From the IMG/VR virus record IMGVR_UViG_3300025191_000001, positions 1 through 64,000 of that record: a stretch of DNA of 64,000 nucleotides. One strand, 5' to 3'. Positions within the stretch are counted from its first letter, which is position 1. The number at the start of each line of letters is the position of its first letter. The notes beneath the pieces are model-generated. The model saw nothing but the letters and a program-made list of their open reading frames with translations, was not told the origin of the DNA and did not search any database. Shown piece after piece: positions 1 through 64,000 of the stretch. The translations under genes were made by a program, and so were the position numbers. This stretch comes from a virus (taxonomy: Duplodnaviria; Caudoviricetes).

Positions 1-1
1 A

Positions 2-106
2 CAAGACATTGATTCTTTCCTCCCCCACTTACTAGACGACTGGAGAACTCTCCAAGAACAAGCAAGGTTAATAGATGAGGATAAGGCAAGGTATAGAGAT
101 GTTTAA
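2..106 (+). CDS. 3' end of an upstream structural gene (partial)
   Basis: Open frame from the window edge (QDIDSFLPHLLDDWRTLQEQARLIDEDKARYRDV*) ending TAA at 104-106, overlapping the ATG at 99. Confidence 0.6.
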   Translation, partial: QDIDSFLPHLLDDWRTLQEQARLIDEDKARYRDV

Positions 107-602
107 TGTAAGGGTCACTCGTAAAACTCGTAATCTTGAAAAGCTAGTAGAAAAGTTAGAAGCTCTCTCTAAAGAGAACGTCGAAACAGGTGTATTCGCT
201 GAACAAGGTGAACATCCTACTGCTGGAATGTCCTACGTAGACTTAGCTGTTATGCATGAACAAGGTAAAGAAGGCAGCTTTCCTGCACGTACAGTGAGAC
301 CTCTAATACTCAATGCAATGAATAACAAACCTTTCATGGATAGAGTGACGGAGCACCTTAACAAGTATGTGTTCAAAGATGTTAGTCTTAACTATGCGTT
401 AGGTTACATTGGTCAAGACATGGCTATGATGGGTAAATCGTTCTTTGGTGTGCCAAACCTCCCTGACATGCCTAGCAACTCTGATAACACGATAGAGTAT
501 TTTAAAGGCGGTGAAGATACACCTTTAGTAGATGAAGGTTTCTTTAAAGACACTTGGGCTTATAAAACATCCGTTAATAACATTGTAGTGGAGGGTGTAT
601 GA
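99..602 (+). CDS. Putative neck/tail-completion protein (HK97 gp10-like)
   Basis: Position in the head-tail block; VETGVF..HP, HEQG..FPARTVRP and DTPLVDEG motifs; ATG at 99 preferred over 75 because of overlap with the upstream stop. Confidence 0.6.
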   Translation: MFNVRVTRKTRNLEKLVEKLEALSKENVETGVFAEQGEHPTAGMSYVDLAVMHEQGKEGSFPARTVRPLILNAMNNKPFMDRVTEHLNKYVFKDVSLNYALGYIGQDMAMMGKSFFGVPNLPDMPSNSDNTIEYFKGGEDTPLVDEGFFKDTWAYKTSVNNIVVEGV

Positions 603-967
603 TTGATTTAATGAGAACACATTCTATACCTCTTTACAGACGATCTGAGGAAGAAGGGTATCTTAACAATGAGGGTGAATGGGTACAAGCACAATTTAAA
701 GATGCTGAAACACTAGAGTGTAATGTACAACCTTTAAGAAATGGCAAGACTAAAGTAATCCTTCCTGATGGAGTTCGTACTGACCACGTTATCGTTATAA
801 GGTCTTTCACTAAGATAACAGTAGCTGACATGTTAGACGACACAGGGGGCGATGAGGTAGAGTATCAAGGTAAAAGGTTTGAAGCTTTCATGGAGGAGGA
901 TTTCTCTGAGTATGGGCTTATGTCAGACCACTACAAATACTTACTTAAAAGGAAAGACCAACAATGA
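599..967 (+). CDS. Putative head-closure/head-tail adaptor protein
   Basis: G.WV, CNVQP, LPDGVR motifs; synteny; ATGA overlaps. Confidence 0.6.
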   Translation: MIDLMRTHSIPLYRRSEEEGYLNNEGEWVQAQFKDAETLECNVQPLRNGKTKVILPDGVRTDHVIVIRSFTKITVADMLDDTGGDEVEYQGKRFEAFMEEDFSEYGLMSDHYKYLLKRKDQQ

Positions 968-1575
968 ACTTAGATGATTATTTAAAAGGTCTCTCTAAAG
1001 TAACCTCAGAACTTATAGGAAGTAAATTAGCAATAGCTAAGGGTTCTAATCCTATACCATCGGTCTTTATAGCTCGTCAGAAGCATCCTAAGACGTTTTA
1101 TCCTTATGGTGTATGCGACTATATAGGGAAAGGTAATTATGGCGCTAGGAAGGCGTATAGCTCGTTTAACGAGGACTCTACAGAGTTTACTACATACTTC
1201 AATCGTAGGTTAAGACTAAGAGTAGCTTTCTACGGTAAATATGAAGATAACATACTGGACATCGCAGACGAGTTAGCTAGTAGATTAAGAACTGTCAAAG
1301 GGCAGCAAACCTTAAATCTTTATATGCCTCATGCAGGTCTTATGGACGTATCAGAACCTACCTATAGGACAGACCTACTGAATACGGACTACGAAGAGTT
1401 TGCAGCCATAACATTAGACTTCCATATCATATCTGAAATAGTAGACCTTGACTTCTACGTAATAGAGCAAGCTCCTATAAATGGTGATTTGTTTGAGGTA
1501 GATAATGTACCTGAGATAGATACTAACATAGAAGAAATCGCAACCATAACAACAGAGTTTAATCAAAGTAATTAG
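964..1575 (+). CDS. Putative tail terminator/neck protein
   Basis: Immediately upstream of the sheath gene; size and P.YPY motif. Confidence 0.55.
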   Translation: MNLDDYLKGLSKVTSELIGSKLAIAKGSNPIPSVFIARQKHPKTFYPYGVCDYIGKGNYGARKAYSSFNEDSTEFTTYFNRRLRLRVAFYGKYEDNILDIADELASRLRTVKGQQTLNLYMPHAGLMDVSEPTYRTDLLNTDYEEFAAITLDFHIISEIVDLDFYVIEQAPINGDLFEVDNVPEIDTNIEEIATITTEFNQSN

Positions 1576-1583
1576 GAAAAATA

Positions 1584-2945
1584 ATGACCTATAGAAATTT
1601 AACAAACATTGACATTGCGTTGACGGATGTTGGTGTCACAGCGCAAGGCTTTGGTACTCCCCTCTTTGCATCGTCTCACCGTTACTTCCCTGAACGTGTA
1701 CGTGCCTACACATCACTACAAGCTGCTTCAGAAGACCTACCTACAAACTCTAATGCTTATAAAGCGGTTCAAGGTTTCTTCTCAGTGACTCCTGCTCCTG
1801 CTGTTGTAAAGGTTGGACGTAGAGAAGCTAGTTTAGATTTAACTGTTGCCACAGGTGCTACAGGGGCTTCTTTAGTATTCCATGCTAGTGATGCTGGTAC
1901 TCCTTACTCAGTAGTTATTGATATTAGTGGTGAAGCTGACGAGGCTGCTGTAGCTACTGCTATTGCTGCTGCTATTGAAGGTGACACTGACATTCAAGAC
2001 TTAGTTGTTGCAAGTGCAACAGGTGCAACAGTATCTATTGACGTAGCTGGTGTAGGTTCTGAGTTTTGGGTAGCTAACCTATCAAGTGAGCTATCAGAAG
2101 TCTACACCTCAACAGAGACAGCTAGTGAACTTATCACAGAACTTTCTGACGAGGATGACGACTACTACTTCTTTACTTGTGAAGACCACTCAGATACATT
2201 TGTACAAGCAGCGTCTGCTGAGATAGAGGCTCGTCTTAAAATGTACTTTACCTCTGTACAAGCAGTCAACACTCTTACAGCTTACAATGCTGGAGCGGCT
2301 ACGGACTTAGCGGGTGCCATTAAAGATTCTGGTAGAGACCGTACTAAAGTATTCTTCCACCACAACGCCGACACAGTGTTCCCTGAATGTATTCATGTAG
2401 CAGGTAATGCAACGTTTGATGCAGGTAGTGTACTATGGGCTAATATCGCCTTACCATTAAGTGTATCTCAAAACCCTACTACTGGTAAAGCATTAAGCTC
2501 TACTCAGAAAGGTTACTTAGAAGACCGTAATGTTTCTTATATGGAACGTGGTGCGGGTAATGGGGTAGTAACCTCTACATCTATCCTACGTAATAACAAA
2601 GTACCTAGTGGCAATTGGATTTCTACTATTCGTGGTAGAGACAATATGCAAGTAGACCTAGCAGCAGAAATGTTATCACTACTTACATCACAACGTGGTA
2701 AAAAGTTATCTTACACAGATGAAGGTATTGACTTAATCAAATCGTCTGTACGTAATGTATTAGACCTTTATGTTCTACGCAACTTCATTAAAGATAACTA
2801 CGTATTAGAGTTCTTAACAGAATCGCAGTCTTCTGTATCTGATAAGCAAGCTGGCGTATATCGTGGCGGTAAATTCCAATGTGAGCTACAGCAAGGTATC
2901 TTGTTCGTAGACTTATCTGGCTCACTTTCAATCGACTTAGGATAA
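1584..2945 (+). CDS. Tail sheath protein (DUF3383-like)
   Basis: 453 aa; GFGTPLF, ERVRAYTSL, AYKAVQGFFS, YTDEGI motifs; followed by tube gene. Confidence 0.85.
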   Translation: MTYRNLTNIDIALTDVGVTAQGFGTPLFASSHRYFPERVRAYTSLQAASEDLPTNSNAYKAVQGFFSVTPAPAVVKVGRREASLDLTVATGATGASLVFHASDAGTPYSVVIDISGEADEAAVATAIAAAIEGDTDIQDLVVASATGATVSIDVAGVGSEFWVANLSSELSEVYTSTETASELITELSDEDDDYYFFTCEDHSDTFVQAASAEIEARLKMYFTSVQAVNTLTAYNAGAATDLAGAIKDSGRDRTKVFFHHNADTVFPECIHVAGNATFDAGSVLWANIALPLSVSQNPTTGKALSSTQKGYLEDRNVSYMERGAGNGVVTSTSILRNNKVPSGNWISTIRGRDNMQVDLAAEMLSLLTSQRGKKLSYTDEGIDLIKSSVRNVLDLYVLRNFIKDNYVLEFLTESQSSVSDKQAGVYRGGKFQCELQQGILFVDLSGSLSIDLG

Positions 2946-2950
2946 TATAG

Positions 2951-3475
2951 ATGTCAACTTTTATTAGAACTTATAATCCTGATCAAGTACGTGTCAACTG
3001 GGGTGGTAAATTTAACATCGACGGTTTTGCTGACGGTACTTTCATCACAATGACTCGTAACAGTCCTCGTACTGAGGTAGTTGTAGGTGCTAAAGGTGAT
3101 AACGCTATCACTAAAAGTGCTGACTTCTCTGGTATGATTGAGCTTACACTGTTACAGAATGCCCCCGCCAATGAATACCTCTCTTACATTATGTCTTTAG
3201 AGGATATTGCTGGTGATTTGATTAGGGCTATTATTGAGGTTACTGACCCTTCTGGTAGTGTACTATCTATTGCACAACGTTGTCACATTCAAGAACCTGC
3301 CCCTGTAACATTGGGTGATGGTACGAATGCTAAGACTTGGACATTTTACTGTGAAGACTTGAAGTACTTAACTGTACCAAGCGGTCTAGCAGGAAGTCAA
3401 GCTACTCAGACAGCAGCAGCAGCTTACGGTGCATTGAAAACTGTTACAGATAGTCTAAAAACTGTTACACGATAA
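2951..3475 (+). CDS. Tail tube protein (DUF3277-like)
   Basis: TYNPDQV, IDGFADGTFI, VGAKG, IELTLLQ motifs; follows sheath. Confidence 0.85.
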   Translation: MSTFIRTYNPDQVRVNWGGKFNIDGFADGTFITMTRNSPRTEVVVGAKGDNAITKSADFSGMIELTLLQNAPANEYLSYIMSLEDIAGDLIRAIIEVTDPSGSVLSIAQRCHIQEPAPVTLGDGTNAKTWTFYCEDLKYLTVPSGLAGSQATQTAAAAYGALKTVTDSLKTVTR

Positions 3476-3500
3476 TAATTATAATATGTAAACTTGACGG

Positions 3501-3535
3501 AGGGCAAATAGATTAGTTTCTGTTTGCCCTTTTTT
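3501..3535 (+). terminator. Rho-independent terminator after tail tube
   Basis: AGGGCAAATAGA/TCTGTTTGCCCT stem followed by a T-tract. Confidence 0.8.
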
Positions 3536-3552
3536 ATTCAAAGGAGAAAGGT

Positions 3553-4011
3553 ATGTTACCAAGATATTCAGATACAACAGTGAATGGCAAGAACATTCGT
3601 ATTAAATTACTTCTAGCTTTAACAGTAGGTATTCCTACAGCACGTAGACTTATTAATATCATTGCCCCTGCGGTAGGTGGTACATTAGATGGATTACGAC
3701 ATGACGATTTCATTCATGGAGCGCCTAAGACATTTTCTGAGATGGCTCTTGTAGTGTGTAAGCAATTAGAAGAAGCAGAAGTACATCAGATCATATTCAC
3801 TCTCTTAGAACACATGGAAGTAGATAATAAGGTTGTTAACCTAGATGAGTATTTCATGGGTAACTATGGTGAGATGATTGAGATATTAGAGTTTGCCTTA
3901 AAGGAGAACTTCCAAAGTTTTTTTACGGGCAACGGTATGAAGGAGCGTTTTCACAAAGTAGTGGGAATGATAATGTCGGGTCAAACACAAGAAGAGTCCT
4001 CTCAAGAGTAG
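3553..4011 (+). CDS. Tail assembly chaperone (gpG-like, short form)
   Basis: Between tube and tape measure; C-terminal FALKENFQSFF. Confidence 0.8.
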   Translation: MLPRYSDTTVNGKNIRIKLLLALTVGIPTARRLINIIAPAVGGTLDGLRHDDFIHGAPKTFSEMALVVCKQLEEAEVHQIIFTLLEHMEVDNKVVNLDEYFMGNYGEMIEILEFALKENFQSFFTGNGMKERFHKVVGMIMSGQTQEESSQE

Positions 4012-4223
4012 AGAACTGTAAATCTTTCACACAAGAGAAACAGTTATTATACAGGGTTTACAATAGTGAATATAACAAAGAAACTCTGCATACACTTCTT
4101 GAAATGACAGTGAATGAGTTCTTTGACCATTTAGAGGCTGTAACGATATACGAGGATTTGTCTAAAGCTGCTCATAAAGATCACGAGGAAGATATGAAAC
4201 GTAATAACAGAGGTGGAAGATAA
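3553..4223 (+). CDS. Tail assembly chaperone, -1 frameshift-extended form (gpGT-like, ~223 aa)
   Basis: Slippery T TTT TTT at 3918-3924 in X XXY YYZ phase; -1 frame open for 99 codons (YGQRYEGAFSQ...NNRGGR*) to TAA 4221-4223, overlapping the tape-measure ATG. Confidence 0.8.
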
Positions 4224-5305
4224 TGGCTACCAACGTAGAAAAGTTTGTAGTTGATTTAGGGTTCAATGATTCAGACCTAAAGAAACTTAAAGAACTTTTA
4301 AAACTCCAACAGACCGCAAATAGTCATAGTGGTTGTAGTAAGCCTACTAGCAATAGTAATATGAGGAAAGAGAAGGAACTTAATGCTATTACTAATAAAA
4401 GGTTGCAACTTACAAAGTTAATAGCTAGGGCGGATAAAGAGGGTGTAGATACCTCTAGGTATAAAGGTGCAGTAAACTCATCTCAGAAAATTACTAACTT
4501 AGAAAAGTTAAGGTTAGAATTAGAGGAACTTACCTTTAAAGCTAAGGAAGCTAATCAGAAGAAAGTTCAAGCTGCTAAACAGAAAGAGTTAAACACTGAA
4601 AAGAAGATAGCTCAAGAGAAAGTTAAGCAAGATTCTCCTTACATGGCAAATAACCCTGACACAATTAGGAGGAGAGAGACTTACGCAGGTAAGGTTGGAC
4701 TACGTGCGGAGAAAGCCGGTGCCGATCAAATGTCTATAGAGTCTTTTAAAGATCAGGCAAGGGCTGCATATGGAAGTCGAGCTGCAATGGATGAGCTTAG
4801 TCTTGCAGTAGATAAGTATAAGTACAAGCAACGTCAAGCCACTATGAGAACACGGAAGGCTAACATAGCTATGCAAGGGTTGAATGACTCTACAAGGCAT
4901 ATGATTAGGTCTTACGCTTCCTTATATGCTGTCTTTGAAGCTACTTACGCTATCAACAGAACAGGGCAAGAGTTTGAAGCTATGAACTCTGCTATGTTGG
5001 CTGCAACAGGTACTTCTGAGATGGCTGCTGATGAAGTGGCTTTCCTTGATAAGATGACCTCTCGTTTGGGATTGTCCTTATTAGATACCTCAGACGCTTA
5101 CACTAAGTTCTTGTTTTCTTCAAAAGGAAAACTCGACCAAAACCAAACTAGAGAGCTCTTTACAGGGTTGTCTGAGTTAGGCACAACGTTAGGCATTTCT
5201 AAAGAGAGAATGAAACTCTCAATGAATGCAATTACTCAAATGATGAATAAGGGAAAAATTTCTAGTGAAGAACTTCGCTTACAATTAGCGGAGAGCCTGC
5301 CGGGT
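4223..5305 (+). CDS. Tape measure protein, exon 1
   Basis: Tape-measure domain (AITQMMNKGKISSEELRLQLAESLPG) interrupted by an intron after GGT. Confidence 0.85.
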
Positions 5306-6073
5306 AAGTAATTGATTTTAAACAAGTTTTTAATCAAATGCCCCTTTATACAGTAATGTATACAGAAAACCTCTTTAATTGCGGGGAAATCTCGAAAAGT
5401 GTTGACTACTGCCGCATTGTAGTGATATAATGTAGGAACTAACTGTAATGGGTTAGGCAAAGTAAAAATGTCAATAATAGAGACAATCCGCAGCGAAGCC
5501 TCTTTAGAGAGGAACGTTCAAAGACTATCGAAACCACGTTTAATAACGTAAGGGAGTAGAGTAGAAGCCAAGTGGCTTCCAAACAAGAGGGATGTTAAAT
5601 AATGAAAAAATGTAAAATGTGCGAAGAGACTCTTCCATTTTCTAAGTTCCATGCTAGGTCGGATAAAGGCCATAAGAGTGTAGATGACCCTGTGAAATAT
5701 AAAGGTCGGTGTAAGTCGTGTGAATCTTTATTCACAAAGCTGAGATTTTTCAAAATTACTAAACTACAGTACGATGAGTTACGTGAAAGTTGTAAAGATT
5801 GTTGTACTATATGTGGAATAAGTGAAAAAGACGCTTGGATGGGCAGAACCAGACACTATGGATTATATATCGACCACGACCATAAAACAGGGGAGCTACG
5901 AGGGTTGCTTTGTCATAATTGCAATCTTGTAATAGGTCACGCCAAGGATAGCGTAGAGACTTTAGAAAGTGCCATAAAATATTTAACATCGTGATATAGT
6001 CTAGGCTATATGGAGACATATAGAAGTTCATAAGAGAACTGGGAGGTATTAACGACACCTCTTGAATACATCG
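5306..6073 (+). ncRNA. Group I self-splicing intron (768 nt) in the tape measure gene
   Basis: Exon ends in U pairing with GCCC (5340-5343); P AATTGCGGGGAA 5377-5388; Q AATCCGCAGC 5485-5494; R GTTCAAAGACTA 5516-5527; S GTGATATAGTC 5991-6001; P3 CCTCTT/AAGAGG; P8 GATGTTAAAT/ATTTAACATC; terminal G at 6073; in-frame exon join LPG|AIQIF. Confidence 0.92.
5602..5994 (+). CDS. Intron-encoded homing endonuclease, endonuclease VII (His-Me finger) family
   Basis: CTICG...IDHDHKTGELRGLLCHNCN motif, N-terminal CxxC pairs; lies in the P8 loop. Confidence 0.88.
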   Translation: MKKCKMCEETLPFSKFHARSDKGHKSVDDPVKYKGRCKSCESLFTKLRFFKITKLQYDELRESCKDCCTICGISEKDAWMGRTRHYGLYIDHDHKTGELRGLLCHNCNLVIGHAKDSVETLESAIKYLTS

Positions 6074-6937
6074 GCAATCCAAATATTCGCTAGATCAATC
6101 AATAAATCAGAAGCTGAACTTTTCAAAATGATGGAGAATGGAGAACTCCTTGCAGCAGATGTCCTCCCTAAAGTAGCTAAGGAAATGAAGAAAGTTGCTG
6201 CTGTAGGTTTGGAAGATAAACTAGACACCTTACGTGTTGCACAAGGACAATTCTTTAATGAGCTAGAGAAGGCAGGTGACACTATATTCCAAGGCGGCTT
6301 TGCCGAAGGACTTAAAGGTTTGTTCTTTACATTAGGTGAGTTCCTTAAAGAAAATGAACATGCTTTAAAGAGTCTAGGGAAAGTGTTTGGTTTAGTGTTC
6401 AATATAGTCACTATCATTGCTAAAGCCTTCCTCCCTGTAATATCTGTAATAACTAGTTCAATAGGTGTTTTATCAGAAGCACTTAACACTGTGTTTGGAG
6501 ATGAAACCTACCAAAATGTCCTTGCTAACGCAGTAGCAGTAGGCGCTGTAACCGCAGCCGTAATGGGGCTAGTTAGTGCAAATAAAGTTTTAAACACTGT
6601 GCTGAAAGGCCAGTTAGCAACTCGCCTAGCCTTACTTGCAGCAAATCCCGCCGCATGGCCTTTCCTAGCAGCAGCAGGTGTAGGCTTAGGTGTCGCGGCA
6701 TTGGGTAAAGGGGCAGCATCTCTCAGTAAAGCTATTTATGACCCTAATGAGATGAACAAAGCACCGAAGCCTAACACGAGTTACGTATCAGGGGATTACA
6801 CAAGATTCCCAGAGGCGTTGAAGCCCAATTTTGCTAAGGCAATCGAATTATCCATAAAAACTGAGGATGGTTTAGAGGGTAGGATTGTCTCTACGGTAGA
6901 AAGTATGAACTCCAACGCCAGGGTAGAGGTAGTATAA
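6074..6937 (+). CDS. Tape measure protein, exon 2 (spliced product ~648 aa)
   Basis: Continues the tape-measure domain (AIQIFARS..ELFKMMENGELLAADVLP) with hydrophobic Ala/Gly-rich segments; no credible own start. Confidence 0.85.
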   Translation, partial: AIQIFARSINKSEAELFKMMENGELLAADVLPKVAKEMKKVAAVGLEDKLDTLRVAQGQFFNELEKAGDTIFQGGFAEGLKGLFFTLGEFLKENEHALKSLGKVFGLVFNIVTIIAKAFLPVISVITSSIGVLSEALNTVFGDETYQNVLANAVAVGAVTAAVMGLVSANKVLNTVLKGQLATRLALLAANPAAWPFLAAAGVGLGVAALGKGAASLSKAIYDPNEMNKAPKPNTSYVSGDYTRFPEALKPNFAKAIELSIKTEDGLEGRIVSTVESMNSNARVEVV

Positions 6938-7494
6938 TGTCGTCTCAATTATTTCTAAGTTATGAAGTTAATAACAAACCTCAGTTCACGGAACTAACTT
7001 GTACCTCAGAGGTTAGTGTTAACTTTAAGAATAAAGTTAGTAGCTTCCCTGTTGAGAGCGGTTCTTATATATCAGACCATGTTAGTAACTCCCCTGTAGA
7101 GATAACTTTTACAGGGGTAGTGTCAGACATATTTAACTACAGTCTAGATTATGGTGATACGGTAGAGAATACTATAAAGACATTGAAAGCTTTAAGAGAT
7201 TCTAATACCCCCTTCACTGTAAGTATTGCTGACAATCTAGATTCTTACTCTAATTGCGTTTTCACTGACTTTATGATAAGTCAATCCTCTGGTAAAGGGA
7301 CTTCATGGGATGTAAGACTTGGGATGGTGCAAATACAGATAGGTAGTGCTTCGTCTTTAGAGACATACCCAGACAACGAGATAAAAGACCAACACGCAGC
7401 TAAAAACAATCAAGGTAGTAATGCTACAGAGGAGGATTCGTCTTTCTTTGATAGGATAACCTTAACACCTCGTGCTAACATACGTACAAGGTAG
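6937..7494 (+). CDS. Baseplate/tail-tube initiator protein
   Basis: SSFPVESGSYISDH motif typical of genes following the tape measure. Confidence 0.7.
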   Translation: MSSQLFLSYEVNNKPQFTELTCTSEVSVNFKNKVSSFPVESGSYISDHVSNSPVEITFTGVVSDIFNYSLDYGDTVENTIKTLKALRDSNTPFTVSIADNLDSYSNCVFTDFMISQSSGKGTSWDVRLGMVQIQIGSASSLETYPDNEIKDQHAAKNNQGSNATEEDSSFFDRITLTPRANIRTR

Positions 7495-7496
7495 GA

Positions 7497-7868
7497 GTGA
7501 CAATGTTATACATTAATAATTCGAGTTCTCCTTATTCTGAACAGAGAGTCTCTTTAGGGGGGGAGGCTTATACTTTAGTCTTTAAGTTTAATATAAGGAA
7601 TAACTGCTGGTATGTATCTATACTCAACGCCACAGGTACGTCTTCCTTAATAGAAGGGTTACAAGTTAAACCTAACCAAAGCTTGACAGGAAGGTACACA
7701 GATATAGGTTTTCAAGGTGAACTGTGGTGTGTCAGAGTTAAGTCAGAGACCTCCCCTATTTCTGTTGATAACTTAGGAAGAGAGGGTGTTTACCGTCTCG
7801 CTTGGTTGTCTAGGGAGGAAGCATCAGAACTTTCTAACTTAATCCAAGAGGCTAACCTAAATGCCTAA
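7497..7868 (+). CDS. Baseplate protein (plug-like)
   Basis: Q.V.LGG..Y.L.F.FN.R...WY motif; synteny. Confidence 0.6.
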   Translation: MTMLYINNSSSPYSEQRVSLGGEAYTLVFKFNIRNNCWYVSILNATGTSSLIEGLQVKPNQSLTGRYTDIGFQGELWCVRVKSETSPISVDNLGREGVYRLAWLSREEASELSNLIQEANLNA

Positions 7869-8892
7869 TGCAAACTACCTCCGAAGGTACCAACTTTACA
7901 TAGGCTTTCCAGAGGAATACTACAAAGTAAATACCGCTAAGATTAATCAAGGTTCTTACTCTAATGTTATTGACGGCGCTGTGGAAGGTTTTACTGACCT
8001 AAACCCCCCTGAACTTATGACTATCCCTAAAGAGGCTGGTATCTTCTTAGACGACCTAAGAGTCACTTGTGATGTTAGTGGTACTACGGAGAGTTCTGGG
8101 TCTGATACTAGGAAAGCTTCTATAAAGATATACAATGCTAATCAAAACACTCGTGCCAAGTTAAATCAAAAGAACTTGAAAGTAATACTTAAAGCAGGGT
8201 ACTTAGAGGACTTGAATAATGACAGTTTACCCGTCTTAATATCAGGTCAAGTGTCTAGGGTTACTCATAGTAGGGTAGGGAGTAACATAGTAACTACGCT
8301 GCAAGTTAGTGACGGATATACCCCACACACAACATCTAAAGTTAATGTTTCCCTCCCTAGTGATTACCTTAAGCCCATAACAGCTAGGAACGTACTACAG
8401 TACTTAGTTAATGTATGGAAAGCTAATGGGGTAAGTAGTGACAACTCTACAATAGAGTATGACTTTACTTTAGACAGTGTTAAGTATTATGCAGGGTGGA
8501 CAGGTACAGGATACCTTAAAGACGTTATGGATAACTTTTGTGAGCAGAATGGATTAGAGTGGTACACAGTTAACAGTACTCTATATGTACAACGTAAGGG
8601 TAGTGTCCAAGTAAAAGAACTATTCACTCCTAATACAAGTAACCTAGTCCTTATAGAATCTATTGTTAATTCTCAATCATCTTCATCTGAAACAGAAGAA
8701 GTGGGGAGGGTTAAAGTGGAGTTAGTGATGGACGCTAGGATGAAAGAGGGAGCTTTTTTAGAGATACCTAAGAATCTCCTAAGAGGGGATAAAAAAGCTC
8801 TTATAGGTGTTTATAAGATAAAGAAAGTCTCCCACTTATTTGATTCCTTCCAAGGAGTCAGTAGGACAACATTAGAAGGGGATAAAGTGTAA
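7861..8892 (+). CDS. Baseplate hub protein
   Basis: ASIKIYN, VILKAGY, DG motifs; precedes the spike gene. Confidence 0.75.
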   Translation: MPNANYLRRYQLYIGFPEEYYKVNTAKINQGSYSNVIDGAVEGFTDLNPPELMTIPKEAGIFLDDLRVTCDVSGTTESSGSDTRKASIKIYNANQNTRAKLNQKNLKVILKAGYLEDLNNDSLPVLISGQVSRVTHSRVGSNIVTTLQVSDGYTPHTTSKVNVSLPSDYLKPITARNVLQYLVNVWKANGVSSDNSTIEYDFTLDSVKYYAGWTGTGYLKDVMDNFCEQNGLEWYTVNSTLYVQRKGSVQVKELFTPNTSNLVLIESIVNSQSSSSETEEVGRVKVELVMDARMKEGAFLEIPKNLLRGDKKALIGVYKIKKVSHLFDSFQGVSRTTLEGDKV

Positions 8893-9617
8893 TGAGTAAT
8901 TTATACGATATAATTGACAGCCACATAAAAAGGCTCAAGAGTTCTATACACACCTCTATCCCTGCTGTTGTTACTAAGGTGAATACAGAGGGAGACAATA
9001 TCACAACTATCTCTGCGTCTATCGTAGTTAACAAAGTGTACTCCACAGGGGACATCTACAAAAGACCTGAGATAAATAATATTCCTTTGTTGTACCCGTC
9101 TAGTAGTGACTTCTCTCTAACGTTCCCTGTTAAAGTAGGGGATACAGTGTTACTTCTATTCTCCCAAGAAGATATATCTACTTTCATCTTTGAGGGAAAT
9201 ACGAGCAGTACCCCAAATACTTTACGTAAGTTTGATATTAACGACCCTATCGCTATTCCATGTGTACAACCGGTAACTTCAAACATAAAAGCCCACAAGG
9301 ACAATTTCCAGATAACATTTAACGATTTTAAGCTATCTGTAAAGCCCTCTGGTGAGACTTCTCTTGAAACTAGTACTAGCGTATCAACTAACGCACAAAA
9401 CCTCATAGAGAGCGTTACAGAGCGTTATACGGTAGATTCTAGTATTACAGAGGTAACTTCTGATACGGTAACTATAGGGAATGGGTCTGTTGATATAGTT
9501 CAGTACTTATCTGACCTCACTGACGAGATTAGTAAGATTACAGTAGGTGGTACTCCAATAGATAACAAGGCTAAGTTTGAAGTTCTTAAAGAACAGATAG
9601 ACACACTCATTCCATAG
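8892..9617 (+). CDS. Baseplate puncturing spike (Gp138/gpV-like)
   Basis: HTSIPAVV, LTFPVKVGDTVLLLFSQ, RKFDINDPIAIP motifs. Confidence 0.85.
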   Translation: MSNLYDIIDSHIKRLKSSIHTSIPAVVTKVNTEGDNITTISASIVVNKVYSTGDIYKRPEINNIPLLYPSSSDFSLTFPVKVGDTVLLLFSQEDISTFIFEGNTSSTPNTLRKFDINDPIAIPCVQPVTSNIKAHKDNFQITFNDFKLSVKPSGETSLETSTSVSTNAQNLIESVTERYTVDSSITEVTSDTVTIGNGSVDIVQYLSDLTDEISKITVGGTPIDNKAKFEVLKEQIDTLIP

Positions 9618-9624
9618 GTGATAT

Positions 9625-9990
9625 ATGTCCGATATTAAATTAACAAAAGGTGGAGATATTGATCTTACGAGTGGTAGGGTTACATTACTCCCTACTGAAC
9701 AAGAATCCACTACACAAAGACTTCTCATCAAGTTAAAGACTTACAGAGGTGAATGGTACTTAGATATATCTCAGGGTATACCTTACTTCCAAAGAATCTT
9801 TCAGAGAGGGGGCAATGTAAAGAGTGTTGCTGATACAGTGATTAAGAATGCTATTCAAAATGATGAAGGAGTTATATCCTTAGATAGTTTTGAATCTACT
9901 CTTAGTCCTAGTGGCAATTACTCTTTAAACTTTAAAGTGACATCTATCTCTGGTGATATTGTCAGTGTACAACAAAATATAGAATTTTAG
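9625..9990 (+). CDS. Baseplate wedge/sheath initiator (gp25-like)
   Basis: QRL.IKL.TYRGEWYLD...GIPY motif. Confidence 0.75.
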   Translation: MSDIKLTKGGDIDLTSGRVTLLPTEQESTTQRLLIKLKTYRGEWYLDISQGIPYFQRIFQRGGNVKSVADTVIKNAIQNDEGVISLDSFESTLSPSGNYSLNFKVTSISGDIVSVQQNIEF

Positions 9991-10000
9991 AAGGTGATAC

Positions 10001-11446
10001 ATGTCCTTAACTGAAAAGGGTTTTAACGCAAGACGTTTCACTGATATTAGGTCAGAGATGTTTGATGAGATGGTGAGTAATCTTGCTATTGAATTAGATA
10101 CTTCTCCTAATCAAGTGTTAAGTATTATAACAAATATATTCGCATCCTCTGTGACAGATATAGAGGAACTGGCACAAGCTGTAGCAGATAACTTTAACAT
10201 AGACAAAGCTGAGGGGAAATATTTAGATGACCTTGTAGCTATTGTTAAACTGAGACGTTTAGGGGATAGCTTTACAACAGGGGTTATTCATGTAGAGAGT
10301 AACGCTACAAGCTCCTCTATCCCGTCAGGAACGACTTTCTCTGATACGCAAGGTAATGAGTACACTAATAGTATTGCATCTTCTGTGAGCAATCTAGAGG
10401 CCACTAAGGTTACTGTACAGCCCATTGGTACAAGTGGTATATTCTCTGTTGTAGTTGATGGAGTCACTTATAGTGTCACTTATCAGAACACCACTACACC
10501 ACAAGCTATCGTAGTTGCCTTGTACAATGAAATACTTTCTACAGCACCTACTAAGTTTACTCTAGGTTTCCCATCAAACACTGAACTCCTAATCGAATTA
10601 AACGATAAGTCTAATACGATGTCAGTAGTGCCTAATGCCAATATGCAAGTTACTTCTGTAGAAGTTCCTGTGGTAGTGACAGCTAATGAGGTAGGGGTTA
10701 TTGACCCAGAGATAGGTACGCTTAATAGCATCACATCTAATGTAGCTGGTGTTACCTCCGTAACAAACTATTTCAATCTATCTGTTGGAAGGGAACGTGA
10801 GACAGACGAGGAACTGAGAGTCAGGCAACAAGGTAGTACACAGATTGCTGGTAGTGCTACAGCACCTGCTATGTTTGCTAAACTATCTAATATCACTGGT
10901 GTATCTCAAGTTAGAGTATTTGAGAATAAGAGTGGTACTACTAATACAGGGGGTCTTCCTTACAAGAGCTTTGAGTGTATTGTACAAGGTGGGGATGAAC
11001 AAACTATAGGGGATACAATATACAACACTATGCCTTTAGGTGTAGAAACGTATGGGGACATTACTACCATAGTTAAGGACTACGCTGGTAACAATGAAGC
11101 AGTTAAATGGTCAAGACCTAGCCTACGTTATATCAATGTCCTAGTTACCTTTGACGCTTATGACGAAGAGACATTTCCTGACGATGGTGTACAAACTATT
11201 AAAGATACTGTTGTTGAGGTAGGAGAGGCTCTTACTCTGGATGAGGATGTTATTCCACAACGTTTCTTAGGGCATATCTACAATGCTGTAACAGGTATTG
11301 CTGAAATGACTGTGGAGGTAGGTACAAGTATTAACCCTGCGTCTCCTACTCCAGACGAGGTTCAATACTCAACAGACCGTATAGCAATAGATGGTAGAAC
11401 TAAGGCAGACTTCGACTTAGTAAGGGTACAGGTTGTACAACAATGA
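10001..11446 (+). CDS. Baseplate J-like wedge protein
   Basis: AEGKYLD, GRERETDEELRVR, ECIVQGG motifs. Confidence 0.88.
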   Translation: MSLTEKGFNARRFTDIRSEMFDEMVSNLAIELDTSPNQVLSIITNIFASSVTDIEELAQAVADNFNIDKAEGKYLDDLVAIVKLRRLGDSFTTGVIHVESNATSSSIPSGTTFSDTQGNEYTNSIASSVSNLEATKVTVQPIGTSGIFSVVVDGVTYSVTYQNTTTPQAIVVALYNEILSTAPTKFTLGFPSNTELLIELNDKSNTMSVVPNANMQVTSVEVPVVVTANEVGVIDPEIGTLNSITSNVAGVTSVTNYFNLSVGRERETDEELRVRQQGSTQIAGSATAPAMFAKLSNITGVSQVRVFENKSGTTNTGGLPYKSFECIVQGGDEQTIGDTIYNTMPLGVETYGDITTIVKDYAGNNEAVKWSRPSLRYINVLVTFDAYDEETFPDDGVQTIKDTVVEVGEALTLDEDVIPQRFLGHIYNAVTGIAEMTVEVGTSINPASPTPDEVQYSTDRIAIDGRTKADFDLVRVQVVQQ

Positions 11447-12126
11447 TCCCTTTAATTAAAGACCATGAACAACAGGCATACGATAGGTTATTAGAACAAT
11501 TCAAAGATAAACCTAACGTAATGGCTCTACTCAAAGGTTGGATGAAAGGAGTACAAACTACTGAGGATTCTTTATTTGATTTACTTAATAATAGGTCTAT
11601 ACAAACTGCCATTGGTGTTCAGTTAGATAACATAGGTAAGTTAGTAGGAGCTAAACGTAAAGGTAGGTCAGATGAATCTTATAGAGAGTTCATTCAGCTA
11701 CAAATATTAATCAATAACTCTGAGGGTACTCCTAGTGACATATTGGAGATACTCTCTTTGATCACTAATGCAGATATAGTTAAGAGTTTTCCTCACTACC
11801 CTGTAGGAGGGAATCTCTACACAAATGGTGATACTATACCATCTAACTTAGCTTCCACTCTCACACAAGCTGCTCCGATCTCACATGGAGAAATACATAT
11901 TTATCATGACCCTGATAACAATGCATGGATACCTTCTGAGTTAACAAGGACTACAGGTATCTTAGTAGACAATAACGGTAATGAGATTGTAGATAACAAC
12001 GGAAACAATATTATAGTAGGTGGACTAGTTGCTGAGGTTTCAGATAATTCTTGGAGAGGAGTATTACCTGAACTAGATGGGTCTGTTACAGAGTATGGCG
12101 TTCCCTGCGAAGTATACACAAAATAA
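11443..12126 (+). CDS. Baseplate wedge protein (DUF2612-like)
   Basis: TAIGVQLDNIGKLVG, DESYR motifs; follows baseplate J. Confidence 0.8.
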   Translation: MIPLIKDHEQQAYDRLLEQFKDKPNVMALLKGWMKGVQTTEDSLFDLLNNRSIQTAIGVQLDNIGKLVGAKRKGRSDESYREFIQLQILINNSEGTPSDILEILSLITNADIVKSFPHYPVGGNLYTNGDTIPSNLASTLTQAAPISHGEIHIYHDPDNNAWIPSELTRTTGILVDNNGNEIVDNNGNNIIVGGLVAEVSDNSWRGVLPELDGSVTEYGVPCEVYTK

Positions 12127-12138
12127 TAGGAATAATCA

Positions 12139-12846
12139 ATGGCGATTAATACTGATGATATTAAATGGGCAGATTTTTCTGTCAACGACCCCGTAACAGG
12201 CGCACCTAATAAAGTGCAACCTAAAGCAGAATTTCAAAATGATGGTCTTAAAAGAGGGGAGACTCCTCCAAGGGCATACTTAAACTACCAGTTTAACCAA
12301 TACCATAGTATGTTTGCTGACCTTCAACAACAGATCGATGACCTAGTGTTAACTGATGTAGGTGGGGCGGTATTACAACAGATTTACCATGTTGGTGCAT
12401 ACTACATGAGTGATAGTTCTCAAAGCCCTGCCACACGATTTGGCTTTGGTACATGGGAACGTGTAAGAGGTAAGTTCATTGTAGGTATGGATGAAGGAGA
12501 TTCTGACTTCAATGCTGCTGGTAAAACTGGTGGTAACAAAACTCACTCGCATACAAACAATATCACTATTAACAGTGCGGGAAACCATGCTCACGAGGTT
12601 AGTAATGAGAATTGGGGTAGTGTACAAGAGTCAGGAGGTTTCCCAGAACCATCTGACACAGGTAAGTTAGTAACTGGGTCAGGTAAAACTGAAATATCAG
12701 AGAAGCTAGAGAGTTTAGCACATTCTTCTGGTAGCCAAACAACATCTTCTAGCGGTAATCACACGCACACCACCTCTGGTGGGATTAACGCCTCTAGTAA
12801 CATACCACCGTACACCTCAACTTATATTTGGAAAAGGGTTTCTTAA
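12139..12846 (+). CDS. Baseplate/short tail-fibre protein
   Basis: YLNYQFN; IYHVGAYYMS...P...FGFGTWER..GKFIVG; HxH repeats; YIWKRV C-terminus. Confidence 0.75.
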   Translation: MAINTDDIKWADFSVNDPVTGAPNKVQPKAEFQNDGLKRGETPPRAYLNYQFNQYHSMFADLQQQIDDLVLTDVGGAVLQQIYHVGAYYMSDSSQSPATRFGFGTWERVRGKFIVGMDEGDSDFNAAGKTGGNKTHSHTNNITINSAGNHAHEVSNENWGSVQESGGFPEPSDTGKLVTGSGKTEISEKLESLAHSSGSQTTSSSGNHTHTTSGGINASSNIPPYTSTYIWKRVS

Positions 12847-12896
12847 CACCTTCTGTCATCTCAGGGGGAAATCCCCTCAATATTTAAGGATACATA

Positions 12897-15800
12897 ATGG
12901 CACAATTTGAGATTACAGACTTTCCTGAAATAGCTACTTTGACAGATGAAGAAAACTTTGTCTTCTATGTTAAGAGAGTTACGGATGGACAAGATTATAA
13001 GATTAAGTTAGGTAACTTTCAAGGGTTAATTCTTGATACTGTGTCTACTCAAGGTGAAGACTTTATACAACAGATAGTAGACCAACTACTCCCTGATATA
13101 GAGTCTTCTTTTGAGCAAGATTTAGAGGATCAAGTAGCGGAAGCGATGTTGTCTGGGAAAGTTCAAAAGGAAATTGAACTACGTTTTAGAGAGCTATTAG
13201 GCGAAGACTTTGAGAACCCCTACACAACTATTGTTGCTGAAGTTAACAGTGTCCTAGACAATGCCCGTACTAACAAGAAATTTGCTAAAGAGATTACTCT
13301 TGTTAACAACACTTTAGATGTTGTTAATAACGAGAAGCTCCCTGCATTACAATCTGAGTTGGATAATCTTAACAACAATATCCTTCCAGCAGTCAATGCT
13401 ACAATAGCTCAAGTTGAGGCTGACTTAGCTACTCTTAATGAGGTAGACTTACCTGAGTTAGACACCTCACTAGACGCTCTCAATGACTCTCTGACGACAT
13501 TAAATGACGTAACCTTACCTACCCTAGAGGATAGATTAGAACAGGCTGAGATCGAGTTACAGAACCTCAATGCAGTAGACTTAACAGTACTACAGAATGA
13601 ACTAGACCAAATTAATGTAGATCTAGCAACCCTGAATGATACAACACTACCTGCCATAGAAGCCTCTGTACAGTCCGTACAAGACGATTTAGACAATCTT
13701 GACCTAACTGGGTTACAGAATGATTTAGACGCAGCACAGGTCGATATAGAAGCTCTCAACAACACTATTATCCCTAATATTAATACTAGGTTAGACTCAG
13801 CAGAGAACGAGGTAGATAATCTCAATAACACTGTCATACCTAATGTTAACTCTACATTGCAAGGGGTTCAAGAGGATTTAGCTACATTAGAGTCCACTAC
13901 AGAGGAAGTTAACGAGGGGATATACATAGTACAAGATGTTAATGCCCTTATTAATAATACGATAGCAGAGATAAAGGCTGCTAAAGGTATTAATCAAGTT
14001 AACAGTTTATTCCCTATCCAATCTACCTCTATTTCTGACGATGCTATAACCACCCCCTTACTAGCAGCGAATAGTATTGTAGGTAGTAAGATTGCAGCCT
14101 TTGCCATCACAGGTGAGAAGATACAAGGTAACACTATCACAGGTGATAAACTTATAACCAATAGTATTTCTGCTAGAGAGATAGCTGCACTAAGTATCAC
14201 AGGGGAGTTGATACAGGGTAATACAATACTAGGTAACAAACTTGTAGCTAACACTATCACCTCTGACCAAATAGCTGCTGAAACTATCACTGCTGACGAG
14301 CTAGACGCTAACAGTGTTACTGCTGCTAAGATTGTCTCTGGCGCTATTACTACAGATAAGATGACAGTTAACACGATTAATGGTGACAGAATTGCCACTA
14401 ATACATTAGACGCTTCTAAGATTGTTGCTGAGAGTATATCGGCTAGGGAGATTGAAGCTCTATCTATCACAGGTGCTCTAATACAAGGTGATACAATTTC
14501 AGGAGATAAACTTATAGTTAACTCTATCTCTGGGGACAGAATCACTACTAACACTCTTAACGGTAATAAGATTATCGCAGGGACTATTAGTGCTGACAGG
14601 ATTGTTTCTAATAGTATTACCTCTGGCGAACTTGCTGCAAATAGTGTCACTGCTAGTGAGATTAAAGCAGGTAGTGTATCTACTGACAAGATGGTAGCTA
14701 ATAGTATTGACGGTGATAGGATTACTACTAATACATTAAATGGTAATAAGATTACTGCCAGAACTATCAACGCAGACAAACTTACGGCTAACACAATCAC
14801 TGGTAACGAGATTGCAGGTTTAACAATAACAGGTAATCTTATACAAGGTAATACAATCACTGGTGATAAGATTGTTGTTAATAGTGTTAATGCAGATAGG
14901 ATTGTTTCTAATACTATCACTTCTAACCAAATAGCTGCTAACACAATTGTAGGTGGTAATATCCTTGGTAACACTATCACTGGTGATAAGATTAAGGCCA
15001 ACAGTATTGATGCTGGTCTTATACAAGCAGACGCTATAGAGACAGACGCTATTAAGGCTCGTGCTATCATAGGGGAGAAATTAGCCTTTGATACTATCAC
15101 AGGGGACTTGATAGCAGGTAACACTATCACAGGGAGTAATATATTAGCAGACAGCTTAACCTCTAGGGAGATACTAGCAGGGTCTATCACAGCGAATGAG
15201 TTAAGTGCTACGGCTATAGATGGTAAAATTATCACAGGGTCTCTTCTAAGAACGTCTGGTGCTACTAACATACCTCGTGTTGTTGTAGGGGGGGATTACT
15301 TGGATGAGCAGGGTAATACAGTTACAGCAGAATTTCCCTTGTGGTATGGTACAGGTGAGGTCTCTACAGCGAATATGGTGTTTGGGTTACTCTCTGATGG
15401 AACAGCTTATGCACAGAACCTTGTTATAGAGGATAACTCTGTGTTTAAGGGGACTCTTACAGGTGCTAGTGGTACGTTTGGTACAATCACCTCTGGTAAT
15501 ATACAAGGCACTACTCTAAGTAGTAACACTATATCAGGTAATACCATTACAGGGGGTACTATATCAGGGACGACTATTACAGGTACTAATATTAATGGTA
15601 ACACTATCACAGGTGGCTCTATATCAGGTACTACTGTTACAGGGGGTTTGCTTAGAACAGCATCCTCTGGTTATAGAACAGAACTTGACGATGGTACATA
15701 CATGATATGGTCAGGTACTGGGAGTAAGACAGACGCTAATGGTATATTCTGGGTTAAGAAGAATGGTACAGGGTTTATTAAAGGTGACTTCTTTCAAGGG

Positions 15801-16202
15801 CAGATTATTGAAAGTAAGTATGACACAGGTGGTACGACTGGCAATAACATGTCAGCAAGTGTCACTCACAACTCTGCTGGCTTCCCTGTAGAGTTAAGCC
15901 CTAGTGCTAATATATATTTCGAAGTAGGTGGTAACACAGAGGTTAATGTATTGGACGTAAGTGTAACAGTGAAAAGAGGTACTACCACACTACTAAGTAG
16001 GGGCGTCCCTGTAAGAGGCATATTTTTTGTAGGGAAGACGGTGTACAACTACAGTCAAGTGTTCAACTATATAGATGATATAACTTCTACAGGTGATCGT
16101 AACTATAGTGTGCAAGTGTCTTGGACAGGCTCACCTAGTGGTACTTACTCTAATATAGATAACACTTGTTCTATGAAAACCTTCGAAAACAAAATAGCAT
16201 AA
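12897..16202 (+). CDS. Long tail fibre/spike (1101 aa) with coiled-coil stalk and 10-residue repeat region
   Basis: LxxLNxxxLP coiled-coil repeats, then dozens of ITxDKIxxNT-type decapeptides, then a beta-rich C-terminal domain. Confidence 0.75.
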   Translation: MAQFEITDFPEIATLTDEENFVFYVKRVTDGQDYKIKLGNFQGLILDTVSTQGEDFIQQIVDQLLPDIESSFEQDLEDQVAEAMLSGKVQKEIELRFRELLGEDFENPYTTIVAEVNSVLDNARTNKKFAKEITLVNNTLDVVNNEKLPALQSELDNLNNNILPAVNATIAQVEADLATLNEVDLPELDTSLDALNDSLTTLNDVTLPTLEDRLEQAEIELQNLNAVDLTVLQNELDQINVDLATLNDTTLPAIEASVQSVQDDLDNLDLTGLQNDLDAAQVDIEALNNTIIPNINTRLDSAENEVDNLNNTVIPNVNSTLQGVQEDLATLESTTEEVNEGIYIVQDVNALINNTIAEIKAAKGINQVNSLFPIQSTSISDDAITTPLLAANSIVGSKIAAFAITGEKIQGNTITGDKLITNSISAREIAALSITGELIQGNTILGNKLVANTITSDQIAAETITADELDANSVTAAKIVSGAITTDKMTVNTINGDRIATNTLDASKIVAESISAREIEALSITGALIQGDTISGDKLIVNSISGDRITTNTLNGNKIIAGTISADRIVSNSITSGELAANSVTASEIKAGSVSTDKMVANSIDGDRITTNTLNGNKITARTINADKLTANTITGNEIAGLTITGNLIQGNTITGDKIVVNSVNADRIVSNTITSNQIAANTIVGGNILGNTITGDKIKANSIDAGLIQADAIETDAIKARAIIGEKLAFDTITGDLIAGNTITGSNILADSLTSREILAGSITANELSATAIDGKIITGSLLRTSGATNIPRVVVGGDYLDEQGNTVTAEFPLWYGTGEVSTANMVFGLLSDGTAYAQNLVIEDNSVFKGTLTGASGTFGTITSGNIQGTTLSSNTISGNTITGGTISGTTITGTNINGNTITGGSISGTTVTGGLLRTASSGYRTELDDGTYMIWSGTGSKTDANGIFWVKKNGTGFIKGDFFQGQIIESKYDTGGTTGNNMSASVTHNSAGFPVELSPSANIYFEVGGNTEVNVLDVSVTVKRGTTTLLSRGVPVRGIFFVGKTVYNYSQVFNYIDDITSTGDRNYSVQVSWTGSPSGTYSNIDNTCSMKTFENKIA

Positions 16203-16212
16203 GAGACTTATT

Positions 16213-16533
16213 ATGATTAAAAAACTATTGGGGGTGTCATTGTTATCAGTAGCACTCTTGACAGGGTGCGGTAATCCAGACCCTAAAATAAAAGAAGACT
16301 TCGACTTCACTGACAAAGAACTTAAAGTGACAGTTACTACATATGACTCTTACGAAGCACTAAATGATAATGTTCGTATTCCCGCAGAGGGTTTACAAGG
16401 ACAAGCTCATTTGTCAGGGGATGTGTGTGATATAAAACTTTACAAACCAAAATCTGTCAGAGTGGATGACGAATTTACTCTTACACTAGGGCATGAACTT
16501 ATGCACTGTCTCTATGGTAACTACCATAAATAA
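16213..16533 (+). CDS. Lipoprotein with HExxH motif (possible receptor-blocking/superinfection exclusion protein)
   Basis: Lipobox LLTG-C; GHELMHC near C-terminus; adjacent to the fibre gene. Confidence 0.6.
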   Translation: MIKKLLGVSLLSVALLTGCGNPDPKIKEDFDFTDKELKVTVTTYDSYEALNDNVRIPAEGLQGQAHLSGDVCDIKLYKPKSVRVDDEFTLTLGHELMHCLYGNYHK

Positions 16534-16551
16534 CAAATTTAGGAAATAATA

Positions 16552-17670
16552 ATGGCTGTAAATCCAGTACAATTTTTAGTTGCTTCAAATGCAAGCATAA
16601 CAGATGGGTCTAAGGTAGTCAATATCTCAGGCAATGTAGACTGTAGTAGGGTGTTCTCTGGCACAGCGGTGTTCCTTGGTGGGGCTGATAACCCTACTGA
16701 GGCTGTCTCTGGTACAAGTCCAGATGGAAATGGTAACTCTACAATCACTTTACGTAATAATTGGTCTCAAGGGGATGTAGTTAATCAGCAGATGGTTACA
16801 TTCAATACGAATGAGGGGCTTGCTGAGGCTATCTCTAATGTGAGGGAGATTGTTAGTAATGTCTCCGCTATAGAGGATTTAGCTACACAAGGTCTTATCA
16901 AAAGGATTGATGATAACACGTATGAAGTGGTGAATATCTCTACTATAGGGGAATCTCTTATTACAGCTAATGACGCTTCTAGTCAAAGGAGTGTGATAGG
17001 GTTGGGTAACGCTGCTACGAAGGATGTAGGTACTGCCGCAGGTAACGTGATGGAGGTGGGTGCTTTCGGAGTAGGGAGCGTCACCCTCTCAACTCAGTTG
17101 GATTTAGACGCTGGTGACTACATTGAAGCAGGGATGACAATAGTTTCCGCACCTGTTGCCGATTTGGTAAATGGGCCTGTTGATAGTGCAGGGTCTTCAC
17201 GTTATATTGTGAGCTTTGCTGGTAATTTAGGTACGGGCGTTCAAACAGTAACGAATAGGGTTAGCGGTAAAAGTTGGTTTCGTGTGTTTTCTAGCGGGGT
17301 CATACTAACAGACTGGCAAGAACTCTACCACAGCGGTAACACTAACTTTAATGAGTTTGGTGGGTTAGCAGTAGGAGATGAAATATCGCTAGGTGTAGCC
17401 TTATCTAGCACAGTTATACGCTTCCCTTTATATGTAAACAGCCGCGCTTCGCCAACATCAATAACAGTAGTGGGGACTTTTGAAGTCAAGAATGCGCAAA
17501 GTGTAACCGAAACATCTGGTTTAACTGCATCCGACGTTAACTTAATAGGAATATCTACCTCTCGTGTGGCTTGGGTTGATGTGGAGGACACATTAGCATC
17601 ATATACTCCGCGTGAAATGTATAGATTTAAAACCGAGTCTTCGACATCAAAAATTACGGTGAATTTCTAA
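16552..17670 (+). CDS. Second tail fibre protein
   Basis: LGNAATKDVGTAAGNVMEVGAFG motif and WQELYHSGN knob motif. Confidence 0.8.
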   Translation: MAVNPVQFLVASNASITDGSKVVNISGNVDCSRVFSGTAVFLGGADNPTEAVSGTSPDGNGNSTITLRNNWSQGDVVNQQMVTFNTNEGLAEAISNVREIVSNVSAIEDLATQGLIKRIDDNTYEVVNISTIGESLITANDASSQRSVIGLGNAATKDVGTAAGNVMEVGAFGVGSVTLSTQLDLDAGDYIEAGMTIVSAPVADLVNGPVDSAGSSRYIVSFAGNLGTGVQTVTNRVSGKSWFRVFSSGVILTDWQELYHSGNTNFNEFGGLAVGDEISLGVALSSTVIRFPLYVNSRASPTSITVVGTFEVKNAQSVTETSGLTASDVNLIGISTSRVAWVDVEDTLASYTPREMYRFKTESSTSKITVNF

Positions 17671-18254
17671 TGCTAAAATTTATAAACGAAAACGACTTTC
17701 TATTAGTCGATACATACAAAGAAAATGAAGATGGATCTGTGTCATGGGTATATGACGAAGGTGAAGGTCTTCCTACACACTCTGGTGTTATTAGAGAAGG
17801 CTTCAAAAGGTTCACTCAATATCAAGATGGCTCTGACAAGGAAATAGACGTATGGGCTAAGTTATGGGAACTCCATAACGATGAGCAAGTCTCTATCAAT
17901 GTTCTTCCTGTAGACATACAACTTCTAAAAGACAATGCTAAACAAGTGGTAAACTCTCAAAGAGATTCTCTCATTAACAGCGGAGTCTCTTTTAATGGAC
18001 ACACATTCCAAACAGATGCCACCTCTATCATGGATATGATGGGAGCAATCCTGGCAGGGATAGACACTACATGGCTCACTGCTGATAATCAACAAGTTCC
18101 TATGACTAATGCAGATATGATGGCTCTAGGAGGCGCTGTAGCTGCCTACAAGGAGAGTTTAGTCTTTAATGCTAGGGTACATAAGGATAACATTGAAAGT
18201 CTTCTTACAAAGGCTGACATTGACGATTATATAGCTACAATGTCTTGGGAGTAA
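17670..18254 (+). CDS. Tail fibre-associated protein (DUF4376-like)
   Basis: FNGHTFQTD..S, WLTADNQQVPMT motifs. Confidence 0.7.
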   Translation: MLKFINENDFLLVDTYKENEDGSVSWVYDEGEGLPTHSGVIREGFKRFTQYQDGSDKEIDVWAKLWELHNDEQVSINVLPVDIQLLKDNAKQVVNSQRDSLINSGVSFNGHTFQTDATSIMDMMGAILAGIDTTWLTADNQQVPMTNADMMALGGAVAAYKESLVFNARVHKDNIESLLTKADIDDYIATMSWE

Positions 18255-18258
18255 CTCT

Positions 18259-18669
18259 ATGAAGATTATTCTAGGAACAAGTAATAACATAGTAAGTCTA
18301 GCTATTAGACTCCACAACTTCAGCAAGTGGTCTCATTGCGGAGTTATTATTAATAACAAAGTTATCGAGGCAACGACAGGACATGGGGTAGTTGAGTCTA
18401 CCCTAGAGTCTTTTAAAGAGCGATACCCTAAATGGGAAATTATAGAAGTACCTCATAAAGGAGACTACCAAAAAAGGTTATATGACCAAGTTGGTAAATC
18501 TTATGATTGGGGTGCTATCTTTAAATTTGTATTTAGAGGAGATTGGTCTGATACAGACAAGTGGTTCTGTTATGAGTTAGCCGCTCATGCAAGTGGTGTG
18601 TTGAATAGTAAATATTTAGATAGGGTGACAGCTACTCACCTGTTAATGATAAGCGAGGAAGAAACGTAA
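18259..18669 (+). CDS. Permuted NlpC/P60 (YiiX/YebB-like) papain-like enzyme
   Basis: WSHCGV, VIEA, GKSYD, WFCYEL: His precedes the catalytic Cys. Confidence 0.8.
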   Translation: MKIILGTSNNIVSLAIRLHNFSKWSHCGVIINNKVIEATTGHGVVESTLESFKERYPKWEIIEVPHKGDYQKRLYDQVGKSYDWGAIFKFVFRGDWSDTDKWFCYELAAHASGVLNSKYLDRVTATHLLMISEEET

Positions 18670-19043
18670 TGGCATTATCCCCTGAGTTAGTCTCAGCCAT
18701 ATCAGCAGCTATTGCCACAGGGAGTGGCGTAGGTAATGCTTGGTTTTGGTATGACAAGAAGAGAGGTGATAAAACCTCCGATGACTTACATAGGAAATTT
18801 GAAGCTTTAGATAAACTAGTAGACCAACTAGCTAGGCAACAAGTAGAACATGATAATAAGTTTATTACAGAAGAACAGACTAGGAAACTCCTACAAGAAT
18901 ACTTTGCAGAGTTAAAACAATCTTGGTCAGACACTAACGCTGATGTTAAAGACATTAAGAATAGTCTTACAGAACTTACGATGCAACTACGTGTAATGAA
19001 TGCTGTCATGGACATTGAAAAAGAACTTACTAAAAGAGAGTAA
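18669..19043 (+). CDS. Membrane-anchored coiled-coil protein (holin/antiholin-like)
   Basis: One N-terminal hydrophobic segment then coiled coil; start of the lysis cassette. Confidence 0.5.
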   Translation: MALSPELVSAISAAIATGSGVGNAWFWYDKKRGDKTSDDLHRKFEALDKLVDQLARQQVEHDNKFITEEQTRKLLQEYFAELKQSWSDTNADVKDIKNSLTELTMQLRVMNAVMDIEKELTKRE

Positions 19044-19045
19044 CT

Positions 19046-19489
19046 ATGAAAGCGTTCATTATAGATGACGACCCTATCACACTCACTTTAGTAGCTTTCA
19101 TGTTAAACGAGTCGGGGATAGAGACATACTACTCCTTGTCTCCTATTGAAGAAAGCTTCTATAAAGATATTATAGAATTTAAACCAGATGTAATTGTATT
19201 GGATGTATACCTCAAAGGTGAGAGTGGTTTTGATATAGCAAGGAAACTAAGGGCAATGCCTAACTTAGACTACACTCCTATTGTTGCTATATCGGGTTCA
19301 CACACTTTATCCGATAGAGTAGAGGCATACACCACAGGATTTATCGAATACATAGAGAAGCCTTTCACTAAAGATGAAATCCTTAACGTAGTTAAGAAGT
19401 ATGGACACTCTAGTGAAATACTTAAACTCTGTAAGCGAATAGAAAATAGAGAGACATTAGACCATGAATTATATCATAAGTTTGATTAA
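19046..19489 (+). CDS. Single-domain response regulator (CheY-like receiver)
   Basis: D7-D8-D9 acidic pocket, phospho-acceptor D53 (VIVLDVYL), S83, Y102, K105-P106-F107. Confidence 0.92.
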   Translation: MKAFIIDDDPITLTLVAFMLNESGIETYYSLSPIEESFYKDIIEFKPDVIVLDVYLKGESGFDIARKLRAMPNLDYTPIVAISGSHTLSDRVEAYTTGFIEYIEKPFTKDEILNVVKKYGHSSEILKLCKRIENRETLDHELYHKFD

Positions 19490-19874
19490 GAATAGGAAAC
19501 TTGTTATAGGGATTGGTGTTACGTTGTTTATAGGGGTTGGTTCTTATTTATCTTGGAACAAGATAGAGGAGGGAATCTACAAGGAAGGTTATAACGATGC
19601 AGTACAAGAGTACCGCGTTAAACTACAACAAGCACAATCTCAATATAATAAAGACTTAGAGGGTAAACTCTTAGAACAGAGACTTATTCTCAAGCAAAGA
19701 CACGATAATGAGATTATCCGTATAAAAGAAGAATCCGTAGTAGATAAAGAGGTTCAGACAGTTACAGAATACATAGAGGAAAAGATTTATGTTAAAGAAG
19801 AGTGTGATATTGTTCCTCCTGGTCTTAACAGGATGTTCAACAACTCCATCGACTCCATTAACGGAGATAAATAA
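19464..19874 (+). CDS. i-spanin (Rz-like)
   Basis: N-terminal TM, coiled coil, C-terminal Cys; overlapped by a lipoprotein gene. Confidence 0.8.
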   Translation: MNYIISLIKNRKLVIGIGVTLFIGVGSYLSWNKIEEGIYKEGYNDAVQEYRVKLQQAQSQYNKDLEGKLLEQRLILKQRHDNEIIRIKEESVVDKEVQTVTEYIEEKIYVKEECDIVPPGLNRMFNNSIDSINGDK

Positions 19875-20079
19875 GGTAGACGAGAAGCTCCTAGAAGCCA
19901 CTGTAAGCCCATCTTTGTTAGTACCCTGTAGGGTAGCCTACCCTTTAAAGAGATATGCTGTTGATGGCTCTCTCAGAGCGTTCTATGAGGTATCTATATA
20001 CAATCTAGGGCAGGTTAATAAATGCTACAATAAAGATGAAGCTCTAATAAAGGAAGTGAAAGAAGATGAACAAGATTAG
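19789..20079 (+). CDS. o-spanin (Rz1-like lipoprotein)
   Basis: Lipobox VLTG-C; LLVPC...C pattern; overlaps i-spanin 3' end in another frame. Confidence 0.8.
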   Translation: MLKKSVILFLLVLTGCSTTPSTPLTEINKVDEKLLEATVSPSLLVPCRVAYPLKRYAVDGSLRAFYEVSIYNLGQVNKCYNKDEALIKEVKEDEQD

Positions 20080-20326
20080 GCAATTCTTTACACATGAGTC
20101 TCTTAGAGAGTTAGCCACTACATTGAATGCTTTCTGTATTATAGAGATAGTTGTTATAGGGTTCTTCTCTTGGCAAGCTTATGACTTACTACAGTGGTAT
20201 AAAGAGATCACTACCCCTGAGACATTCTCCCCTACAGCGTTCTGGGCTGCCATTAGTGGTATTGTTGCAGCGGTGTTTAGTGCATTGAAATATATAAACC
20301 ATACGTATGAGGCAAGGAAGTCATGA
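20066..20326 (+). CDS. Putative holin (2 TM)
   Basis: 86 aa, two hydrophobic helices, charged C-terminus; within the lysis cassette. Confidence 0.6.
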   Translation: MNKIRQFFTHESLRELATTLNAFCIIEIVVIGFFSWQAYDLLQWYKEITTPETFSPTAFWAAISGIVAAVFSALKYINHTYEARKS

Positions 20327-20562
20327 TAGAGATAGAAGTAGAAACTACTGTGGAAATATGGAGGACAGAGGACACTACATTCACTGTAATGTATCCTTTT
20401 CCTAATGTGGCTTACATAAAAGGGCTTAGAGGTAAGTTTACTAAAGATCTGAGGGAATCCATGAAAGTTCTTCTCAAAGAGAGGGGTATCACTCTTGTTC
20501 ATTATGAACGTAGAAGACCTGACGGAAGACACCAAATAAGAGAGATAAAAGATGACAGATAA
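20323..20562 (+). CDS. Hypothetical protein in lysis cassette
   Basis: ATGA overlap upstream, overlaps endolysin start. Confidence 0.6.
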   Translation: MIEIEVETTVEIWRTEDTTFTVMYPFPNVAYIKGLRGKFTKDLRESMKVLLKERGITLVHYERRRPDGRHQIREIKDDR

Positions 20563-20941
20563 AATTAATTGGGAAGATTACCCCAATTTCTCTGAAAAAG
20601 AGTTTCAATGTAAATATACAGGGATTTGTGATATGGACAAAGACTTTATGGAAATTCTATCAGAGATAAGAAAAGAGTATGGTAAACCTATGATAATAAC
20701 ATCAGGATATCGACATCCCACACACCCAATAGAATCTTCAAAACCCATCAGAGGGGAACATACTTATGGTGTATGCTGCGACGTGTCTGTAAGGGGTGAA
20801 GATTGCTATAATTTGATCTCTATATGTATTAAGAAAGGAATAACTCGATTAGGTGTATCTCAAAAAGGGGAAAACAGGTTTATACACATAGGAATAGGGT
20901 ACGGGGATAAGTTTCTTAACCCTTGGGTTTGGTCTTACTAA
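20552..20941 (+). CDS. Endolysin, peptidase M15A family
   Basis: NFSEKEFQC, ITSGYR, H(TYG)..D and FIHIG zinc-ligand pattern. Confidence 0.88.
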   Translation: MTDKINWEDYPNFSEKEFQCKYTGICDMDKDFMEILSEIRKEYGKPMIITSGYRHPTHPIESSKPIRGEHTYGVCCDVSVRGEDCYNLISICIKKGITRLGVSQKGENRFIHIGIGYGDKFLNPWVWSY

Positions 20942-20960
20942 AGATGGGAAATGCCCATAG

Positions 20961-21056
20961 AAGCTCCTGTAAGGCTCTCTCAGAAGAGTTCTCCTAAAAG
21001 ATGATACATTGTACAGGTTATACAAGAAAGCCCCTCAGATTGCTCTGTAGGGGCTA
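20961..21056. repeat. ~96-bp pseudo-palindromic intergenic element, copy 1
   Basis: Aligns without gaps to the reverse complement of 52692-52787 (AAGCTCCTGTAAG...TATACAAGAAARCCCCTCAGA). Confidence 0.85.
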
Positions 21057-21061
21057 TTTTT
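21027..21061. terminator. Probable bidirectional terminator between convergent late and middle blocks
   Basis: AGCCCC..CAGA/TCTG..GGGGCT stem with A-rich and T-rich flanks; coincides with the right arm of repeat copy 1. Confidence 0.65.
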
Positions 21062-21072
21062 GTATCTAAATG

Positions 21073-21447
21073 TTAACTAGTAAACAACCCCTCTGGTTCA
21101 CTCTCAATTAAATCTGCTATTTGGTGGAAGTTCCAATCACATTCGTCATTTAATCCTGCAAGACAAATATCTGGTAGGTCATCTTTACGCTTGAAACCTC
21201 CTGTAACTTCTTTTAATCCTACCCACTCCATAACTTCGGGGAGTTCCTCTAGAGTATCCTCATATACATTATATACTCCGCTGTTGTTACTAGGTAATAC
21301 TTTCCCTGTCTCACGTTCATACATATTGCACAGCACCCCAAGACAGCAATAATTCCCATCACCATCACATAGCACCTCTTTAGTTTGTCTATACTCACCG
21401 CTACGTAATGCTTCAATCCATTTCTTTCTATTCTCTTGTACACTCAT
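21073..21447 (-). CDS. Hypothetical phage protein
   Basis: KWIEALRSGEY...YCCLGVLC motif recurrent in phage proteins; RBS. Confidence 0.75.
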   Translation of the reverse strand: MSVQENRKKWIEALRSGEYRQTKEVLCDGDGNYCCLGVLCNMYERETGKVLPSNNSGVYNVYEDTLEELPEVMEWVGLKEVTGGFKRKDDLPDICLAGLNDECDWNFHQIADLIESEPEGLFTS

Positions 21448-21449
21448 AA

Positions 21450-21908
21450 TTATTCCTCCTCTACAAATTCAATGATTGGGCAAATCTTATCTTTCTTAGC
21501 TTTAATGTATTGTGCTACAAGACTAGGCTCTTTGTCAATAGGTTCTTCCATAAATTTTTCATACCTGTAATCCCTATATTTATCTATCAAGGCACCACAC
21601 CCTAAAAGCAACAGTCCGACCATGGTAGCCACCATCTCTGCGAGTAAAATTATTAATCCTAAATCACCCCCTATAATATTACCTGTAACCATTGAACCTA
21701 CCAAAGAGCTTAAAGGCAATACAACGGAAACGGCTAATACTACAGGGAGTACGCCCAGTAACACAGCACCCTTAAACACAATACTGGAGACTACTTGCCA
21801 GAAGTAGATACAAAGGCTACTACTAACAAAGTTAGAGCCAACCCCCGTTACGCCAAGAGTTTCCTCTGTTATTGCTCTATAGTGCCAACTATTTTTATTC
21901 ACTTTCAT
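21450..21908 (-). CDS. Membrane protein
   Basis: SWHYR, LCIYFW, two TM helices, KAKKDKICP C-terminus. Confidence 0.75.
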   Translation of the reverse strand: MKVNKNSWHYRAITEETLGVTGVGSNFVSSSLCIYFWQVVSSIVFKGAVLLGVLPVVLAVSVVLPLSSLVGSMVTGNIIGGDLGLIILLAEMVATMVGLLLLGCGALIDKYRDYRYEKFMEEPIDKEPSLVAQYIKAKKDKICPIIEFVEEE

Positions 21909-21910
21909 AG

Positions 21911-22171
21911 TTATTCCTCCAATTCAATAATGTCATACTCTGTAATAATGGCTGTCTTAGCCCCACAACTAATAATAGGCTTTCCGTCTGTAGATGTCAA
22001 CACCTTAGCTACAATATTCCCATTAGAACCCACAATTCCTACAGCGTTACTTCTAAGAGTCACTTTACCAGAGGGTGTATTACTCACACGTATTGCTGGT
22101 TGAAGGTCTCCTTCCCATTTCTTTTTATTATTAGCTTGAATAGCATTCTTACATACACAAATATAAGCCAT
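21911..22171 (-). CDS. Hypothetical phage protein
   Basis: Tight packing; KP..SCGA motif. Confidence 0.7.
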   Translation of the reverse strand: MAYICVCKNAIQANNKKKWEGDLQPAIRVSNTPSGKVTLRSNAVGIVGSNGNIVAKVLTSTDGKPIISCGAKTAIITEYDIIELEE

Positions 22172-22174
22172 TAG

Positions 22175-22486
22175 TTATTCCTCCTCGTAACAGCATTGTA
22201 CGAACACTTCTTTGTAGGCTACGTAAGAACCACTAAAAGTAAATGCACCTTTAAACTTACCCACTGTATAACGTATATTACTTTCACCAACTAAATGAGA
22301 GTACTCTGGAAGTACTTTAAGGTTGCCATTAAATCCAGTCGCTACTGTATGCCTGCCATTAAGTTCGTGCATGAAATCTAAAAACTCATTCTCATCTAAA
22401 TCAATCCTAACAATAGTAGGTTTAGTGTTATCTCTAATCTCATCATTAATCTTTTCTAAGATACTTTTTTCTCTAATTACTCTCAT
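22175..22486 (-). CDS. Hypothetical protein
   Basis: Tight packing, RBS. Confidence 0.65.
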   Translation of the reverse strand: MRVIREKSILEKINDEIRDNTKPTIVRIDLDENEFLDFMHELNGRHTVATGFNGNLKVLPEYSHLVGESNIRYTVGKFKGAFTFSGSYVAYKEVFVQCCYEEE

Positions 22487-22488
22487 GT

Positions 22489-22992
22489 TTAAAAATCCTC
22501 CAAGTGGTAAATTATAACTTCAAATTCTCTACTAAGAATCCCCTCAATTAACTCCAATACAATCTGCCAATTACACCCTGCTCTATCTGACGCAAACTTA
22601 TAAGGGATGGCTAATTTTATCTCATTGTTATATTGGCGGTCTGCCAAGCTATTGTCGTAACAGTCTACGTAATTGTGAATCTCAAAACTTGTAGAACACA
22701 AGCCATTAGCAATATACCCATAATGACCATATCGTACTTTATCGTAACCGTAGGAATCTTGCCCTATTATGTTTATGACCTTACCACCTAAAGATGTTCT
22801 ACCCATTCGATAGTTTGGGTCAATATTAAACATTTTCTTATAAGCCTTGTACGCATCTGGTATCTTACTTTTTATTTGTTTAGCAATACCACTCCCCATA
22901 ACACCTTTATTATTACAACAGTGTACTAAGAAATCTACGTCCCCTTTTAACAGAGCTTCCACTGCATCCCCTTTTTTATATGTAATACCCAT
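22489..22992 (-). CDS. Macrodomain (ADP-ribose binding/hydrolase) protein
   Basis: KKGD, VHCCN..GVMGSGIAKQIK, IPYKFASDRAGCNW motifs. Confidence 0.85.
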   Translation of the reverse strand: MGITYKKGDAVEALLKGDVDFLVHCCNNKGVMGSGIAKQIKSKIPDAYKAYKKMFNIDPNYRMGRTSLGGKVINIIGQDSYGYDKVRYGHYGYIANGLCSTSFEIHNYVDCYDNSLADRQYNNEIKLAIPYKFASDRAGCNWQIVLELIEGILSREFEVIIYHLEDF

Positions 22993-23357
22993 TAATTTCT
23001 CCCTTCATAAATTAAACCAGTTAACATAGTATGCACTTCGTCTAGTCTTGTCAACTCTTTTTGTTTTCTTTTTAGTTCATTGTTTTTCTCAATACACTTA
23101 CCTAGTGTCCTTACAGCAGCATCCAGTTCAGGGTATTCTTTTTTAAGTTTAAAACTTTTACCTCCTACCTCTAAGTATTCCGAAATTACTACACGTCCTG
23201 TGCAAGAGTACACAGGGATTTCTATTGAATGTTCCTCTTTAAGTATAAGCCTTTGCAGAGTAGGGATGTAGGAGAAACCTTCTTTATACAACTCTAATCC
23301 CTTAATAAGATTGTCTACCACTTCTTCCTCTTTCTTTTCAATATCTGAATCTATCAT
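22992..23357 (-). CDS. Hypothetical protein
   Basis: Overlapping start/stop packing. Confidence 0.65.
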   Translation of the reverse strand: MIDSDIEKKEEEVVDNLIKGLELYKEGFSYIPTLQRLILKEEHSIEIPVYSCTGRVVISEYLEVGGKSFKLKKEYPELDAAVRTLGKCIEKNNELKRKQKELTRLDEVHTMLTGLIYEGRN

Positions 23358-23824
23358 AGTTGCTTCTCCTCTAATACTTTCCTGATCTCACGGTCTACTT
23401 TATGTCTACGTTCTTTGTTAGCTTGTTCTTGTTTGAGTTTCCTTGTATCTTGTAGGAACTCTACCCCCTGAAGTAAGTATTCTCCCTCCACTTGGGTCAC
23501 ACTACAAGTGTTTATATAGTAAAAGGCATTCCCTTTCCAAGAAGTGTTTATAGTGAAGCACGTAGAGGACGGGGTATGTTTCCAACACTCACCATCGTAG
23601 TATTTATCCCATATAGGTTCGAACTCCTCTGGACATTTCAACATTAACTCTAACATAGAATGCACTGGGGGAGAAATCTTTGGTTTGTCTTCATTTTTTT
23701 TGTCTAAGTCGTCTTTCTTAGGCGTACCTCCTCTAGTAAGAAGATTGTCAATAATAATAATTACACACAACACGAATAATACCACTCCCATTATAGAGAA
23801 TACTAATATTAAGTTTTTATCCAT
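23354..23824 (-). CDS. Membrane-anchored hypothetical protein
   Basis: N-terminal TM helix; RBS GGAGG. Confidence 0.7.
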   Translation of the reverse strand: MDKNLILVFSIMGVVLFVLCVIIIIDNLLTRGGTPKKDDLDKKNEDKPKISPPVHSMLELMLKCPEEFEPIWDKYYDGECWKHTPSSTCFTINTSWKGNAFYYINTCSVTQVEGEYLLQGVEFLQDTRKLKQEQANKERRHKVDREIRKVLEEKQL

Positions 23825-23826
23825 AA

Positions 23827-23924
23827 TTCCTCCTGTATCGCTCTCTAAGAGCCTATCTGTTCTATACCTACCCTACCGTACCTCTTTATAGAGAACTCTA
23901 CTGAGATAGCCTCTGAGGGCGTTT
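23827..23924. repeat. ~96-bp pseudo-palindromic element, copy 2
   Basis: CTCCTGTATCGCTCTCTAAGAG left arm; TACCCTACCGTACC core; CTGAGATAGCCTCTGAGGG right arm (shifted about 1 nt). Confidence 0.7.
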
Positions 23925-23928
23925 AATC

Positions 23929-24441
23929 TTACTTAATACTCTTGTTCCACTTAGATATTAGCTTAGTTGCTTGCTTTAAGTCAAGGCCATTATGCCCACT
24001 TTCTATAATATTCTTGAAACTATTAGCATCAGTATGACAAGCCACTACATTACCTTTTACATACCCCTTACTACTGTCTATGCGGTCTATCGTAAGCACA
24101 TCCCTTGTAAGCGGCAACCCTGTGTAATAACATTTCTTAGCCTTCATAATATTCTTTACAGACGTGAATGATAAACCAAACTCAATACCCCTTTGTTTAG
24201 CATTGTTATACTTTAAGGATAACTTCCTTGCCACCATAACATCAAGGGGTTCTTCCTCCTCGGCTATCACTACTTCAGATTCTTGGTACATATCAGGGAA
24301 TACTTGTAGCAGTTTCTTCTCTATGGCAGAGGACAACTTGAAAGAAGGGAACCTTGTGAAGTAATCGTCAAGTTCCTCCCTGTTTCTTTGGTCAATGCAA
24401 CGGTTAACATTTTTAAGCCAATCACTTCTAATCATCTTCAT
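23929..24441 (-). CDS. Srd-like anti-sigma factor / degenerate HNH protein
   Basis: AKQRGIEFGLS...CYYTG...TIDRIDSSKGYVKGNVVAC resembles the T4 Srd family; has its own sigma70 promoter. Confidence 0.6.
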   Translation of the reverse strand: MKMIRSDWLKNVNRCIDQRNREELDDYFTRFPSFKLSSAIEKKLLQVFPDMYQESEVVIAEEEEPLDVMVARKLSLKYNNAKQRGIEFGLSFTSVKNIMKAKKCYYTGLPLTRDVLTIDRIDSSKGYVKGNVVACHTDANSFKNIIESGHNGLDLKQATKLISKWNKSIK

Positions 24442-24458
24442 CTCCTCAAATTTCAGGT

Positions 24459-24508
24459 AATAAAAAATCCTATAGACCGATTATGATCTATAGGATTCGT
24501 CTTGTCAA
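24459..24508 (-). promoter_or_regulatory. nrdB terminator overlapping a sigma70 promoter for the srd-like gene
   Basis: AATCCTATAGA/TCTATAGGATT stem plus T-tract on - strand; TTGACA-17-CATAAT spans the same hairpin. Confidence 0.7.
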
Positions 24509-24527
24509 CAACTAATTGTAATTTATT

Positions 24528-25532
24528 TTAGAAATCATCCCAACCGTCAATACTCTCGCTACGTGAATAAGAGGTGTTAGCTCCTGCCTCAAAAAAGTTA
24601 GCCCTGCTTTGTACATCTAAATGGATGTAAGGGTTTGATACTCCTTCAAAGATAGGGTCTATTCCTATACCCCGCAGTCTGCGGTTAGCTAAGTCCTTCA
24701 CAAACTGTTCTGTACTTTCTTCACTAATACCTAGTATAGAGTTCCCGTAAATAGACTTAGCCCATTCAATCTCTTGTAATGTAACTTTCTCTATGAAAGG
24801 AATAATCCAATCTTGTTCTTTCTTACAGTCCATTGTCTCATTAATAATCTTAGTAAACAATGCTACATGAGAAGCTTCGTCTACTCTGATATAGTCAATT
24901 ACTTTCTGAGTCTGAACTAACTTTTTACGAGAAGCTAACTGGTCGAATAGGTTGAACCCGCAGTAAAAGTAAATACCTTCCAACGCTAAATTAGCAATCA
25001 GTACACGTTTAACCATATCCTCATCAGGACAGTCAACAAAAGCTTGCATCTGGTCAGCAATAAACTGATTACGTTTTAAGAGAAGTGGGTTGTTACGCCA
25101 CTCCTCGTAGATACTTTCACGTACACCATTGGTGTACAAACTCTCAAGAATGTATTGATAAGACTGGCTATGTACAATCTCTTGAAAAGTTTGTATTCCT
25201 AGTAAGTTCTTAACCCCGCTGTTAGTAATATAGTCTGCTATGTTAGGTAAGTTATTCACTTGCATACTATCTAAGAAGATTAAAAATGCTAAAGTCTTTT
25301 GGACAGCAATATCCTCTGAGTCAGTCAAGGTTTCTATTGTAGTTTTGTCGTCTACCAGACTTACCTTTTCTGGAATCCAGAAGTTACCCATCATAACTTT
25401 ATAGAAACCTTTAACCCAAGGGTATCTTACATTGTTAAGGTTTAGTATTCCAGTAGGATTACCTTGAAAAATACTTTGACTCTCAATAGAGTCGTCTCCA
25501 TCTACATTAAATAATTTTGTTTTGTTTAACAT
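24528..25532 (-). CDS. nrdB: Ribonucleotide reductase class I beta subunit
   Basis: FWIPE, FLDS, QEIVHSQSY, LEGIYFYCGF, DEASH di-metal ligands. Confidence 0.95.
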   Translation of the reverse strand: MLNKTKLFNVDGDDSIESQSIFQGNPTGILNLNNVRYPWVKGFYKVMMGNFWIPEKVSLVDDKTTIETLTDSEDIAVQKTLAFLIFLDSMQVNNLPNIADYITNSGVKNLLGIQTFQEIVHSQSYQYILESLYTNGVRESIYEEWRNNPLLLKRNQFIADQMQAFVDCPDEDMVKRVLIANLALEGIYFYCGFNLFDQLASRKKLVQTQKVIDYIRVDEASHVALFTKIINETMDCKKEQDWIIPFIEKVTLQEIEWAKSIYGNSILGISEESTEQFVKDLANRRLRGIGIDPIFEGVSNPYIHLDVQSRANFFEAGANTSYSRSESIDGWDDF

Positions 25533-25549
25533 TACTACTCCAATTTATG

Positions 25550-27733
25550 CTATCCAGAGCAACCTACACAACCTTCATCCTTAATACCTAGAAGGTCATC
25601 CACAGTCTCCCCTTTCTTTATATGACGTATATAGTATACAGTCTTTGTTCGATACTTCCAAGCGGCATGTATTAAATCATACAAATCTTTTGCTTTAAAG
25701 TTTTCTTTATTATGGTCGAATAAATACTCTGAACTAATACCGGTGTCAACAAACTTTTGTAACTCCCCTACTGCTTCCGCAATAACAGTCTGATCATAGT
25801 GCCTAAATGTCTTAGAGTAACCTAGAGGGTTATCCTTCAAGTGCATACAAGACACAGGGTATTTACCGTTATCATTGTCTTCCCTAAAGAAAGCGCTGTA
25901 CACAGGTAACACTCCAGCAGCAGCATCCATCAGTACACTTGTAGACGTATTAGGTGCAGGACTAGTAAGTTGGCTATTACGAATACCATACTTGTTTATG
26001 CCTAGCTGTAGCGCATCCCAATCTAACGACAAGACAGAGTGACGTTTAAAGTTATCTACCAACTCTCCTGATTGCCATTTACTTCCATCAAAGAAAGGGT
26101 AAGAACCTTTATCGGCAGCCAGTTCAACACTCTTCTTAACTGCACCATACTCAATAAGCTCTGCTACACTTCGTATAAGTTTCATATCATGGTAGTTACT
26201 ACCTTGTAAAGCTAGGTAATCCGCCAGCCCTTGAATACCTATCCCAATAGTTCTGAACTTATTGTTATGGGCTTCACTTTCCTTTGTAGGTGGTGAGGTC
26301 AATTCAATACCAGCATCTAATACCTCTGTAAGTAAGCCACTGTAATAGATGAAATCCTCTTGAGACTCCATACGTCCAGCGACAATACTTGCTAGATTAC
26401 ATGTGTGTGCATACTCATCCGCCTCCACTACAGCGTACTGTTCCACACAGAGGTTTGCACAAGGTATATTACCTATATGACTGCTAGGGTTAAACTCATT
26501 CATTCTGTCCGTGAAGGCAATGTAAGGTAGCCCTGTCTCAAATTGAGTTCTCATGATGTAAGACTTAATTAAATTACGTGTGTCATGTTTAGTAAACACT
26601 TGTAGCATACCTTGCTCCGCTAGGGTAACTGCCTTATTGTAATTCTTTCTGAACTCATCCTTATACGTGTTGAGATTTATACCGAACTTAGCCACCTCGT
26701 GAGGGCAGAATGTGTACCAAGTCTTATCATCGCTTAGGTCTTTCTCCATGAACAAGTCTGGGATACATACTTGAGGAAAAATATCGTAAGCTTTATTACG
26801 TAAGTCCCCTACCTCAGATTGAATCTCTAGGAAGTCTTCAATATCGTTATGCCAAATAGGTAAAGCTAAAGTGAAAGCACCTGCACGTTTACCTCCTTGG
26901 TCAAACCACAGTGCAATGTCATTAAATACTTTAGCTGCTAGATTAACACTCTTGGCTGCACCTTGTCTCCCTGCAATCTCACTCCCTTCTGCACGAAGAT
27001 TGCCTAGATAAATTCCTAAACCACCCCCCATACGGGAAATGTTAATAGCAGACTCAATAGCGTTAGCAATACTTTCACTGTTGTCATTTATAGAAATAAT
27101 AAAACAACTACTAATGTTCCCGTTACTACGTAAGTTAGATAACCAAGGTGTTGCTAGACTCACTTTACGTTGGCTCAGGGCATTGTACAATTCTACTACA
27201 CGTTCCAGTGGTTGCCCTTTGAATATGATCATGGCGTTTACCATAAACATATGCTGCAAACACTCTCCCTCTAGGAGGTACTTCTTACTAGCCGTAAGTG
27301 TACTACCGTAACTGTGATTGAGGTCGTTCTCTTGCTCGATAAAATCTTCCAAATAATCTAAATCAGAATCCGTGTAACTGAAAATATTAGGGTGTATGTA
27401 CTTACCTGAATCCTTCATATCAGATACAAAAGCTTTAAACTCCATCTCGTAAGCTCGTGTATCCTTCCAAAGCTTCATTGTGTTCAGCCTGCCAGCTACA
27501 TAAACCCAATCAGGTACTTCTGCTCTGGCTAAGGTCTGTGCATGGTGAATCACATTATCATGTATCTCTACAGTAGTGATCCCCTCTTGATTGAGTGTGC
27601 TTATTTTACTTTCAAGTTCTAAAGGGTTAACATCTAAACCAGAGCAAGCCCAATTAATTACGTTCTTTATTTTGTCTGTAGAAAATTCCTCTACGTCTCC
27701 GTCCCGCTTTTTTACATTTACCTGATACGTCAC
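25550..27733 (-). CDS. nrdA: Ribonucleotide reductase class I alpha subunit with ATP-cone
   Basis: VKKRDG ATP-cone, SSCF, NLCVE, TCNLAS, APNTSTS, TVYY, C-terminal CVGC. Confidence 0.95.
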   Translation of the reverse strand: MTYQVNVKKRDGDVEEFSTDKIKNVINWACSGLDVNPLELESKISTLNQEGITTVEIHDNVIHHAQTLARAEVPDWVYVAGRLNTMKLWKDTRAYEMEFKAFVSDMKDSGKYIHPNIFSYTDSDLDYLEDFIEQENDLNHSYGSTLTASKKYLLEGECLQHMFMVNAMIIFKGQPLERVVELYNALSQRKVSLATPWLSNLRSNGNISSCFIISINDNSESIANAIESAINISRMGGGLGIYLGNLRAEGSEIAGRQGAAKSVNLAAKVFNDIALWFDQGGKRAGAFTLALPIWHNDIEDFLEIQSEVGDLRNKAYDIFPQVCIPDLFMEKDLSDDKTWYTFCPHEVAKFGINLNTYKDEFRKNYNKAVTLAEQGMLQVFTKHDTRNLIKSYIMRTQFETGLPYIAFTDRMNEFNPSSHIGNIPCANLCVEQYAVVEADEYAHTCNLASIVAGRMESQEDFIYYSGLLTEVLDAGIELTSPPTKESEAHNNKFRTIGIGIQGLADYLALQGSNYHDMKLIRSVAELIEYGAVKKSVELAADKGSYPFFDGSKWQSGELVDNFKRHSVLSLDWDALQLGINKYGIRNSQLTSPAPNTSTSVLMDAAAGVLPVYSAFFREDNDNGKYPVSCMHLKDNPLGYSKTFRHYDQTVIAEAVGELQKFVDTGISSEYLFDHNKENFKAKDLYDLIHAAWKYRTKTVYYIRHIKKGETVDDLLGIKDEGCVGCSG

Positions 27734-27745
27734 TAAACACTCCCC

Positions 27746-28117
27746 TTACCCAATCATCTTCTTAACAAACGCTTTCCATTCTTTATCTTTACGAATAGTC
27801 CCTACATAACGTTCTCCATTCACAAAGTTACCTCCAAAGGAAGTGTGTCCACATATTTGACGTTCTACAGATTCATTTAAGTCTAACCCTAAGTAGTGTA
27901 ATGCCTTGTCCATAATCTCTCGTGGAGGACGTGGTACAGCCATGTGAATGTTCGTAGCGTCTTCTATGATAGATTCTAATGTAGACGTACTCATACCACG
28001 TACATTGTTTACAGCCCACTCTTTGTAGATGTCTGTTTGAGCTACATCAAAGATTGATACTTCATGCTGATTCTGTTCACGTTCTGCTTGCTCTAGTGCG
28101 TAGTCGATGTTATCCAT
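27746..28117 (-). CDS. Hypothetical protein
   Basis: Packed between thyX and nrdA. Confidence 0.7.
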   Translation of the reverse strand: MDNIDYALEQAEREQNQHEVSIFDVAQTDIYKEWAVNNVRGMSTSTLESIIEDATNIHMAVPRPPREIMDKALHYLGLDLNESVERQICGHTSFGGNFVNGERYVGTIRKDKEWKAFVKKMIG

Positions 28118-29109
28118 TATTTGTTCTCCATAAATTGTTGTTCTTTACCAATCTCTAATGCCTTACGGTACTGCCAGAAAACACTACTTTCAAAGTTACC
28201 TGTCATCCAGTCATCATGTTCGTAATCTTCTACCACTTTAGCTACATGCTCCGTAGTGCTGAAATGAGGTGGGTCTTCTTTATATACCCCATTCTCAGGA
28301 AGATTAAGCATATCGTAGACTTTGATAGCTTTCATTAGACTTTCATCAAGTTTCCTATAACTTACTTGTCCTGTACAAGAGGTACTAATCTTTATTGCAC
28401 TCTCTAACGTTAGGTCATTAATTAGTAATAGTTCTTTAGTAGACAACTGAGATAGGCTTTCCCTGATACCATCTTCCGTACAGTTACCTGAGGAAGTTAC
28501 GTCTTTTATCTTACCCATTACCGTATCTAAACCTTTTTCATTGTAAGGTATGCCTAAGTAAGGTAAATGATAGTCTCCGTATTCCAAGTAATTAGGTGTA
28601 CTGTCCTCGATTACACCTCTCATACGTTCTGCTAAGAGTTTGATTTCAGGCTGCGCATCTTTATGGCAACGTAGTTTAAAGAAACTCTCAAAACCATCTT
28701 TAGTAGCTGTAACAACCCCCTTAGTCCACATGAATGGTTCTAGTAAGCGATTAACTACTTGTTTATGGCACTTCAAGCCATCAAGAGCTTCAGCATATTT
28801 AGCAGCGTCCTTTGCCGCCTGTATCCAACCTTGTTTAACCGCTGTAATATCTTTTAATTCTTTCTCCGCTACCATGCCTTTTTGGTTCTCTCCCCAGTGT
28901 ACAGGTAACGCAGGGTTACTTCTAACTTGTTCAATCATACTCTTAGCAGGAACAGCCCTACTAGATTGAAAGTTACGAGATAAGACTCTGTGAGTGTTAA
29001 ACTCAGGGAGAATAAATCGGTGTAATTCTATCTCTAAAGTAATTAACTCTTCGCCATTAGGTGCTTTACTATGAGCCACTACTTTAGCAGAAGGTCTATC
29101 TAATCCCAT
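28117..29109 (-). CDS. thyX: FAD-dependent thymidylate synthase
   Basis: EFNTHRVLSRNFQSSR motif, HKQVVNRLLEPF, FFKLRC..AQPEI. Confidence 0.9.
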   Translation of the reverse strand: MGLDRPSAKVVAHSKAPNGEELITLEIELHRFILPEFNTHRVLSRNFQSSRAVPAKSMIEQVRSNPALPVHWGENQKGMVAEKELKDITAVKQGWIQAAKDAAKYAEALDGLKCHKQVVNRLLEPFMWTKGVVTATKDGFESFFKLRCHKDAQPEIKLLAERMRGVIEDSTPNYLEYGDYHLPYLGIPYNEKGLDTVMGKIKDVTSSGNCTEDGIRESLSQLSTKELLLINDLTLESAIKISTSCTGQVSYRKLDESLMKAIKVYDMLNLPENGVYKEDPPHFSTTEHVAKVVEDYEHDDWMTGNFESSVFWQYRKALEIGKEQQFMENK

Positions 29110-29324
29110 AATTCTTCTTCCTTCAGCTTCTTCATAATATTCTCTGCTCCCACAACAGACACCTTACCATTCTCAATCAAAGCAGGGATACCTCTGACAC
29201 CTGCCTTTTGGGCTTCTTCCATATTTGTGTCAATGTCTAACACTTCTACTTCAAGGTTATTTTCTTCGATATACTTCTTTACAGGAGTACATGAACTGCA
29301 CCACGGGGCGCTAAATAATTTCAT
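29100..29324 (-). CDS. Glutaredoxin/thioredoxin-like redoxin
   Basis: WCSSC, VRGIPALI cis-Pro loop; next to RNR genes. Confidence 0.85.
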   Translation of the reverse strand: MKLFSAPWCSSCTPVKKYIEENNLEVEVLDIDTNMEEAQKAGVRGIPALIENGKVSVVGAENIMKKLKEEELWD

Positions 29325-29536
29325 TCTTTCTCCTCTTCTACTTCTAGGAATAATTTCTTTGCTAATTCTAAGCCTTTGATAAGGCGGTTAACCTCGTGGA
29401 TGTCTAAAACAGGTTCTTGTAATTCAATCTCTACACAATTCATACCTGACTGTAGTAAGCTTATATTACCATCCACCACTATCTCTGAGGCATCAGTTTC
29501 CAACGGTTCACCTTCTAAATTCACTCTCATAATCAT
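29321..29536 (-). CDS. Hypothetical protein
   Basis: RBS and upstream promoter TTGACT-16-(TG)TAGAAT at 29562-29589. Confidence 0.65.
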   Translation of the reverse strand: MIMRVNLEGEPLETDASEIVVDGNISLLQSGMNCVEIELQEPVLDIHEVNRLIKGLELAKKLFLEVEEEKE

Positions 29537-29608
29537 TCTCCTTTATTTGAGGTAGAGATATATTCTACCACAATTTATCTCAAAGTCAATCTATACTTTC
29601 GTTAATGA

Positions 29609-30247
29609 TTATTCACAAATCAAATTAGGTTCTTTGAAGTAAGAATGCCCTTTCAACACCTTACCATTCTCATTAAAGAACACTACAAAGTCTTCTCCTT
29701 CAAAAGAACGTACCTCTTTACTCACTGTGTGTTGCGGGTAATGCTCAACAACTTCTGCATAGTAGCTCTCACGGTACTCTTCCAAAGGAATAAATTTTGA
29801 GAGGTTACTCTCCAACACGCTTTCACAATTTGCTTCGTAGTGTGTTTCATCGCATACCAATATAGTAAGTAGTGTATGTACCATAGTCGAATAATCTGAG
29901 TAGAAATCATTATTATGGAAATCCTCTGGTTTAGTGTTAATGAAATCGTTAAGTTCTCTTTCTAACTCTAAGGAATTATGCCCTTGATTGAAACAAGTGT
30001 TCCAATAATATAGGAACTCTGTCTTAGGTACTAACGGTGATAATGTAACTAGTCCATCAATAATACCATCCATAAACTCTGTCTCATCCTTACTATTAAG
30101 GATCTCTTGTAGTTCACTCTTAATAATAGGAATCTGTTTAGACTCCTCTACTCCACTAGGGTTAGCGATAGCATTGAATTTACGTACTTCCCTGTGAAAC
30201 CATGTCAAATCGTAATCCGCGTGTCTTAGTAATTTACTCTTATACAT
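29609..30247 (-). CDS. MazG-like/all-alpha NTP pyrophosphohydrolase
   Basis: SELQE, DGIIDGLVT, VLESNLSKF, GKVLKG motifs. Confidence 0.65.
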   Translation of the reverse strand: MYKSKLLRHADYDLTWFHREVRKFNAIANPSGVEESKQIPIIKSELQEILNSKDETEFMDGIIDGLVTLSPLVPKTEFLYYWNTCFNQGHNSLELERELNDFINTKPEDFHNNDFYSDYSTMVHTLLTILVCDETHYEANCESVLESNLSKFIPLEEYRESYYAEVVEHYPQHTVSKEVRSFEGEDFVVFFNENGKVLKGHSYFKEPNLICE

Positions 30248-30257
30248 TTGTATCTCC

Positions 30258-30605
30258 TTACGAGTTGAAAGATTTTTCTAGGTTGTCTATAAAATCTTCC
30301 ATATATTCTATTTTATTTTCTACATTAAAGGCAATGTGAGCCTCATTAAAGATTCTATTACTACTCCTCTCTGGATCTACGTTGTCCAACACTTCATTAT
30401 AATCCAGGATATAATCAAAGTCTACGTATTCGCTCTCCTCTTCGTACAATTGGAATAAGATACAAAATATCTTATTATCCTCAATGTACTCTAAACCAAA
30501 TCCTTCTATGAACTCTACAAATTCAGAAACATCGTCCGTATAAAAACATCTCATAGGGGTTACAGAAGGTTCTATGTGTACTGTATCTATACCTACTTCT
30601 TCCAT
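30258..30605 (-). CDS. Highly acidic hypothetical protein
   Basis: RBS GGAGA; D/E-rich. Confidence 0.65.
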   Translation of the reverse strand: MEEVGIDTVHIEPSVTPMRCFYTDDVSEFVEFIEGFGLEYIEDNKIFCILFQLYEEESEYVDFDYILDYNEVLDNVDPERSSNRIFNEAHIAFNVENKIEYMEDFIDNLEKSFNS

Positions 30606-30619
30606 TTTATATCTCCTAT

Positions 30620-30715
30620 TTACTCTTGTAAGGCTCTATGAGAGGACTTATTAACTTACCCCATACAACCACCTTACTTAATATTTAAACCTCTTAGAAT
30701 GACTCTCAGGCGCTC
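30620..30715. repeat. ~96-bp pseudo-palindromic element, copy 3
   Basis: TGTAAGGCTCTATGAGAGGACTT left arm; CCTCTTAGAATGACTCTCAGG right arm at the same offsets as other copies. Confidence 0.85.
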
Positions 30716-31311
30716 TTAATCATACTCTCAAACCACTCTGTTTCTTCTGGGGTTTCCGTAGGCACATAACCTGTTAAACGGTCAAACCTTTTTAGAAACT
30801 CATCCTTAGCAACTTGAGGACTCCAAGAGTGTATCTTGACATTATCTACTCTGTCAAACTCTTTTACCCAATCAGGTTTATGCAGGAACAACTGTCTAGC
30901 TTCTTCCCCACAGATATGATAATCGTAATAATCAATCAACTCTGTCTTAGCGGTTATATCATACTTACTCTGTATCACATTTTCAATCTTTAATTCCATA
31001 TCAAAGTAATTATCTAAATGAGGTTTAATAGGACGTGGTATATCACATATGTAAGCTTCACTAGCATCATGTAATAAAGCTGACAACACCTCACGTTTAT
31101 CCTTATAAGCTTGTTCTACTAAATCTGCAATAATACAACAATGCTCTGCTACAGAATAAAATCTAGACACATGCCCACTAAACCTACAGTTCATAGACAA
31201 AGCTTGTGCAATATCCTCTATACAGATTTCTTCCTCTGTAGGGTCAAGGAAATGGAAATGTTTTCCTGTGTATGTTCCTATATAGGGTTTACCTTTATAA
31301 GGTTCATTCAT
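30706..31311 (-). CDS. HD-domain 5'-deoxynucleotidase (YfbR-like)
   Basis: IEDIA..LS..CRF.GH...YSVAEH, LLHDASEAY..DIP.PIK. Confidence 0.85.
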   Translation of the reverse strand: MNEPYKGKPYIGTYTGKHFHFLDPTEEEICIEDIAQALSMNCRFSGHVSRFYSVAEHCCIIADLVEQAYKDKREVLSALLHDASEAYICDIPRPIKPHLDNYFDMELKIENVIQSKYDITAKTELIDYYDYHICGEEARQLFLHKPDWVKEFDRVDNVKIHSWSPQVAKDEFLKRFDRLTGYVPTETPEETEWFESMIKSA

Positions 31312-31885
31312 TTAAAAACTCCTCCACTAATTCTTCACAACAATCTAGGTATTCTCCTAAAGTACCGTCGTTGTGAATGATGTGTGTATTAGGGAATCCC
31401 ATTACATAATCCCTACTATCTCCTTCAAAAGAACATCCGTCTCTTGTGACATGAATCAAGAGGAAATTCTCTTCCCCTACTTCATCTAATAAACATTGAA
31501 CCTCCTCTGCGAAACCTCCGTCAGAGAATATATTAACACCTTCTTCTGCTGACTTAGCTGCCATAATGCCAAATACGTCCTTACCGAATAAGGGTTTAAG
31601 GACATTCTCTGACATGTGGATCATAGCATTACGTGGTGACGTATTATTCATACTAATACGTAAATGACAACTAGGTTCTTCTTTATATTCCCTCTCGTAG
31701 AGGAAGTCCCACAAGTTGTCACTAATACCGTAAGCACTCTTTACTGCTTTAAAGAGGTTCTCCTTAACTTCCTTGTGGTGTGATGGAATCCCTTTAGAGT
31801 TTAAGTGTTTTACTAAGTGTTCCGCTGCAACGTCTTTCCCTGTATTAGGTGGCGCATTGAAAATGATTACTTTTTTATTTCCCAT
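31304..31885 (-). CDS. Deoxynucleoside monophosphate kinase
   Basis: NAPPNTGKD P-loop, SPR, SDGGF..E, FEGDSR; start at 31885 has a GAGGAG RBS. Confidence 0.8.
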   Translation of the reverse strand: MGNKKVIIFNAPPNTGKDVAAEHLVKHLNSKGIPSHHKEVKENLFKAVKSAYGISDNLWDFLYEREYKEEPSCHLRISMNNTSPRNAMIHMSENVLKPLFGKDVFGIMAAKSAEEGVNIFSDGGFAEEVQCLLDEVGEENFLLIHVTRDGCSFEGDSRDYVMGFPNTHIIHNDGTLGEYLDCCEELVEEFLNE

Positions 31886-31896
31886 GATTTTCTCCT

Positions 31897-32430
31897 CTAA
31901 AAGTTCCAAGATTTTCCCACATTAATACAACTTATTGTAGCAAAATGTACTCCAAACACTTTAGCAATATCCCTTTGCTTAAAGCCTAACCTAATCCATT
32001 CTCGAATAAACTCCACGTCAAAGTTAGACAACTTACTGGAGATATTACTCTCCCCTCTAGGCATTACTCTTAGTCCTGTGTCAACTGCGTGTTGTTGATT
32101 ACCTGAAGCATCCGTCCATTCTAGATTAGTCACAACATTATTATTCTTAATGCCATCTATGTGGTTGACTTGATTACAACATTGTTTATCAGGTAGAAAA
32201 GCTTTTGAAACTAATCTGTGAACTTTCCCTATTTTACGTACCCCGTTCTTAATAAGGCACACTACGTGGTATCCATCTTTGTCCTCATTAAGTTTTAAGA
32301 TCTGACCTTTTTGGAGTCTCTTGTTCCCATTACTATAACTTATATACCTATCCACACTCCTTACATTGCCTAAGTTGCTTACCTGATACCAACCTTCGTA
32401 ATCTTTTACGTCAAGCCATTCCTCTATCAT
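31897..32430 (-). CDS. NUMOD4-HNH homing endonuclease (free-standing)
   Basis: EEW..V..YEG.YQVSNLGNVRS; VHRLV; VNHIDG.K.NN...NLEW; C-terminal HTH. Confidence 0.9.
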   Translation of the reverse strand: MIEEWLDVKDYEGWYQVSNLGNVRSVDRYISYSNGNKRLQKGQILKLNEDKDGYHVVCLIKNGVRKIGKVHRLVSKAFLPDKQCCNQVNHIDGIKNNNVVTNLEWTDASGNQQHAVDTGLRVMPRGESNISSKLSNFDVEFIREWIRLGFKQRDIAKVFGVHFATISCINVGKSWNF

Positions 32431-33395
32431 TTTGTAATGTTCCTCAAAAAGTCTTTGCGGTCTTCTGTGGTAGTCTTACTTATAGCATCACGTTTAACAG
32501 TACCACAATCATTACAACGATAAGCGCTAAATTCCGACAAGTTGGTAAATGCAGACACATCTAACTTCTCTAAATCATGAGAGCCGCACACAGGGCAACG
32601 TTTACCTTGATTATCTCCAAAATATAGAGCCACATTGGGGTGGTTAGGTATGTAGGCACGAATCTTTAAGTAAAGTTCCCGTAGTGTGGGAATATCGCCA
32701 ATGTTATAGTCTTTCATTTTACCAAACGCAGTACGATCACCTCTCATACAATCAATCCACAAAGAGATACCCTCGTGGTGTAACTTATTATGAGGTAGGT
32801 TAAAGTACTTAGTAGAGTAACCTAAACTATTACTAGGCAAGCTCATAGCCTTTTTCATGCCTTTCAATGTACAAATTACACGGTATGGTGATGGGCTAGG
32901 GATTCCATGATAAGCGCACCGTTGATTAAACCATCCTGTATCAAAAGACTCATTTTGGATTACTACAATGTTAGCTTCGTCAAACCACTTCCACAAACGC
33001 ATAACTAGTTCGTAGTCATCCTTATGGTCGTTATCAAAACCGTCAAAATCATCTAAACCATAACACTCTATGCTACCTGTATCCTCGTGTAACCAGTTAC
33101 AAGCGTAAGTGAGTATGTAAGGGAACTCAATAATATGATCTGGTGTACTGAAGTGCTTAAACATCGAGAATGCTGCTACGATAGAGGCGCTAACTTCTAA
33201 GTCTAAGAAACAAACCTTAGCACCCTCAAACTCCTCTACCTTTTCCCCTTCTTCCGCTTTTTCTATTACACGATTCCAGTAATCATTAATAGTACTCTTA
33301 CCTCTACCAATCATTTCACCAATCTTACGAGAGGCTGTGCCTTTTAATTTCTCTTCTACAATTACTTTCTTCTCTTGCTCTGTTAATCTACTCAA
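32427..33395 (-). CDS. RNase H-like (DEDD) exonuclease with N-terminal HTH and C-terminal Zn ribbon
   Basis: FLDLEVS, QNESFD, YNIGDI, CPVCGS...YRCNDCG. Confidence 0.75.
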   Translation of the reverse strand: MSRLTEQEKKVIVEEKLKGTASRKIGEMIGRGKSTINDYWNRVIEKAEEGEKVEEFEGAKVCFLDLEVSASIVAAFSMFKHFSTPDHIIEFPYILTYACNWLHEDTGSIECYGLDDFDGFDNDHKDDYELVMRLWKWFDEANIVVIQNESFDTGWFNQRCAYHGIPSPSPYRVICTLKGMKKAMSLPSNSLGYSTKYFNLPHNKLHHEGISLWIDCMRGDRTAFGKMKDYNIGDIPTLRELYLKIRAYIPNHPNVALYFGDNQGKRCPVCGSHDLEKLDVSAFTNLSEFSAYRCNDCGTVKRDAISKTTTEDRKDFLRNITK

Positions 33396-33580
33396 TTCAA
33401 TTCTCCTTTATCTTTACTGATATCCCCAAACATACTCATCATACCATCACGTACCTCTTGTTGCATAGATAAATATTCGTAGTGATCTGAGGCTCGCTGG
33501 AATCTCAAATTAAACTCAGTCCCATCCTTTAAACGTTGTTCCACTACAATAGCGTATTGTGGTTCTAGTGTGCTACTCAT
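33392..33580 (-). CDS. Hypothetical protein
   Basis: Overlapping packing. Confidence 0.55.
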   Translation of the reverse strand: MSSTLEPQYAIVVEQRLKDGTEFNLRFQRASDHYEYLSMQQEVRDGMMSMFGDISKDKGELN

Positions 33581-34130
33581 TTAGTCTCTCCTCCTTCATA
33601 AATGCATCTACAAGTTGTTTGCGTCTCTTGGTTGCGTTAGACTCTGGCTTAATACCTAATCCTTCTAATACCTCATTCACACGCTTCTCCTTTTCAATTT
33701 GGATTGCTTTCTTAGTGGCGTATGCTAACTCAAAAGAGATACCTTGTCTCTCTGCCAAAGAAAAAGTTGAATTACACGTCTTACAAATAGTCCTTAAATC
33801 GTCAGGGGTTATCCACACTAGCCTTTCTGTAAAAGATTGTATGTCCTTTTTATCTCTTAAACTTCCCGCTGGATTAATGTGGTCTACTTGCCCCTCTTTC
33901 TGTACAAATGTGCCTCCACAAATAGGACAATCAAAACCCCACACGTCTTTTACTTTACCTTTTGGGTTAGGGTTAGGTATTCTTTTCCTGTCTCTACGTA
34001 TAGCCATTAACTTAGCTGGGTGCCTATTCCAAGCCTTTCTTAAACAACTTCTTATGTAAGACATGAAAGAGGATTTAGTTTTCCATATTTGTTTTAGGTC
34101 AGGGTGTTCCCAAGGGTTTATCTCGTTACT
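33573..34130 (-). CDS. HNH endonuclease (replication/recombination-associated)
   Basis: CPICG...QVDHI...LRTICKTCN; start probably at MSNEINPW. Confidence 0.75.
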   Translation of the reverse strand, partial: SNEINPWEHPDLKQIWKTKSSFMSYIRSCLRKAWNRHPAKLMAIRRDRKRIPNPNPKGKVKDVWGFDCPICGGTFVQKEGQVDHINPAGSLRDKKDIQSFTERLVWITPDDLRTICKTCNSTFSLAERQGISFELAYATKKAIQIEKEKRVNEVLEGLGIKPESNATKRRKQLVDAFMKEERLNE

Positions 34131-34419
34131 CATCCCACGAATCCTCTCCATAGTTTGTAGGGTTTGTGTTTACCCAAGCGTTATACTTCATGAGGGTGGT
34201 TTCGTAATCCTTGTTAGGTAAGTTCATAAAAGCGCAAGTTTCTATATTGAAAGTAGTTAAGCCACAACACTCACAGTACACCTCTTGACAAAGTACGTCT
34301 AAGTCTCTTGAATTAGTCCAACTTACATATTCACTACCACAACGAGGACAAGGGGAGAACTCAGTAGAGAAATCCTTTTTAATGTAATCAGGTACTTCTC
34401 TTTTTGTATAGTTACTCAT
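34126..34419 (-). CDS. Lar-like Zn-ribbon protein (possible restriction alleviation)
   Basis: SPCPRCGS...VYCECCG...NAW pattern. Confidence 0.5.
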   Translation of the reverse strand: MSNYTKREVPDYIKKDFSTEFSPCPRCGSEYVSWTNSRDLDVLCQEVYCECCGLTTFNIETCAFMNLPNKDYETTLMKYNAWVNTNPTNYGEDSWDE

Positions 34420-35506
34420 CCAACATCCCCATCTTTTTAAGAATCTTCTTAATACAAGTCTTATCGTCTTCCTTACGTTTCATGTAAGCAAGCTGAAATT
34501 GCATGTCAAGTACATCTAACCAAGTTGCTGTATGCTTATTATCTTGCCAATCTAAATACTCGAAAGGTTCTTCACCATACCACTCTTTGTATTTCTTAAC
34601 AATAAGTTCTAGGCATTGCTTATGGTTAGAGCATTTGTCTAGAGCATTCTTAGCCGTCTTACTACCCCACTTAGGTTTCTTGCGTTTCTCTTCAATCTTA
34701 TCATCTATGAGAACCCTAGTATAAGTGTCACGACTACAATAGTTGTCAGCTCCATCTGCGCATACAATCTGATAGTAAAGGAATTTCCAACCATCTCCTT
34801 TGACATCAGGATTCTTTAGAGTATTGTCAATCCACAAATCACCAAACCCTTTCACCAATCTAGGTGCTTCCCATTTCTCATAGTTAAACCACCAACCTTC
34901 TGCTTGTAAGGAGTCCTTGTCAGCGCTCGAACCAATGACTTTCTTACCTTCCTTAGCACCCTCAGTTACTCGAATCACTACACGGTCATCACACTCAAAT
35001 CCTGTAACAACTTCTGCACCTAGATAGTCGATTGCATACTGTTTAAGTTCTTCTCTTAGGACAGGTATAATACTTTTATCTCTGTTACCTTTATATCTTT
35101 TAGCCAGAGGCAGTTCATCCCTAAAGTTGCCCTCACCATCAATGTACAACTCCATGTTGTCAGGGTGACACTTACACTTTTTACAAATGTTATTAAGCCT
35201 ACGTTTAAGAGTGGAGATTGCATAACTAACTTTCTCAGGTTTCTGTATATCCTCCACAGCGAAGAAGTCCTCTGGTATATCTAACCCTTCTGTAAACTTC
35301 TTAAACTCTGTACGATTCTTGGCAAGAACTTTAGCGTCATTGGCTGTGTTAGTAAACTGTACAAGACGTTCCTCACAAGCTGCTGCTGTCCTAAACACTT
35401 GCTCATCCATATCAATAACCAAAGTCACATCAGGGTCAACCTCCCAAGGAATAACATCTTTTAAGGAGTCCTCTGTAACCTTTCCTTTCTTAGTGAATTT
35501 CTTCAA
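34412..35506 (-). CDS. 5'-3' exonuclease (T7 gp6/RNase H-like)
   Basis: IDMD, NFR, YKGNR, ECDD, DKD, DGADNY motifs. Confidence 0.88.
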   Translation of the reverse strand: MKKFTKKGKVTEDSLKDVIPWEVDPDVTLVIDMDEQVFRTAAACEERLVQFTNTANDAKVLAKNRTEFKKFTEGLDIPEDFFAVEDIQKPEKVSYAISTLKRRLNNICKKCKCHPDNMELYIDGEGNFRDELPLAKRYKGNRDKSIIPVLREELKQYAIDYLGAEVVTGFECDDRVVIRVTEGAKEGKKVIGSSADKDSLQAEGWWFNYEKWEAPRLVKGFGDLWIDNTLKNPDVKGDGWKFLYYQIVCADGADNYCSRDTYTRVLIDDKIEEKRKKPKWGSKTAKNALDKCSNHKQCLELIVKKYKEWYGEEPFEYLDWQDNKHTATWLDVLDMQFQLAYMKRKEDDKTCIKKILKKMGMLDE

Positions 35507-35596
35507 TAGTGTTCTCCTCTTGTTATGTACCTATATTAGTACATTACCCTTATATTACCACTTAATGTTCTTATATAAGTACACTACGTTAGATAC

Positions 35597-35629
35597 AAAA
35601 GTAGAGGGAAGGAAAGACCCTCCCTCTTT
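35597..35629 (-). terminator. Rho-independent terminator
   Basis: AGAGGGA/TCCCTCT stem, T-tract on - strand. Confidence 0.7.
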
Positions 35630-35632
35630 AGG

Positions 35633-35923
35633 CTATTCCCCTAATTGTTCTTCTTGTTCAGGGTATTCCCTGTCACCTGTAAGAATTTCGTAATGGCTTA
35701 ATGTAGTAGAAATCTCCTCTACTTGGTCTTCCAACTTAGCTTTATCTAATGCAGCTTTAACCAAGGCGTTATATTCTTTCTTTGTAACAGGGTATTCCTC
35801 TACCGCAATTTCTGCATTATTCTTAATATCCTCTCGGAGAGTCTCGATTTCGCGTGTAAATTGTACAGACTCTTGTACAAGCTTTAATAGTTTCTCTCGT
35901 AGTTCTGGTTGCTTTGGTAACAT
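35633..35923 (-). CDS. dsDNA-binding protein (T4 DsbA/GapR-like)
   Basis: Small coiled-coil; LREDIK...EEY.V.KK.YNALVK pattern. Confidence 0.5.
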   Translation of the reverse strand: MLPKQPELREKLLKLVQESVQFTREIETLREDIKNNAEIAVEEYPVTKKEYNALVKAALDKAKLEDQVEEISTTLSHYEILTGDREYPEQEEQLGE

Positions 35924-35933
35924 TTATTTCTCC

Positions 35934-36227
35934 TTATTTAAGTTTTGTTTCATCGAATTCTGGGAAAGTTAAATCAGGAGCTTCTCTATACAATTTCCCG
36001 TTCTTGGCATAAATAATCCATATATCGGGTTGTTCTTCTCCTACCCCACTAACAGAGATTAATTGGTCTGGAAACATAAGGCTAACTGTTTTGCAATCCT
36101 CATCAGACCTATACCATTTAATATCTTCTTCTTGGATATACTCATACCCACTTACTTCTTTTAAAGCTTGTTGTACTTCTTCACTATTATTAGATATGTC
36201 ATGTTGTGTATAATATCCCATAATCAC
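35934..36227 (-). CDS. Hypothetical phage protein
   Basis: MGYYT, KWY, VS..FPD, GVGEE..DIW motif. Confidence 0.7.
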   Translation of the reverse strand: MIMGYYTQHDISNNSEEVQQALKEVSGYEYIQEEDIKWYRSDEDCKTVSLMFPDQLISVSGVGEEQPDIWIIYAKNGKLYREAPDLTFPEFDETKLK

Positions 36228-36319
36228 TCCTTCAAAGCCCCCTAAGAAGACTTCTCTGTAAAGGTATACAATGCCCTTACTTTAGTGAGAAGTCCTCTCA
36301 GAATGGCTTACGTTTCGTT
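36224..36319. repeat. ~96-bp pseudo-palindromic element, copy 4
   Basis: CTAAGAAGACTT left; GGTATACAAT core; AAGTCCTCTCAGAATGGCTTAC right. Confidence 0.85.
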
Positions 36320-36330
36320 ATATGACGTTA

Positions 36331-37290
36331 TTACTCATCACCTAAATCAAATGGATTTACATCATCCTCTGGATCTTCATCAGGTTCTTGTTCTACCTTA
36401 GAAGGACGTTTTGGTTTAGTGGCAGTCTTTTTAGGTTTATCCTCCTCAGAGTCATCACTAGAACTACCTCCTAGACGACCTGCCTTCTCAAGCTCCTTCT
36501 TCAAACCAGAGTCATCCCATTCCTTAGCTAACTGAAGACGTTTTAGGGTCTTACTATTAACCTGCTTGAGGTCTTCCTCATCATTGTCACCGTCCATCAT
36601 TACAGCAAATGGCTCAATGTTATGCTCTGGCATAGGAATTGCTTTAGGCTTATTAGCAGGGCTAGAGATTTTAACATTCATAAACTTCTCATCATCTGAC
36701 CAAGTAGCTTCAATGCTCATCATAAACTCTGCGCCAAGGAGTTCCCCTAAATCGAAGTCCTCTGGAACTTTGCCCTTCTTAACACCTGTCACTTTACACA
36801 AGGTAGCGATACGTGATTTAGGATTGTAACCATCCTTGCTAGGGTTAAGTGCGATAGGGGACGCTGCTCCTTCCCAGTCTCCTGCTAATAGTTCACGATA
36901 AGGTTTAAAGTCCTCTTCATCTGAATCTGAGGCAGGGTGCTTAGAATAGTCAATAAGAATAGAGGGGAAGTCTACCGTCATAACTACTGTATCGTTATCA
37001 CTGTTCTTAACGTAGAACTTGTCACCCTCGACACGACCAACACCTACCTTAATAAGTTTATTCTGTTGCTCAGTGTTCTCCCAATCGTACTCACGTTCTG
37101 CCTCTTGGGGGGATTGCAAGCCAGTATCTACAATCCCAGAAATGAAGCAAGGTTGGGTAGGCTCATCTCCGTCCTCAGTACCATCCATAATACGATCATA
37201 CACATAGTCATTCCACTCTTTCCATTGCTCATTAGAGATAGAAGAACCACCACCAGTGTTTACTTTAGCCTTTTTCTTAAATTTACTCAT
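36331..37290 (-). CDS. Putative single-stranded DNA-binding protein
   Basis: ISGIVDTGLQ motif, acidic C-terminal tail ending NPFDLGDE; replication cluster. Confidence 0.65.
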   Translation of the reverse strand: MSKFKKKAKVNTGGGSSISNEQWKEWNDYVYDRIMDGTEDGDEPTQPCFISGIVDTGLQSPQEAEREYDWENTEQQNKLIKVGVGRVEGDKFYVKNSDNDTVVMTVDFPSILIDYSKHPASDSDEEDFKPYRELLAGDWEGAASPIALNPSKDGYNPKSRIATLCKVTGVKKGKVPEDFDLGELLGAEFMMSIEATWSDDEKFMNVKISSPANKPKAIPMPEHNIEPFAVMMDGDNDEEDLKQVNSKTLKRLQLAKEWDDSGLKKELEKAGRLGGSSSDDSEEDKPKKTATKPKRPSKVEQEPDEDPEDDVNPFDLGDE

Positions 37291-37529
37291 TACTTAGTTT
37301 CTCCTTCTGTGATTTTACCGTTTTGTTTATATACTTGAACATTCTCATTTGGTTGAGGCGTAAGATACATAGTTGTACCTTCAATAACAACCTTAAGAGT
37401 GTTTGTTACTTTACAAGGTACTACCGTTGTAGCATTGTTCAAGGACTGTTGTACAGGAAATCCTGCAATATTGCCTTGCAATACGATATTGTAATATTGT
37501 GTAGGGTCTACGTTAATAGTTTCTGACAT
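37290..37529 (-). CDS. Hypothetical protein
   Basis: Tight packing. Confidence 0.6.
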   Translation of the reverse strand: MSETINVDPTQYYNIVLQGNIAGFPVQQSLNNATTVVPCKVTNTLKVVIEGTTMYLTPQPNENVQVYKQNGKITEGETK

Positions 37530-37715
37530 TTATTTACTCCCATCTAGTTGTTTAATTCTGTTCTCTAAATATTCAATGTACAAAGCTGTTACACTCCACC
37601 CGTCTCCATTGTAGTTAGCTTCTCCTTCATATTCAATATCTTCGTCCGCCTCATACTTTTCTATAATGTGTTGAGGGATGTTGTAAAGAACATCTTTATA
37701 AGAGTAGTATGCCAT
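37530..37715 (-). CDS. Hypothetical protein
   Basis: Tight packing. Confidence 0.6.
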   Translation of the reverse strand: MAYYSYKDVLYNIPQHIIEKYEADEDIEYEGEANYNGDGWSVTALYIEYLENRIKQLDGSK

Positions 37716-37939
37716 TATTGTCCCTCCATCTTACGTTTCTGAATTTGAATACCTCGACTTACAAAATCACCAATAATCTTATGACCATCCATCACCTTCT
37801 CACGGCTGTAACCTGCTGGACGACCATTAGTAATGTCATAAAGAAAATTATTCTCAGCAATCTTCTTTACAGACTCTTGCACCACTTTAGGGCTATCTTG
37901 CCCTAGTGATTGTAATAAATGAATTACTTTGTTAAACAT
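37715..37939 (-). CDS. Hypothetical protein
   Basis: RBS AGGAG; upstream TTGCAT-16-TATAAT promoter. Confidence 0.65.
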   Translation of the reverse strand: MFNKVIHLLQSLGQDSPKVVQESVKKIAENNFLYDITNGRPAGYSREKVMDGHKIIGDFVSRGIQIQKRKMEGQ

Positions 37940-38031
37940 GTTTACTTCTCCTTTTCTCTAATTTATAAGCATATTATAACTGAACTGAAATAATATGCAA
38001 TGGTTATTTTAAATTAATTTAGTGTTAGTCC

Positions 38032-38265
38032 TTACAAGTCTATAAGTTCTTCCTTAACTAGCTCGTAGAACTCCGTCATCTTCTTATTACCTCCCCCATT
38101 TATAAAGCTTGATATAGAGGTACGGCTTCTCCCTATTTGCTCTGCTATCTTGTTAATACTATAACCTTTGTATTCTAAGATTGCAATGTTAGCAGCATCC
38201 TGTTCTGTGAACAACTTCATTTTTACCTGTCCTAGTACTATTAACTCTACCTCCCTCAACTCCAT
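38032..38265 (-). CDS. Small HTH DNA-binding protein
   Basis: GYSINKIAEQIGRSRTSISSFI HTH. Confidence 0.65.
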   Translation of the reverse strand: MELREVELIVLGQVKMKLFTEQDAANIAILEYKGYSINKIAEQIGRSRTSISSFINGGGNKKMTEFYELVKEELIDL

Positions 38266-38361
38266 GTCGTATATTTTCTTTAGGAGTACACTCTGCCAAG
38301 ACTGCTTACTTGATAGATGTATTCAAAACCTTCTACGTCTTTCCACTCTTCTTTTGCTTGA

Positions 38362-40827
38362 TCAATGCACTACATAGTAATTATCTCCTTTTTTAAATCC
38401 GCCATTCAAATCTATAACAAACTTAGGGGGTTCCTCATTAGGGAAGTGTTTAGGGTTCTTAAGATGATACTTATATATTTGATCCGCTGACCATGTGTAA
38501 GCATCCCCCGCCAGAGTCCCTGCGGTGTCCTCGTACCCATTAGTGACCTCTAAAAGTAGCTCATCGTGAAAACTGCCCACTACCTTAACTTCCTTCTCTA
38601 TTCCTCTTTTTTTCAAGTCTTTATAAAGTTTAACCGTTGCTAATTTCTGAGCTAATGCTTCAAACCCTTGGTCGATAGTATTAAAACTCTTATGACTACT
38701 ATTATTCCATAGCCAATAACCAAACGCAAGGGGTAACATGAAACCCCCTCCATACTTATAAGTTTGCTCGTAGTATTTCAGAACATCTATTACTGTATCC
38801 AAACCCATTTGTTCTAAGAACTGATTTTTCATCTTATTACCTTGGTTCTCTGGTACACCCACCATCTTAGCAAGTTTAGACCCTGAACAACCAAATATCA
38901 CTCCAAAACTGGCACCTTTGCTTTTCTTACGGGCAAGCATAATAGATTTTATAAGAGGTTTCTTTTGAGTTTTAACTGCTAACTTCCAATCATCCTCCGA
39001 GGTTAGTCCAAACATCCTAGCGTTAACGCAGTGTGCAGACTCTCCTACATATAATCCTTTTTCCTCATCCTCTGCTATACCTGCTGCTACATTGTAATAG
39101 TAAGCTTCGTTATTAGCGTAATATGCAGCGATTGATAACTGAGCCGACTTCATATCAATACCTACAAGCGTTTTACCCTCTTCCGCTATAAAACACTCTC
39201 TTATCTCTTTTCCATAAAGTGCGGACTCTGAAGGTACATTAACTACAATACGTTGTGCCCCTCTACCACTCCTCGTAGCAAAGTTATTCACTCCAGCAGG
39301 AATCCTACCATCTTCCCTTACATAACTTAGGATACCTTTGTTCTCAGGGTCTTTAAAGTTCTCTAAGAAGTTACGTCTATGTTTGTATGTATTATACTCA
39401 GCTATCTTCTTACCTAACCCTTCTGGTAATTGCTCATAATCGTCATCCGTTAACTTAGGACTTGATACGAGATACTCTCCTTTCTTAACAACCTTAACCA
39501 ACTGGTTATCGTAATGAGCTTTACGAGGCCATCTCACCTCTGTATTCTCTTCTACTTTAATGTAATTATCATTTACATCAGTTTTTAGATTCCACTCCTC
39601 CGCTTCTTTCCACCCAAGTTTAATTAGAAACCCTTTTACAACTTCATGCTGTGTCAGTTTAGAAGGTTCAATGCTAATCCTTGTGAAAGCTCCGCAAACT
39701 ATATCAGTGTCTTCTGGTTCTAAATCAAAATGGTTGCATGTATTCTGATTTAATACTTTCGTCTCCCATTCTTCTTTATATATATTCCATCCTTTAGTGT
39801 GACCATGCTTACGTTTAATAACGTCAGTGACCTCTTTCTTAGTGTCAAAAGAAGGTACTCTGCCTAGAGTAGGATGTTCAGCTTTCCATGCTTTATGTTT
39901 CTCAGTGTTATAATATTTAACAGTGGGTTTATGAAAAGGTTTCTCGATGACATCTACAACCTCCCCATCTTTCTTCTTCTTAATCCACTTCTCTCTAACC
40001 CTACTAGAGTCAAAACCGAACAACTCAGACATTTCTCTTCGACTTACTTTAGGAGTAGAACCTTTAATAGTAGGTGGTAATTGAGGTTCGATTTCTTTAC
40101 GTAGTACCTCTAATTTTTCATCTAAGTCTTTTATACAACGCCTAGCATGTTCAATGTCAATCTTAACCCCGTTCTGTTCTTGACGGAAGCACTCAATAGC
40201 ATACTGCCCCTCAATATCTAATGCTACAGAGAAATCTACACCGTAACGTTCCTTTAAAAGAGAAGCCTCTTTATCTAGCATTAGATAACAACTAGCTTGT
40301 ATTTTACAATCCTCTACAACCCTGTGCATCTTGAAAGCGTCTATTGTAGTCCAGTCTGTAATCTCAGGCTTATTAACACCGCACTTAATACCGTAAGCTT
40401 TAAGACCATGCGGGCTTTTAGCACCTTTAGGGGTAGGACGTTCAAACCATTGCACTTTAGACTGTACAAACGTGTCGTGGTAGTCCTTACGTTTGATAGT
40501 GTTATCTTTCCATATCTTATCAATTACGTGTTTATCGTAACCATACGTATTATGGATAATTAGTTTACTACCATTAGCAACTGCTTTCTCCCAGAACTTA
40601 ATTCCCTCATCCAATGTACCTACTCTAGCGGGTATTGTATAAGTTTTATGGTCATAAGGGTCTACTACTTCTACATTATCAAACTCAGGGTGATCGTGAA
40701 ACAGTAATACCTCCTCTGTCTCTATATCAATAGAACAAAGACAATGTATATCTTTCTTAGTATGAACTTTGTCATAGAAGCCCACTGCCTCAATATCTGA
40801 GGCAAGTAGTCTATTTTTATACTCCAT
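38362..40827 (-). CDS. DNA polymerase, family A with 3'-5' exonuclease
   Basis: DIEA, HN..GYD exonuclease motifs; TRSGR; motif A DMKSAQL, motif B RKKSKGASFGVIFG, motif C FHDE. Confidence 0.93.
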   Translation of the reverse strand: MEYKNRLLASDIEAVGFYDKVHTKKDIHCLCSIDIETEEVLLFHDHPEFDNVEVVDPYDHKTYTIPARVGTLDEGIKFWEKAVANGSKLIIHNTYGYDKHVIDKIWKDNTIKRKDYHDTFVQSKVQWFERPTPKGAKSPHGLKAYGIKCGVNKPEITDWTTIDAFKMHRVVEDCKIQASCYLMLDKEASLLKERYGVDFSVALDIEGQYAIECFRQEQNGVKIDIEHARRCIKDLDEKLEVLRKEIEPQLPPTIKGSTPKVSRREMSELFGFDSSRVREKWIKKKKDGEVVDVIEKPFHKPTVKYYNTEKHKAWKAEHPTLGRVPSFDTKKEVTDVIKRKHGHTKGWNIYKEEWETKVLNQNTCNHFDLEPEDTDIVCGAFTRISIEPSKLTQHEVVKGFLIKLGWKEAEEWNLKTDVNDNYIKVEENTEVRWPRKAHYDNQLVKVVKKGEYLVSSPKLTDDDYEQLPEGLGKKIAEYNTYKHRRNFLENFKDPENKGILSYVREDGRIPAGVNNFATRSGRGAQRIVVNVPSESALYGKEIRECFIAEEGKTLVGIDMKSAQLSIAAYYANNEAYYYNVAAGIAEDEEKGLYVGESAHCVNARMFGLTSEDDWKLAVKTQKKPLIKSIMLARKKSKGASFGVIFGCSGSKLAKMVGVPENQGNKMKNQFLEQMGLDTVIDVLKYYEQTYKYGGGFMLPLAFGYWLWNNSSHKSFNTIDQGFEALAQKLATVKLYKDLKKRGIEKEVKVVGSFHDELLLEVTNGYEDTAGTLAGDAYTWSADQIYKYHLKNPKHFPNEEPPKFVIDLNGGFKKGDNYYVVH

Positions 40828-43809
40828 TTATTCTTCTCCTTCAAAAGGGTTAATGTCCTCCTCCACATTATCAGGTTCAAATGGAGGTTTATCTTCGTCT
40901 ATGTTAGCAGGTTTTTTAGGTTTAGTCAGTTTCTTTTTACTACTAGTTTCTTTTTTACTAGTAGGGTCTCCTTCAAAGTAATCTATCAGGTCATGTAGCT
41001 CTCTAGTTTTAAAGTCATAATAAAGGTCTGTAGCGTGTCCTGTGACACCCCCCCTGCATTTAGGCATATCAACTATAGTGGTATTACGCTCTACTGGGTC
41101 TTCTGCCATCTTATCCCTATTAAAGACAATATTTATATGAGCAGATTGTACAAAACTACTAGAACCTATCGCATCATACTCTGTAGCTTTTCTTTGCTTT
41201 CCTTGTCCGTCAGCAGGAGGTTTCCTTGTGTGAAGTACATTAACAATAATGATACCTCTTTTTACCATTAACTTCTGCCACATCATATGCTTCTCTTGGT
41301 CAGAGTTATCAAGGGAGCGTAGTAAATCGCTTAATACATCAATTACTATAACCTTACATCCATGCTGTTTAACCATTTGCTCTATCTGCTTCTCTACTAC
41401 AGTGATTTTACCCTCACGTTCATCTACAATGTTAAAACGAGGTACACCATACTCTGTACTAAATAAGTCTTCATACTTGTCCTTAATTTCAGGGCTATCG
41501 AGTAATTGAAGTACTTCCCCCCCTTCAGGTATAGCTTGTAAGTTAATACCTAAGTGCATAGATAACATATCAAGTGCATACTCTGCGGAAGTTGACTCTA
41601 AGGAAACTACCCCCGTCTTAGCAATATCAAGACAGTCCATGATCCAATGATATACCATAGAATTTACAAGAGTCGTATTATGAGTAACTGTGCCGTCACC
41701 TAAACAAAATCTTTTATTACCATCGATCTGAAAACCGTAATATTGCCCCTTTCCTAAGCTTTCTACCTCAATGGATGTTCTTATAGGGTCTCTTCCACTT
41801 GTCCTATCTTTAGCGATTTTTCGTCCTACCTTCAAATTAAGTTTAGACATATCTCCAGACAAAAACATTCGCAAGTACTCGCCTTTGAAGTCATTTTGAC
41901 AATTTTTTTCTACCACATTAGCCGTTACCCTAAAACCTAAACTCCTTGCTAACTTTAACGCATCCTCCGCCAGTTGGTTATTTTTTAGAGTTAGTTCATA
42001 GGAAACACCGTTGTGTAAATAGCCGTCTCCGTCTAATAAACCACTTAGCAACGCTACTCGGTCTTCGTAACAAGCTACCATATACTCTTGTGGTATATGT
42101 TTATTATTTATTAAGTTTTTATTCTTTAACCAAACTTTTAAACCCCCTTTTACGCTATAGGTAGTGCAGGTTTCTCTTAACGCTGAGGGGGATATAGTTA
42201 TTTCATAATTATTATAACTACACCAATCGTACAACCACTTTTTAAGTTCCCTATCTTTATTAGAAAAAGTGAACCTAGATGTAGCGGAATGTCCCTCTGC
42301 TAACCACAAACCCACCATATAAGGGTGTTCTACCTTATTTCCTTTACCTAATTCCGTCATATCTGCTATGTATCCTTTAAGGGAATCCTTTTTAGTTTTA
42401 CTTAGTTCTAAGTAATCCTTAATATTAATATCAACAGTTTGATTTTTGTTAAAACCAAACTTAGTGATAAAAGGTTTTAACGATAAAATATGACTCTCGT
42501 TGACAACATAGTCCATCCCTCTTTGTTGTTTTATTTTATATAAATTTTCAAAACCTTGGCATACAGATAATATATTACGAGGGCTTCCGTCGTCGCCCAT
42601 GACCTGATCACCTTTTTTAATATCTTGTACTTTTTTAATAGTATTGTCTGCCATTAGTACTGGAGTATCCTTGCCCAAGCACTTGCCAACAGAACTATCG
42701 GCTATAATATTAACAATCCTCCCAAAACCAATGCCACCTCTCATATTTTCTTGCAGACGATGCATGAAAGGAGGTAACGTCAGTTTAGGTGTATTAAGAA
42801 AATCAGGAAGTTCCTCTATAATTTCATTAGAACCTTTAATACCACTTGATACACAAGGTTTAGCATTGTAGAAATTACGTATAAATTGTTTATGTTTCCC
42901 TTTCTGTAGCATATCATTAGGGTCTTTACCCGACCACGTTACAATATGTACTTTCTCTGCTGGTAATACGTCTAAGCATCGTTCTATTGCCTCCTTGCCA
43001 GCTTTATCAGAGTCTAGGGCAAGGTATATGTTGTCATAGGTATCTAACCAATCGTATTGTGCTGATAGTTGTTTATAAGCACTTCCCTCCCCCGTGGTAG
43101 GAGAAACTATAGGGAATTGGTCGTACTCAGTTTGACCTCGTGACCTGTTGTATTCTGTAAACATCTCTAAAGCAGCATGGCAGTCCTCTTGCCCACCACA
43201 GACCATTACGTACTTTCCGTGACCTTTTTTCCATCGAACTTGTCCGTATAAGTCGCTAGACATACCTGTCTTACCTAGTCTAGGTTGTTTAAAATTCTTA
43301 GGGTGTTTTCTTATAGTGTAGCCCGTAATTTTACCGTTTTCCGTCTCTGGGTAATAACGTGCTTCGACCTCTCCATTACTGTCAAGTTTTGTAAGACACC
43401 CATAGAATTTTACAAACTCATCCTTAATTCCTCTGTACCCTTTACCTTTGTAGCCTATAGACCTAATTAAATTTTTAACTTCGTCTATAGATAAAGGTTC
43501 GGCTTTAGATGTCTTAGATAGTTTAATATTCTTAGACACTTTACCGTTATCATCTAGACTTAAGTCATTTGCTATAGAGCTTTTACTCAACATATCATTG
43601 TCATAAACTTGGTTGCAAGACCAACAATAAGCGTCATAGTATGTACCTTCGTCTGTATCGTGTTGGTACACAGACATAGCGTCAGAACTACCACAACATT
43701 TTAAGGATGGATAATCCTCAATAATCTCATCAGATATACAAGGGAAGTGTTGTGATATACGGTCTCCCGATGATTTACCCTCTTGTTTATTCTTTGTAAT
43801 CTTCTTCAC
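40828..43809 (-). CDS. Primase-helicase (T7 gp4-like) containing an intein
   Basis: N-terminal Zn finger, TOPRIM (GGQED, LDSD..G, KDPND), Walker A SSVGK|T, IVID, H.RK, IGSS. Confidence 0.92.
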   Translation of the reverse strand: MKKITKNKQEGKSSGDRISQHFPCISDEIIEDYPSLKCCGSSDAMSVYQHDTDEGTYYDAYCWSCNQVYDNDMLSKSSIANDLSLDDNGKVSKNIKLSKTSKAEPLSIDEVKNLIRSIGYKGKGYRGIKDEFVKFYGCLTKLDSNGEVEARYYPETENGKITGYTIRKHPKNFKQPRLGKTGMSSDLYGQVRWKKGHGKYVMVCGGQEDCHAALEMFTEYNRSRGQTEYDQFPIVSPTTGEGSAYKQLSAQYDWLDTYDNIYLALDSDKAGKEAIERCLDVLPAEKVHIVTWSGKDPNDMLQKGKHKQFIRNFYNAKPCVSSGIKGSNEIIEELPDFLNTPKLTLPPFMHRLQENMRGGIGFGRIVNIIADSSVGKCLGKDTPVLMADNTIKKVQDIKKGDQVMGDDGSPRNILSVCQGFENLYKIKQQRGMDYVVNESHILSLKPFITKFGFNKNQTVDINIKDYLELSKTKKDSLKGYIADMTELGKGNKVEHPYMVGLWLAEGHSATSRFTFSNKDRELKKWLYDWCSYNNYEITISPSALRETCTTYSVKGGLKVWLKNKNLINNKHIPQEYMVACYEDRVALLSGLLDGDGYLHNGVSYELTLKNNQLAEDALKLARSLGFRVTANVVEKNCQNDFKGEYLRMFLSGDMSKLNLKVGRKIAKDRTSGRDPIRTSIEVESLGKGQYYGFQIDGNKRFCLGDGTVTHNTTLVNSMVYHWIMDCLDIAKTGVVSLESTSAEYALDMLSMHLGINLQAIPEGGEVLQLLDSPEIKDKYEDLFSTEYGVPRFNIVDEREGKITVVEKQIEQMVKQHGCKVIVIDVLSDLLRSLDNSDQEKHMMWQKLMVKRGIIIVNVLHTRKPPADGQGKQRKATEYDAIGSSSFVQSAHINIVFNRDKMAEDPVERNTTIVDMPKCRGGVTGHATDLYYDFKTRELHDLIDYFEGDPTSKKETSSKKKLTKPKKPANIDEDKPPFEPDNVEEDINPFEGEE
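41677..42681 (-). mobile_element. Intein (335 aa) with LAGLIDADG homing endonuclease in the helicase P-loop
   Basis: N-terminus CLGKDTPVLMAD, block B VNESHIL, GLWLAEG and LSGLLDGDG motifs, C-terminus VTHN followed by +1 Thr. Confidence 0.93.
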
Positions 43810-43812
43810 ACA

Positions 43813-44118
43813 CTATCCCCCTAATTCATACATCACATCAATCTCATTCACTCTTAGGTTATGCTCCATAGAAGTTTCTATATCGCTTAATGTCTCACTT
43901 AACTTTTTAGGATTACCAAATCCACCGTCTTCCTCTCTAACCCCTAAATCTCCCCAATCCTCTTCTCCAAACATATCCCTTTGATCACCTCGTATAAGCT
44001 CCTGTAACTGCTTCTCAAGAGACTTTAAGTATTTCTTGTCCGATACTACCTCTTTAGATTTAACATCGATAGAACGCTTTACAGAGACGATTTTGTATTC
44101 TAACTCTTGTTTAGTCAT
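43813..44118 (-). CDS. Hypothetical coiled-coil protein
   Basis: Packing, RBS. Confidence 0.6.
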   Translation of the reverse strand: MTKQELEYKIVSVKRSIDVKSKEVVSDKKYLKSLEKQLQELIRGDQRDMFGEEDWGDLGVREEDGGFGNPKKLSETLSDIETSMEHNLRVNEIDVMYELGG

Positions 44119-44327
44119 TCTTTACTCCCCTCAATCTTCTTATTAAGATATTCCAAGTTATCTCTATTAGCCATACCCTGTGAAGACACTATATTAGCAA
44201 GGAATGCTACAAAGAGGATACCTACTAACGTTGCGTCTACAGCATAGAACATTCCAAAGAAACAAGCTATAGCGATGTAAAAATTAATTTGATGGTAAAC
44301 CTTGTTAGGTAGTATGTCTTTTTTCAT
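44115..44327 (-). CDS. Small membrane protein
   Basis: Two hydrophobic helices. Confidence 0.65.
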   Translation of the reverse strand: MKKDILPNKVYHQINFYIAIACFFGMFYAVDATLVGILFVAFLANIVSSQGMANRDNLEYLNKKIEGSKE

Positions 44328-44347
44328 AGATTACGCCTCCGTATCCT

Positions 44348-44758
44348 CTAATTTATCATCCTACGCCAACAATAATCTTCATCTTTGTTGGGGTTTTCTA
44401 TATCCACCTTTTCTGAGTAGCAACCATTAGACTCTCCTAACCACCTCATATTAACATATCCCTTGCTAGTAGCTATATTGTAGAATGTCCAAGTAAAAGA
44501 ATCTGGATAATCTATCCCTGTAGGATCATCTGTGTTAGTACTCTCTGTGAAAGATAAAACAGTCCCACCTTCTAGGTCTGCTTTATCTCCACAAATATCA
44601 TATAAGTAAACATGTTCACAGCAATCCTGTTCATGGTGCATGATAATAACATTACCGTCATCGAACTCAAATTTAACAAGGTCACTGTCTACTTCCAAGC
44701 CTGTTACTTTAGTAATAGTTAATCCTGTCAAATCTTGTAAACAATTAATTTCTTTCAT
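44348..44758 (-). CDS. Hypothetical phage protein
   Basis: HEQDCCEHV...TWTFY...RWLGESNG.YS motif recurrent in phages. Confidence 0.75.
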   Translation of the reverse strand: MKEINCLQDLTGLTITKVTGLEVDSDLVKFEFDDGNVIIMHHEQDCCEHVYLYDICGDKADLEGGTVLSFTESTNTDDPTGIDYPDSFTWTFYNIATSKGYVNMRWLGESNGCYSEKVDIENPNKDEDYCWRRMIN

Positions 44759-44761
44759 ACT

Positions 44762-45046
44762 TTACTCCTCCATAGATTCTATACTACGTCTAACTTTGAT
44801 ATTGTACTCTTTACAAAGGTAGTATGTATAGAACAAGTCTACAAGACACAAAATAAACGAGATAAAGTATAAAGCAGATACAAACATACCAAAGAAAAAC
44901 AACACCACATATACAAGCCCCACTACATTGTCCTCTAGGTAAAATCTGTGAGCACCTAAGCCTCCGAATAGACCCCCTAACAAATAGGCAATAAATACAT
45001 TCTTCTTACGTGAATCATATAACATCTCTTGTTGAAAATTAGTCAT
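44762..45046 (-). CDS. TM2/NINE-domain membrane protein
   Basis: KKN..IAYLL..LFGGLGAHRFYL motif. Confidence 0.85.
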   Translation of the reverse strand: MTNFQQEMLYDSRKKNVFIAYLLGGLFGGLGAHRFYLEDNVVGLVYVVLFFFGMFVSALYFISFILCLVDLFYTYYLCKEYNIKVRRSIESMEE

Positions 45047-45072
45047 TAGTTTTCTCCTTAATTAAATTAATA

Positions 45073-45603
45073 TCAATCTTGCAATGGGAATGCCGAGAAA
45101 GGGCAAACCTCTACCCAATCAGGCTTAACCCTGTTAGTCCACTCTACCTTAATAGGTTTCTCTCTGTCAAGCCATTCTTTAAACTTTTCGTTTAAGTATC
45201 TCTTATAGGCCCTAGTTTGGTCGAATATCCCTAAAACTTTAAACTTCTCTGGCATTGCCATAGGGAACACTGTTAGACCAAGATTACATATATTATCAGG
45301 CATTAATCTCACTTTGTCAAGTACTGATTGTGTTTTATGCACTTTACCTGTTCTGTAAGTGTATTCCTCACATAAAGCTGATAAGTGGTCTAGTGCCCAT
45401 TGGTAATTGTCAGAACTCTTACGAATCCATACACTACAAGGGTGATTCTTATGTGTAGGTTTGTACCCTACAATATGCCCGTCTAACTCATAATGCGCTG
45501 TAGAAAGCATTTGCATCAGCTCCACAATCATCTTCCGTAAATGCACGTCACAGTGATGTTTAGCAGCTTCAACAGGGCACACGCTTGTAATGAATAGATT
45601 CAT
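45073..45603 (-). CDS. Pyrimidine-dimer glycosylase/DenV-related family protein
   Basis: MNLF...CP..AA..HCD.H..KM..E..QMLSTAH, YK.TH.NHPC..W. Confidence 0.7.
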   Translation of the reverse strand: MNLFITSVCPVEAAKHHCDVHLRKMIVELMQMLSTAHYELDGHIVGYKPTHKNHPCSVWIRKSSDNYQWALDHLSALCEEYTYRTGKVHKTQSVLDKVRLMPDNICNLGLTVFPMAMPEKFKVLGIFDQTRAYKRYLNEKFKEWLDREKPIKVEWTNRVKPDWVEVCPFSAFPLQD

Positions 45604-45613
45604 AAACTATCTC

Positions 45614-45772
45614 CTAAATAATACCAACTTGTTTGCAGAACCATAACCCTACTATGAAAGAAAACACATAGCAAGGGATTTGAAGAATTAATTTTGACCT
45701 AGTGTTAGGTGTCTCTATGATACTTCCAATAAACAACAACCATAACGCCAAGACTAATGCAATGTAAATCAT
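45614..45772 (-). CDS. Small membrane protein (52 aa, below ORF-track cutoff)
   Basis: MIYIALVLALWLLFIGS...; fills the gap between neighbours, two hydrophobic stretches. Confidence 0.6.
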   Translation of the reverse strand: MIYIALVLALWLLFIGSIIETPNTRSKLILQIPCYVFSFIVGLWFCKQVGII

Positions 45773-45777
45773 AATTA

Positions 45778-46155
45778 CTATCCTGCCTTAAAATATAATT
45801 CAGGTACGTCAGTCTCTTCATACCTGCTATACCCTATAAATTCGTCCTCACAAGTATCTATGTAAGGCATGATCCACTCAAAGAACTCCTCTATCTCTCC
45901 TTGATAATTCTTTATGTCACCCTTACCTAACAAAGAATACTGATCAGAGATACTGTCATAAGTGAGATTACCTACACAAGTACTAGGAGTGTAATAACTC
46001 CCATTCCCAAAAAGAAATCTCCACCTACGAGGTCTCCCTAGTAGGTAATGAGAATATTGTTCCTCTCCACACATAGCGAAAAGTGTACCTAGAACCTCTT
46101 TAGGTAAGTCCTTTTTTAAATCTACATTTACATAAATCTCTGTGTACATCCCCAT
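45778..46155 (-). CDS. Hypothetical phage protein
   Basis: MGMYTE, KNY..EIE.F..WI.PY, GY.RYEE motif. Confidence 0.75.
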   Translation of the reverse strand: MGMYTEIYVNVDLKKDLPKEVLGTLFAMCGEEQYSHYLLGRPRRWRFLFGNGSYYTPSTCVGNLTYDSISDQYSLLGKGDIKNYQGEIEEFFEWIMPYIDTCEDEFIGYSRYEETDVPELYFKAG

Positions 46156-46166
46156 AATCCTATCTC

Positions 46167-46397
46167 CTATAAAGTTAAATTCTTAATAACAATTTTATCA
46201 CCACAACAAGGGCAAGGGTATAGAGGGTGAAACTCTTGGGTGTCATACTTATCATAGTATGTAGTCTCACTGATCATTTCCTCTCCGCCATAAGGACTCT
46301 CTCTAAAGTAGTCTTCTACATCAACCTTACTAGTTATTACATCTAAGTCTAATACACTTCCGCAGCTTTTGCAAGAAGTAAAGTTAAGATTTACCAT
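46167..46397 (-). CDS. Zn-ribbon hypothetical protein
   Basis: CKSCG...CPCCG. Confidence 0.65.
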   Translation of the reverse strand: MVNLNFTSCKSCGSVLDLDVITSKVDVEDYFRESPYGGEEMISETTYYDKYDTQEFHPLYPCPCCGDKIVIKNLTL

Positions 46398-46407
46398 AAT
46401 TACTCTC

Positions 46408-46608
46408 CTAAAATGTTGTTATTAAGATATGGTCTTCATTAAGTTTTACCTCTATACCAGATAAATCTACAAAATACCACAAACTTTCTGAATTATCTTC
46501 AGCATTACCATCCATATCATACATACAACACTTCTCACATTCTTTTATGAGGCTTTCTATATTATCAGGATATTTATTTATAATAGATTCTGCTATAGAG
46601 CAATTCAT
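46408..46608 (-). CDS. Hypothetical protein
   Basis: RBS AGGAGA. Confidence 0.6.
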   Translation of the reverse strand: MNCSIAESIINKYPDNIESLIKECEKCCMYDMDGNAEDNSESLWYFVDLSGIEVKLNEDHILITTF

Positions 46609-46622
46609 AATTATTCTCCTAT

Positions 46623-47027
46623 TTAAATTTCTAGTGTATTAACTAAAACCATCTTATCAACAAGTGCCATAGATTGTAAACTACTCTCTACAAGAAAATC
46701 CTGTGGGACTTCATATACTGAAATCTTAGCTACGTCTAATTCTCTTACGTATCTTACAGCTTCTTCGTCTATATAGAACCAGTTTATGAGTTGGTCTAAA
46801 GAACTAAAACAGAAACGGTACTTAGTAATTTCATTAGAGATGCAGTAAGGAGAAAGAACAGGGTCACGCCATGGGGAGGGGTGTTTGTCTGCTAAGTACC
46901 CCTCTTTCCTAATCAGGATATTAGCTATGTAAGTACCTTGTTCCTCTAAATAGGCGCCTCTATATGCACCATTATTTCCTTTTATTATATCCCCTGTTTT
47001 GGATTCCAATCTGTAAACAAGTGGCAT
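46623..47027 (-). CDS. Hypothetical protein, possible ADP-ribosyltransferase-like fold
   Basis: VYR, HP.P..D, F.FSS..QL..WF, VYEV...SSLQ pattern. Confidence 0.5.
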   Translation of the reverse strand: MPLVYRLESKTGDIIKGNNGAYRGAYLEEQGTYIANILIRKEGYLADKHPSPWRDPVLSPYCISNEITKYRFCFSSLDQLINWFYIDEEAVRYVRELDVAKISVYEVPQDFLVESSLQSMALVDKMVLVNTLEI

Positions 47028-47030
47028 AGT

Positions 47031-47321
47031 TTATTCTCCTTCCCATTGATCATGCAACACCTGTAGCATTTTTATAGTATTGCTTAAAGACTTTTTATTA
47101 TCAAATAACAAGGTAACGTGGTTATCCTCAAAAGCTTCCTCGAAAGTTAGTGTCTTTTTATCTACACCCTCATTACAATAGGAAAACAAAAGACCTTTAA
47201 AACTCTCATGTCTTGCAGGGAACATCTTCATATCACCGTCACCTAAGTATAGGTGTGTGTTTATGATTGCGTTGTCTTCCTCTAATTCAAAACTGTGGAA
47301 TATTCCATACTTATTGCTCAT
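47031..47321 (-). CDS. Hypothetical protein
   Basis: RBS AGGAGA precedes MSNKYG. Confidence 0.6.
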   Translation of the reverse strand: MSNKYGIFHSFELEEDNAIINTHLYLGDGDMKMFPARHESFKGLLFSYCNEGVDKKTLTFEEAFEDNHVTLLFDNKKSLSNTIKMLQVLHDQWEGE

Positions 47322-47341
47322 AATTATTCTCCTATTTAAAA

Positions 47342-47437
47342 TCCTCTCTGTAATCAATTCTAAGAGGACTTAATTCTTACCAATACCATTGTGTACCTAA
47401 AGGGTAGATCTCTTGCTAGAGAGGCTTACAGGACGTT
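47342..47437. repeat. ~96-bp pseudo-palindromic element, copy 5
   Basis: TTCTAAGAGGACTTAATTCT identical over 20 nt to copy 6 reverse complement; GGCTTACAGGA right arm. Confidence 0.85.
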
Positions 47438-47443
47438 CTGTGG

Positions 47444-47713
47444 CTACATAAGTACACTAACTTTAAGTAGAAAGACTGTAGTATACTCAAGATCCCCTAG
47501 AGGGTCAATATACTTCAAAGTAACTTCAATATTTCCATTGCTTTTTTCTTTATACTCATGTCTTGATAAGGTAAAAGCCCTACAACCAAATAAACCTAAC
47601 TCCTCTAGGAATTCTGGGTCGTCCTCATTAAATATAGCTACAAAGTCCTCTACGCTCTCCGTCACTCTACCAATACAACCATCATAATACTGACACGTAC
47701 TGACTAAATACAT
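47444..47713 (-). CDS. Hypothetical protein, first gene of the leftward operon
   Basis: RBS AGGAGA; upstream TTGACA-17-TATAGT promoter at ~47790-47818. Confidence 0.65.
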   Translation of the reverse strand: MYLVSTCQYYDGCIGRVTESVEDFVAIFNEDDPEFLEELGLFGCRAFTLSRHEYKEKSNGNIEVTLKYIDPLGDLEYTTVFLLKVSVLM

Positions 47714-48041
47714 AATTGTTTCTCCTAATTTTATTTATTACGGAAGTCCACACGTCTACATGGCTTCCCTTTTCGATAACTTGTGATATACTATATACAG
47801 ACATTAAGATGATGTCAACAAGGAAATTCAAATAAAATGAAAATAATTCAAGTTGTAGATAATACATCTTCTCAAGGAACAATCTTAAAACAATTCCTTG
47901 ACACAGAGTATGAATGTAGTTTAGAGTTATTCCACGTTATCTTGTTCCTGTCGAAGTTCTATGACTTTGTTATTGATGATGGGGCTGTGGTAGTGTGTGA
48001 TAAAGAATAGTTACTTTATAAGTAAAGTAGAAAAATAATGC

Positions 48042-48069
48042 TTGACTTATAAATAAGTTGTGGTATAAT
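48042..48069 (+). promoter_or_regulatory. sigma70 promoter with overlapping palindrome (possible autoregulatory operator)
   Basis: TTGACT-16-TATAAT with TG extension; ACTTAT-AA-ATAAGT across the -35 and spacer. Confidence 0.7.
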
Positions 48070-48090
48070 ATATACAGAGGATAAAATCTA

Positions 48091-48330
48091 ATGGATAATT
48101 ACTTAGAGAATTTAAAATTTTCACTAATTGATAAGGTAGTGGAGACTATGAAAGAACAAGGTATAACAGCTTATCGTATCGCTAAAGACAACGATATAAA
48201 CGAAGCTTATCTTAGTAGAGTTTTGAATAAGAAAACAATCACTACTATAGACCGTATATTAATCCTTGCGGATTGTATTGGGTTAAGAGTAGATGATATT
48301 ATTTTTAGATTAGAGGTTGACAACAAGTAA
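48091..48330 (+). CDS. XRE/Cro-type HTH transcriptional regulator
   Basis: MKEQGITAYRIAKDNDINEAYLSRVLN..TTIDRI..LA..IG. Confidence 0.85.
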   Translation: MDNYLENLKFSLIDKVVETMKEQGITAYRIAKDNDINEAYLSRVLNKKTITTIDRILILADCIGLRVDDIIFRLEVDNK

Positions 48331-48346
48331 TCTATATGTTTTAATG
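48318..48346 (+). promoter_or_regulatory. sigma70 promoter driving the non-coding structured region
   Basis: TTGACA-17-TTTAAT with TG upstream of -10; no ORF downstream for ~630 nt. Confidence 0.65.
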
Positions 48347-48352
48347 TAAGAA

Positions 48353-48775
48353 CAAGTAGTAAATTCATATATGTGGGTATACCTGTCCATATATGTCTTA
48401 TCGTGGTTAGACAACGTGAGCCACTAGCACTAGGGAAGGTAAGGTCACTACCATGTAGTCATCGTATTACATGGTACACTTTACGGGGTTAGGTGCGATA
48501 GTCTGTCAGTTTGTATTAGCTGATGAAGATTAACCCCTGTTCAACCGATGATACTTAGGTTGTTCGTAACAAGGCTCTTATACAAATAAGAGATGGAAAC
48601 TTCAAAAACTCTTGAACTCAAGAAGATAATCACTAAGGTGTTTCTTTTTAGATTCTGGTTTTAAAGATAAAACTTTCAACGCCCTGTCCCCGTAAAACAC
48701 TGGCAAGTGTTTCCTATTTAGTTAGGTTATGGGGTAGGGTAGTTGCGTCTTTAAAACTTTGAATCTAAGAAGATA
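48353..48775 (+). ncRNA. Candidate ~420-nt structured non-coding RNA
   Basis: Series of hairpins and a multibranch domain at 48643-48773 with several G-U pairs that work only on the + strand. Confidence 0.6.
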
Positions 48776-48870
48776 ATCTATAAAGATACAATCTTTTAAA
48801 GAGACAATCTTTAAAGAGTACCTTTAACAACTACGTTGTTAGAATACAATCTTTATAAGAGAACAATCTA
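48773..48870. repeat. Iteron-like AYAATCT repeats with TAACAAC-TAC-GTTGTTA palindrome (candidate origin)
   Basis: Heptamers at 48773, 48788, 48804, 48846, 48863; palindrome at 48825-48841; AT-rich tract follows. Confidence 0.7.
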
Positions 48871-48919
48871 CTAATTACTAGACTGTGAGAAATAAATAGT
48901 AATTAATAGTAAATACCTC

Positions 48920-48948
48920 TTGACTCTGTACTTTAATCTATCTATACT
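48920..48948 (+). promoter_or_regulatory. sigma70 promoter
   Basis: TTGACT-17-TATACT. Confidence 0.8.
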
Positions 48949-48980
48949 TACCTCACTTATTTAGGACGAGGTACAGAATT

Positions 48981-49130
48981 ATGAATGAACAAGTATTATT
49001 AGATGATGGTTGGTATTGGGTAATAAACAATGATCAAGGTTACTTGTGGTTAATTAAAGAGAGTGATATAGACTTTAGTAAGCACGTACATCAGTCGGAT
49101 TGCTTAGACTTTAGAAACAAAACTAGATAA
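48981..49130 (+). CDS. Small hypothetical protein (49 aa, below ORF-track cutoff)
   Basis: RBS GAGG, ATG..TAA, directly upstream of the methyltransferase. Confidence 0.55.
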   Translation: MNEQVLLDDGWYWVINNDQGYLWLIKESDIDFSKHVHQSDCLDFRNKTR

Positions 49131-49140
49131 GGAGTTTGTT

Positions 49141-49848
49141 ATGAAATATATGGGAAGTAAGAATCGAATAGCTAAAGAAATCCTACCTATTATATTGGAT
49201 AATAGAAAACCTGACCAGTGGTATGTTGAGCCGTTTGTTGGTGGAGCTAATATGATTGATAAGGTAGGCGGTAAGCGTATTGCGAATGACCTAAATCAGT
49301 ATGTAGTTACTATGTTATCTAGATTGGCAGAGGGGTGGATTCCAGAGTTAATAACTAAGACAGGTTATCAAGACATTAAAAATAACCATGACGTATACCC
49401 AAAAGAGGTAGTAGGATGGGTAGGGATTAATTGTTCTTACTCTGGTAAATGGTTTGGAGGGTATGCAGGTGAGGTTCAAACAAAACAAGGCAAGAGGGAT
49501 TACCAAAAAGAGGCATTAAATAATGTGCTTAAACAAGCAGAATCTCTCAAAGGAATAACTTTCCTATCTGATGACTATTATAACTTAATTTTACCAAAAG
49601 CTAGTCTTATTTACTGTGATCCCCCTTACGCTAATACAACAGGATATAAAGATAAATTTGACTATGAAAAGTTCTGGCAATGGTGCAGAGATAAACGCCA
49701 AGAAGGGCATGAAGTATTTATCAGTGAATACAATGCTCCAGATGATTTTACTTGTGTGTGGGAGAAACAAGTAAAGAGTTCTCTATCTGCTAATGGTAAA
49801 TCTGGTGGAAATAAGCAGTCTATAGAAAAACTTTTTACATTAGTGTAA
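49141..49848 (+). CDS. DNA adenine methyltransferase (D12/Dam-like)
   Basis: YMGSK, YVEPFVGG, ANDLN, YCDPPY, FISEY motifs. Confidence 0.92.
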   Translation: MKYMGSKNRIAKEILPIILDNRKPDQWYVEPFVGGANMIDKVGGKRIANDLNQYVVTMLSRLAEGWIPELITKTGYQDIKNNHDVYPKEVVGWVGINCSYSGKWFGGYAGEVQTKQGKRDYQKEALNNVLKQAESLKGITFLSDDYYNLILPKASLIYCDPPYANTTGYKDKFDYEKFWQWCRDKRQEGHEVFISEYNAPDDFTCVWEKQVKSSLSANGKSGGNKQSIEKLFTLV

Positions 49849-49915
49849 AATACTCCTTGACACACAATCACACTACACATAAACTAAGACAACATTAACA
49901 AAGAGGAGAAACATT

Positions 49916-50689
49916 ATGGAAAACGGTAAATATAGAGTGAAAGATGATTGTAAGACTTCTTCTGACGTAGAATTACAGATTGAAGTGGTAGACGGTGTTG
50001 CTACTTGTACAAAAGTAGAATATCTCTTGCATTGGGAGTTAGGCGAACAGATAGACACAGAATCCCTTAGTCCTGGACCTTGGGAACGTATCTCTAATGA
50101 GGAAATTCCCACATTTAAGAAAGGGGATAGGGTTAGGAAGAAAGATGGGACAAACTTTAGTAATAAGGAACTTGTAGCGACTGTAGATAGGGTTGAACCT
50201 ATAGTTTGGCTGAAAGAAACAGCTACAAAGATTGACCCCCAATCTTTAGAACTAGTGCAGATTTCCTCTGAAGAACCTATTGATGAGTATCCTTTCAAAG
50301 AGGGTGATAAGGTTAAGAAAAAAGATGGGTATGCTTTTAGTAATGGACAATACGTTGTTACTGTAGATAGTAGCACGTATCTTGATGGTATGGCAGCAGT
50401 ATGGATTAAAGAAACAAGTACTTATATTCACTCTGATCATTTAGAGTTATGTATCTCTACTCCTACCCCACACAAATATGCTGATGTAATAAAAGCTTGG
50501 GCAGATGGGTATGAGGTGCAGCATCATAATAGTATAAACGACGTGTGGTATAACAGTAATTTTCCCACCTTCGACCCAAACTTAAACTGGCGTATCAAAC
50601 CAGATAACCCTAACCAAGATAGAATCCTAGAGATAGAGAGTACTATTACTGAATTACAAAATGAATTAGAAGAGTTAAAGACCTCTTAG
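49916..50689 (+). CDS. Hypothetical protein with a tandem-duplicated SH3/KOW-like module
   Basis: FKKGDRVRKKDGTNFSN / FKEGDKVKKKDGYAFSN repeats; PHKYADVIKAWADG domain; own promoter TTGACA-17-TAAACT. Confidence 0.75.
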   Translation: MENGKYRVKDDCKTSSDVELQIEVVDGVATCTKVEYLLHWELGEQIDTESLSPGPWERISNEEIPTFKKGDRVRKKDGTNFSNKELVATVDRVEPIVWLKETATKIDPQSLELVQISSEEPIDEYPFKEGDKVKKKDGYAFSNGQYVVTVDSSTYLDGMAAVWIKETSTYIHSDHLELCISTPTPHKYADVIKAWADGYEVQHHNSINDVWYNSNFPTFDPNLNWRIKPDNPNQDRILEIESTITELQNELEELKTS

Positions 50690-50694
50690 AAGTT

Positions 50695-50730
50695 ACACCC
50701 TTGCCTGAGATAGTGGTAAGGGTGTTTTTT
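50695..50730 (+). terminator. Rho-independent terminator
   Basis: ACACCCTTGCC/GGTAAGGGTGT stem plus T-tract. Confidence 0.85.
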
Positions 50731-50812
50731 ATTATCTAATTTAAAATAGTTGTTGACATAGCTAGAGTAGTGGACTATTATTATTAAACCAATAAAAGAG
50801 AGGAATAAAATT

Positions 50813-51037
50813 ATGCAAAACATGTATAGAGTATCGGATAGGTTACGTAGAAGAGAAGACACCATAAACTCATCGACTATCGTATCTAATGAATTTGAAC
50901 AGTGTGGATGTTTATATTACTTCAGTAAGCTAGAAAATGCGTGTAAAGCTGCAATAGAGTTTGACAATATGGTAGTGCCTATAGTTTACTGTAAAGACAC
51001 TAGAAAGAGTGATGACTGGTATGAGGGGAAATTATGA
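50813..51037 (+). CDS. Hypothetical protein
   Basis: Promoter TTGACA-17-TATTAT, RBS GAGGA. Confidence 0.7.
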   Translation: MQNMYRVSDRLRRREDTINSSTIVSNEFEQCGCLYYFSKLENACKAAIEFDNMVVPIVYCKDTRKSDDWYEGKL

Positions 51038-51345
51038 AATGTGAAGAATTAGTAAGTGTATTGAAATCCGCAGGTGTGGAAGTTCTTAATGAAGATGAAT
51101 TTGGACGACTTGACGAAGACCTAAACCTCGTTAGGGATTTGAGATTCTGTGTAGATGACTCAGAGTATTCGATAGTTTGGTTTAATAACATGATGACCCT
51201 CCATACATGGAACTCTACACAACAAACTATGTTCACTAGAATAGAGCATTCTGGTACATGGCCTAATAATTTCAAGCGTAACCTTCAAATGTATTACAAA
51301 GATGATTGTATTTGTATGATAGGACTAGAGAGGTATTCAGAATGA
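51034..51345 (+). CDS. Hypothetical protein
   Basis: ATGA overlap, RBS. Confidence 0.7.
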   Translation: MKCEELVSVLKSAGVEVLNEDEFGRLDEDLNLVRDLRFCVDDSEYSIVWFNNMMTLHTWNSTQQTMFTRIEHSGTWPNNFKRNLQMYYKDDCICMIGLERYSE

Positions 51346-51650
51346 GTGAACAACTAGATTTATTTTCTTCTTATGAATGTGATCCTAGAGGTGCTACTGG
51401 TATGTATATCTGGTACAGTAATTGCCCTTGGGGAAAACCCGACCTGTACTGCGATATTGTAAGTATTAAAGGTCAATACATAGTATTCAGTGTCATTAAT
51501 GGAACATGGGAAGGTAGGTTGGACTTAGCAAATAAAACTATGAGAATTTTCCACCCTTGGTATGAGGATAGTGTACACCTTTATCATAAATACGAATTTA
51601 TTTACTATAAACCTAAAAAAGTTCTTGACACAGATAACATTCCTTCCTAG
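51342..51650 (+). CDS. Hypothetical protein
   Basis: Start MSEQLDLF with ATGA overlap. Confidence 0.65.
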   Translation: MSEQLDLFSSYECDPRGATGMYIWYSNCPWGKPDLYCDIVSIKGQYIVFSVINGTWEGRLDLANKTMRIFHPWYEDSVHLYHKYEFIYYKPKKVLDTDNIPS

Positions 51651-51741
51651 AATACACATATTCAATAATCAATCACATTGAACAATGTTACAATTATTAA
51701 TCACGAATATATTTATGAATAATCACACAGGAGAGACAATT

Positions 51742-52350
51742 ATGAAAATTAACAGACTAGATTATGTACGTACAGAGGCTTTTAGTTTATGGGAGTTGAC
51801 TTTGTTAGAAGAACTAATACGTAGTCAAGGTTATAAATTAACAGATGAAGTGAATAGTTATTATGTTGGGAACTGGCTTGAATATGGAGTAGATGAGTCG
51901 GGTCATGCTGTTTTTTGGAATACTCAATTCTTAGAAAAGTGGGAGGGTAATGACATCACAGAGCAATTCCGTGATTATTTAGATAAGAGAGGAGCAGACG
52001 TTGAAAAGGAAGAATCTTCTAATAGTAAGTCCTTTACAAAGGATGATTTAAAAGATGGAATGGTTGTTAATTTTAGAAGAGGTGACAGTGGATTGATATT
52101 TAATAAGATGGTTTACTCCACAAGTAAGGAAGACTTTGCAAATCTTTCTACAAAAAGATGTATCATCGGCTTAGAACGTCTAAAAGAAGACCTCTCTCAC
52201 AAAGATTTACCTTATTATGAAATCATCAAAGTATCATACATGGACGAAGTTCTGTGGGAACGTATAGAAGAAACCCCTGAACAAAAGCGTATCAAAGAAC
52301 TAGAGAAGATTATCTCTGAAGCTCAGAAAGCATTGGAGGGTCTACAATGA
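51742..52350 (+). CDS. Hypothetical protein
   Basis: Promoter TTGACA-17-TAGAAT; RBS AGGAG before MKINRL; FTKDDLKDGMVV module. Confidence 0.7.
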   Translation: MKINRLDYVRTEAFSLWELTLLEELIRSQGYKLTDEVNSYYVGNWLEYGVDESGHAVFWNTQFLEKWEGNDITEQFRDYLDKRGADVEKEESSNSKSFTKDDLKDGMVVNFRRGDSGLIFNKMVYSTSKEDFANLSTKRCIIGLERLKEDLSHKDLPYYEIIKVSYMDEVLWERIEETPEQKRIKELEKIISEAQKALEGLQ

Positions 52351-52553
52351 GAGAGGTGAAACTCCCTTTTGAAGCCTGTGACGCTATTGTTATTGCCTGT
52401 TTAAAGGATGACTATGAGGATGTTAAAGCCTCTAAGGAGTATTACTCTATAGGATTAGCCAATGCTATACGATGCCTACTTAGGTACTACATGGTGGACA
52501 GTGAATACGAAGCTTGGACTACTAGTGTAGGTATAGAGGTAGATGAGGGCTAA
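52347..52553 (+). CDS. Hypothetical protein
   Basis: ATGA overlap. Confidence 0.6.
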   Translation: MREVKLPFEACDAIVIACLKDDYEDVKASKEYYSIGLANAIRCLLRYYMVDSEYEAWTTSVGIEVDEG

Positions 52554-52691
52554 CTTCTGGAGAGGGTATAGAAAGGGGTGGTACACAGGGTTCATTCTTG
52601 TGCTTATATCCTCTCTAATCCTCTACACAATTGTTATCATCTATTTGACAAACTCACGAGGATTGTTATTCTAAAATTAGAATTCCTATTA

Positions 52692-52787
52692 GAGCCTCTC
52701 AGACACGTTCTGAGGGGTTTTCTTGTATATAGTGGTATGATTGTATACCTTAGAATTAAGTCCTCTTAGAATGGCTTACAGGAGCTT
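52692..52787. repeat. ~96-bp pseudo-palindromic element, copy 6
   Basis: Reverse complement aligns ungapped with copies 1 and 5. Confidence 0.88.
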
Positions 52788-52879
52788 TAAATTAATTATA
52801 AAATAATTGAAAATAATGTTTGACAGGGGGTTATTCTTTTGCAATACTTACCTTATCTAAACAGAGGAGAGAGTGGATA

Positions 52880-53071
52880 ATGAATATTGCAGAAACAATT
52901 GTACACAAAGCTAACGGAGACACAAGCTCTGTCATGGAATTGTCTAATAAACATGCTGTTGATAGAGAACAAAACTTTGAGAAAGAGAAAACTTATTATT
53001 TCTTTGTTGACAACAGTGGTATTGTTGTCCATAATGACCTTGTTGAAACATTTCCAGGAGAGTACTTATGA
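52880..53071 (+). CDS. Hypothetical protein
   Basis: Promoter TTGACA-17-AATACT at 52820; start MNIAET. Confidence 0.65.
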   Translation: MNIAETIVHKANGDTSSVMELSNKHAVDREQNFEKEKTYYFFVDNSGIVVHNDLVETFPGEYL

Positions 53072-53346
53072 TTGATATTACACGTATGTCAAATACAGAA
53101 TTTAAACAGTTCACTAAAGGAAAGTTTTTCTCCTGCAAGTTTATTAAGAAATCAGGTGAACTTCGTGAATACAAAGGGGCTAGAGTAGAAGTTACTAAAG
53201 ACAGTAAATTTACGATGCATAATAATATAGAGCATAAGCAGAATTTAGTTAGTGTGTATGTTCCTAATGAGAAACGTCCTAGGGCTACTCTTAATTTAGA
53301 AACTGTTAAAGAACTGACTTTCCAAGGGAAAACTTATAAATATTAA
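53068..53346 (+). CDS. Small SH3-like beta-barrel protein
   Basis: FFSCKFIKKSGELR motif. Confidence 0.65.
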   Translation: MIDITRMSNTEFKQFTKGKFFSCKFIKKSGELREYKGARVEVTKDSKFTMHNNIEHKQNLVSVYVPNEKRPRATLNLETVKELTFQGKTYKY

Positions 53347-53413
53347 GTGTTTACACAGGGAGGTGTGTTAAGGTAGTATTTGTTTTAGAATGTTAATGAG
53401 GAGAAGAGGAAGA

Positions 53414-54034
53414 ATGAGTGATTTAGATAGGTTATTTGAAAATGCGCCAGAGGGTGCGGTTGACTTGCGTGAACATAAACAAGCAGGGCATCTAAGATGG
53501 TTTGATAAAGAAGGTAAGGCTTGGTGTGGAGAAAATTGGTTTGTTTCTGAGTTTAAGAAATGGAAAACTATAGCTACACTACCACAGCCAGAACGCAAAA
53601 CGGTTGAGGATGCGGTTGAGTACATCGAAGGCTACTGCGATGATGTATGGACATGTAGTCTTGACGCTTTATGTTACGTGGATGACGTTTGGTTTTATGA
53701 CAAAGCTGGCATAAACAAGAATCAAGTATGCACCCGTGAAGAGTTCGAAGCTTGTGTTGCTGCTAAGGCTAAGAGAGAGCCTGAGTGGACTCATAGAACC
53801 AAACATAGCAAATTGTGCAAAATTGTTTTAGAGGAGCCTGACACTGACGGTTACATTGTTGTTTTAACAGAGGAGGGTGAATACATTAAACATCATACAG
53901 CACTCAAACCCATCAAGCCTACAATCACGAAGGCTGAGCATGAGTTTTTATGTAGGTTCTCTGCTGATGTAAGTGACATTCGTATAGTTAACGCTGTAGA
54001 GTCGTATCTAGCTGAGCATAAGGTAGTAGAGTAA
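53414..54034 (+). CDS. Hypothetical mosaic protein
   Basis: RBS AGAGGA before MSDLDR; APEGA module. Confidence 0.7.
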   Translation: MSDLDRLFENAPEGAVDLREHKQAGHLRWFDKEGKAWCGENWFVSEFKKWKTIATLPQPERKTVEDAVEYIEGYCDDVWTCSLDALCYVDDVWFYDKAGINKNQVCTREEFEACVAAKAKREPEWTHRTKHSKLCKIVLEEPDTDGYIVVLTEEGEYIKHHTALKPIKPTITKAEHEFLCRFSADVSDIRIVNAVESYLAEHKVVE

Positions 54035-54172
54035 TCACCTCCACAGACACATTGACACAGTTTTCTATATTGTGTATACTGACAATCTCTGGCTTAGGGC
54101 TTATTCTTATAGGATTAGAACTGGCTAGGATTGTCATTCTAATTATATCTACATTATTAAAGAGAAAACATT

Positions 54173-54379
54173 ATGAGGATAAGTAAGTCACAACATAGAG
54201 GATTATATTATTTCTTTGGGAGTGAAACCTCTTGTACATTTGATAGGTTTAAGGTTAACACATACTCAGGGCAACTGTCTGTGGATTTGTATAGAGACAA
54301 TGTTTATCTGATGTCTGTCAACTTTGAACATTCAAAAGAGTTTTGTAAGCAATGGAGACTGATGAGTATAAAGGACTGA
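54173..54379 (+). CDS. Hypothetical protein
   Basis: RBS; upstream TTGACA-17-TATACT at 54052. Confidence 0.6.
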   Translation: MRISKSQHRGLYYFFGSETSCTFDRFKVNTYSGQLSVDLYRDNVYLMSVNFEHSKEFCKQWRLMSIKD

Positions 54380-54406
54380 ATCTTTTAGGAACAACCTCTA
54401 TATTAA

Positions 54407-54502
54407 CACTCTCTGAGAGCCATTTTAAGAGGTTGTAATTTTAACTAAGGTGATTGTATAGGGTAGAGTAATATCTCTTTATACAGAGCCATACAGGAAC
54501 GA
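54407..54502. repeat. ~96-bp pseudo-palindromic element, copy 7
   Basis: CTGAGAGCCATTTTAAGAGG left; GGTGATTGTATAGGG core; AGCCATACAGGA right at the same offset. Confidence 0.8.
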
Positions 54503-54514
54503 TTAGGAGAGGTA

Positions 54515-54955
54515 ATGAACTTCCCAAAGAGAGAATACGTAAGTGAACCAGAAATAACGAAAGTTTACACTATAAATGTACACATTGAACCTGAGATTAT
54601 GTGGCATAAAGAGTTCACCTATATGGATAACGAGGCACTGGCAACCTTTGATGGTGACAAAATCTACAGGAATTTAGAAAATAAAGTGGAAGTTGCTAGA
54701 GCTAAACAATTCGCAGAAGTTGTGGATGGAACATTAGACAGCGTTTACATAAGCAAACAACTTATTATAGTAGAGCCAAAACTAGAAAGGATTCTTTCTG
54801 AGGATTATCGTAATAAGATAAAAGAACTAGAGGAAAAGCTCACTATAAAAGAGAACCTTTTAAAGGATAGAGTAACTACTATAGATTTATACAATAATCT
54901 ACCGTGGTGGAAGAAACTTTTCACTTTTACTATTTACAATGATGAGAATATATAA
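54515..54955 (+). CDS. Hypothetical protein
   Basis: RBS AGGAGAGG; coiled coil then PWWKKLF C-terminal motif. Confidence 0.7.
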   Translation: MNFPKREYVSEPEITKVYTINVHIEPEIMWHKEFTYMDNEALATFDGDKIYRNLENKVEVARAKQFAEVVDGTLDSVYISKQLIIVEPKLERILSEDYRNKIKELEEKLTIKENLLKDRVTTIDLYNNLPWWKKLFTFTIYNDENI

Positions 54956-55206
54956 AACGATTAATACTAACATTAGGACTAGCGCTATTTCTCACTGGAT
55001 GTGTAGAGGAAAAAGTAGTTTATTTGAATGAGAAAGGGGAACGGATGGAGGCTAGAGCTATATCCGATTGGAGTAATGAAGTAGGTGAAGTTTGTATTAA
55101 GAGGGTTGTCTATTATACGTATTTCTACGGAAACCGAGCAGGTATATCTCCTAAGATTGTTCCTAGGGGCAACCAATTCAATAAACCCTTTATAGAAAAA
55201 TGCTAG
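54952..55206 (+). CDS. Putative lipoprotein with non-canonical ATA start (84 aa)
   Basis: Frame extends upstream of the track ORF into (I)KRLILTLGLALFLTG-C signal peptide and lipobox. Confidence 0.55.
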   Translation: MKRLILTLGLALFLTGCVEEKVVYLNEKGERMEARAISDWSNEVGEVCIKRVVYYTYFYGNRAGISPKIVPRGNQFNKPFIEKC

Positions 55207-55241
55207 ATACAATTCCAGTTGAAAATTTGACCCGTTTAATA

Positions 55242-55279
55242 GTCCCATTAGCTTAATTGCTAGTGGGATTTTTCTTTTT
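55242..55279 (+). terminator. Rho-independent terminator
   Basis: GTCCCATTAGC/GCTAGTGGGAT stem plus T-tract. Confidence 0.8.
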
Positions 55280-55524
55280 AGGGATCGACACTAAAGTCAC
55301 TCTAGCCTAGAGTAAAAGATGGCTAGGATTTTGACACAAAGGGGATTTTCTCTGGACTAGAGACGAGGCTGATTATGCTAGACGCTTTTTTCGCTAGAAA
55401 GCTAATTAATTTTCATAAGTATAAAAATATATTATGCGATTCTTTTATAAGGTATACCATACATTTATGGGATTTATATGAAGTATTTATTAGATAAATG
55501 ACATGTTGGCATGAAAATTAATAA

Positions 55525-55541
55525 AGCAAATAGTATGCCAA
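55525..55541 (-). promoter_or_regulatory. sigma54-type -24/-12 site
   Basis: TTGGCATACTATTTGCT (GG-N10-GC). Confidence 0.6.
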
Positions 55542-55644
55542 TTTATTTTCTATTGGGCAGGGATGGTTCAAGCAAAAGCTTTACATATAAATGTGGGTTA
55601 TCTACCTTGCCCCGTTTTTCTCAATTTGTGAAGCTAGTATAAAT

Positions 55645-55673
55645 AAAGCGCTCACATATTGCAAGCGCTTTTT
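55645..55673. terminator. Hairpin terminator downstream of the 55686-55940 gene
   Basis: AAAGCGCT/AGCGCTTT stem with A/T flanks. Confidence 0.6.
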
Positions 55674-55685
55674 GAAATTATCTTA

Positions 55686-55940
55686 TTATTTAATTAGTTT
55701 CCCTTTTACCTTGCTATAACCTTGCGCACCAACACTATTGTAATATGTAAATTTTACAGTCTTTTGTAGTATATCTTTACCAGAAAATTTTAGGGCGTAT
55801 TTTTCAGGAGATACAGGGTTACTTGTAAAATCTAGCAATTGAATATTACAACGTGCCCCCTCGTCTATCATAAAATTAGTGTTTTCAATTAAAAATTTCA
55901 ATGCATCTTTTTTTGTCATATCTTTAAAATTGTTATTCAT
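55686..55940 (-). CDS. Hypothetical early protein
   Basis: RBS AAGGTGG; divergent from the rest of the island. Confidence 0.65.
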   Translation of the reverse strand: MNNNFKDMTKKDALKFLIENTNFMIDEGARCNIQLLDFTSNPVSPEKYALKFSGKDILQKTVKFTYYNSVGAQGYSKVKGKLIK

Positions 55941-56120
55941 TTGTCCACCTTTTCATTAATTGGCATTATCGCCTTGAACGGTTGAAAGCTTACACTATTA
56001 GATAAGAATGTAAAGAACAAAAAGCAATAAACATAGAAGTTTTTAGAATAGTGAAAGTTTCACATTTATATTTATTTGTGTTTTAATAAAAATAATTATT
56101 TAGAGTTAAAAGGTGGAATA

Positions 56121-56354
56121 ATGTCTTTAGTGGAAAAGCAAATTTTTATTGCCTCTCATAGAGGTAAAGTGCAAATAGTTGACGTGTTTTTAAATAATAC
56201 ATTATACGATGAAACCTCACAAAAAACAGCTTGTGAGGTACATTACACACTCGTAGATGAGGTTGGTGTATTAGAGAAAAGTTTTGATAAAATAGAATTT
56301 TCTACTTATGTAGGATATTGGGATATAAATTTCATAAAAAAGTGTTTGACATAG
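56121..56354 (+). CDS. Hypothetical early protein
   Basis: RBS AGGTGG before MSLVEK. Confidence 0.6.
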   Translation: MSLVEKQIFIASHRGKVQIVDVFLNNTLYDETSQKTACEVHYTLVDEVGVLEKSFDKIEFSTYVGYWDINFIKKCLT

Positions 56355-56417
56355 TGAAAAATCTTATGTAGATTGTAATCCATGTAATGATGCATTAATA
56401 AATGAAGGTTTAAGGTT

Positions 56418-56777
56418 ATGAGCAATCGTATAGTGATTTATGCCCCGTCCAATTTAGGTTATAAAAAAATTACATCCCGTACAATAGAAGAGGGGACTGT
56501 CTTACCCAAAAATTACTTCTACACCGAGGAGGAAGCGGTTAACGAGTATGACAGACGTAAAAAAGAATGTGAGGAAGAAAGAAAACACTTTGAAAATTCT
56601 TTTTTATTCGAGGCAAAAGAAGCAGAAGAAAAAATAAACCAAGTTTTAAAAAATACAGGTTTTGATTTAGACTTTTGTTATGATGGGGATAGCCAAGGCA
56701 TACACTCAGAAAAACTATATATCAGTAAGACTATAGCGGGTAAGTATCATCATTATTTTGAATATGAATTAAAATAA
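56418..56777 (+). CDS. Hypothetical early protein
   Basis: Own promoter and RBS. Confidence 0.7.
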   Translation: MSNRIVIYAPSNLGYKKITSRTIEEGTVLPKNYFYTEEEAVNEYDRRKKECEEERKHFENSFLFEAKEAEEKINQVLKNTGFDLDFCYDGDSQGIHSEKLYISKTIAGKYHHYFEYELK

Positions 56778-56839
56778 AGTTTGACAAATAAAAACATGTA
56801 GTTTAGTGTTAGCACTCATTCAATAAATAAGGTTTACAA

Positions 56840-56932
56840 ATGGAACTCGAAAAACTTTTAAACATACTACTTTACATTGGTTTTGTGTGTGGTATGGTAA
56901 CGACTCTTCACTTAGTTTTAGTTAATTTATAA
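56840..56932 (+). CDS. 30-aa hydrophobic peptide
   Basis: MELEKLLNILLYIGFVCGMVTTLHLVLVNL; TAAGG RBS directly after a promoter. Confidence 0.5.
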   Translation: MELEKLLNILLYIGFVCGMVTTLHLVLVNL

Positions 56933-56945
56933 AAGGTAACAAATT

Positions 56946-57248
56946 ATGGTACAAGGTTTAATTCTATTCTCTGATAGTTCACGCGGTATAACTATTCCAC
57001 AATTTTTCGCTAAATCAGTACAGCGTAATTATGTTTATGGCATTAATGAAGAGGATCTGGATTGGTTTTTATCTAATGACGTTGATCATATAGAATACTG
57101 GGATCGGTGGGATGAAATATTAAACAATTGTTACATACAAGACCATGATAATAATACATGGTATTTATCCCAAGACGGCGACCTATGGTTATTTAATGAA
57201 GAAGCAATGACTGAAGAAGAAAAAGAAAACTTTTTTGGTCAATTTTAA
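56946..57248 (+). CDS. Acidic early protein
   Basis: SDSSRGITIPQ.F, YWDRWDEIL, YLSQDGDLW motif recurrent in phage early regions. Confidence 0.75.
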   Translation: MVQGLILFSDSSRGITIPQFFAKSVQRNYVYGINEEDLDWFLSNDVDHIEYWDRWDEILNNCYIQDHDNNTWYLSQDGDLWLFNEEAMTEEEKENFFGQF

Positions 57249-57339
57249 TAAAAACCTATTGACAGGGTGAAAACTTTAGTGATAACATTTGCACTGTCAT
57301 CTAGACAAACAAATTAATTTTTTAAAAGGTAAATAAATT

Positions 57340-57744
57340 ATGCAAAACTTAACTTTTAGTGATTACTATACAGAATGCGAAAACACGGCTTCATTGATTG
57401 TTGAGCAAGCGATTGACGATCTTCAGCGTGAAAATGAGGAAGTAACAGAAGACGCGGTTGAGGAAAAAATACACGATTATATTCTACATGAGACGATAGA
57501 TTCTCATGAATATGTCACCTATAATTATTATCATTTGCCGATCTTACAAATTAGTTCTAATGATGATTATATGATAGAAAATATGGGGTCAGATTGTTTA
57601 ATGCATGAATTGAAAAATAATGGTCTAAGTGGTTTACATATGGCTTTAACTTTCTGGACTTTTTATGCGGATGTTAGCGAGTATCTAGCGGATGAAATAA
57701 ACAAACAACTGGAAAAGTTAAAAGAAGGAAACGAAAATGTATAA
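57340..57744 (+). CDS. Ocr-like acidic anti-restriction (DNA-mimic) protein
   Basis: Highly acidic helical 134 aa; IHDYILHETIDSHEYVTYNYY resembles T7 Ocr LHDAIHMAADNAVPHYY; own early promoter. Confidence 0.55.
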   Translation: MQNLTFSDYYTECENTASLIVEQAIDDLQRENEEVTEDAVEEKIHDYILHETIDSHEYVTYNYYHLPILQISSNDDYMIENMGSDCLMHELKNNGLSGLHMALTFWTFYADVSEYLADEINKQLEKLKEGNENV

Positions 57745-57856
57745 CTCGAGAATCTTTGATCGCAAAAGTGACTTTTTAAGCAAGTCAGAAAGAAAACATA
57801 TTAAGCAGGAACGCAACAAAAGAAGAAGTAAGTTTAACAGGTACGATCTAGCATAA
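57737..57856 (+). CDS. 39-aa basic peptide
   Basis: MYNSRIFDRKSDFLSKSERKHIKQERNKRRSKFNRYDLA; RBS AAGGA, overlaps the upstream stop. Confidence 0.5.
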   Translation: MYNSRIFDRKSDFLSKSERKHIKQERNKRRSKFNRYDLA

Positions 57857-58034
57857 GGCTTTTAACACTAGGTTATTGACTTCTTTCAGCTTAATATCCT
57901 AGAATTAAGAGCCTTAGAAAGTCTCTTATTTTTGAAATGAAGTTTTAACTATAGGCACTTGTTGCAGCTAGTGCCTATTATTAAAATTTTATAAATCGGC
58001 AATAATACCACAATTTGAAAACTATGGTGAAAAT

Positions 58035-58256
58035 ATGGTTACAATTCTATTTACTAATTGTGCAATAACAGTAAAGTCAGATATTAACGGCTGGACTTAT
58101 TCCAGTTTAATTAACACACTTGATAAATTAATCGGCTTAACGGATCTTACTGATCCCGTAGTAATGGTAAAGTGTGGTAACATTAAAACATTAACACGTA
58201 AGTTAATGGAACAAGGTTTAATAGTTAACGAACGCCCTAGAAAATGCATTTATTAA
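58035..58256 (+). CDS. Hypothetical early protein
   Basis: Duplicated leader ending GGTGAAAATATG. Confidence 0.65.
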   Translation: MVTILFTNCAITVKSDINGWTYSSLINTLDKLIGLTDLTDPVVMVKCGNIKTLTRKLMEQGLIVNERPRKCIY

Positions 58257-58373
58257 CGGGATTGTCAAAAGATTAAAATTCACAAACTGATTTAGATTAC
58301 ATTTAAGAAGTGTAGCCTATTATTAAAATTTTATTAATTGGCAATAATGCCACAATTAAACTATGGTGAAAAT

Positions 58374-58595
58374 ATGTTTTTTATTGTTACACGTGAAAAT
58401 GAGGACGGCTCTTTTGATAACGCAGGGATGATCAATCGCTTTTCTACTAGTTACTACGGAACTGTAAAAGGTCTAGTTAAACATATTATAAGTGATAACT
58501 GGAAAAAATCAGGCTTCAGACTTGAAGTGTTCCGTAATCAATACGATACTAGGCTAGTAGATACATTGTACTTTAAAGCGGGGGAGGTATTATAA
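58374..58595 (+). CDS. Hypothetical early protein
   Basis: Same duplicated leader fixes the start at 58374. Confidence 0.65.
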   Translation: MFFIVTRENEDGSFDNAGMINRFSTSYYGTVKGLVKHIISDNWKKSGFRLEVFRNQYDTRLVDTLYFKAGEVL

Positions 58596-58597
58596 CA

Positions 58598-58912
58598 ATG
58601 ACTTCACTATCAGAACAAATCAGAGCTATAAAAACAGCTAATCAATTGAACAAATTTATCGACACGTTAAATCTAACAAAAGTCGAATGCTTAAAATATA
58701 ATTCCCTATATTGGCTATATGTAGGGGATGACTTTGCCCAGCTTAGCGTTAACCATGGTCACGCATCAAAATTCGAGTACACCAGGCGTTACATTGATTC
58801 AGACGGTAAAATGGTAGTAATAGGCACTAGTGAGGCTTTATTTAATAAGCAAGGATTAAATAAGATTTTAGACTCACTCAATAAACGTATAGATGGATTT
58901 TACAATGCTTAA
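58598..58912 (+). CDS. Hypothetical early protein
   Basis: RBS GGAGG. Confidence 0.7.
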   Translation: MTSLSEQIRAIKTANQLNKFIDTLNLTKVECLKYNSLYWLYVGDDFAQLSVNHGHASKFEYTRRYIDSDGKMVVIGTSEALFNKQGLNKILDSLNKRIDGFYNA

Positions 58913-59189
58913 ACTAATCAAAAAAATCAAAGTTCAAAACGAAATAGACACTATCAAAAAAGAGACTAGAAAAGATTGCAACAATCTACTGTTAAAAATG
59001 GCGTTGGTAGATACATTACATTACATGTATAGTGAGAAGGTTGGGGATAGCATGATTAAGAATAACTTTAAACAATTGTGTGCTTTTCTGGAGGTTGGCG
59101 TATATAAATTCATTCATCTAACTATAGAGGTATACTTGCATAATGACGGTACAAAAAGTGCAAGGATTATTAGTGAGGAAAAACTTTAA
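58905..59189 (+). CDS. Hypothetical early protein
   Basis: Overlapping packing. Confidence 0.6.
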   Translation: MLKLIKKIKVQNEIDTIKKETRKDCNNLLLKMALVDTLHYMYSEKVGDSMIKNNFKQLCAFLEVGVYKFIHLTIEVYLHNDGTKSARIISEEKL

Positions 59190-59269
59190 AATTATTTTAT
59201 TTTAGTTGTTGACAGTTAAAACGAGTGTCTGTATTGTGGGCACTCATTCAATAAATAAGGTTTTAAATT

Positions 59270-59464
59270 ATGAGTAATTCAATTGACGTATACGGTTCTT
59301 TCTCTGAATGTTGCGACATCTCAGTCGCCGGTACGTATAAAAACGGTTGGGAATTTGAGGACATTGTAGACAATAGCTTCTTATCTAGAAAAGAAGCATT
59401 GAAGTCTATAAAAGACTGGGCAAAACGTGAACAAGTAGGACTTGACGAAATTTGTTTCTTTTAA
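59270..59464 (+). CDS. Hypothetical early protein
   Basis: Own promoter and RBS. Confidence 0.65.
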   Translation: MSNSIDVYGSFSECCDISVAGTYKNGWEFEDIVDNSFLSRKEALKSIKDWAKREQVGLDEICFF

Positions 59465-59540
59465 TAATTGTCTTTTCTAATAGAGTCCTGTATTATCGGG
59501 ACTCTATCAAAAAGCTAATTATTTCTAACAAGGTGATATC

Positions 59541-59945
59541 ATGAACAATTCACAACTATTCAAGCAAGCGCATTCAGTGGCACGTCAAACAGTTAAGCAG
59601 GTGGGCGATTATCAAATTGCTTTCACACTAGCATTGCGTGAATTGATAGCGGAAAATAAAAAGCCTAATTACAAAACTATTTCTATCAATGTTTTAGATT
59701 CTGAGTCTATCGCAACAAATAGCGCAATCCTGTCAGCTATTATTTTAACAGTTTTATTGTTCACAACGTTGTCACTTTTCGCGCCAATTATCGGGGCATT
59801 AGTTGGTTGTATTACATGGCTTGCCACTATCTTATTGTTAGAGTTATCACAATGGGCAATGTTCAAAGCGTTATCATTTTTCTATGTTGATAACACTCAG
59901 TTTGAAGATGCAATTAACGATAGAAAAGTTTTCATTATTGAATAG
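59541..59945 (+). CDS. Membrane protein with N-terminal 'FKQAH..AR..DYQIAF.LALR' module
   Basis: Two TM helices; RBS AAGGTG. Confidence 0.7.
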   Translation: MNNSQLFKQAHSVARQTVKQVGDYQIAFTLALRELIAENKKPNYKTISINVLDSESIATNSAILSAIILTVLLFTTLSLFAPIIGALVGCITWLATILLLELSQWAMFKALSFFYVDNTQFEDAINDRKVFIIE

Positions 59946-60035
59946 CAATAAATTTAAAATAAAGTTTGACATAGTGGACGCTAATCAATAGTATTCGCTA
60001 TGCACTCTTTATTAATTCTAATTTATAGGTGATTT

Positions 60036-60656
60036 ATGTCTAATCTTCACTCTTCTATCGTTAAAACTTGTTTCTCACTTGCTAAATTCAATAACGGTTT
60101 ATTCAAGTCTGAAAAACAAGGTAAATTTTTGTCTTCACTTGGTATTACTATTAGCTCTACTCAAAACCACAATCTAGGTTATGAATACAATTTTAAAACT
60201 TGTGGTACTACATACTGGACTATTTACCTTGACGCTAAAGGCGTGAATAAAATCACTAAGGAAAATTCAAAAGGCTTGACTGTGCACTTTGAAAGAGAAG
60301 AAGGCAGCGCATACCAGAATAAACAAGACATTAAAAAGGCGGCATTGGAAAAATACTTACCACTTTATAAGATGACAGAAGACAAGTGTCATAAAATATC
60401 AGACCGTGAATTTGAGTTAGAAGACAAGGCAGGAGAAACGTATTACACTGACTACGTATTGAAGCTTATTCAATCTGAAGCGTTCAAATCGTTAGATGAA
60501 CAAACTAGGATTGAGAAAGTGGAAGATCTAACCGATAGAATAAAACGCATTATGAATCTAGCGAAAAAGAATAGTATCCGTTTAAATTGTAAATATAAGT
60601 TTTATTCTCGTATATCTGAACAGTACAGAATGCTTACCTATCCTATTATTAAATAG
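60036..60656 (+). CDS. Hypothetical early protein
   Basis: Own promoter, RBS, followed by a terminator. Confidence 0.75.
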   Translation: MSNLHSSIVKTCFSLAKFNNGLFKSEKQGKFLSSLGITISSTQNHNLGYEYNFKTCGTTYWTIYLDAKGVNKITKENSKGLTVHFEREEGSAYQNKQDIKKAALEKYLPLYKMTEDKCHKISDREFELEDKAGETYYTDYVLKLIQSEAFKSLDEQTRIEKVEDLTDRIKRIMNLAKKNSIRLNCKYKFYSRISEQYRMLTYPIIK

Positions 60657-60686
60657 CCATTTAGAAGCCTTGTAACACTCTAAAAT

Positions 60687-60712
60687 AAAGCACCTAATAG
60701 AGGTGCTTTTTT
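60687..60712 (+). terminator. Rho-independent terminator ending the early island
   Basis: AAAGCACCT/AGGTGCTTT plus T-tract. Confidence 0.85.
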
Positions 60713-60763
60713 ATTGCTTGCAATAAATGAGGACATCTTACAAGGATTAAGACAACCGTTATA

Positions 60764-60859
60764 GCGGCATACAAGCACCGCTACGGCCTTTAAAACTTAC
60801 ACCTAACACAATGGCATACCTTAACGTTTTAAACGTTATCACGGGCTTTACAGGAACTG
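60764..60859. repeat. ~96-bp pseudo-palindromic element, copy 8 (divergent)
   Basis: ACAATGGCATACC core; TCACGGGCTTTACAGGA right arm. Confidence 0.55.
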
Positions 60860-61070
60860 TAATGGCTATATCTGTGTTAGGAGTGTTAACCTTTAAAGAT
60901 TGTATCTTAATAACTACGTTATTAGAGTATCTCTTATTAATTACATTAATAGATTAGAACGTTAACAATTAATTGTTAATTTGTACCTTTATAGTTTTGT
61001 AACCTTGTTAACCCTAGTGATACTTTGAAGCATTCTTGTGTTAGCTTGCTAACCAATTTGATTCCCTCCC

Positions 61071-61371
61071 TTGCAAGTACCTTGCCACTTTGTTCCTTTA
61101 TAGATTGCCCCCTAATAACGTAGTTATTAAAATTAATCCTTTATTATGTATTAAACTAGAAATCTTCCATCACAGGGTACTAAAAAGGTATCATTTTAAC
61201 GTAGTGAAGAGTTCTCACTTATACCAATACACTTGTTTAAGTTGTACCTTAATAAGCTTACAATGCTATAGAGAGCCTCTGAGAGGGGATATCTTTAGAT
61301 ACTACTCTTGGCATACTATATGCTTAAAGAAATATATGGTATAGAATATGCTATAGCAATAACCTTGCCAG
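61071..61371. promoter_or_regulatory. Cluster of four sigma54-type -24/-12 sites
   Basis: 61071-87(-) TGGCAAGGTACTTGCAA; 61308-24(+) TTGGCATACTATATGCT; 61337-52(+) TGGTATAGAATATGCT; 61355-71(-) CTGGCAAGGTTATTGCT. Confidence 0.6.
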
Positions 61372-61639
61372 AGTGTACAATTTTGAAAGATTATTCTTTT
61401 ATATGTATATAAGGATTTTTTTCACTTAGAAGGTACTAAAAAGGTATCATTTTCATAAAGGAATACTTATGCAAAAATATTGCATATTCATTCAAGGATA
61501 CTATGTTGGGTAGGTATGCATGTTAAGCGGGTAAGTATTCAATAGGGAAAAGCTATCAATATTTGAGAATTACAAATGTAATCTATACGGGAAAAAGTCC
61601 TACCTTAAACACCCAATCACATGAATCCTCATGAACCTA

Positions 61640-61880
61640 CATATTTTAGGATATTCTTTTTGAAGTTAATCTAATAAAAGGTGATATTTTGTATATAAAA
61701 ATGTTGGAAAAATACTAATTTTTTAAGAGTACATATGTATAAGGTATATTTCTGTAAAGTAGATATATTTCAATAGGTTACACTAAATAAATAGATATTT
61801 TAGGAGAGGTAGATATTTTGTAAGATATTGATATTTCTGAGGTTATAGATTTTGTAGGTTAATGTATGTTTTTGAGAGGT
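61640..61880. repeat. Strand-biased array of degenerate GATATTT(T/C)TG repeats
   Basis: About 8-10 copies at roughly 18-30-bp spacing in AT-rich non-coding DNA. Confidence 0.6.
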
Positions 61881-61933
61881 TACTACTTGTTGTACGTAAT
61901 ACTAAGTATTGTAAAGGGTAGAACCCATCGTAG

Positions 61934-62029
61934 GACGCTCTGTACGGCACGTACAAGGGTTTTATCTGTAAAGTTACCCTGTTGTATAGCCTTGTTATAT
62001 AATCTCCACTAAATCGCTTACAGAGCTTC
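61934..62029. repeat. ~96-bp pseudo-palindromic element, copy 9
   Basis: GCTCTGTACGGC left; TACCCTGTTGTATAG core; CGCTTACAGAGC right at the same offset. Confidence 0.75.
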
Positions 62030-62128
62030 TGAGGATTAAGTAGGGTTTCTCGTCAGAACTACTTGACATGGGACAAAACTGTATGCTACTATAGAGGTAA
62101 TGTCTTAATAAATTAACAGGAGTTTTAT

Positions 62129-62731
62129 ATGAAGAATTATGTTGTGTACTTTGCTTTCTTAGGTGGTGAGTTGGTCTATATTGGGAAAGGTTTTAAGGGA
62201 AGGGAATTTCACTTGACTACTGGAACGTCTCATGTCTACGAAGCTAATAAGGCGCATTTTGAAGGGAAGACTTTAGAAGTGAAAAGTATTAGCTTGTCTA
62301 AGCAAGAGGAATCTGATTTAGAAATAGAAAAGACTCTTATACAGGCTTTTAATCCTCCTTGGAACAAACAACACTCATCCGAGGGAAAATACTTCCAGTA
62401 CAAGAGTGTGTCTCAGAAAGAGGATGTTAATACCTTGCTGGTTGAGGAGATACGAAGTTTAATAGAGTATAATAAATCTATAGAGATTCAGTTGATTAGT
62501 GAAATTGATTGTAGAAAATTATATGAGAGTAAGTTTGAGAATGTGAATAAATCGGTGCATGATTTGGAAGTAATGAAGAGGGGTATAGGCTCTATGAGTA
62601 AGAAAGAATATATGGAAGTTCTTAGGTGTAGTGGTTATACTCAAGTAGAGTGTATGGATATTTTAGGTATATCACTGAGTACTGCTAAGAGATGGGATAA
62701 GAAGATTAAACTAAAAAACCCACTAAATTGA
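62129..62731 (+). CDS. GIY-YIG-like nuclease domain + coiled coil + C-terminal HTH
   Basis: YVVY...LVYIGKG...R..H..G.SH; LEIEKTLIQAFNP.WN; GYTQ.E....LGISLSTAKRW; promoter TTGACA-18-TACTAT at 62063. Confidence 0.65.
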   Translation: MKNYVVYFAFLGGELVYIGKGFKGREFHLTTGTSHVYEANKAHFEGKTLEVKSISLSKQEESDLEIEKTLIQAFNPPWNKQHSSEGKYFQYKSVSQKEDVNTLLVEEIRSLIEYNKSIEIQLISEIDCRKLYESKFENVNKSVHDLEVMKRGIGSMSKKEYMEVLRCSGYTQVECMDILGISLSTAKRWDKKIKLKNPLN

Positions 62732-62972
62732 TTAGAGAGCTTCTCAGAGAGAGGGAGGGTTTCTTGGTAAGATAGGGAGTGTTATGGTTAATGCTCCTCC
62801 CTAATCCTATCCTCAAGTAGCTGCTTTAAACCACAACCTCAATACGTAGTGTCATTATGCACCGCTTCTACCCAAGATGCAATCTCATTACTGTATTCCT
62901 TTGAATCAGGGAAAACTTTCTTAATGTGATTGAGGATTTCTTGTTTGTACATGCAGATATCTAAGATTGTTG

Positions 62973-63299
62973 TCATAGGTTCTCCTTTCTATACCCATTG
63001 TTATAAAGAAGTTTTATCAAGACTTCGTAATCCGCAGAGTTTAAGTTGTAGGGTATATGTTTATCATCGTCAAACAACTCTGTTAATTCTTCTTCAAATA
63101 TTTCATACTCGCTTCTGTGTTTACGTACATCTTCTAATCTTGCATAAAGGTAAGACTGTGTATCAACCCAATTTCTCCATATAATCCCTTCAGCATCATA
63201 CCCTACACATTTAACCCTAGCCCATCTATCTCCTAATACGTTGCTAGTAAGGAACACTTCACAGTATTCACCTATATCTGGTTGATAATTATTTGTCAT
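62973..63299 (-). CDS. Hypothetical protein
   Basis: RBS GGAGG before MTNNYQPDIGEYCE. Confidence 0.65.
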   Translation of the reverse strand: MTNNYQPDIGEYCEVFLTSNVLGDRWARVKCVGYDAEGIIWRNWVDTQSYLYARLEDVRKHRSEYEIFEEELTELFDDDKHIPYNLNSADYEVLIKLLYNNGYRKENL

Positions 63300-63531
63300 T
63301 ATGTTTCCCTCCACCTCTAATATTATCTCTGTTAATGTAAGCCTCTGTAGCAGAATTAATATTCTCCACTAATTTCCTACCTTTGTCTGTTAACACTATA
63401 CCTTGATCAATTACCCCTATCAACCCCTTAATCTCTAATATGCTTCTATCTCCTGTATGCACTTGTAAGGGAAGTGTTTTATCAGGGTATAGTGTTTTAA
63501 TAATACTAACTTGTGTACGAGATAGACTCAT
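63289..63531 (-). CDS. Small winged-helix-like protein
   Basis: LEIKGLI...VLTDKGRKLV motif. Confidence 0.55.
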   Translation of the reverse strand: MSLSRTQVSIIKTLYPDKTLPLQVHTGDRSILEIKGLIGVIDQGIVLTDKGRKLVENINSATEAYINRDNIRGGGKHNDK

Positions 63532-63533
63532 AA

Positions 63534-64000
63534 TTACCCTTCACCCGACATCTTATCATAAAGATATGTCTCTCTATCTATGTACATATTACTATCCTCT
63601 GTAAGTTCTTCTAACAAAGCTTTACTAGTTTTTATCTGTGATAATACATACTCTATTGAACGCTCCTTGTAACGTATTTCTCTTTGCAATACTCTCTTCA
63701 TCTTATCAAGGTTCTTCTTAGCTCCTTTACGAATATAGAAGTTACCTCCCATACTGTTAGGATGGCTAAGGTCTACACAATCCTCATCTAAGTAGTATGC
63801 TCTTTGTCTAGGGTCTGCTTCTATTAAGTCATTCATATTACCTACATAGGTGAGGTCTAACATTTCTAATGCTTTCTCTTTAGAGAAGAACTTATTGTTA
63901 CTTGTGTTTCCCCAGTATGTGTCTACAAGGTAATCCTCATCAACAATACCGATCTTACTGCAACACCAATATAATGTGCCAGAGCTTATTTTGTGTTGTC
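63534..64000 (-). CDS. Hypothetical protein (5'-partial; frame open to the window edge)
   Basis: No stop between 63863 and the window end in this frame (..LYWCCSKIGIV..LVDTYW..EMLDLTY..). Confidence 0.65.
   Translation of the reverse strand, partial: QHKISSGTLYWCCSKIGIVDEDYLVDTYWGNTSNNKFFSKEKALEMLDLTYVGNMNDLIEADPRQRAYYLDEDCVDLSHPNSMGGNFYIRKGAKKNLDKMKRVLQREIRYKERSIEYVLSQIKTSKALLEELTEDSNMYIDRETYLYDKMSGEG

Follow-up and report, generated by a model that had tools for sequence, protein, structure and literature searches.

A stand-alone response-regulator receiver domain in the lysis cassette of a marine Alteromonas-type phage and its relatives

Organization of the lysis cassette

The analysed stretch of 64,000 nt (the window) belongs to the complete 94,038-bp genome of a marine, Alteromonas-type phage, and all cassette positions are given in window numbering. 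The lysis region is encoded on the plus strand and is tightly packed. It is preceded by an amidase-like gene (18259..18669, 136 aa) of the permuted papain-like C92/NlpC-P60 type (phrog_1128, E 4.6e-19), whose Pfam match to Peptidase_C92 scores 21.1 bits, under the cut-off of 27. This gene may encode a cell-wall peptidase and is a possible member of the cassette; it is found in V22-like loci and in the related locus L017, and is missing from phage A5. Its stop codon and the start codon of the following gene (18669..19043, stop TAA at 19041-19043) share the motif TAATG. This second gene encodes a 124-aa membrane-anchored, helical protein, here called TMCC. Separated from it by 2 nt (CT), an ATG at position 19046 opens the gene for a 147-aa stand-alone response-regulator receiver (19046..19489), the 3' end of which shares 26 nt with the start of the i-spanin gene (19464..19874).

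The i-spanin (phrog_4297 Rz-like spanin, E 3.1e-5) consists of an N-in signal-anchor, with K/R residues ahead of the TM segment, followed by a coiled coil, and is syntenic across every related cassette. The o-spanin gene (19789..20079) starts inside the end of the i-spanin gene and encodes a lipoprotein (phrog_4719 Rz-like, E 1e-3; phrog_2425, E 2.2e-6) with the lipobox LTGC, which is kept in relatives. A type II coiled-coil protein and an overlapping gene for a lipobox lipoprotein, the defining features of a two-component spanin of the Rz/Rz1 type, are thus both present. The next gene (20066..20326) encodes an 86-aa protein with two hydrophobic segments, which is kept in all TMCC-type cassettes at 36-99% identity and for which searches of Pfam and PHROG returned no family match. 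Its class II-like arrangement makes it the best holin candidate of the cassette, and a better one than TMCC. It is followed by a gene for a 79-aa protein (20323..20562) with no Pfam or PHROG match, which occurs only in V22-like phages, with homologues of 66-77 aa in L001, L003, L005 and L016, and by an M15 endolysin (20552..20941; Peptidase_M15_3, 42.5 bits vs a cut-off of 23.2; phrog_894 endolysin, E 2.9e-22). The endolysin is soluble, without signal or SAR segment (maximum 18-residue hydropathy 0.86).

A plus-strand terminator-like hairpin (21042..21054) was identified by a pattern scan 3' of the endolysin gene, at the strand switch, and likely closes the late operon. From the tail-fibre genes up to this hairpin, the scan returned no other plus-strand terminator-like site except 18384-18405, which lies inside the amidase-like gene and is probably due to chance. 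The layout thus agrees with the original prediction, which had the receiver starting 2 nt past TMCC, overlapping the i-spanin start, and followed by the o-spanin, a second holin-like gene, the 79-aa gene and the M15 endolysin, each of which lies where it had been placed.

The receiver domain

The receiver matches PF00072 over residues 4-116 (66.8 bits vs a cut-off of 30.2, E 2.3e-18), and a whole-genome search refound it as the sole receiver in the 94,038 bp. Counting along the translation places D7 D8 D9, D53, S83, the aromatic switch residue Y102 and K105-P106, so that the full catalytic set originally ascribed to the protein (D7/D8, D53, S83, K105-P106) is confirmed. The claimed D7/D8/D9 trio is likewise present, but D9 is inessential, being replaced by A in phage A5 and by S in L006; by comparison with OmpR-type receivers we take the acidic pair to be D7/D8. 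Across the receiver family, D8, D53, S83 and K105 are invariant in 23/23 members, at identities down to 28%, and in the same set near-invariance extends to D7, P106 and the aromatic residue at K-3. Estimates of dN/dS, where computable, are about 0.12-0.3 at saturated dS. By these sequence measures the receiver is under purifying selection, and its conservation goes beyond chance.

The AF2 model of the receiver shows a (beta-alpha)5 fold (pLDDT 90.8) in which alpha5 runs on as a long stalk helix (residues 109-145), and Foldseek matches the model to solved receivers with E about 1e-10 and TM 0.7-0.87. The most conserved surface is formed by helix alpha1 and the KPFT (beta5-alpha5) loop, which together constitute the usual docking surface for kinases and phosphotransferases, while alpha2 and alpha4 vary freely. 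PF00072 is the sole significant Pfam domain, and no output domain was found; a sub-threshold match to a B12-binding Pfam domain (18.5 bits) is noise.

Two labels carried by homologues, 'DNA-binding PhoB' and 'hybrid sensor histidine kinase', are not borne out, as only a receiver domain is present. A DNA-binding regulator of the PhoB/OmpR type, the label of R8W g48 and of one database source, was rejected because the Trans_reg_C winged helix is lacking and a single helix follows past residue 120, and a hybrid sensor histidine kinase, the label of V22 ORF30, because the proteins of 147-149 aa contain a receiver only, without HisKA/HATPase_c. Furthermore, no histidine-kinase ATPase domain (HATPase_c) was detected across the complete 94,038-bp genome, which extends the originally noted lack of a histidine kinase from the window to the entire phage. 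The pairing of kinase and regulator that characterizes two-component systems therefore fails here, the cognate kinase gene being missing from the phage genome. A host origin was also rejected: among the top 80 cellular matches, identity over the best segment is 26-39%, and all six inspected cellular-match loci encode ordinary multi-domain regulators or kinases. With cellular matches that are multi-domain and at most 35-39% identical, the receiver is not a recently captured host gene.

The membrane-tethered partner

TMCC carries an Ala/Gly/Ser-rich, weakly hydrophobic N-terminal anchor (best 18-residue Kyte-Doolittle mean 1.28) that leads through the junction motif WFWYDKKR into a helical part of about 95 aa, and its AF2 model is all-helical (pLDDT 79). 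Residues W25, W27, Y28, D29, K30, K31, T67, E68 and R72 are invariant in the family alignment. The family comprises 81 representatives among 1.84 billion proteins, and none was found in bacterial genomes or prophages. Based on charge and hydropathy, the N-termini of TMCC and its counterparts are acidic or neutral, and K/R residues follow the anchor; given these flanking charges, the helices are predicted to be cytoplasmic and thus to share a compartment with the receiver. The original description of 18669-19043 as 'TM/coiled-coil holin-like' holds for the membrane anchor and the helices and fits less well in its last term, the layout being closer to that of a releasin than to that of a holin. 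With its single weakly hydrophobic segment and about 95 soluble residues, TMCC appears to be better called a releasin-like membrane-tethered cytoplasmic helical protein. A role as second i-spanin, proposed by a weak match to phrog_2466 (E 0.0045), was rejected, as the charges predict the opposite topology and the true spanin pair lies downstream. A complex prediction of the receiver with TMCC residues 26-124, run without controls, scored 0.01 and counts neither for nor against binding.

Conservation of the cassette among phages

Gene orders of relatives were read from related loci and from a phage collection. The order TMCC, receiver, i-spanin, o-spanin and two-TM protein is shared by the window, V22, L003, L005, L016, A5/L013, L018/L023 and L019, which include V22-like myoviruses, N4-like podoviruses (A5) and other marine contigs. 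The endolysin differs between these cassettes and is of the M15 type, of the DUF5675 type or an annotated 147-aa endolysin without Pfam match. In these TMCC-type cassettes the gene before the receiver is always that of TMCC, and in the other receiver clades the receiver directly follows, and overlaps, a gene for a membrane-anchored coiled-coil protein among lysis genes. Its neighbours there are DUF5675 and GTA_holin_3TM proteins in XX1924 and L006, an M15-like peptidase annotated 'carboxypeptidase' together with a protein closely homologous to the GTA_holin_3TM protein of XX1924 in PB15, a 151-aa 3-TM protein in L015 and a GH108 lysozyme in R9Y2; in R8W a class II holin (gp46) is followed by gp47 and gp48. 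Linkage to lysis genes among homologues, on which the original prediction had staked itself, is therefore conserved in at least seven phage lineages.

In three sister cassettes (L017, L021, L022) the receiver is missing and the spanins come directly after TMCC. The receiver is thus an optional add-on, and lysis is possible without it; its originally proposed place in the cassette stands as that of a conserved resident, but one that is an optional module. The whole block moves with a tail-fibre and chaperone module, so co-transfer could account for part of the synteny. In a domain tree the receivers form three clades (support 0.75, 0.99 and 0.96) that are not united against bacterial receivers, which leaves a single origin for all lysis-cassette receivers unsupported and makes a common function an assumption. 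The receivers of L007-L011, which include a large hybrid protein and cases in GC-rich contigs, are generic ones found in viral contigs outside any lysis context. In L010, a phrog_1009 membrane protein is encoded about 580 bp upstream of the receiver.

A possible role in lysis timing

The chief life-history trait of a lytic phage is the moment of lysis, which is generally attributed to an intrinsic clock in the holin, T4 lysis inhibition being the classic case in which a signal intervenes. We consider it plausible, while stopping a little short of calling it probable, that the receiver has been added to the lysis cassette as a regulator through which the phospho-state of the host tunes lysis time. 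The receiver would be made late and be co-translated with TMCC, and D53 would be phosphorylated by a host phosphodonor, either a histidine kinase, an Hpt protein or acetyl-phosphate. The S83/Y102 switch and the alpha5 stalk would then alter the self-association of the receiver or its contacts with the cytoplasmic TMCC helices, advancing or delaying the membrane step that starts lysis, be it holin triggering or the action of the releasin-like protein, so that lysis time would vary with host physiology.

We infer phosphorylation, the phosphoryl source, TMCC binding and the effect on timing from several features of the locus. The receiver chemistry is intact and under purifying selection without a phage kinase, the slot and the type of partner are fixed across unrelated phages, and the receiver is not a recently captured host gene. 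The genes are tightly packed, with no terminator-like site before the 3' side of the endolysin gene other than the probable chance match at 18384-18405. In addition, the predicted topology of TMCC is cytoplasmic, the docking surface is conserved and the stalk resembles those of WspR, PleD and NtrC1. Against lysis timing stand the receiver-less sister cassettes, the mobility of the tail-fibre/chaperone block, the non-monophyly of the receiver clades and the weak hydrophobicity of the TMCC anchor in the window. A more specific version, which we put forward only tentatively, is that host phosphorylation gates the moment of lysis via an orphan receiver that switches a releasin-like protein through its alpha5 stalk, and that such receiver-plus-anchor pairs were recruited more than once; the pairs comprise three receiver clades and two anchor orientations.

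Instead of acting on lysis, the receiver could be a decoy or phosphate sink that takes phosphoryl groups away from a two-component or phosphorelay pathway of the host, or that imitates a host regulator (phosphate, envelope stress, chemotaxis), with its place in the lysis region being an effect of a mobile module. We regard this as unlikely. It corresponds to the published reading, in which V22 ORF30 is annotated as a class II auxiliary metabolic gene (AMG) for signalling (PMC7289586) and R8W g48 as PhoB (PMC8228385), and it is in line with the intact chemistry, the missing phage kinase, the prominence of alpha1, the kinase-docking helix, as the most conserved helix, and the loss of the receiver without loss of the cassette. 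However, a protein without DNA-binding or other output domain is not a PhoB, and the best cellular matches, at most 35-39% identical, place the receiver far from host-type regulators. A sink also gives no reason for a single slot, for overlap with an anchored partner of the same kind in at least seven lineages or for late-operon expression; owing to this fixed slot and fixed partner it is less favoured than lysis timing.

The receiver could alternatively be a structural partner that works independently of phosphorylation, as soluble subunit or dimerisation scaffold for TMCC, its acidic pocket serving folding or metal binding. The missing cognate kinase and the long alpha5 stalk, which suits coiled-coil formation, would fit such a role, and many single-domain receivers work by protein binding. 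Pseudo-receivers, however, usually lose some of the phospho-chemistry positions, whereas here all five and the aromatic switch residue are kept across clades at identities down to 28%, and we consider this possibility more doubtful still. Least probable in our view is another late membrane function of the TMCC-receiver pair (superinfection exclusion or sensing, or virion assembly/tail-fibre maturation coupled to the envelope) with the spanins adjacent through late-operon order alone: the pair does lie directly 3' of the receptor-binding fibre and chaperone genes in the window, V22-like loci and A5, and TMCC has no assigned function, but in XX1924, PB15 and R8W membrane or lysis genes flank the pair on both sides (a multi-TM protein or holin upstream; an endolysin, holin or further membrane protein downstream), in R9Y2 the lysozyme gene directly follows the receiver, although the two genes upstream encode uncharacterised soluble proteins, and receiver-less cassettes keep TMCC joined to the spanin-holin block.

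If lysis timing is indeed the function of the receiver, it would represent a new kind of lysis input, in which a sensor-less phage directly reads out the energy or envelope signalling of its host. The published view of these genes as auxiliary metabolic genes for phosphate or signalling would then be corrected, and the function of the releasin-like family in phages with soluble endolysins would gain a first handle. The idea is readily testable, as V22, A5, R8W, PB15, XX1924 and R9Y2 are cultured with Alteromonas hosts, among them V22 on A. mediterranea PT11 and A5 on PT15, and the natural receiver-less cassettes are ready controls.

Comparison with known systems

The pair of an anchored helical protein and a stand-alone receiver is also encoded beside lysis genes by the cultured Alteromonas phages V22 (ORF29/ORF30), A5 (gp10/gp11), R8W (gp47/gp48), H4/4, XX1924, PB15 and R9Y2 (gp13/gp12). 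Between V22 and the window, the cassette DNA is 80% identical and the receiver 68%. Database labels of the homologues are 'CheY-like' in A5, 'PhoB' in R8W and H4/4 and 'response regulator' in XX1924 and PB15, and the papers that discuss such genes class them as metabolic genes resembling PhoB or CheY. Those on V22 and R8W leave the partner unmentioned and do not tie the receiver to lysis, and our literature search for a link between response regulators and phage lysis cassettes found none.

The releasin gp25 of phage Mu is an N-out/C-in protein with an N-terminal anchor, a basic junction and a helical cytoplasmic domain (PMC9239132). By prediction TMCC fits this layout, with an N-out/C-in anchor, basic junction, cytoplasmic helices and a spanin-adjacent gene, and like Mu gp25 (DUF2730, PF10805, phrog_736) it has a near-zero periplasmic part and has its gene close to those of the spanins in the lysis cassette. 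The TMCC relative in L018, 40% identical to that of the window, matches phrog_736 (E 2.6e-6) and PF10805 over its full length (22.1 bits, cut-off 24.9), and an Atlas feature search for TMCC also pointed toward DUF2730/releasin. The window TMCC itself matched neither PF10805 nor phrog_736, among 78 family members only 2 touch PF10805, the probability returned by hhalign for the Mu gp25 subfamily was 2.5%, and single-sequence comparison was negative or weak. The link is thus best described as a remote, marginal resemblance rather than membership. Moreover, a releasin of the Mu type acts on a SAR (membrane-tethered) endolysin, whereas the window encodes a soluble endolysin and a holin candidate; in the inspected translations, the endolysins of the sister cassettes likewise start without a hydrophobic segment. 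To our knowledge, no receiver occurs beside Mu-type releasins.

XhlA of PBSX, a membrane protein that works with the holin XhlB and is required along with holin and endolysin (PMC5589764), bears likeness to a different subset of the upstream proteins. Those of L006, L015, XX1924 and PB15 carry a coiled coil at the N-terminus and a TM segment at the C-terminus, and the L006 protein matches phrog_937 and phrog_1193, labelled 'hemolysin'. Both of these families are presumably XhlA-like. In contrast, the window TMCC has its anchor at the opposite end and no sequence match to XhlA, and we know of no receiver described in PBSX.

CheY, Spo0F, DivK and CpdR share with the window receiver the (beta-alpha)5 fold and the full acceptor set without catalytic or DNA-binding output, and the receivers of DivK, PhoB-type regulators and RR468 superpose on it with TM 0.73-0.76. 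WspR, PleD and NtrC1 match all 147 residues, including the alpha5 extension, and NtrX is also a best full-length Foldseek match. The stalks of WspR, PleD and NtrC1 transmit phosphorylation by coiled-coil rearrangement. The window receiver differs from these single-domain and stalk-bearing receivers in being phage-encoded, lacking a kinase, sharing only 20-27% identity with them and carrying a stalk without output domain.

In T4 lysis inhibition, the antiholins RI (periplasmic) and RIII (cytoplasmic) act on the holin T, and accessory proteins thereby adjust holin firing on a signal. The concept of phage accessory proteins that tune holin timing would be common to both systems, with no relation in sequence or fold. 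T4 responds to superinfection, which it senses in the periplasm, whereas the presumed input here is a phosphoryl group accepted by a cytoplasmic receiver.

Organization of the late gene block

The window is part of a complete virus record (94,038 bp, direct terminal repeats), and the closest cultured relative of the phage is the Alteromonas myovirus vB_AmeM_PT11-V22 (V22; 80% DNA identity across the region). Late genes are densely packed on the + strand from tail fibre to endolysin (12897-20941) and encode a tail fibre (12897-16202), a small 106-aa lipoprotein (16213-16533, lipobox LTGC), a receptor-binding fibre (16552-17670), a DUF4376 fibre chaperone (17670-18254), a C92-type amidase-like protein (18259-18669), the 124-aa membrane/helical protein TMCC (18669-19043), a stand-alone receiver (19046-19489), i-spanin (19464-19874), o-spanin (19789-20079), a two-TM 86-aa protein (20066-20326), an unknown 79-aa protein (20323-20562) and a Peptidase_M15_3 endolysin (20552-20941). 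The amidase-like gene stop overlaps the TMCC start (TAATG), the TMCC stop TAA and two bases precede the receiver ATG, and receiver and i-spanin overlap by 26 nt. A pattern scan identified a terminator-like hairpin 3' of the endolysin (21042-21054, +); the one further + strand match in the block (18384-18405), within the amidase-like gene, is probably due to chance. The original prediction of an intact receiver within a lysis cassette at 18669-20941 was borne out in all elements (gene order, coordinates and receiver residues).

The lipoprotein, which is kept across V22-like phages, contains a HELMH zinc-peptidase-like motif and is encoded between two tail-fibre genes, directly 5' of the receptor-binding fibre. 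Some phage lipoproteins block the receptor once infection has occurred, and its placement recalls these proteins by position. The permuted papain-like (C92/NlpC-P60-type) amidase-like protein is present in V22-like phages and contig L017 and absent from the N4-like podovirus vB_AemP_PT15-A5 (A5), and may act in the cassette as a second hydrolase of the cell wall, or else be a lysin of the virion.

Conservation and probable loss of the receiver

The presence of a receiver in the lysis cassette is real and conserved. The neighbourhood comparison called for by the original prediction confirmed linkage to lysis genes among homologues in V22-like phages, A5, L018/L023 and L019. The recurrent order of TMCC, receiver, i-spanin, o-spanin and two-TM protein is found in V22 (L001/L004) and three more V22-like contigs (L003, L005, L016), in the unrelated A5 and a near-identical contig (L002, L013; receiver 42% identical), and in L018/L023 and L019 (receivers ~30% identical). 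Further cultured Alteromonas phages were retrieved using a more distant receiver as query. Siphoviruses XX1924 and PB15 encode a multi-TM protein, a coiled coil with C-terminal anchor, the receiver, either DUF5675 (XX1924) or an M15-like peptidase annotated as 'carboxypeptidase' (PB15), and a GTA_holin_3TM protein (matched in XX1924, with a close homologue in PB15); the XX1924 arrangement is shared by uncultured contigs L006 and L015. T7-like R8W encodes a class II holin (gp46), an anchored helical protein (gp47), the receiver (gp48) and a membrane protein (gp49), and R9Y2 encodes an anchored helical protein, the receiver and a GH108 lysozyme; H4/4 has a matching receiver gene with an annotation similar to that in R8W. 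In R8W, R9Y2 and XX1924, the stop of the anchored-helix gene and the start of the receiver gene that follows it share 4 nt; in PB15 the receiver is annotated as starting 17 nt downstream of that stop. The host of every cultured carrier is Alteromonas.

V22-like myoviruses and N4-like podoviruses share near-identical ends of the receptor-binding fibre and a near-identical N-terminus of the DUF4376 chaperone (window 16552-18254 against L002 3430-5550 and L013 2350-4550); fibre, chaperone and lysis genes are therefore transferred as one block among unrelated Alteromonas phages. Another stand-alone receiver is encoded on the 94-kb viral contig L010 (4826-7507), ~580 bp 3' of a single-TM phrog_1009 protein and followed by a P-loop kinase/GNAT-like protein, with no lysis genes seen nearby; phrog_1009 is also weakly matched by one TMCC relative.

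The receiver is optional. In L017, L021 and L022, TMCC is followed by i-spanin within ~12 nt, with no receiver remnant between them. The L017 and L021 TMCC proteins are most similar to those of L003 (59%), which has a receiver, and of A5-like L013 (53%), respectively. In the domain tree, the receivers associated with TMCC group together with a support of 0.75; every receiver of this type is accompanied by its anchored partner, which also occurs without a receiver. The simplest history suggested by these sequences is an old TMCC-receiver pair followed by at least two losses of the receiver. The domain tree resolves three well-supported clades (TMCC-type, receivers whose partner has a C-terminal, XhlA-like anchor, and R8W/R9Y2), which are not united against bacterial receivers; receivers may have been recruited into lysis cassettes more than once, or the tree may be too weak to tell.

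Receiver sequence, fold and ancestry

The 147-aa receiver matches PF00072 with 66.8 bits and contains D7, D8, D9, the phospho-acceptor D53, S83, K105-P106 and the aromatic switch residue Y102. D8, D53, S83 and K105 are invariant down to 28% identity across 16 close database homologues (50-96% identity) and the phage and contig copies, with dN/dS of ~0.12-0.3 where dS is unsaturated. The AlphaFold model (pLDDT 90.8) has the standard (beta-alpha)5 fold with alpha5 continuing as a single long helix up to residue 145, and the best full-length matches among solved structures are WspR, PleD, NtrC1 and NtrX, receivers with a signalling stalk. Among V22-like receivers, surface conservation is highest in helix alpha1 and the K105 loop, and alpha2 and alpha4 are freely variable. 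Kinases and phosphotransferases of canonical two-component systems dock on alpha1 and the beta5-alpha5 loop, and this pattern is a hint that the phosphodonor or partner is conserved. The absence of a histidine kinase noted for the window extends to the complete genome, which encodes no HATPase_c domain and a single receiver domain.

Identity to the best cellular matches is 26-39% over the best-matching segments. These matches are spread over many phyla, and all six loci inspected encode ordinary multi-domain proteins; recent capture from a host was therefore rejected, and the receivers are regarded as a lineage of phages. Neither database label, 'hybrid sensor kinase' (V22 homologue) or 'DNA-binding PhoB' (R8W homologue), is supported.

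TMCC, holin candidate and endolysin

TMCC consists of a short acidic N-terminus, an Ala/Gly/Ser-rich hydrophobic stretch, the junction WFWYDKK(R), invariant in the alignment, and ~95 residues of helix, predicted to be cytoplasmic by the positive-inside rule. The hydrophobic stretch is weak (best 18-residue Kyte-Doolittle mean only 1.28); counterparts in R8W, R9Y2, XX1924 and PB15 have far stronger anchors, with helices on the same predicted side. TMCC belongs to a small, uniform family (81 representatives of ~95-140 aa among 1.84 billion proteins), and a search of the bacterial genome collection gave no homologue. An Atlas feature search pointed to DUF2730, to which the 'releasin' gp25 of phage Mu belongs. 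This 99-aa N-out/C-in protein has four residues in the periplasm, a pair of basic residues at the junction and a cytoplasmic domain, and is required to free the SAR endolysin of Mu (PMC9239132). The L018 relative matches PF10805 over its full length below cut-off (22.1 versus 24.9 bits) and phrog_736 with E 2.6e-6 (Mu gp25, 5e-33), neither model picks up the window's TMCC, PF10805 is reached by only 2 of 78 family members, and hhalign against the Mu subfamily yields a probability of 2.5%. As this sequence link is marginal, TMCC is termed releasin-like by predicted architecture and gene position, without being assigned to the family.

The M15 endolysin is soluble and a holin is therefore needed. 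TMCC, originally described as holin-like, is a poor candidate for this role, which better fits the conserved two-TM protein (20066-20326). The endolysin slot (window 20552-20941; L001 7080-7487; L003 8315-8713; L017 3393-3788; L018 5598-6008; L006 3121-3465; L024 2438-2836) varies, with M15 in the window, L005 and L016, DUF5675 in V22, L003, L018 and L023, and a 147-aa enzyme annotated as endolysin without Pfam match in A5. DUF5675 (PF18925, function unknown) fills this slot in many sister cassettes, V22 included, and is thus a strong candidate for an uncharacterised endolysin family. A 50-aa ORF in L005 (8315-8467) and L016 (6695-6847) combines the first residues of a DUF5675 protein, an HNH-like CxxC stretch and the C-terminal motif ..IREIKDDR with which the window's 79-aa ORF also ends, and looks like a recombination scar of M15 replacing DUF5675. 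Furthermore, a putative homing-endonuclease-like gene (244 aa), absent from the window and V22, lies between o-spanin and the two-TM holin candidate in L003 (7123-7857), L005 (7120-7854) and L016 (5500-6234).

Potential role in lysis timing

We tentatively favour a role of the receiver in lysis, in which a host phosphodonor switches it to shift lysis time through TMCC or its own oligomerisation. The receiver would be made late together with TMCC and phosphorylated at D53 by the host donor; the S83/Y102 switch and alpha5 stalk could then alter its association with the cytoplasmic TMCC helices, or its oligomeric state, and thereby the firing time of the membrane step. Such timing fits the fixed slot, fixed partner and late-operon setting, the matching predicted compartment of receiver and TMCC helices, the conservation of the docking surface and the fact that the receiver, as a regulatory input, is optional. 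A decoy for host signalling, in line with the published classification of the V22 gene as a class II AMG for signalling, where holin and endolysin are not mentioned (PMC7289586), appears unlikely. In R8W, the receiver was described as PhoB and tied to low phosphate, with endolysin (g43) and holin (g46) named separately (PMC8228385). A phosphorylation-independent scaffold is a still more doubtful role for a receiver with invariant D53, and another late membrane function of the TMCC-receiver pair is the least probable.

Full-text literature searches found no paper in which phage lysis cassettes are connected with a response regulator. We infer that the receiver-bearing cassette is a lysis-regulation variant in a context without description in the literature found, rather than a proven new system, and its function could readily be tested with cultured phages and their hosts. 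T4 lysis inhibition is the closest system in concept and is not homologous to the window's cassette; among proteins, TMCC is closest by analogy to Mu releasin, and the receiver to single-domain receivers or those with a stalk.

Follow-up and report, generated by a model that had tools for sequence, protein, structure and literature searches.

A predicted folded noncoding RNA gene with its own promoter in two paralogous promoter/RNA/repeat-array cassettes of Myoalterovirus-type phages

Bacteria and phages have yielded few large, well-folded RNAs that show clear covariation, and every new class has been instructive. The GOLLD, ROOL, and OLE RNAs are typically 500-800 nt or more in length and are often found near tRNA genes, the put RNAs of phage HK022 are about 70 nt long and form two stem-loops, and folded RNA domains matter in ColE1. 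To our knowledge, the origins of T4 and T7 operate without a long structured RNA. Type III (ToxI-like) antitoxins are made of tandem repeats of ~34-36 nt beside an endoribonuclease toxin gene. The HK022 put RNAs (putL and putR) are paralogous cis-encoded elements located just downstream of early promoters (PMC9378689). Expression of the large phage-associated RNAs GOLLD and ROOL goes up in lytic growth (PMC12286853), as does that of an abundant noncoding transcript of ~800 nt in phage ICP1 (PMC7567579). Here we describe what, judged from its sequence, appears to be a folded noncoding RNA gene of ~430 bases that has its own promoter, belongs to no described family, and forms one of two paralogous promoter/RNA/array cassettes of Myoalterovirus-type phages.

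The window analyzed here is a stretch of 64,000 nt that corresponds to positions 1-64000 of a 94,038-bp IMG/VR phage record (G000). The record has an exact terminal repeat of 127 bp, which is probably an assembly overlap; the real genome ends are therefore likely not given by the record. The only named relative is the Alteromonas myophage vB_AmeM_PT11-V22 (V22), genus Myoalterovirus, in whose genome paper no ncRNAs were found (PMC7289586). From crude gene maps combined with Pfam and PHROG scans, the genome was divided into blocks of alternating orientation. The rightward late block runs from 77 kb across the start of the record to 21 kb and holds HNH and unknown genes, an intron-bearing tape-measure gene, and lysis genes; its V22 equivalent continues to the TerL, portal, and capsid genes (V22 record; PMC7289586). 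Replication and nucleotide genes run leftward from 21-47 kb (a primase-helicase with an intein, PolA, exonuclease, RNR, and ThyX); the replisome of the phage is T7-like. Small genes that run rightward fill 48-62.7 kb, a block dense in near-consensus sigma70 promoters, and a fourth, leftward block at 62.8-76.2 kb encodes Pif1, RlaP, PhoH, and ClpP. The RNA within the window (copy A) marks the first divergence point, with replication genes leaving leftward and early genes rightward, the first downstream gene starting at 48981. The second divergence point, from which PhoH/ClpP run leftward and HNH and unknown genes run rightward, is marked by a paralogue (copy B).

None of the known RNA families accounted for this region. 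Rfam 15 was scanned over the whole window at gathering thresholds, and the sole match was a group I intron at 5319-6023; a permissive scan of 47700-49200 (E values up to 10) returned only a chance-level match to Plasmodium RUF2 (E value of 1.4; 22.9 bits versus a gathering threshold of 90). The Rfam search suggested in the first-pass annotation thus gave no family that matches the RNA. ARAGORN detected no tRNA or tmRNA genes in the 64-kb window. Each plus-strand frame of the RNA contains 7-17 stop codons, and a protein-coding reading was rejected when no ORF was found to be common to the copy types.

A DNA search of the source genome located copy B at 76.4-76.9 kb. Its identity to copy A was 68% in the local match over the 3' domain and ~56% over the full length, and its fold gave z scores of -4.7 to -6.2. 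Other copies were recovered by scanning sequence collections for two invariant 12-mers that flank the 3' domain, which yielded, beyond A and B, six distinct copies in four related Myoalterovirus-like records, the cultured V22 among them. V22 carries one B-type copy that is 92-94% identical to B; G002, an 87-kb record, carries an A-type copy (78-79%) as well as a B-type copy (83%); and G001, a complete record of 93.6 kb, has one diverged C-type copy (~60%) at its B locus. The C-type copy of the Tara contig L062 is identical to that of G001, and the contig belongs to the same phage. Two short contigs also carry copies. Even copies with an overall identity of only 56-61% had invariant stretches of 17-23 nt in common. 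Moreover, in a DNA contig from a relative, the RNA showed 8 differences in 467 nt (98% identity); the flanks of this contig differ by ~10%, and the gene upstream, which encodes a helix-turn-helix (HTH) protein in the source genome, is replaced.

Searches of wider scope added little. A metagenome scan with the pattern formed by the two repeats of the RNA (R1...R2, see below) gave 39 loci, of which two were real (L062 and L065), the others being tandem coding repeats or chance matches. An exact two-motif pattern searched against 185,579 bacterial and archaeal species, one genome each, gave 14 loci, none of them a real host homologue, and covariance-model searches of G000, G001, G002, and parts of V22 recovered no third copy. 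The loop motif pair TCATCGTATTA - gap - TGCGATAG was also tried as a query and was dropped, as the three viral contigs that it matched were all chance matches in coding regions. Known members of the RNA family are therefore confined to about five related phage records of marine origin (Alteromonas-type phages).

The plus strand of 48318-48775 folded to -143.1 kcal/mol, compared to -105.5 +/- 6.2 kcal/mol for 100 dinucleotide shuffles (z = -6.1), and the reverse strand folded to -104.7 kcal/mol (z = -2.8). For 48346-48780 the z scores were -7.0 (plus strand) and -3.5 (minus strand). The first-pass annotation had pictured this stretch as a highly structured RNA and had listed several stems; indeed, folding was better than in shuffled controls, with z scores of about -6 to -7, and better than that of the reverse strand, and all of the listed stems were present at the positions given, either in the minimum free energy (MFE) fold or by sequence reading. 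The RNA is ~390-435 nt long, with about ten helices and 100 modelled base pairs. Its 5' domain (48346-48600, plus strand), as drawn from folds and covariation, comprises six or seven hairpins, namely P1, P2, a tentative P2b, P3, P4 with P4a, P5, and P6. Helices P1 (48367-77/48386-96), P3 (48449-59/48466-76), and P4 (48485-91/48531-37) come from the MFE fold, P3 being absent in the C-type copies; P2 (48403-08/48419-24) and the inner helix P4a (48505-11/48518-24) come from sequence reading. The 3' domain (48643-48778, plus strand) is a rod of ~55 bp with a conserved three-way tip that carries two hairpins (48695-712 and 48713-26). In the MFE fold the rod is formed by 48643-74/48741-73 together with an inner helix, 48681-94/48728-40, and the tip hairpins pair at 48695-701/48706-12 and 48713-16/48723-26.

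Sequence conservation lies in the loops and junctions and not in the stems. The conserved joining motifs of the 5' domain are UAGCA, GGUCACU, UGCGAUAG, and UGGAAAC, and a conserved single-stranded stretch connects the 5' domain to R1. A candidate pseudoknot would join the P3 loop to UGCGAU: it gains a G-C pair in the B-type copy of G002, is broken by a G-to-A change in V22, and would have no partner in the C copies, since these lack P3. A candidate long-range pairing of GGAAAC with GUUUCC was also noted, the core of which is invariant and thus uninformative on pairing.

For analysis of covariation, three covariance models (5' part, middle, and 3' rod) were built from hand-checked structures, and the eight distinct copies were realigned. 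The alignments are fitted to the models and to that extent lean toward the structure. Over all regions, 38 of the 100 modelled pairs had changed on both sides with pairing kept among the 8 copies, and 84-93% of the alignment cells were paired, against 33-56% in the slid controls. In the rod (50 pairs), 83.5% were paired versus 35-51% slid, and two-sided changes were seen at 15 pairs, a number that none of 500 shuffles reached. P4-P6 (25 pairs) gave 92.9% versus 33-56% and 16 such pairs (0 of 500 shuffles), and P1-P3 (25 pairs) gave 91.7% versus 33-49% and 7 such pairs (3 of 500 shuffles). The covariation score was reached by 0 of 500 shuffles in any region. These counts are underestimates, since parts of P1, P2, P5, the tip, and the 5' strand of the C-type rod are misaligned; an alignment artifact is made improbable by the slid controls and by the variety of pair types. 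G-U pairs were frequent in the covarying helices, and the MFE of the plus strand was below that of the minus strand in all six A, B, and C copies tested, by 6-37 kcal/mol, in agreement with the earlier claim that G-U pairing favors a plus-strand RNA. Since compensatory changes keep the helices, the structure under selection is that of a folded plus-strand transcript. Together, these results make it very probable that the cassettes encode a new family of folded plus-strand RNA with its own host-type promoter, and the covariation, the promoter, and the absence of an Rfam match all support the suggestion of the first-pass annotation that the region represents a new phage ncRNA class.

The RNA is joined to a DNA repeat array. 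R1 (48614-48631, plus strand) is an 18-nt repeat with 17 positions invariant in alignments of 8 of 8 copies and is a near-copy of R2 (48761-78), the 3' side of the closing helix whose 5' strand, X, is 48643-74. R1 and R2 are near-identical and almost invariant across copies, both are changed alike in the A-type copy of G002, and the distance between them is 134-147 nt. As both compete for strand X, one of the two is always unpaired. Duplex energies were -5 to -8.4 kcal/mol for R1:X versus -11.5 to -15.8 kcal/mol for X:R2; given the much stronger X:R2 pairing, R1:X could be a transient cotranscriptional hairpin, after which R1 would finally be exposed in the modelled fold. A local R1 hairpin seen in copy A was discarded because it is not kept in the B-type copy of G002 or in the C copies.

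Downstream, an AT-rich palindromic direct-repeat array (48762-48880, with no strand assigned) is built of units of the form AATCT, 3-5 nt, AAGA-T/G, which start at 48762, 48775, 48790, 48806, and 48848, with a weaker unit at 48865. The units are spaced 13-16 bp apart (TRF periods of 13 and 15), and the GC content of the array is 24-28%. A palindrome at 48826-40 with a 6-bp stem and a 3-nt loop interrupts the array; across genomes the sequence of this stem (6-7 bp) varies with pairing kept, and it is identical at A and B within a genome. Clusters of at least three units occur in the source genome at loci A and B only, with three clear units at B, and copy A has, in 5-6 units at 48762-48865, what is expected of an iteron origin (at least four direct repeats of fixed period with AT-rich DNA adjoining). 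The first-pass annotation had the RNA end exactly where the repeats begin. The RNA does adjoin the array, but the boundary is not a clean one, since 48761-78, which supplies the 3' strand of the closing helix, also serves as the first repeat unit. Indeed, every RNA copy ends in a long rod whose 3' strand doubles as the first array unit, and R1, the rod 5' strand, and R2 are direct or inverted copies of the downstream repeat word. In a noncoding AT-rich region of 1.4 kb, words of the repeat and the palindrome are found again (60889-60925 and 61090-61128) with no RNA beside them, and the palindrome that follows the repeats is found in both orientations elsewhere in the genome.

The promoter of the RNA, which is of the host type (sigma70, extended -10), lies on the plus strand at 48317-48345 and consists of a -35 element, TTGACA (48317-22), a 17-nt spacer ending in TGn, and a -10 element, TTTAAT (48340-45). 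It overlaps the final codons and the stop codon of the HTH gene, and it was missed by a consensus scan because its -10 hexamer does not have the usual A at position 2. The same -35/17-nt/-10 layout immediately precedes the start of homology in 9 of 9 cassettes, the upstream contexts of which are unrelated. The sigma70 promoter that had been proposed to fire from within the end of the HTH gene into the RNA is therefore real as a conserved motif. A second promoter-like site on the plus strand (48920-48948; TTGACT, 17 nt, TATACT) precedes the gene at 48981, and a strong second promoter also follows the cassette at locus B of G000 (the source genome), G001, and G002. Inside the RNA of copies A and B, minus-strand promoter matches were only 9-of-12 matches, at chance level, and no intrinsic terminator-like sites were found around either copy. 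After copy A, the rightward block carries terminators of its own as well as ~15 near-consensus promoters, with strong plus-strand terminator-like hairpins at 52691, 55241, and 60687 among many interspersed near-consensus promoters; after copy B such hairpins are few. A boxA-like start noticed in the V22 copy is not conserved. In metatranscriptome runs X6 and X9, from different studies, contigs mapped to 48444-48640 and 48383-48573, inside the RNA, at a depth similar to that of other phage genes, with DNA carry-over possible for such assembled contigs; neither run had contigs over the HTH gene or 48816-49718.

The HTH gene itself (48091-48330, plus strand) encodes a Cro/CI-type protein of 79 amino acids with weak Pfam HTH_3/HTH_26 and PHROG repressor matches, and it is part of the context of copy A, outside the RNA family. 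There is no HTH gene beside the RNA at B or C, the HTH gene in G002 is unrelated, and the gene is undetectable in G001. A search with the protein gave V22 as the sole match, and V22 carries the same HTH gene, but a different RNA comes after it. The idea that the adjacent HTH protein regulates the RNA is thus not borne out, since the gene is not coinherited with the RNA (copies B and C, G001, G002, and V22). The different RNA is found at the A locus of both V22 and G001, where the same promoter and first bases are followed by a different ORF-free stretch of ~400 nt (D-type). The D-type stretch is 88% identical between genomes that are otherwise ~70-76% identical and displays visible compensatory changes; covariance models detected no likeness to the A/B/C family, and D-type loci have essentially no repeat array. 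Since either an A-type or a D-type sequence follows the same promoter, the site is a slot that different structured RNAs can occupy. Exchange affects the cassette as a whole and is independent of the genes downstream, which vary from A to B and from genome to genome. At locus B of V22, locus A of G002, and the D-type loci, the stretch from the RNA to the next gene showed no recognizable second promoter.

How the RNA functions can be addressed from this context, and our tentative preference is that it acts in cis as an early leader, or gate, for the rightward gene blocks. Host RNA polymerase would make an early transcript heading each rightward block, copy A heading the early small-gene region and copy B heading the genes that lead to the terminase and structural genes. 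Because no intrinsic terminator is present and some of the next genes are without their own promoter, polymerase most likely reads through the RNA. As a leader acting in cis, the RNA could, through its dense structure, shield a long untranslated transcript from Rho; the rod would be a plausible RNase III processing site, and the array that starts from the rod 3' strand could plausibly be bound by a DNA-binding protein of the phage, by which read-through or timing would be gated. The closest analogues would be the HK022 put RNAs, the lambda nut leaders, and the RNase III-processed early leader of T7. The absence of terminators, the genes that would depend on read-through, and the position of the copies at the head of both rightward blocks are all taken to favor a leader. 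Against it stand the strong second promoters that follow the cassette at locus B of three genomes, and, with its ~15 near-consensus promoters and own terminators, the block after copy A needs no single upstream leader. An RNA of 430 nt with multiple domains also far exceeds in size any antitermination leader known to us. Moreover, since the cassette is swapped as a unit, a self-contained RNA gene fits equally well. Such a gene could specify a stand-alone early RNA whose folded product works in trans, away from its own transcript, which we consider possible but somewhat doubtful. The product might supply the RNA component of a ribonucleoprotein, serve as a scaffold or a self-assembling "ornate" RNA, or act as a decoy for a host protein that binds RNA or functions in defense; the invariant purine-rich R1/R2 motif would be its exposed binding site, and its 3' end would arise by processing or at a covarying hairpin after the repeats. 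A product of this kind would be consistent with a conserved promoter belonging to every copy, with a size and multidomain architecture like those of stand-alone RNAs, with invariant stretches of 17-23 nt and an R1 or R2 that is always unpaired, with modular exchange in which the D-type can occupy the same promoter, and with conservation far better than that of the flanks in the relative, and precedents exist in the ~800-nt ICP1 transcript (PMC7567579) and in GOLLD and ROOL (PMC12286853). However, the RNA lacks a terminator and any other defined 3' end, copies A and B share no conserved neighboring gene for a partner protein, and the exact two-motif search of 185,579 species gave no host homologue to mimic. 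A CsrB-like sponge was considered and set aside, as only 2-5 GGA motifs are present. The suggestion that the RNA mimics an antitoxin is also unlikely, as there are no tandem 30-40-nt repeats inside the RNA and the neighbors include no toxin family; the sole tandem arrays have periods of 10-15 and lie at or after the RNA 3' end.

Apart from a leader or a trans-acting product, the cassettes might serve in replication, and we rate it as unlikely that they are transcription-activated or RNA-primed origins. In that case the promoter would fire through the RNA into iterons and an AT-rich unwinding region, and the transcript would open the DNA or prime the leading strand, giving two origins per genome at the divergence points, by analogy to ColE1 RNA II, the T4 oriF/oriG R-loops, the T7 primary origin, and transcriptional activation of ori-lambda. 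Direct repeats with dyad symmetry, spaced 13-16 bp and clustered at A and B only, would suit such a role, as would the DNA of 24-28% GC after the repeats, the placement of both cassettes exactly where gene orientation diverges, the proximity of copy A to the replication module (primase-helicase, PolA, exonuclease, and RNR), a T7-like replisome that could extend an RNA primer, and the noncoding AT-rich occurrences of repeat and palindrome words at 60889-60925 and 61090-61128 without the RNA. Yet divergent blocks are equally typical of plain regulatory regions, selection covers >400 nt of RNA structure, loop sequences included, and D-type loci share the promoter and a long RNA with essentially no array. 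No conserved antisense regulator was seen among the chance-level minus-strand matches, and no initiator protein was identified, the nearby HTH gene not being conserved with the cassette. The phage R-loop origins known to us, moreover, need no long folded RNA. The first-pass annotation had raised a pre-primer, citing a G-rich tract and the HTH protein. An AT-rich array does follow every copy, but the arguments from the G-tract and the HTH link both fail: the tract is the 3' strand of a covarying helix and becomes U-rich in B copies, with the partner strand compensated, so the G-rich run needed for a persistent hybrid is absent there. A specific version, in which a ColE1-like folded pre-primer RNA gates a hybrid in the iteron/AT-rich DNA and primes the T7-like replisome, with gating by a repeat-binding protein and two origins per genome, seems decidedly unlikely. 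It is very improbable that the cassettes act as DNA alone, as protein-binding palindromes or cruciforms of a regulatory or mobile element with the RNA fold a by-product. R1, R2, and the rod 5' strand all copy the repeat word found downstream, and the palindrome after the repeats recurs in both orientations elsewhere in the genome, as would be expected of such an element; nevertheless, compensatory changes extend across ~ten helices in sequences otherwise unrelated between copies, the many G-U pairs and the lower plus-strand energy are unexpected for symmetric cruciforms or palindromes, and conserved sequence is in the loops and junctions rather than in the stems.

The range of the family, about five phage records from marine samples, limits the generality of these findings. 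What is distinctive is that a DNA repeat array is fused into the last helix and that sister phages carry an alternative RNA in the same promoter slot. The system is tractable, since the RNA is present in a cultured pair, V22 on Alteromonas mediterranea, and natural comparisons are provided by paralogues that are 56-68% identical in one genome, by the D-type behind the same promoter, and by the array in the last helix. Should gating of read-through prove to be its role, the RNA would count as a relative of the put-type leaders, though far larger and of different architecture. A role in priming replication would introduce the RNA II mechanism of plasmids into lytic phages, and action in trans would make it a new early RNA for host takeover or scaffolding.

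Compared to the described systems, the phage RNA resembles each in part. Like GOLLD, ROOL, and the ICP1 transcript, it is a large, phage-borne, multidomain noncoding RNA; unlike GOLLD and ROOL, it matches no Rfam model, is smaller, has no tRNA genes in the 64-kb window, and occurs as a pair of diverged paralogues, of which each has its own sigma70 promoter and is linked to an array. As with ColE1 RNA II, T4 oriF/oriG, and the T7 primary origin, a transcript of several hundred nucleotides would run towards repeat-bearing AT-rich DNA, and with regard to ColE1 it is relevant that the phage encodes PolA. Unlike in ColE1 RNA II, no conserved G-run and no equivalent of the antisense RNA I were seen, and, unlike in ColE1, T4, or T7, each genome has two copies, of which one adjoins the replication genes and the other heads the packaging/structural block. 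Like the RNase III sites of the T7 early leader and intergenic regions, the rod is a long near-perfect hairpin with small internal loops that is untranslated and stands before genes; unlike those sites, the hairpin is just the 3' third of a larger conserved RNA, and its cleavage is putative. The HK022 put RNAs bind and modify the polymerase that transcribes them, which then reads through terminators farther along the unit; for the phage RNA, read-through is proposed. Like put, of which lambda nutL/nutR are the protein-dependent counterpart, the phage has two paralogous, covarying noncoding RNAs that follow host-type promoters and head two units; unlike put, each RNA is 390-435 nt long with ~ten helices and a 55-bp rod, and both copies point the same way and are fused to a DNA repeat array.

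At the A locus of both the Alteromonas myophage vB_AmeM_PT11-V22 (V22) and a related 93.6-kb phage record (G001), the promoter and initial bases (GTAAGAA) are those of the copy A/B RNA family, and they are followed by an unrelated element that is about 400 nt long, contains no ORF, and is here called D-type. This element lies at positions 3314 to 3740 (+ strand) of the V22 locus L001 and at positions 8010 to 8410 (- strand) of the G001 locus L073, and was detected in these two records only. D-type identity between V22 and G001 was 88%, whereas the rest of these genomes is approximately 70 to 76% identical, and the first long helix showed compensatory changes between the two phages. A 9-bp long-range complement (CAUCAUACG / CGUAUGAUG) was also found within the element, and the z score of its fold was -2.3 to -3.9.

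An exchange was also observed directly upstream of copy A. In a close relative recovered from a 2025 marine metagenome (DNA run X2), 216 unrelated bases stand in place of the Cro/CI-type HTH gene (48087 to 48317 of the window); the RNA just 3' of the exchanged gene differs from that of the window at 8 of 467 positions.

One unit of the AT-rich repeat array that follows copy A, together with its palindrome (6-bp arms, 3-nt loop), recurs twice in inverted orientation, at 60889 to 60925 and 61090 to 61128, and neither recurrence has an RNA domain upstream of it. In both, AACAAC of the palindrome has become AATAAC, with both arms altered and pairing retained. The surrounding 1.4 kb is AT-rich and nearly devoid of ORFs, and both recurrences are enclosed in a mostly noncoding stretch (60660 to 62130).

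Elsewhere, the late block carries a group I intron at 5319 to 6023 (Rfam RF00028; 60.7 bits; E = 6.5e-13), and the 993-aa primase-helicase gene (40828 to 43809, - strand; Toprim and DnaB-like C-terminal domains) is split by an intein that bears both Hint and LAGLIDADG homing-endonuclease domains. The leftward block diverging from copy B includes a gene for an RlaP-type nucleotidyltransferase of the DNA polymerase beta family, an RNA-repair-pathway class (L067 positions 4242 to 5264, i.e., 66242 to 67264 of the full record, - strand), with Pif1 helicase, PhoH, and ClpP genes nearby. The "direct terminal repeat" of the full record (1 to 127 = 93912 to 94038) is exactly 127 bp long and is probably an assembly (k-mer) overlap; it is therefore uninformative with respect to physical genome ends.

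Between 49800 and 62100 (+ strand), small genes of unknown function are preceded by about 15 sigma70 promoters that are close to consensus, most of them combining TTGACA with a spacer of 17 nt, and three strong intrinsic terminators occur at 52691, 55241, and 60687. This stretch resembles an early region that is transcribed by host RNA polymerase and built of many short units.
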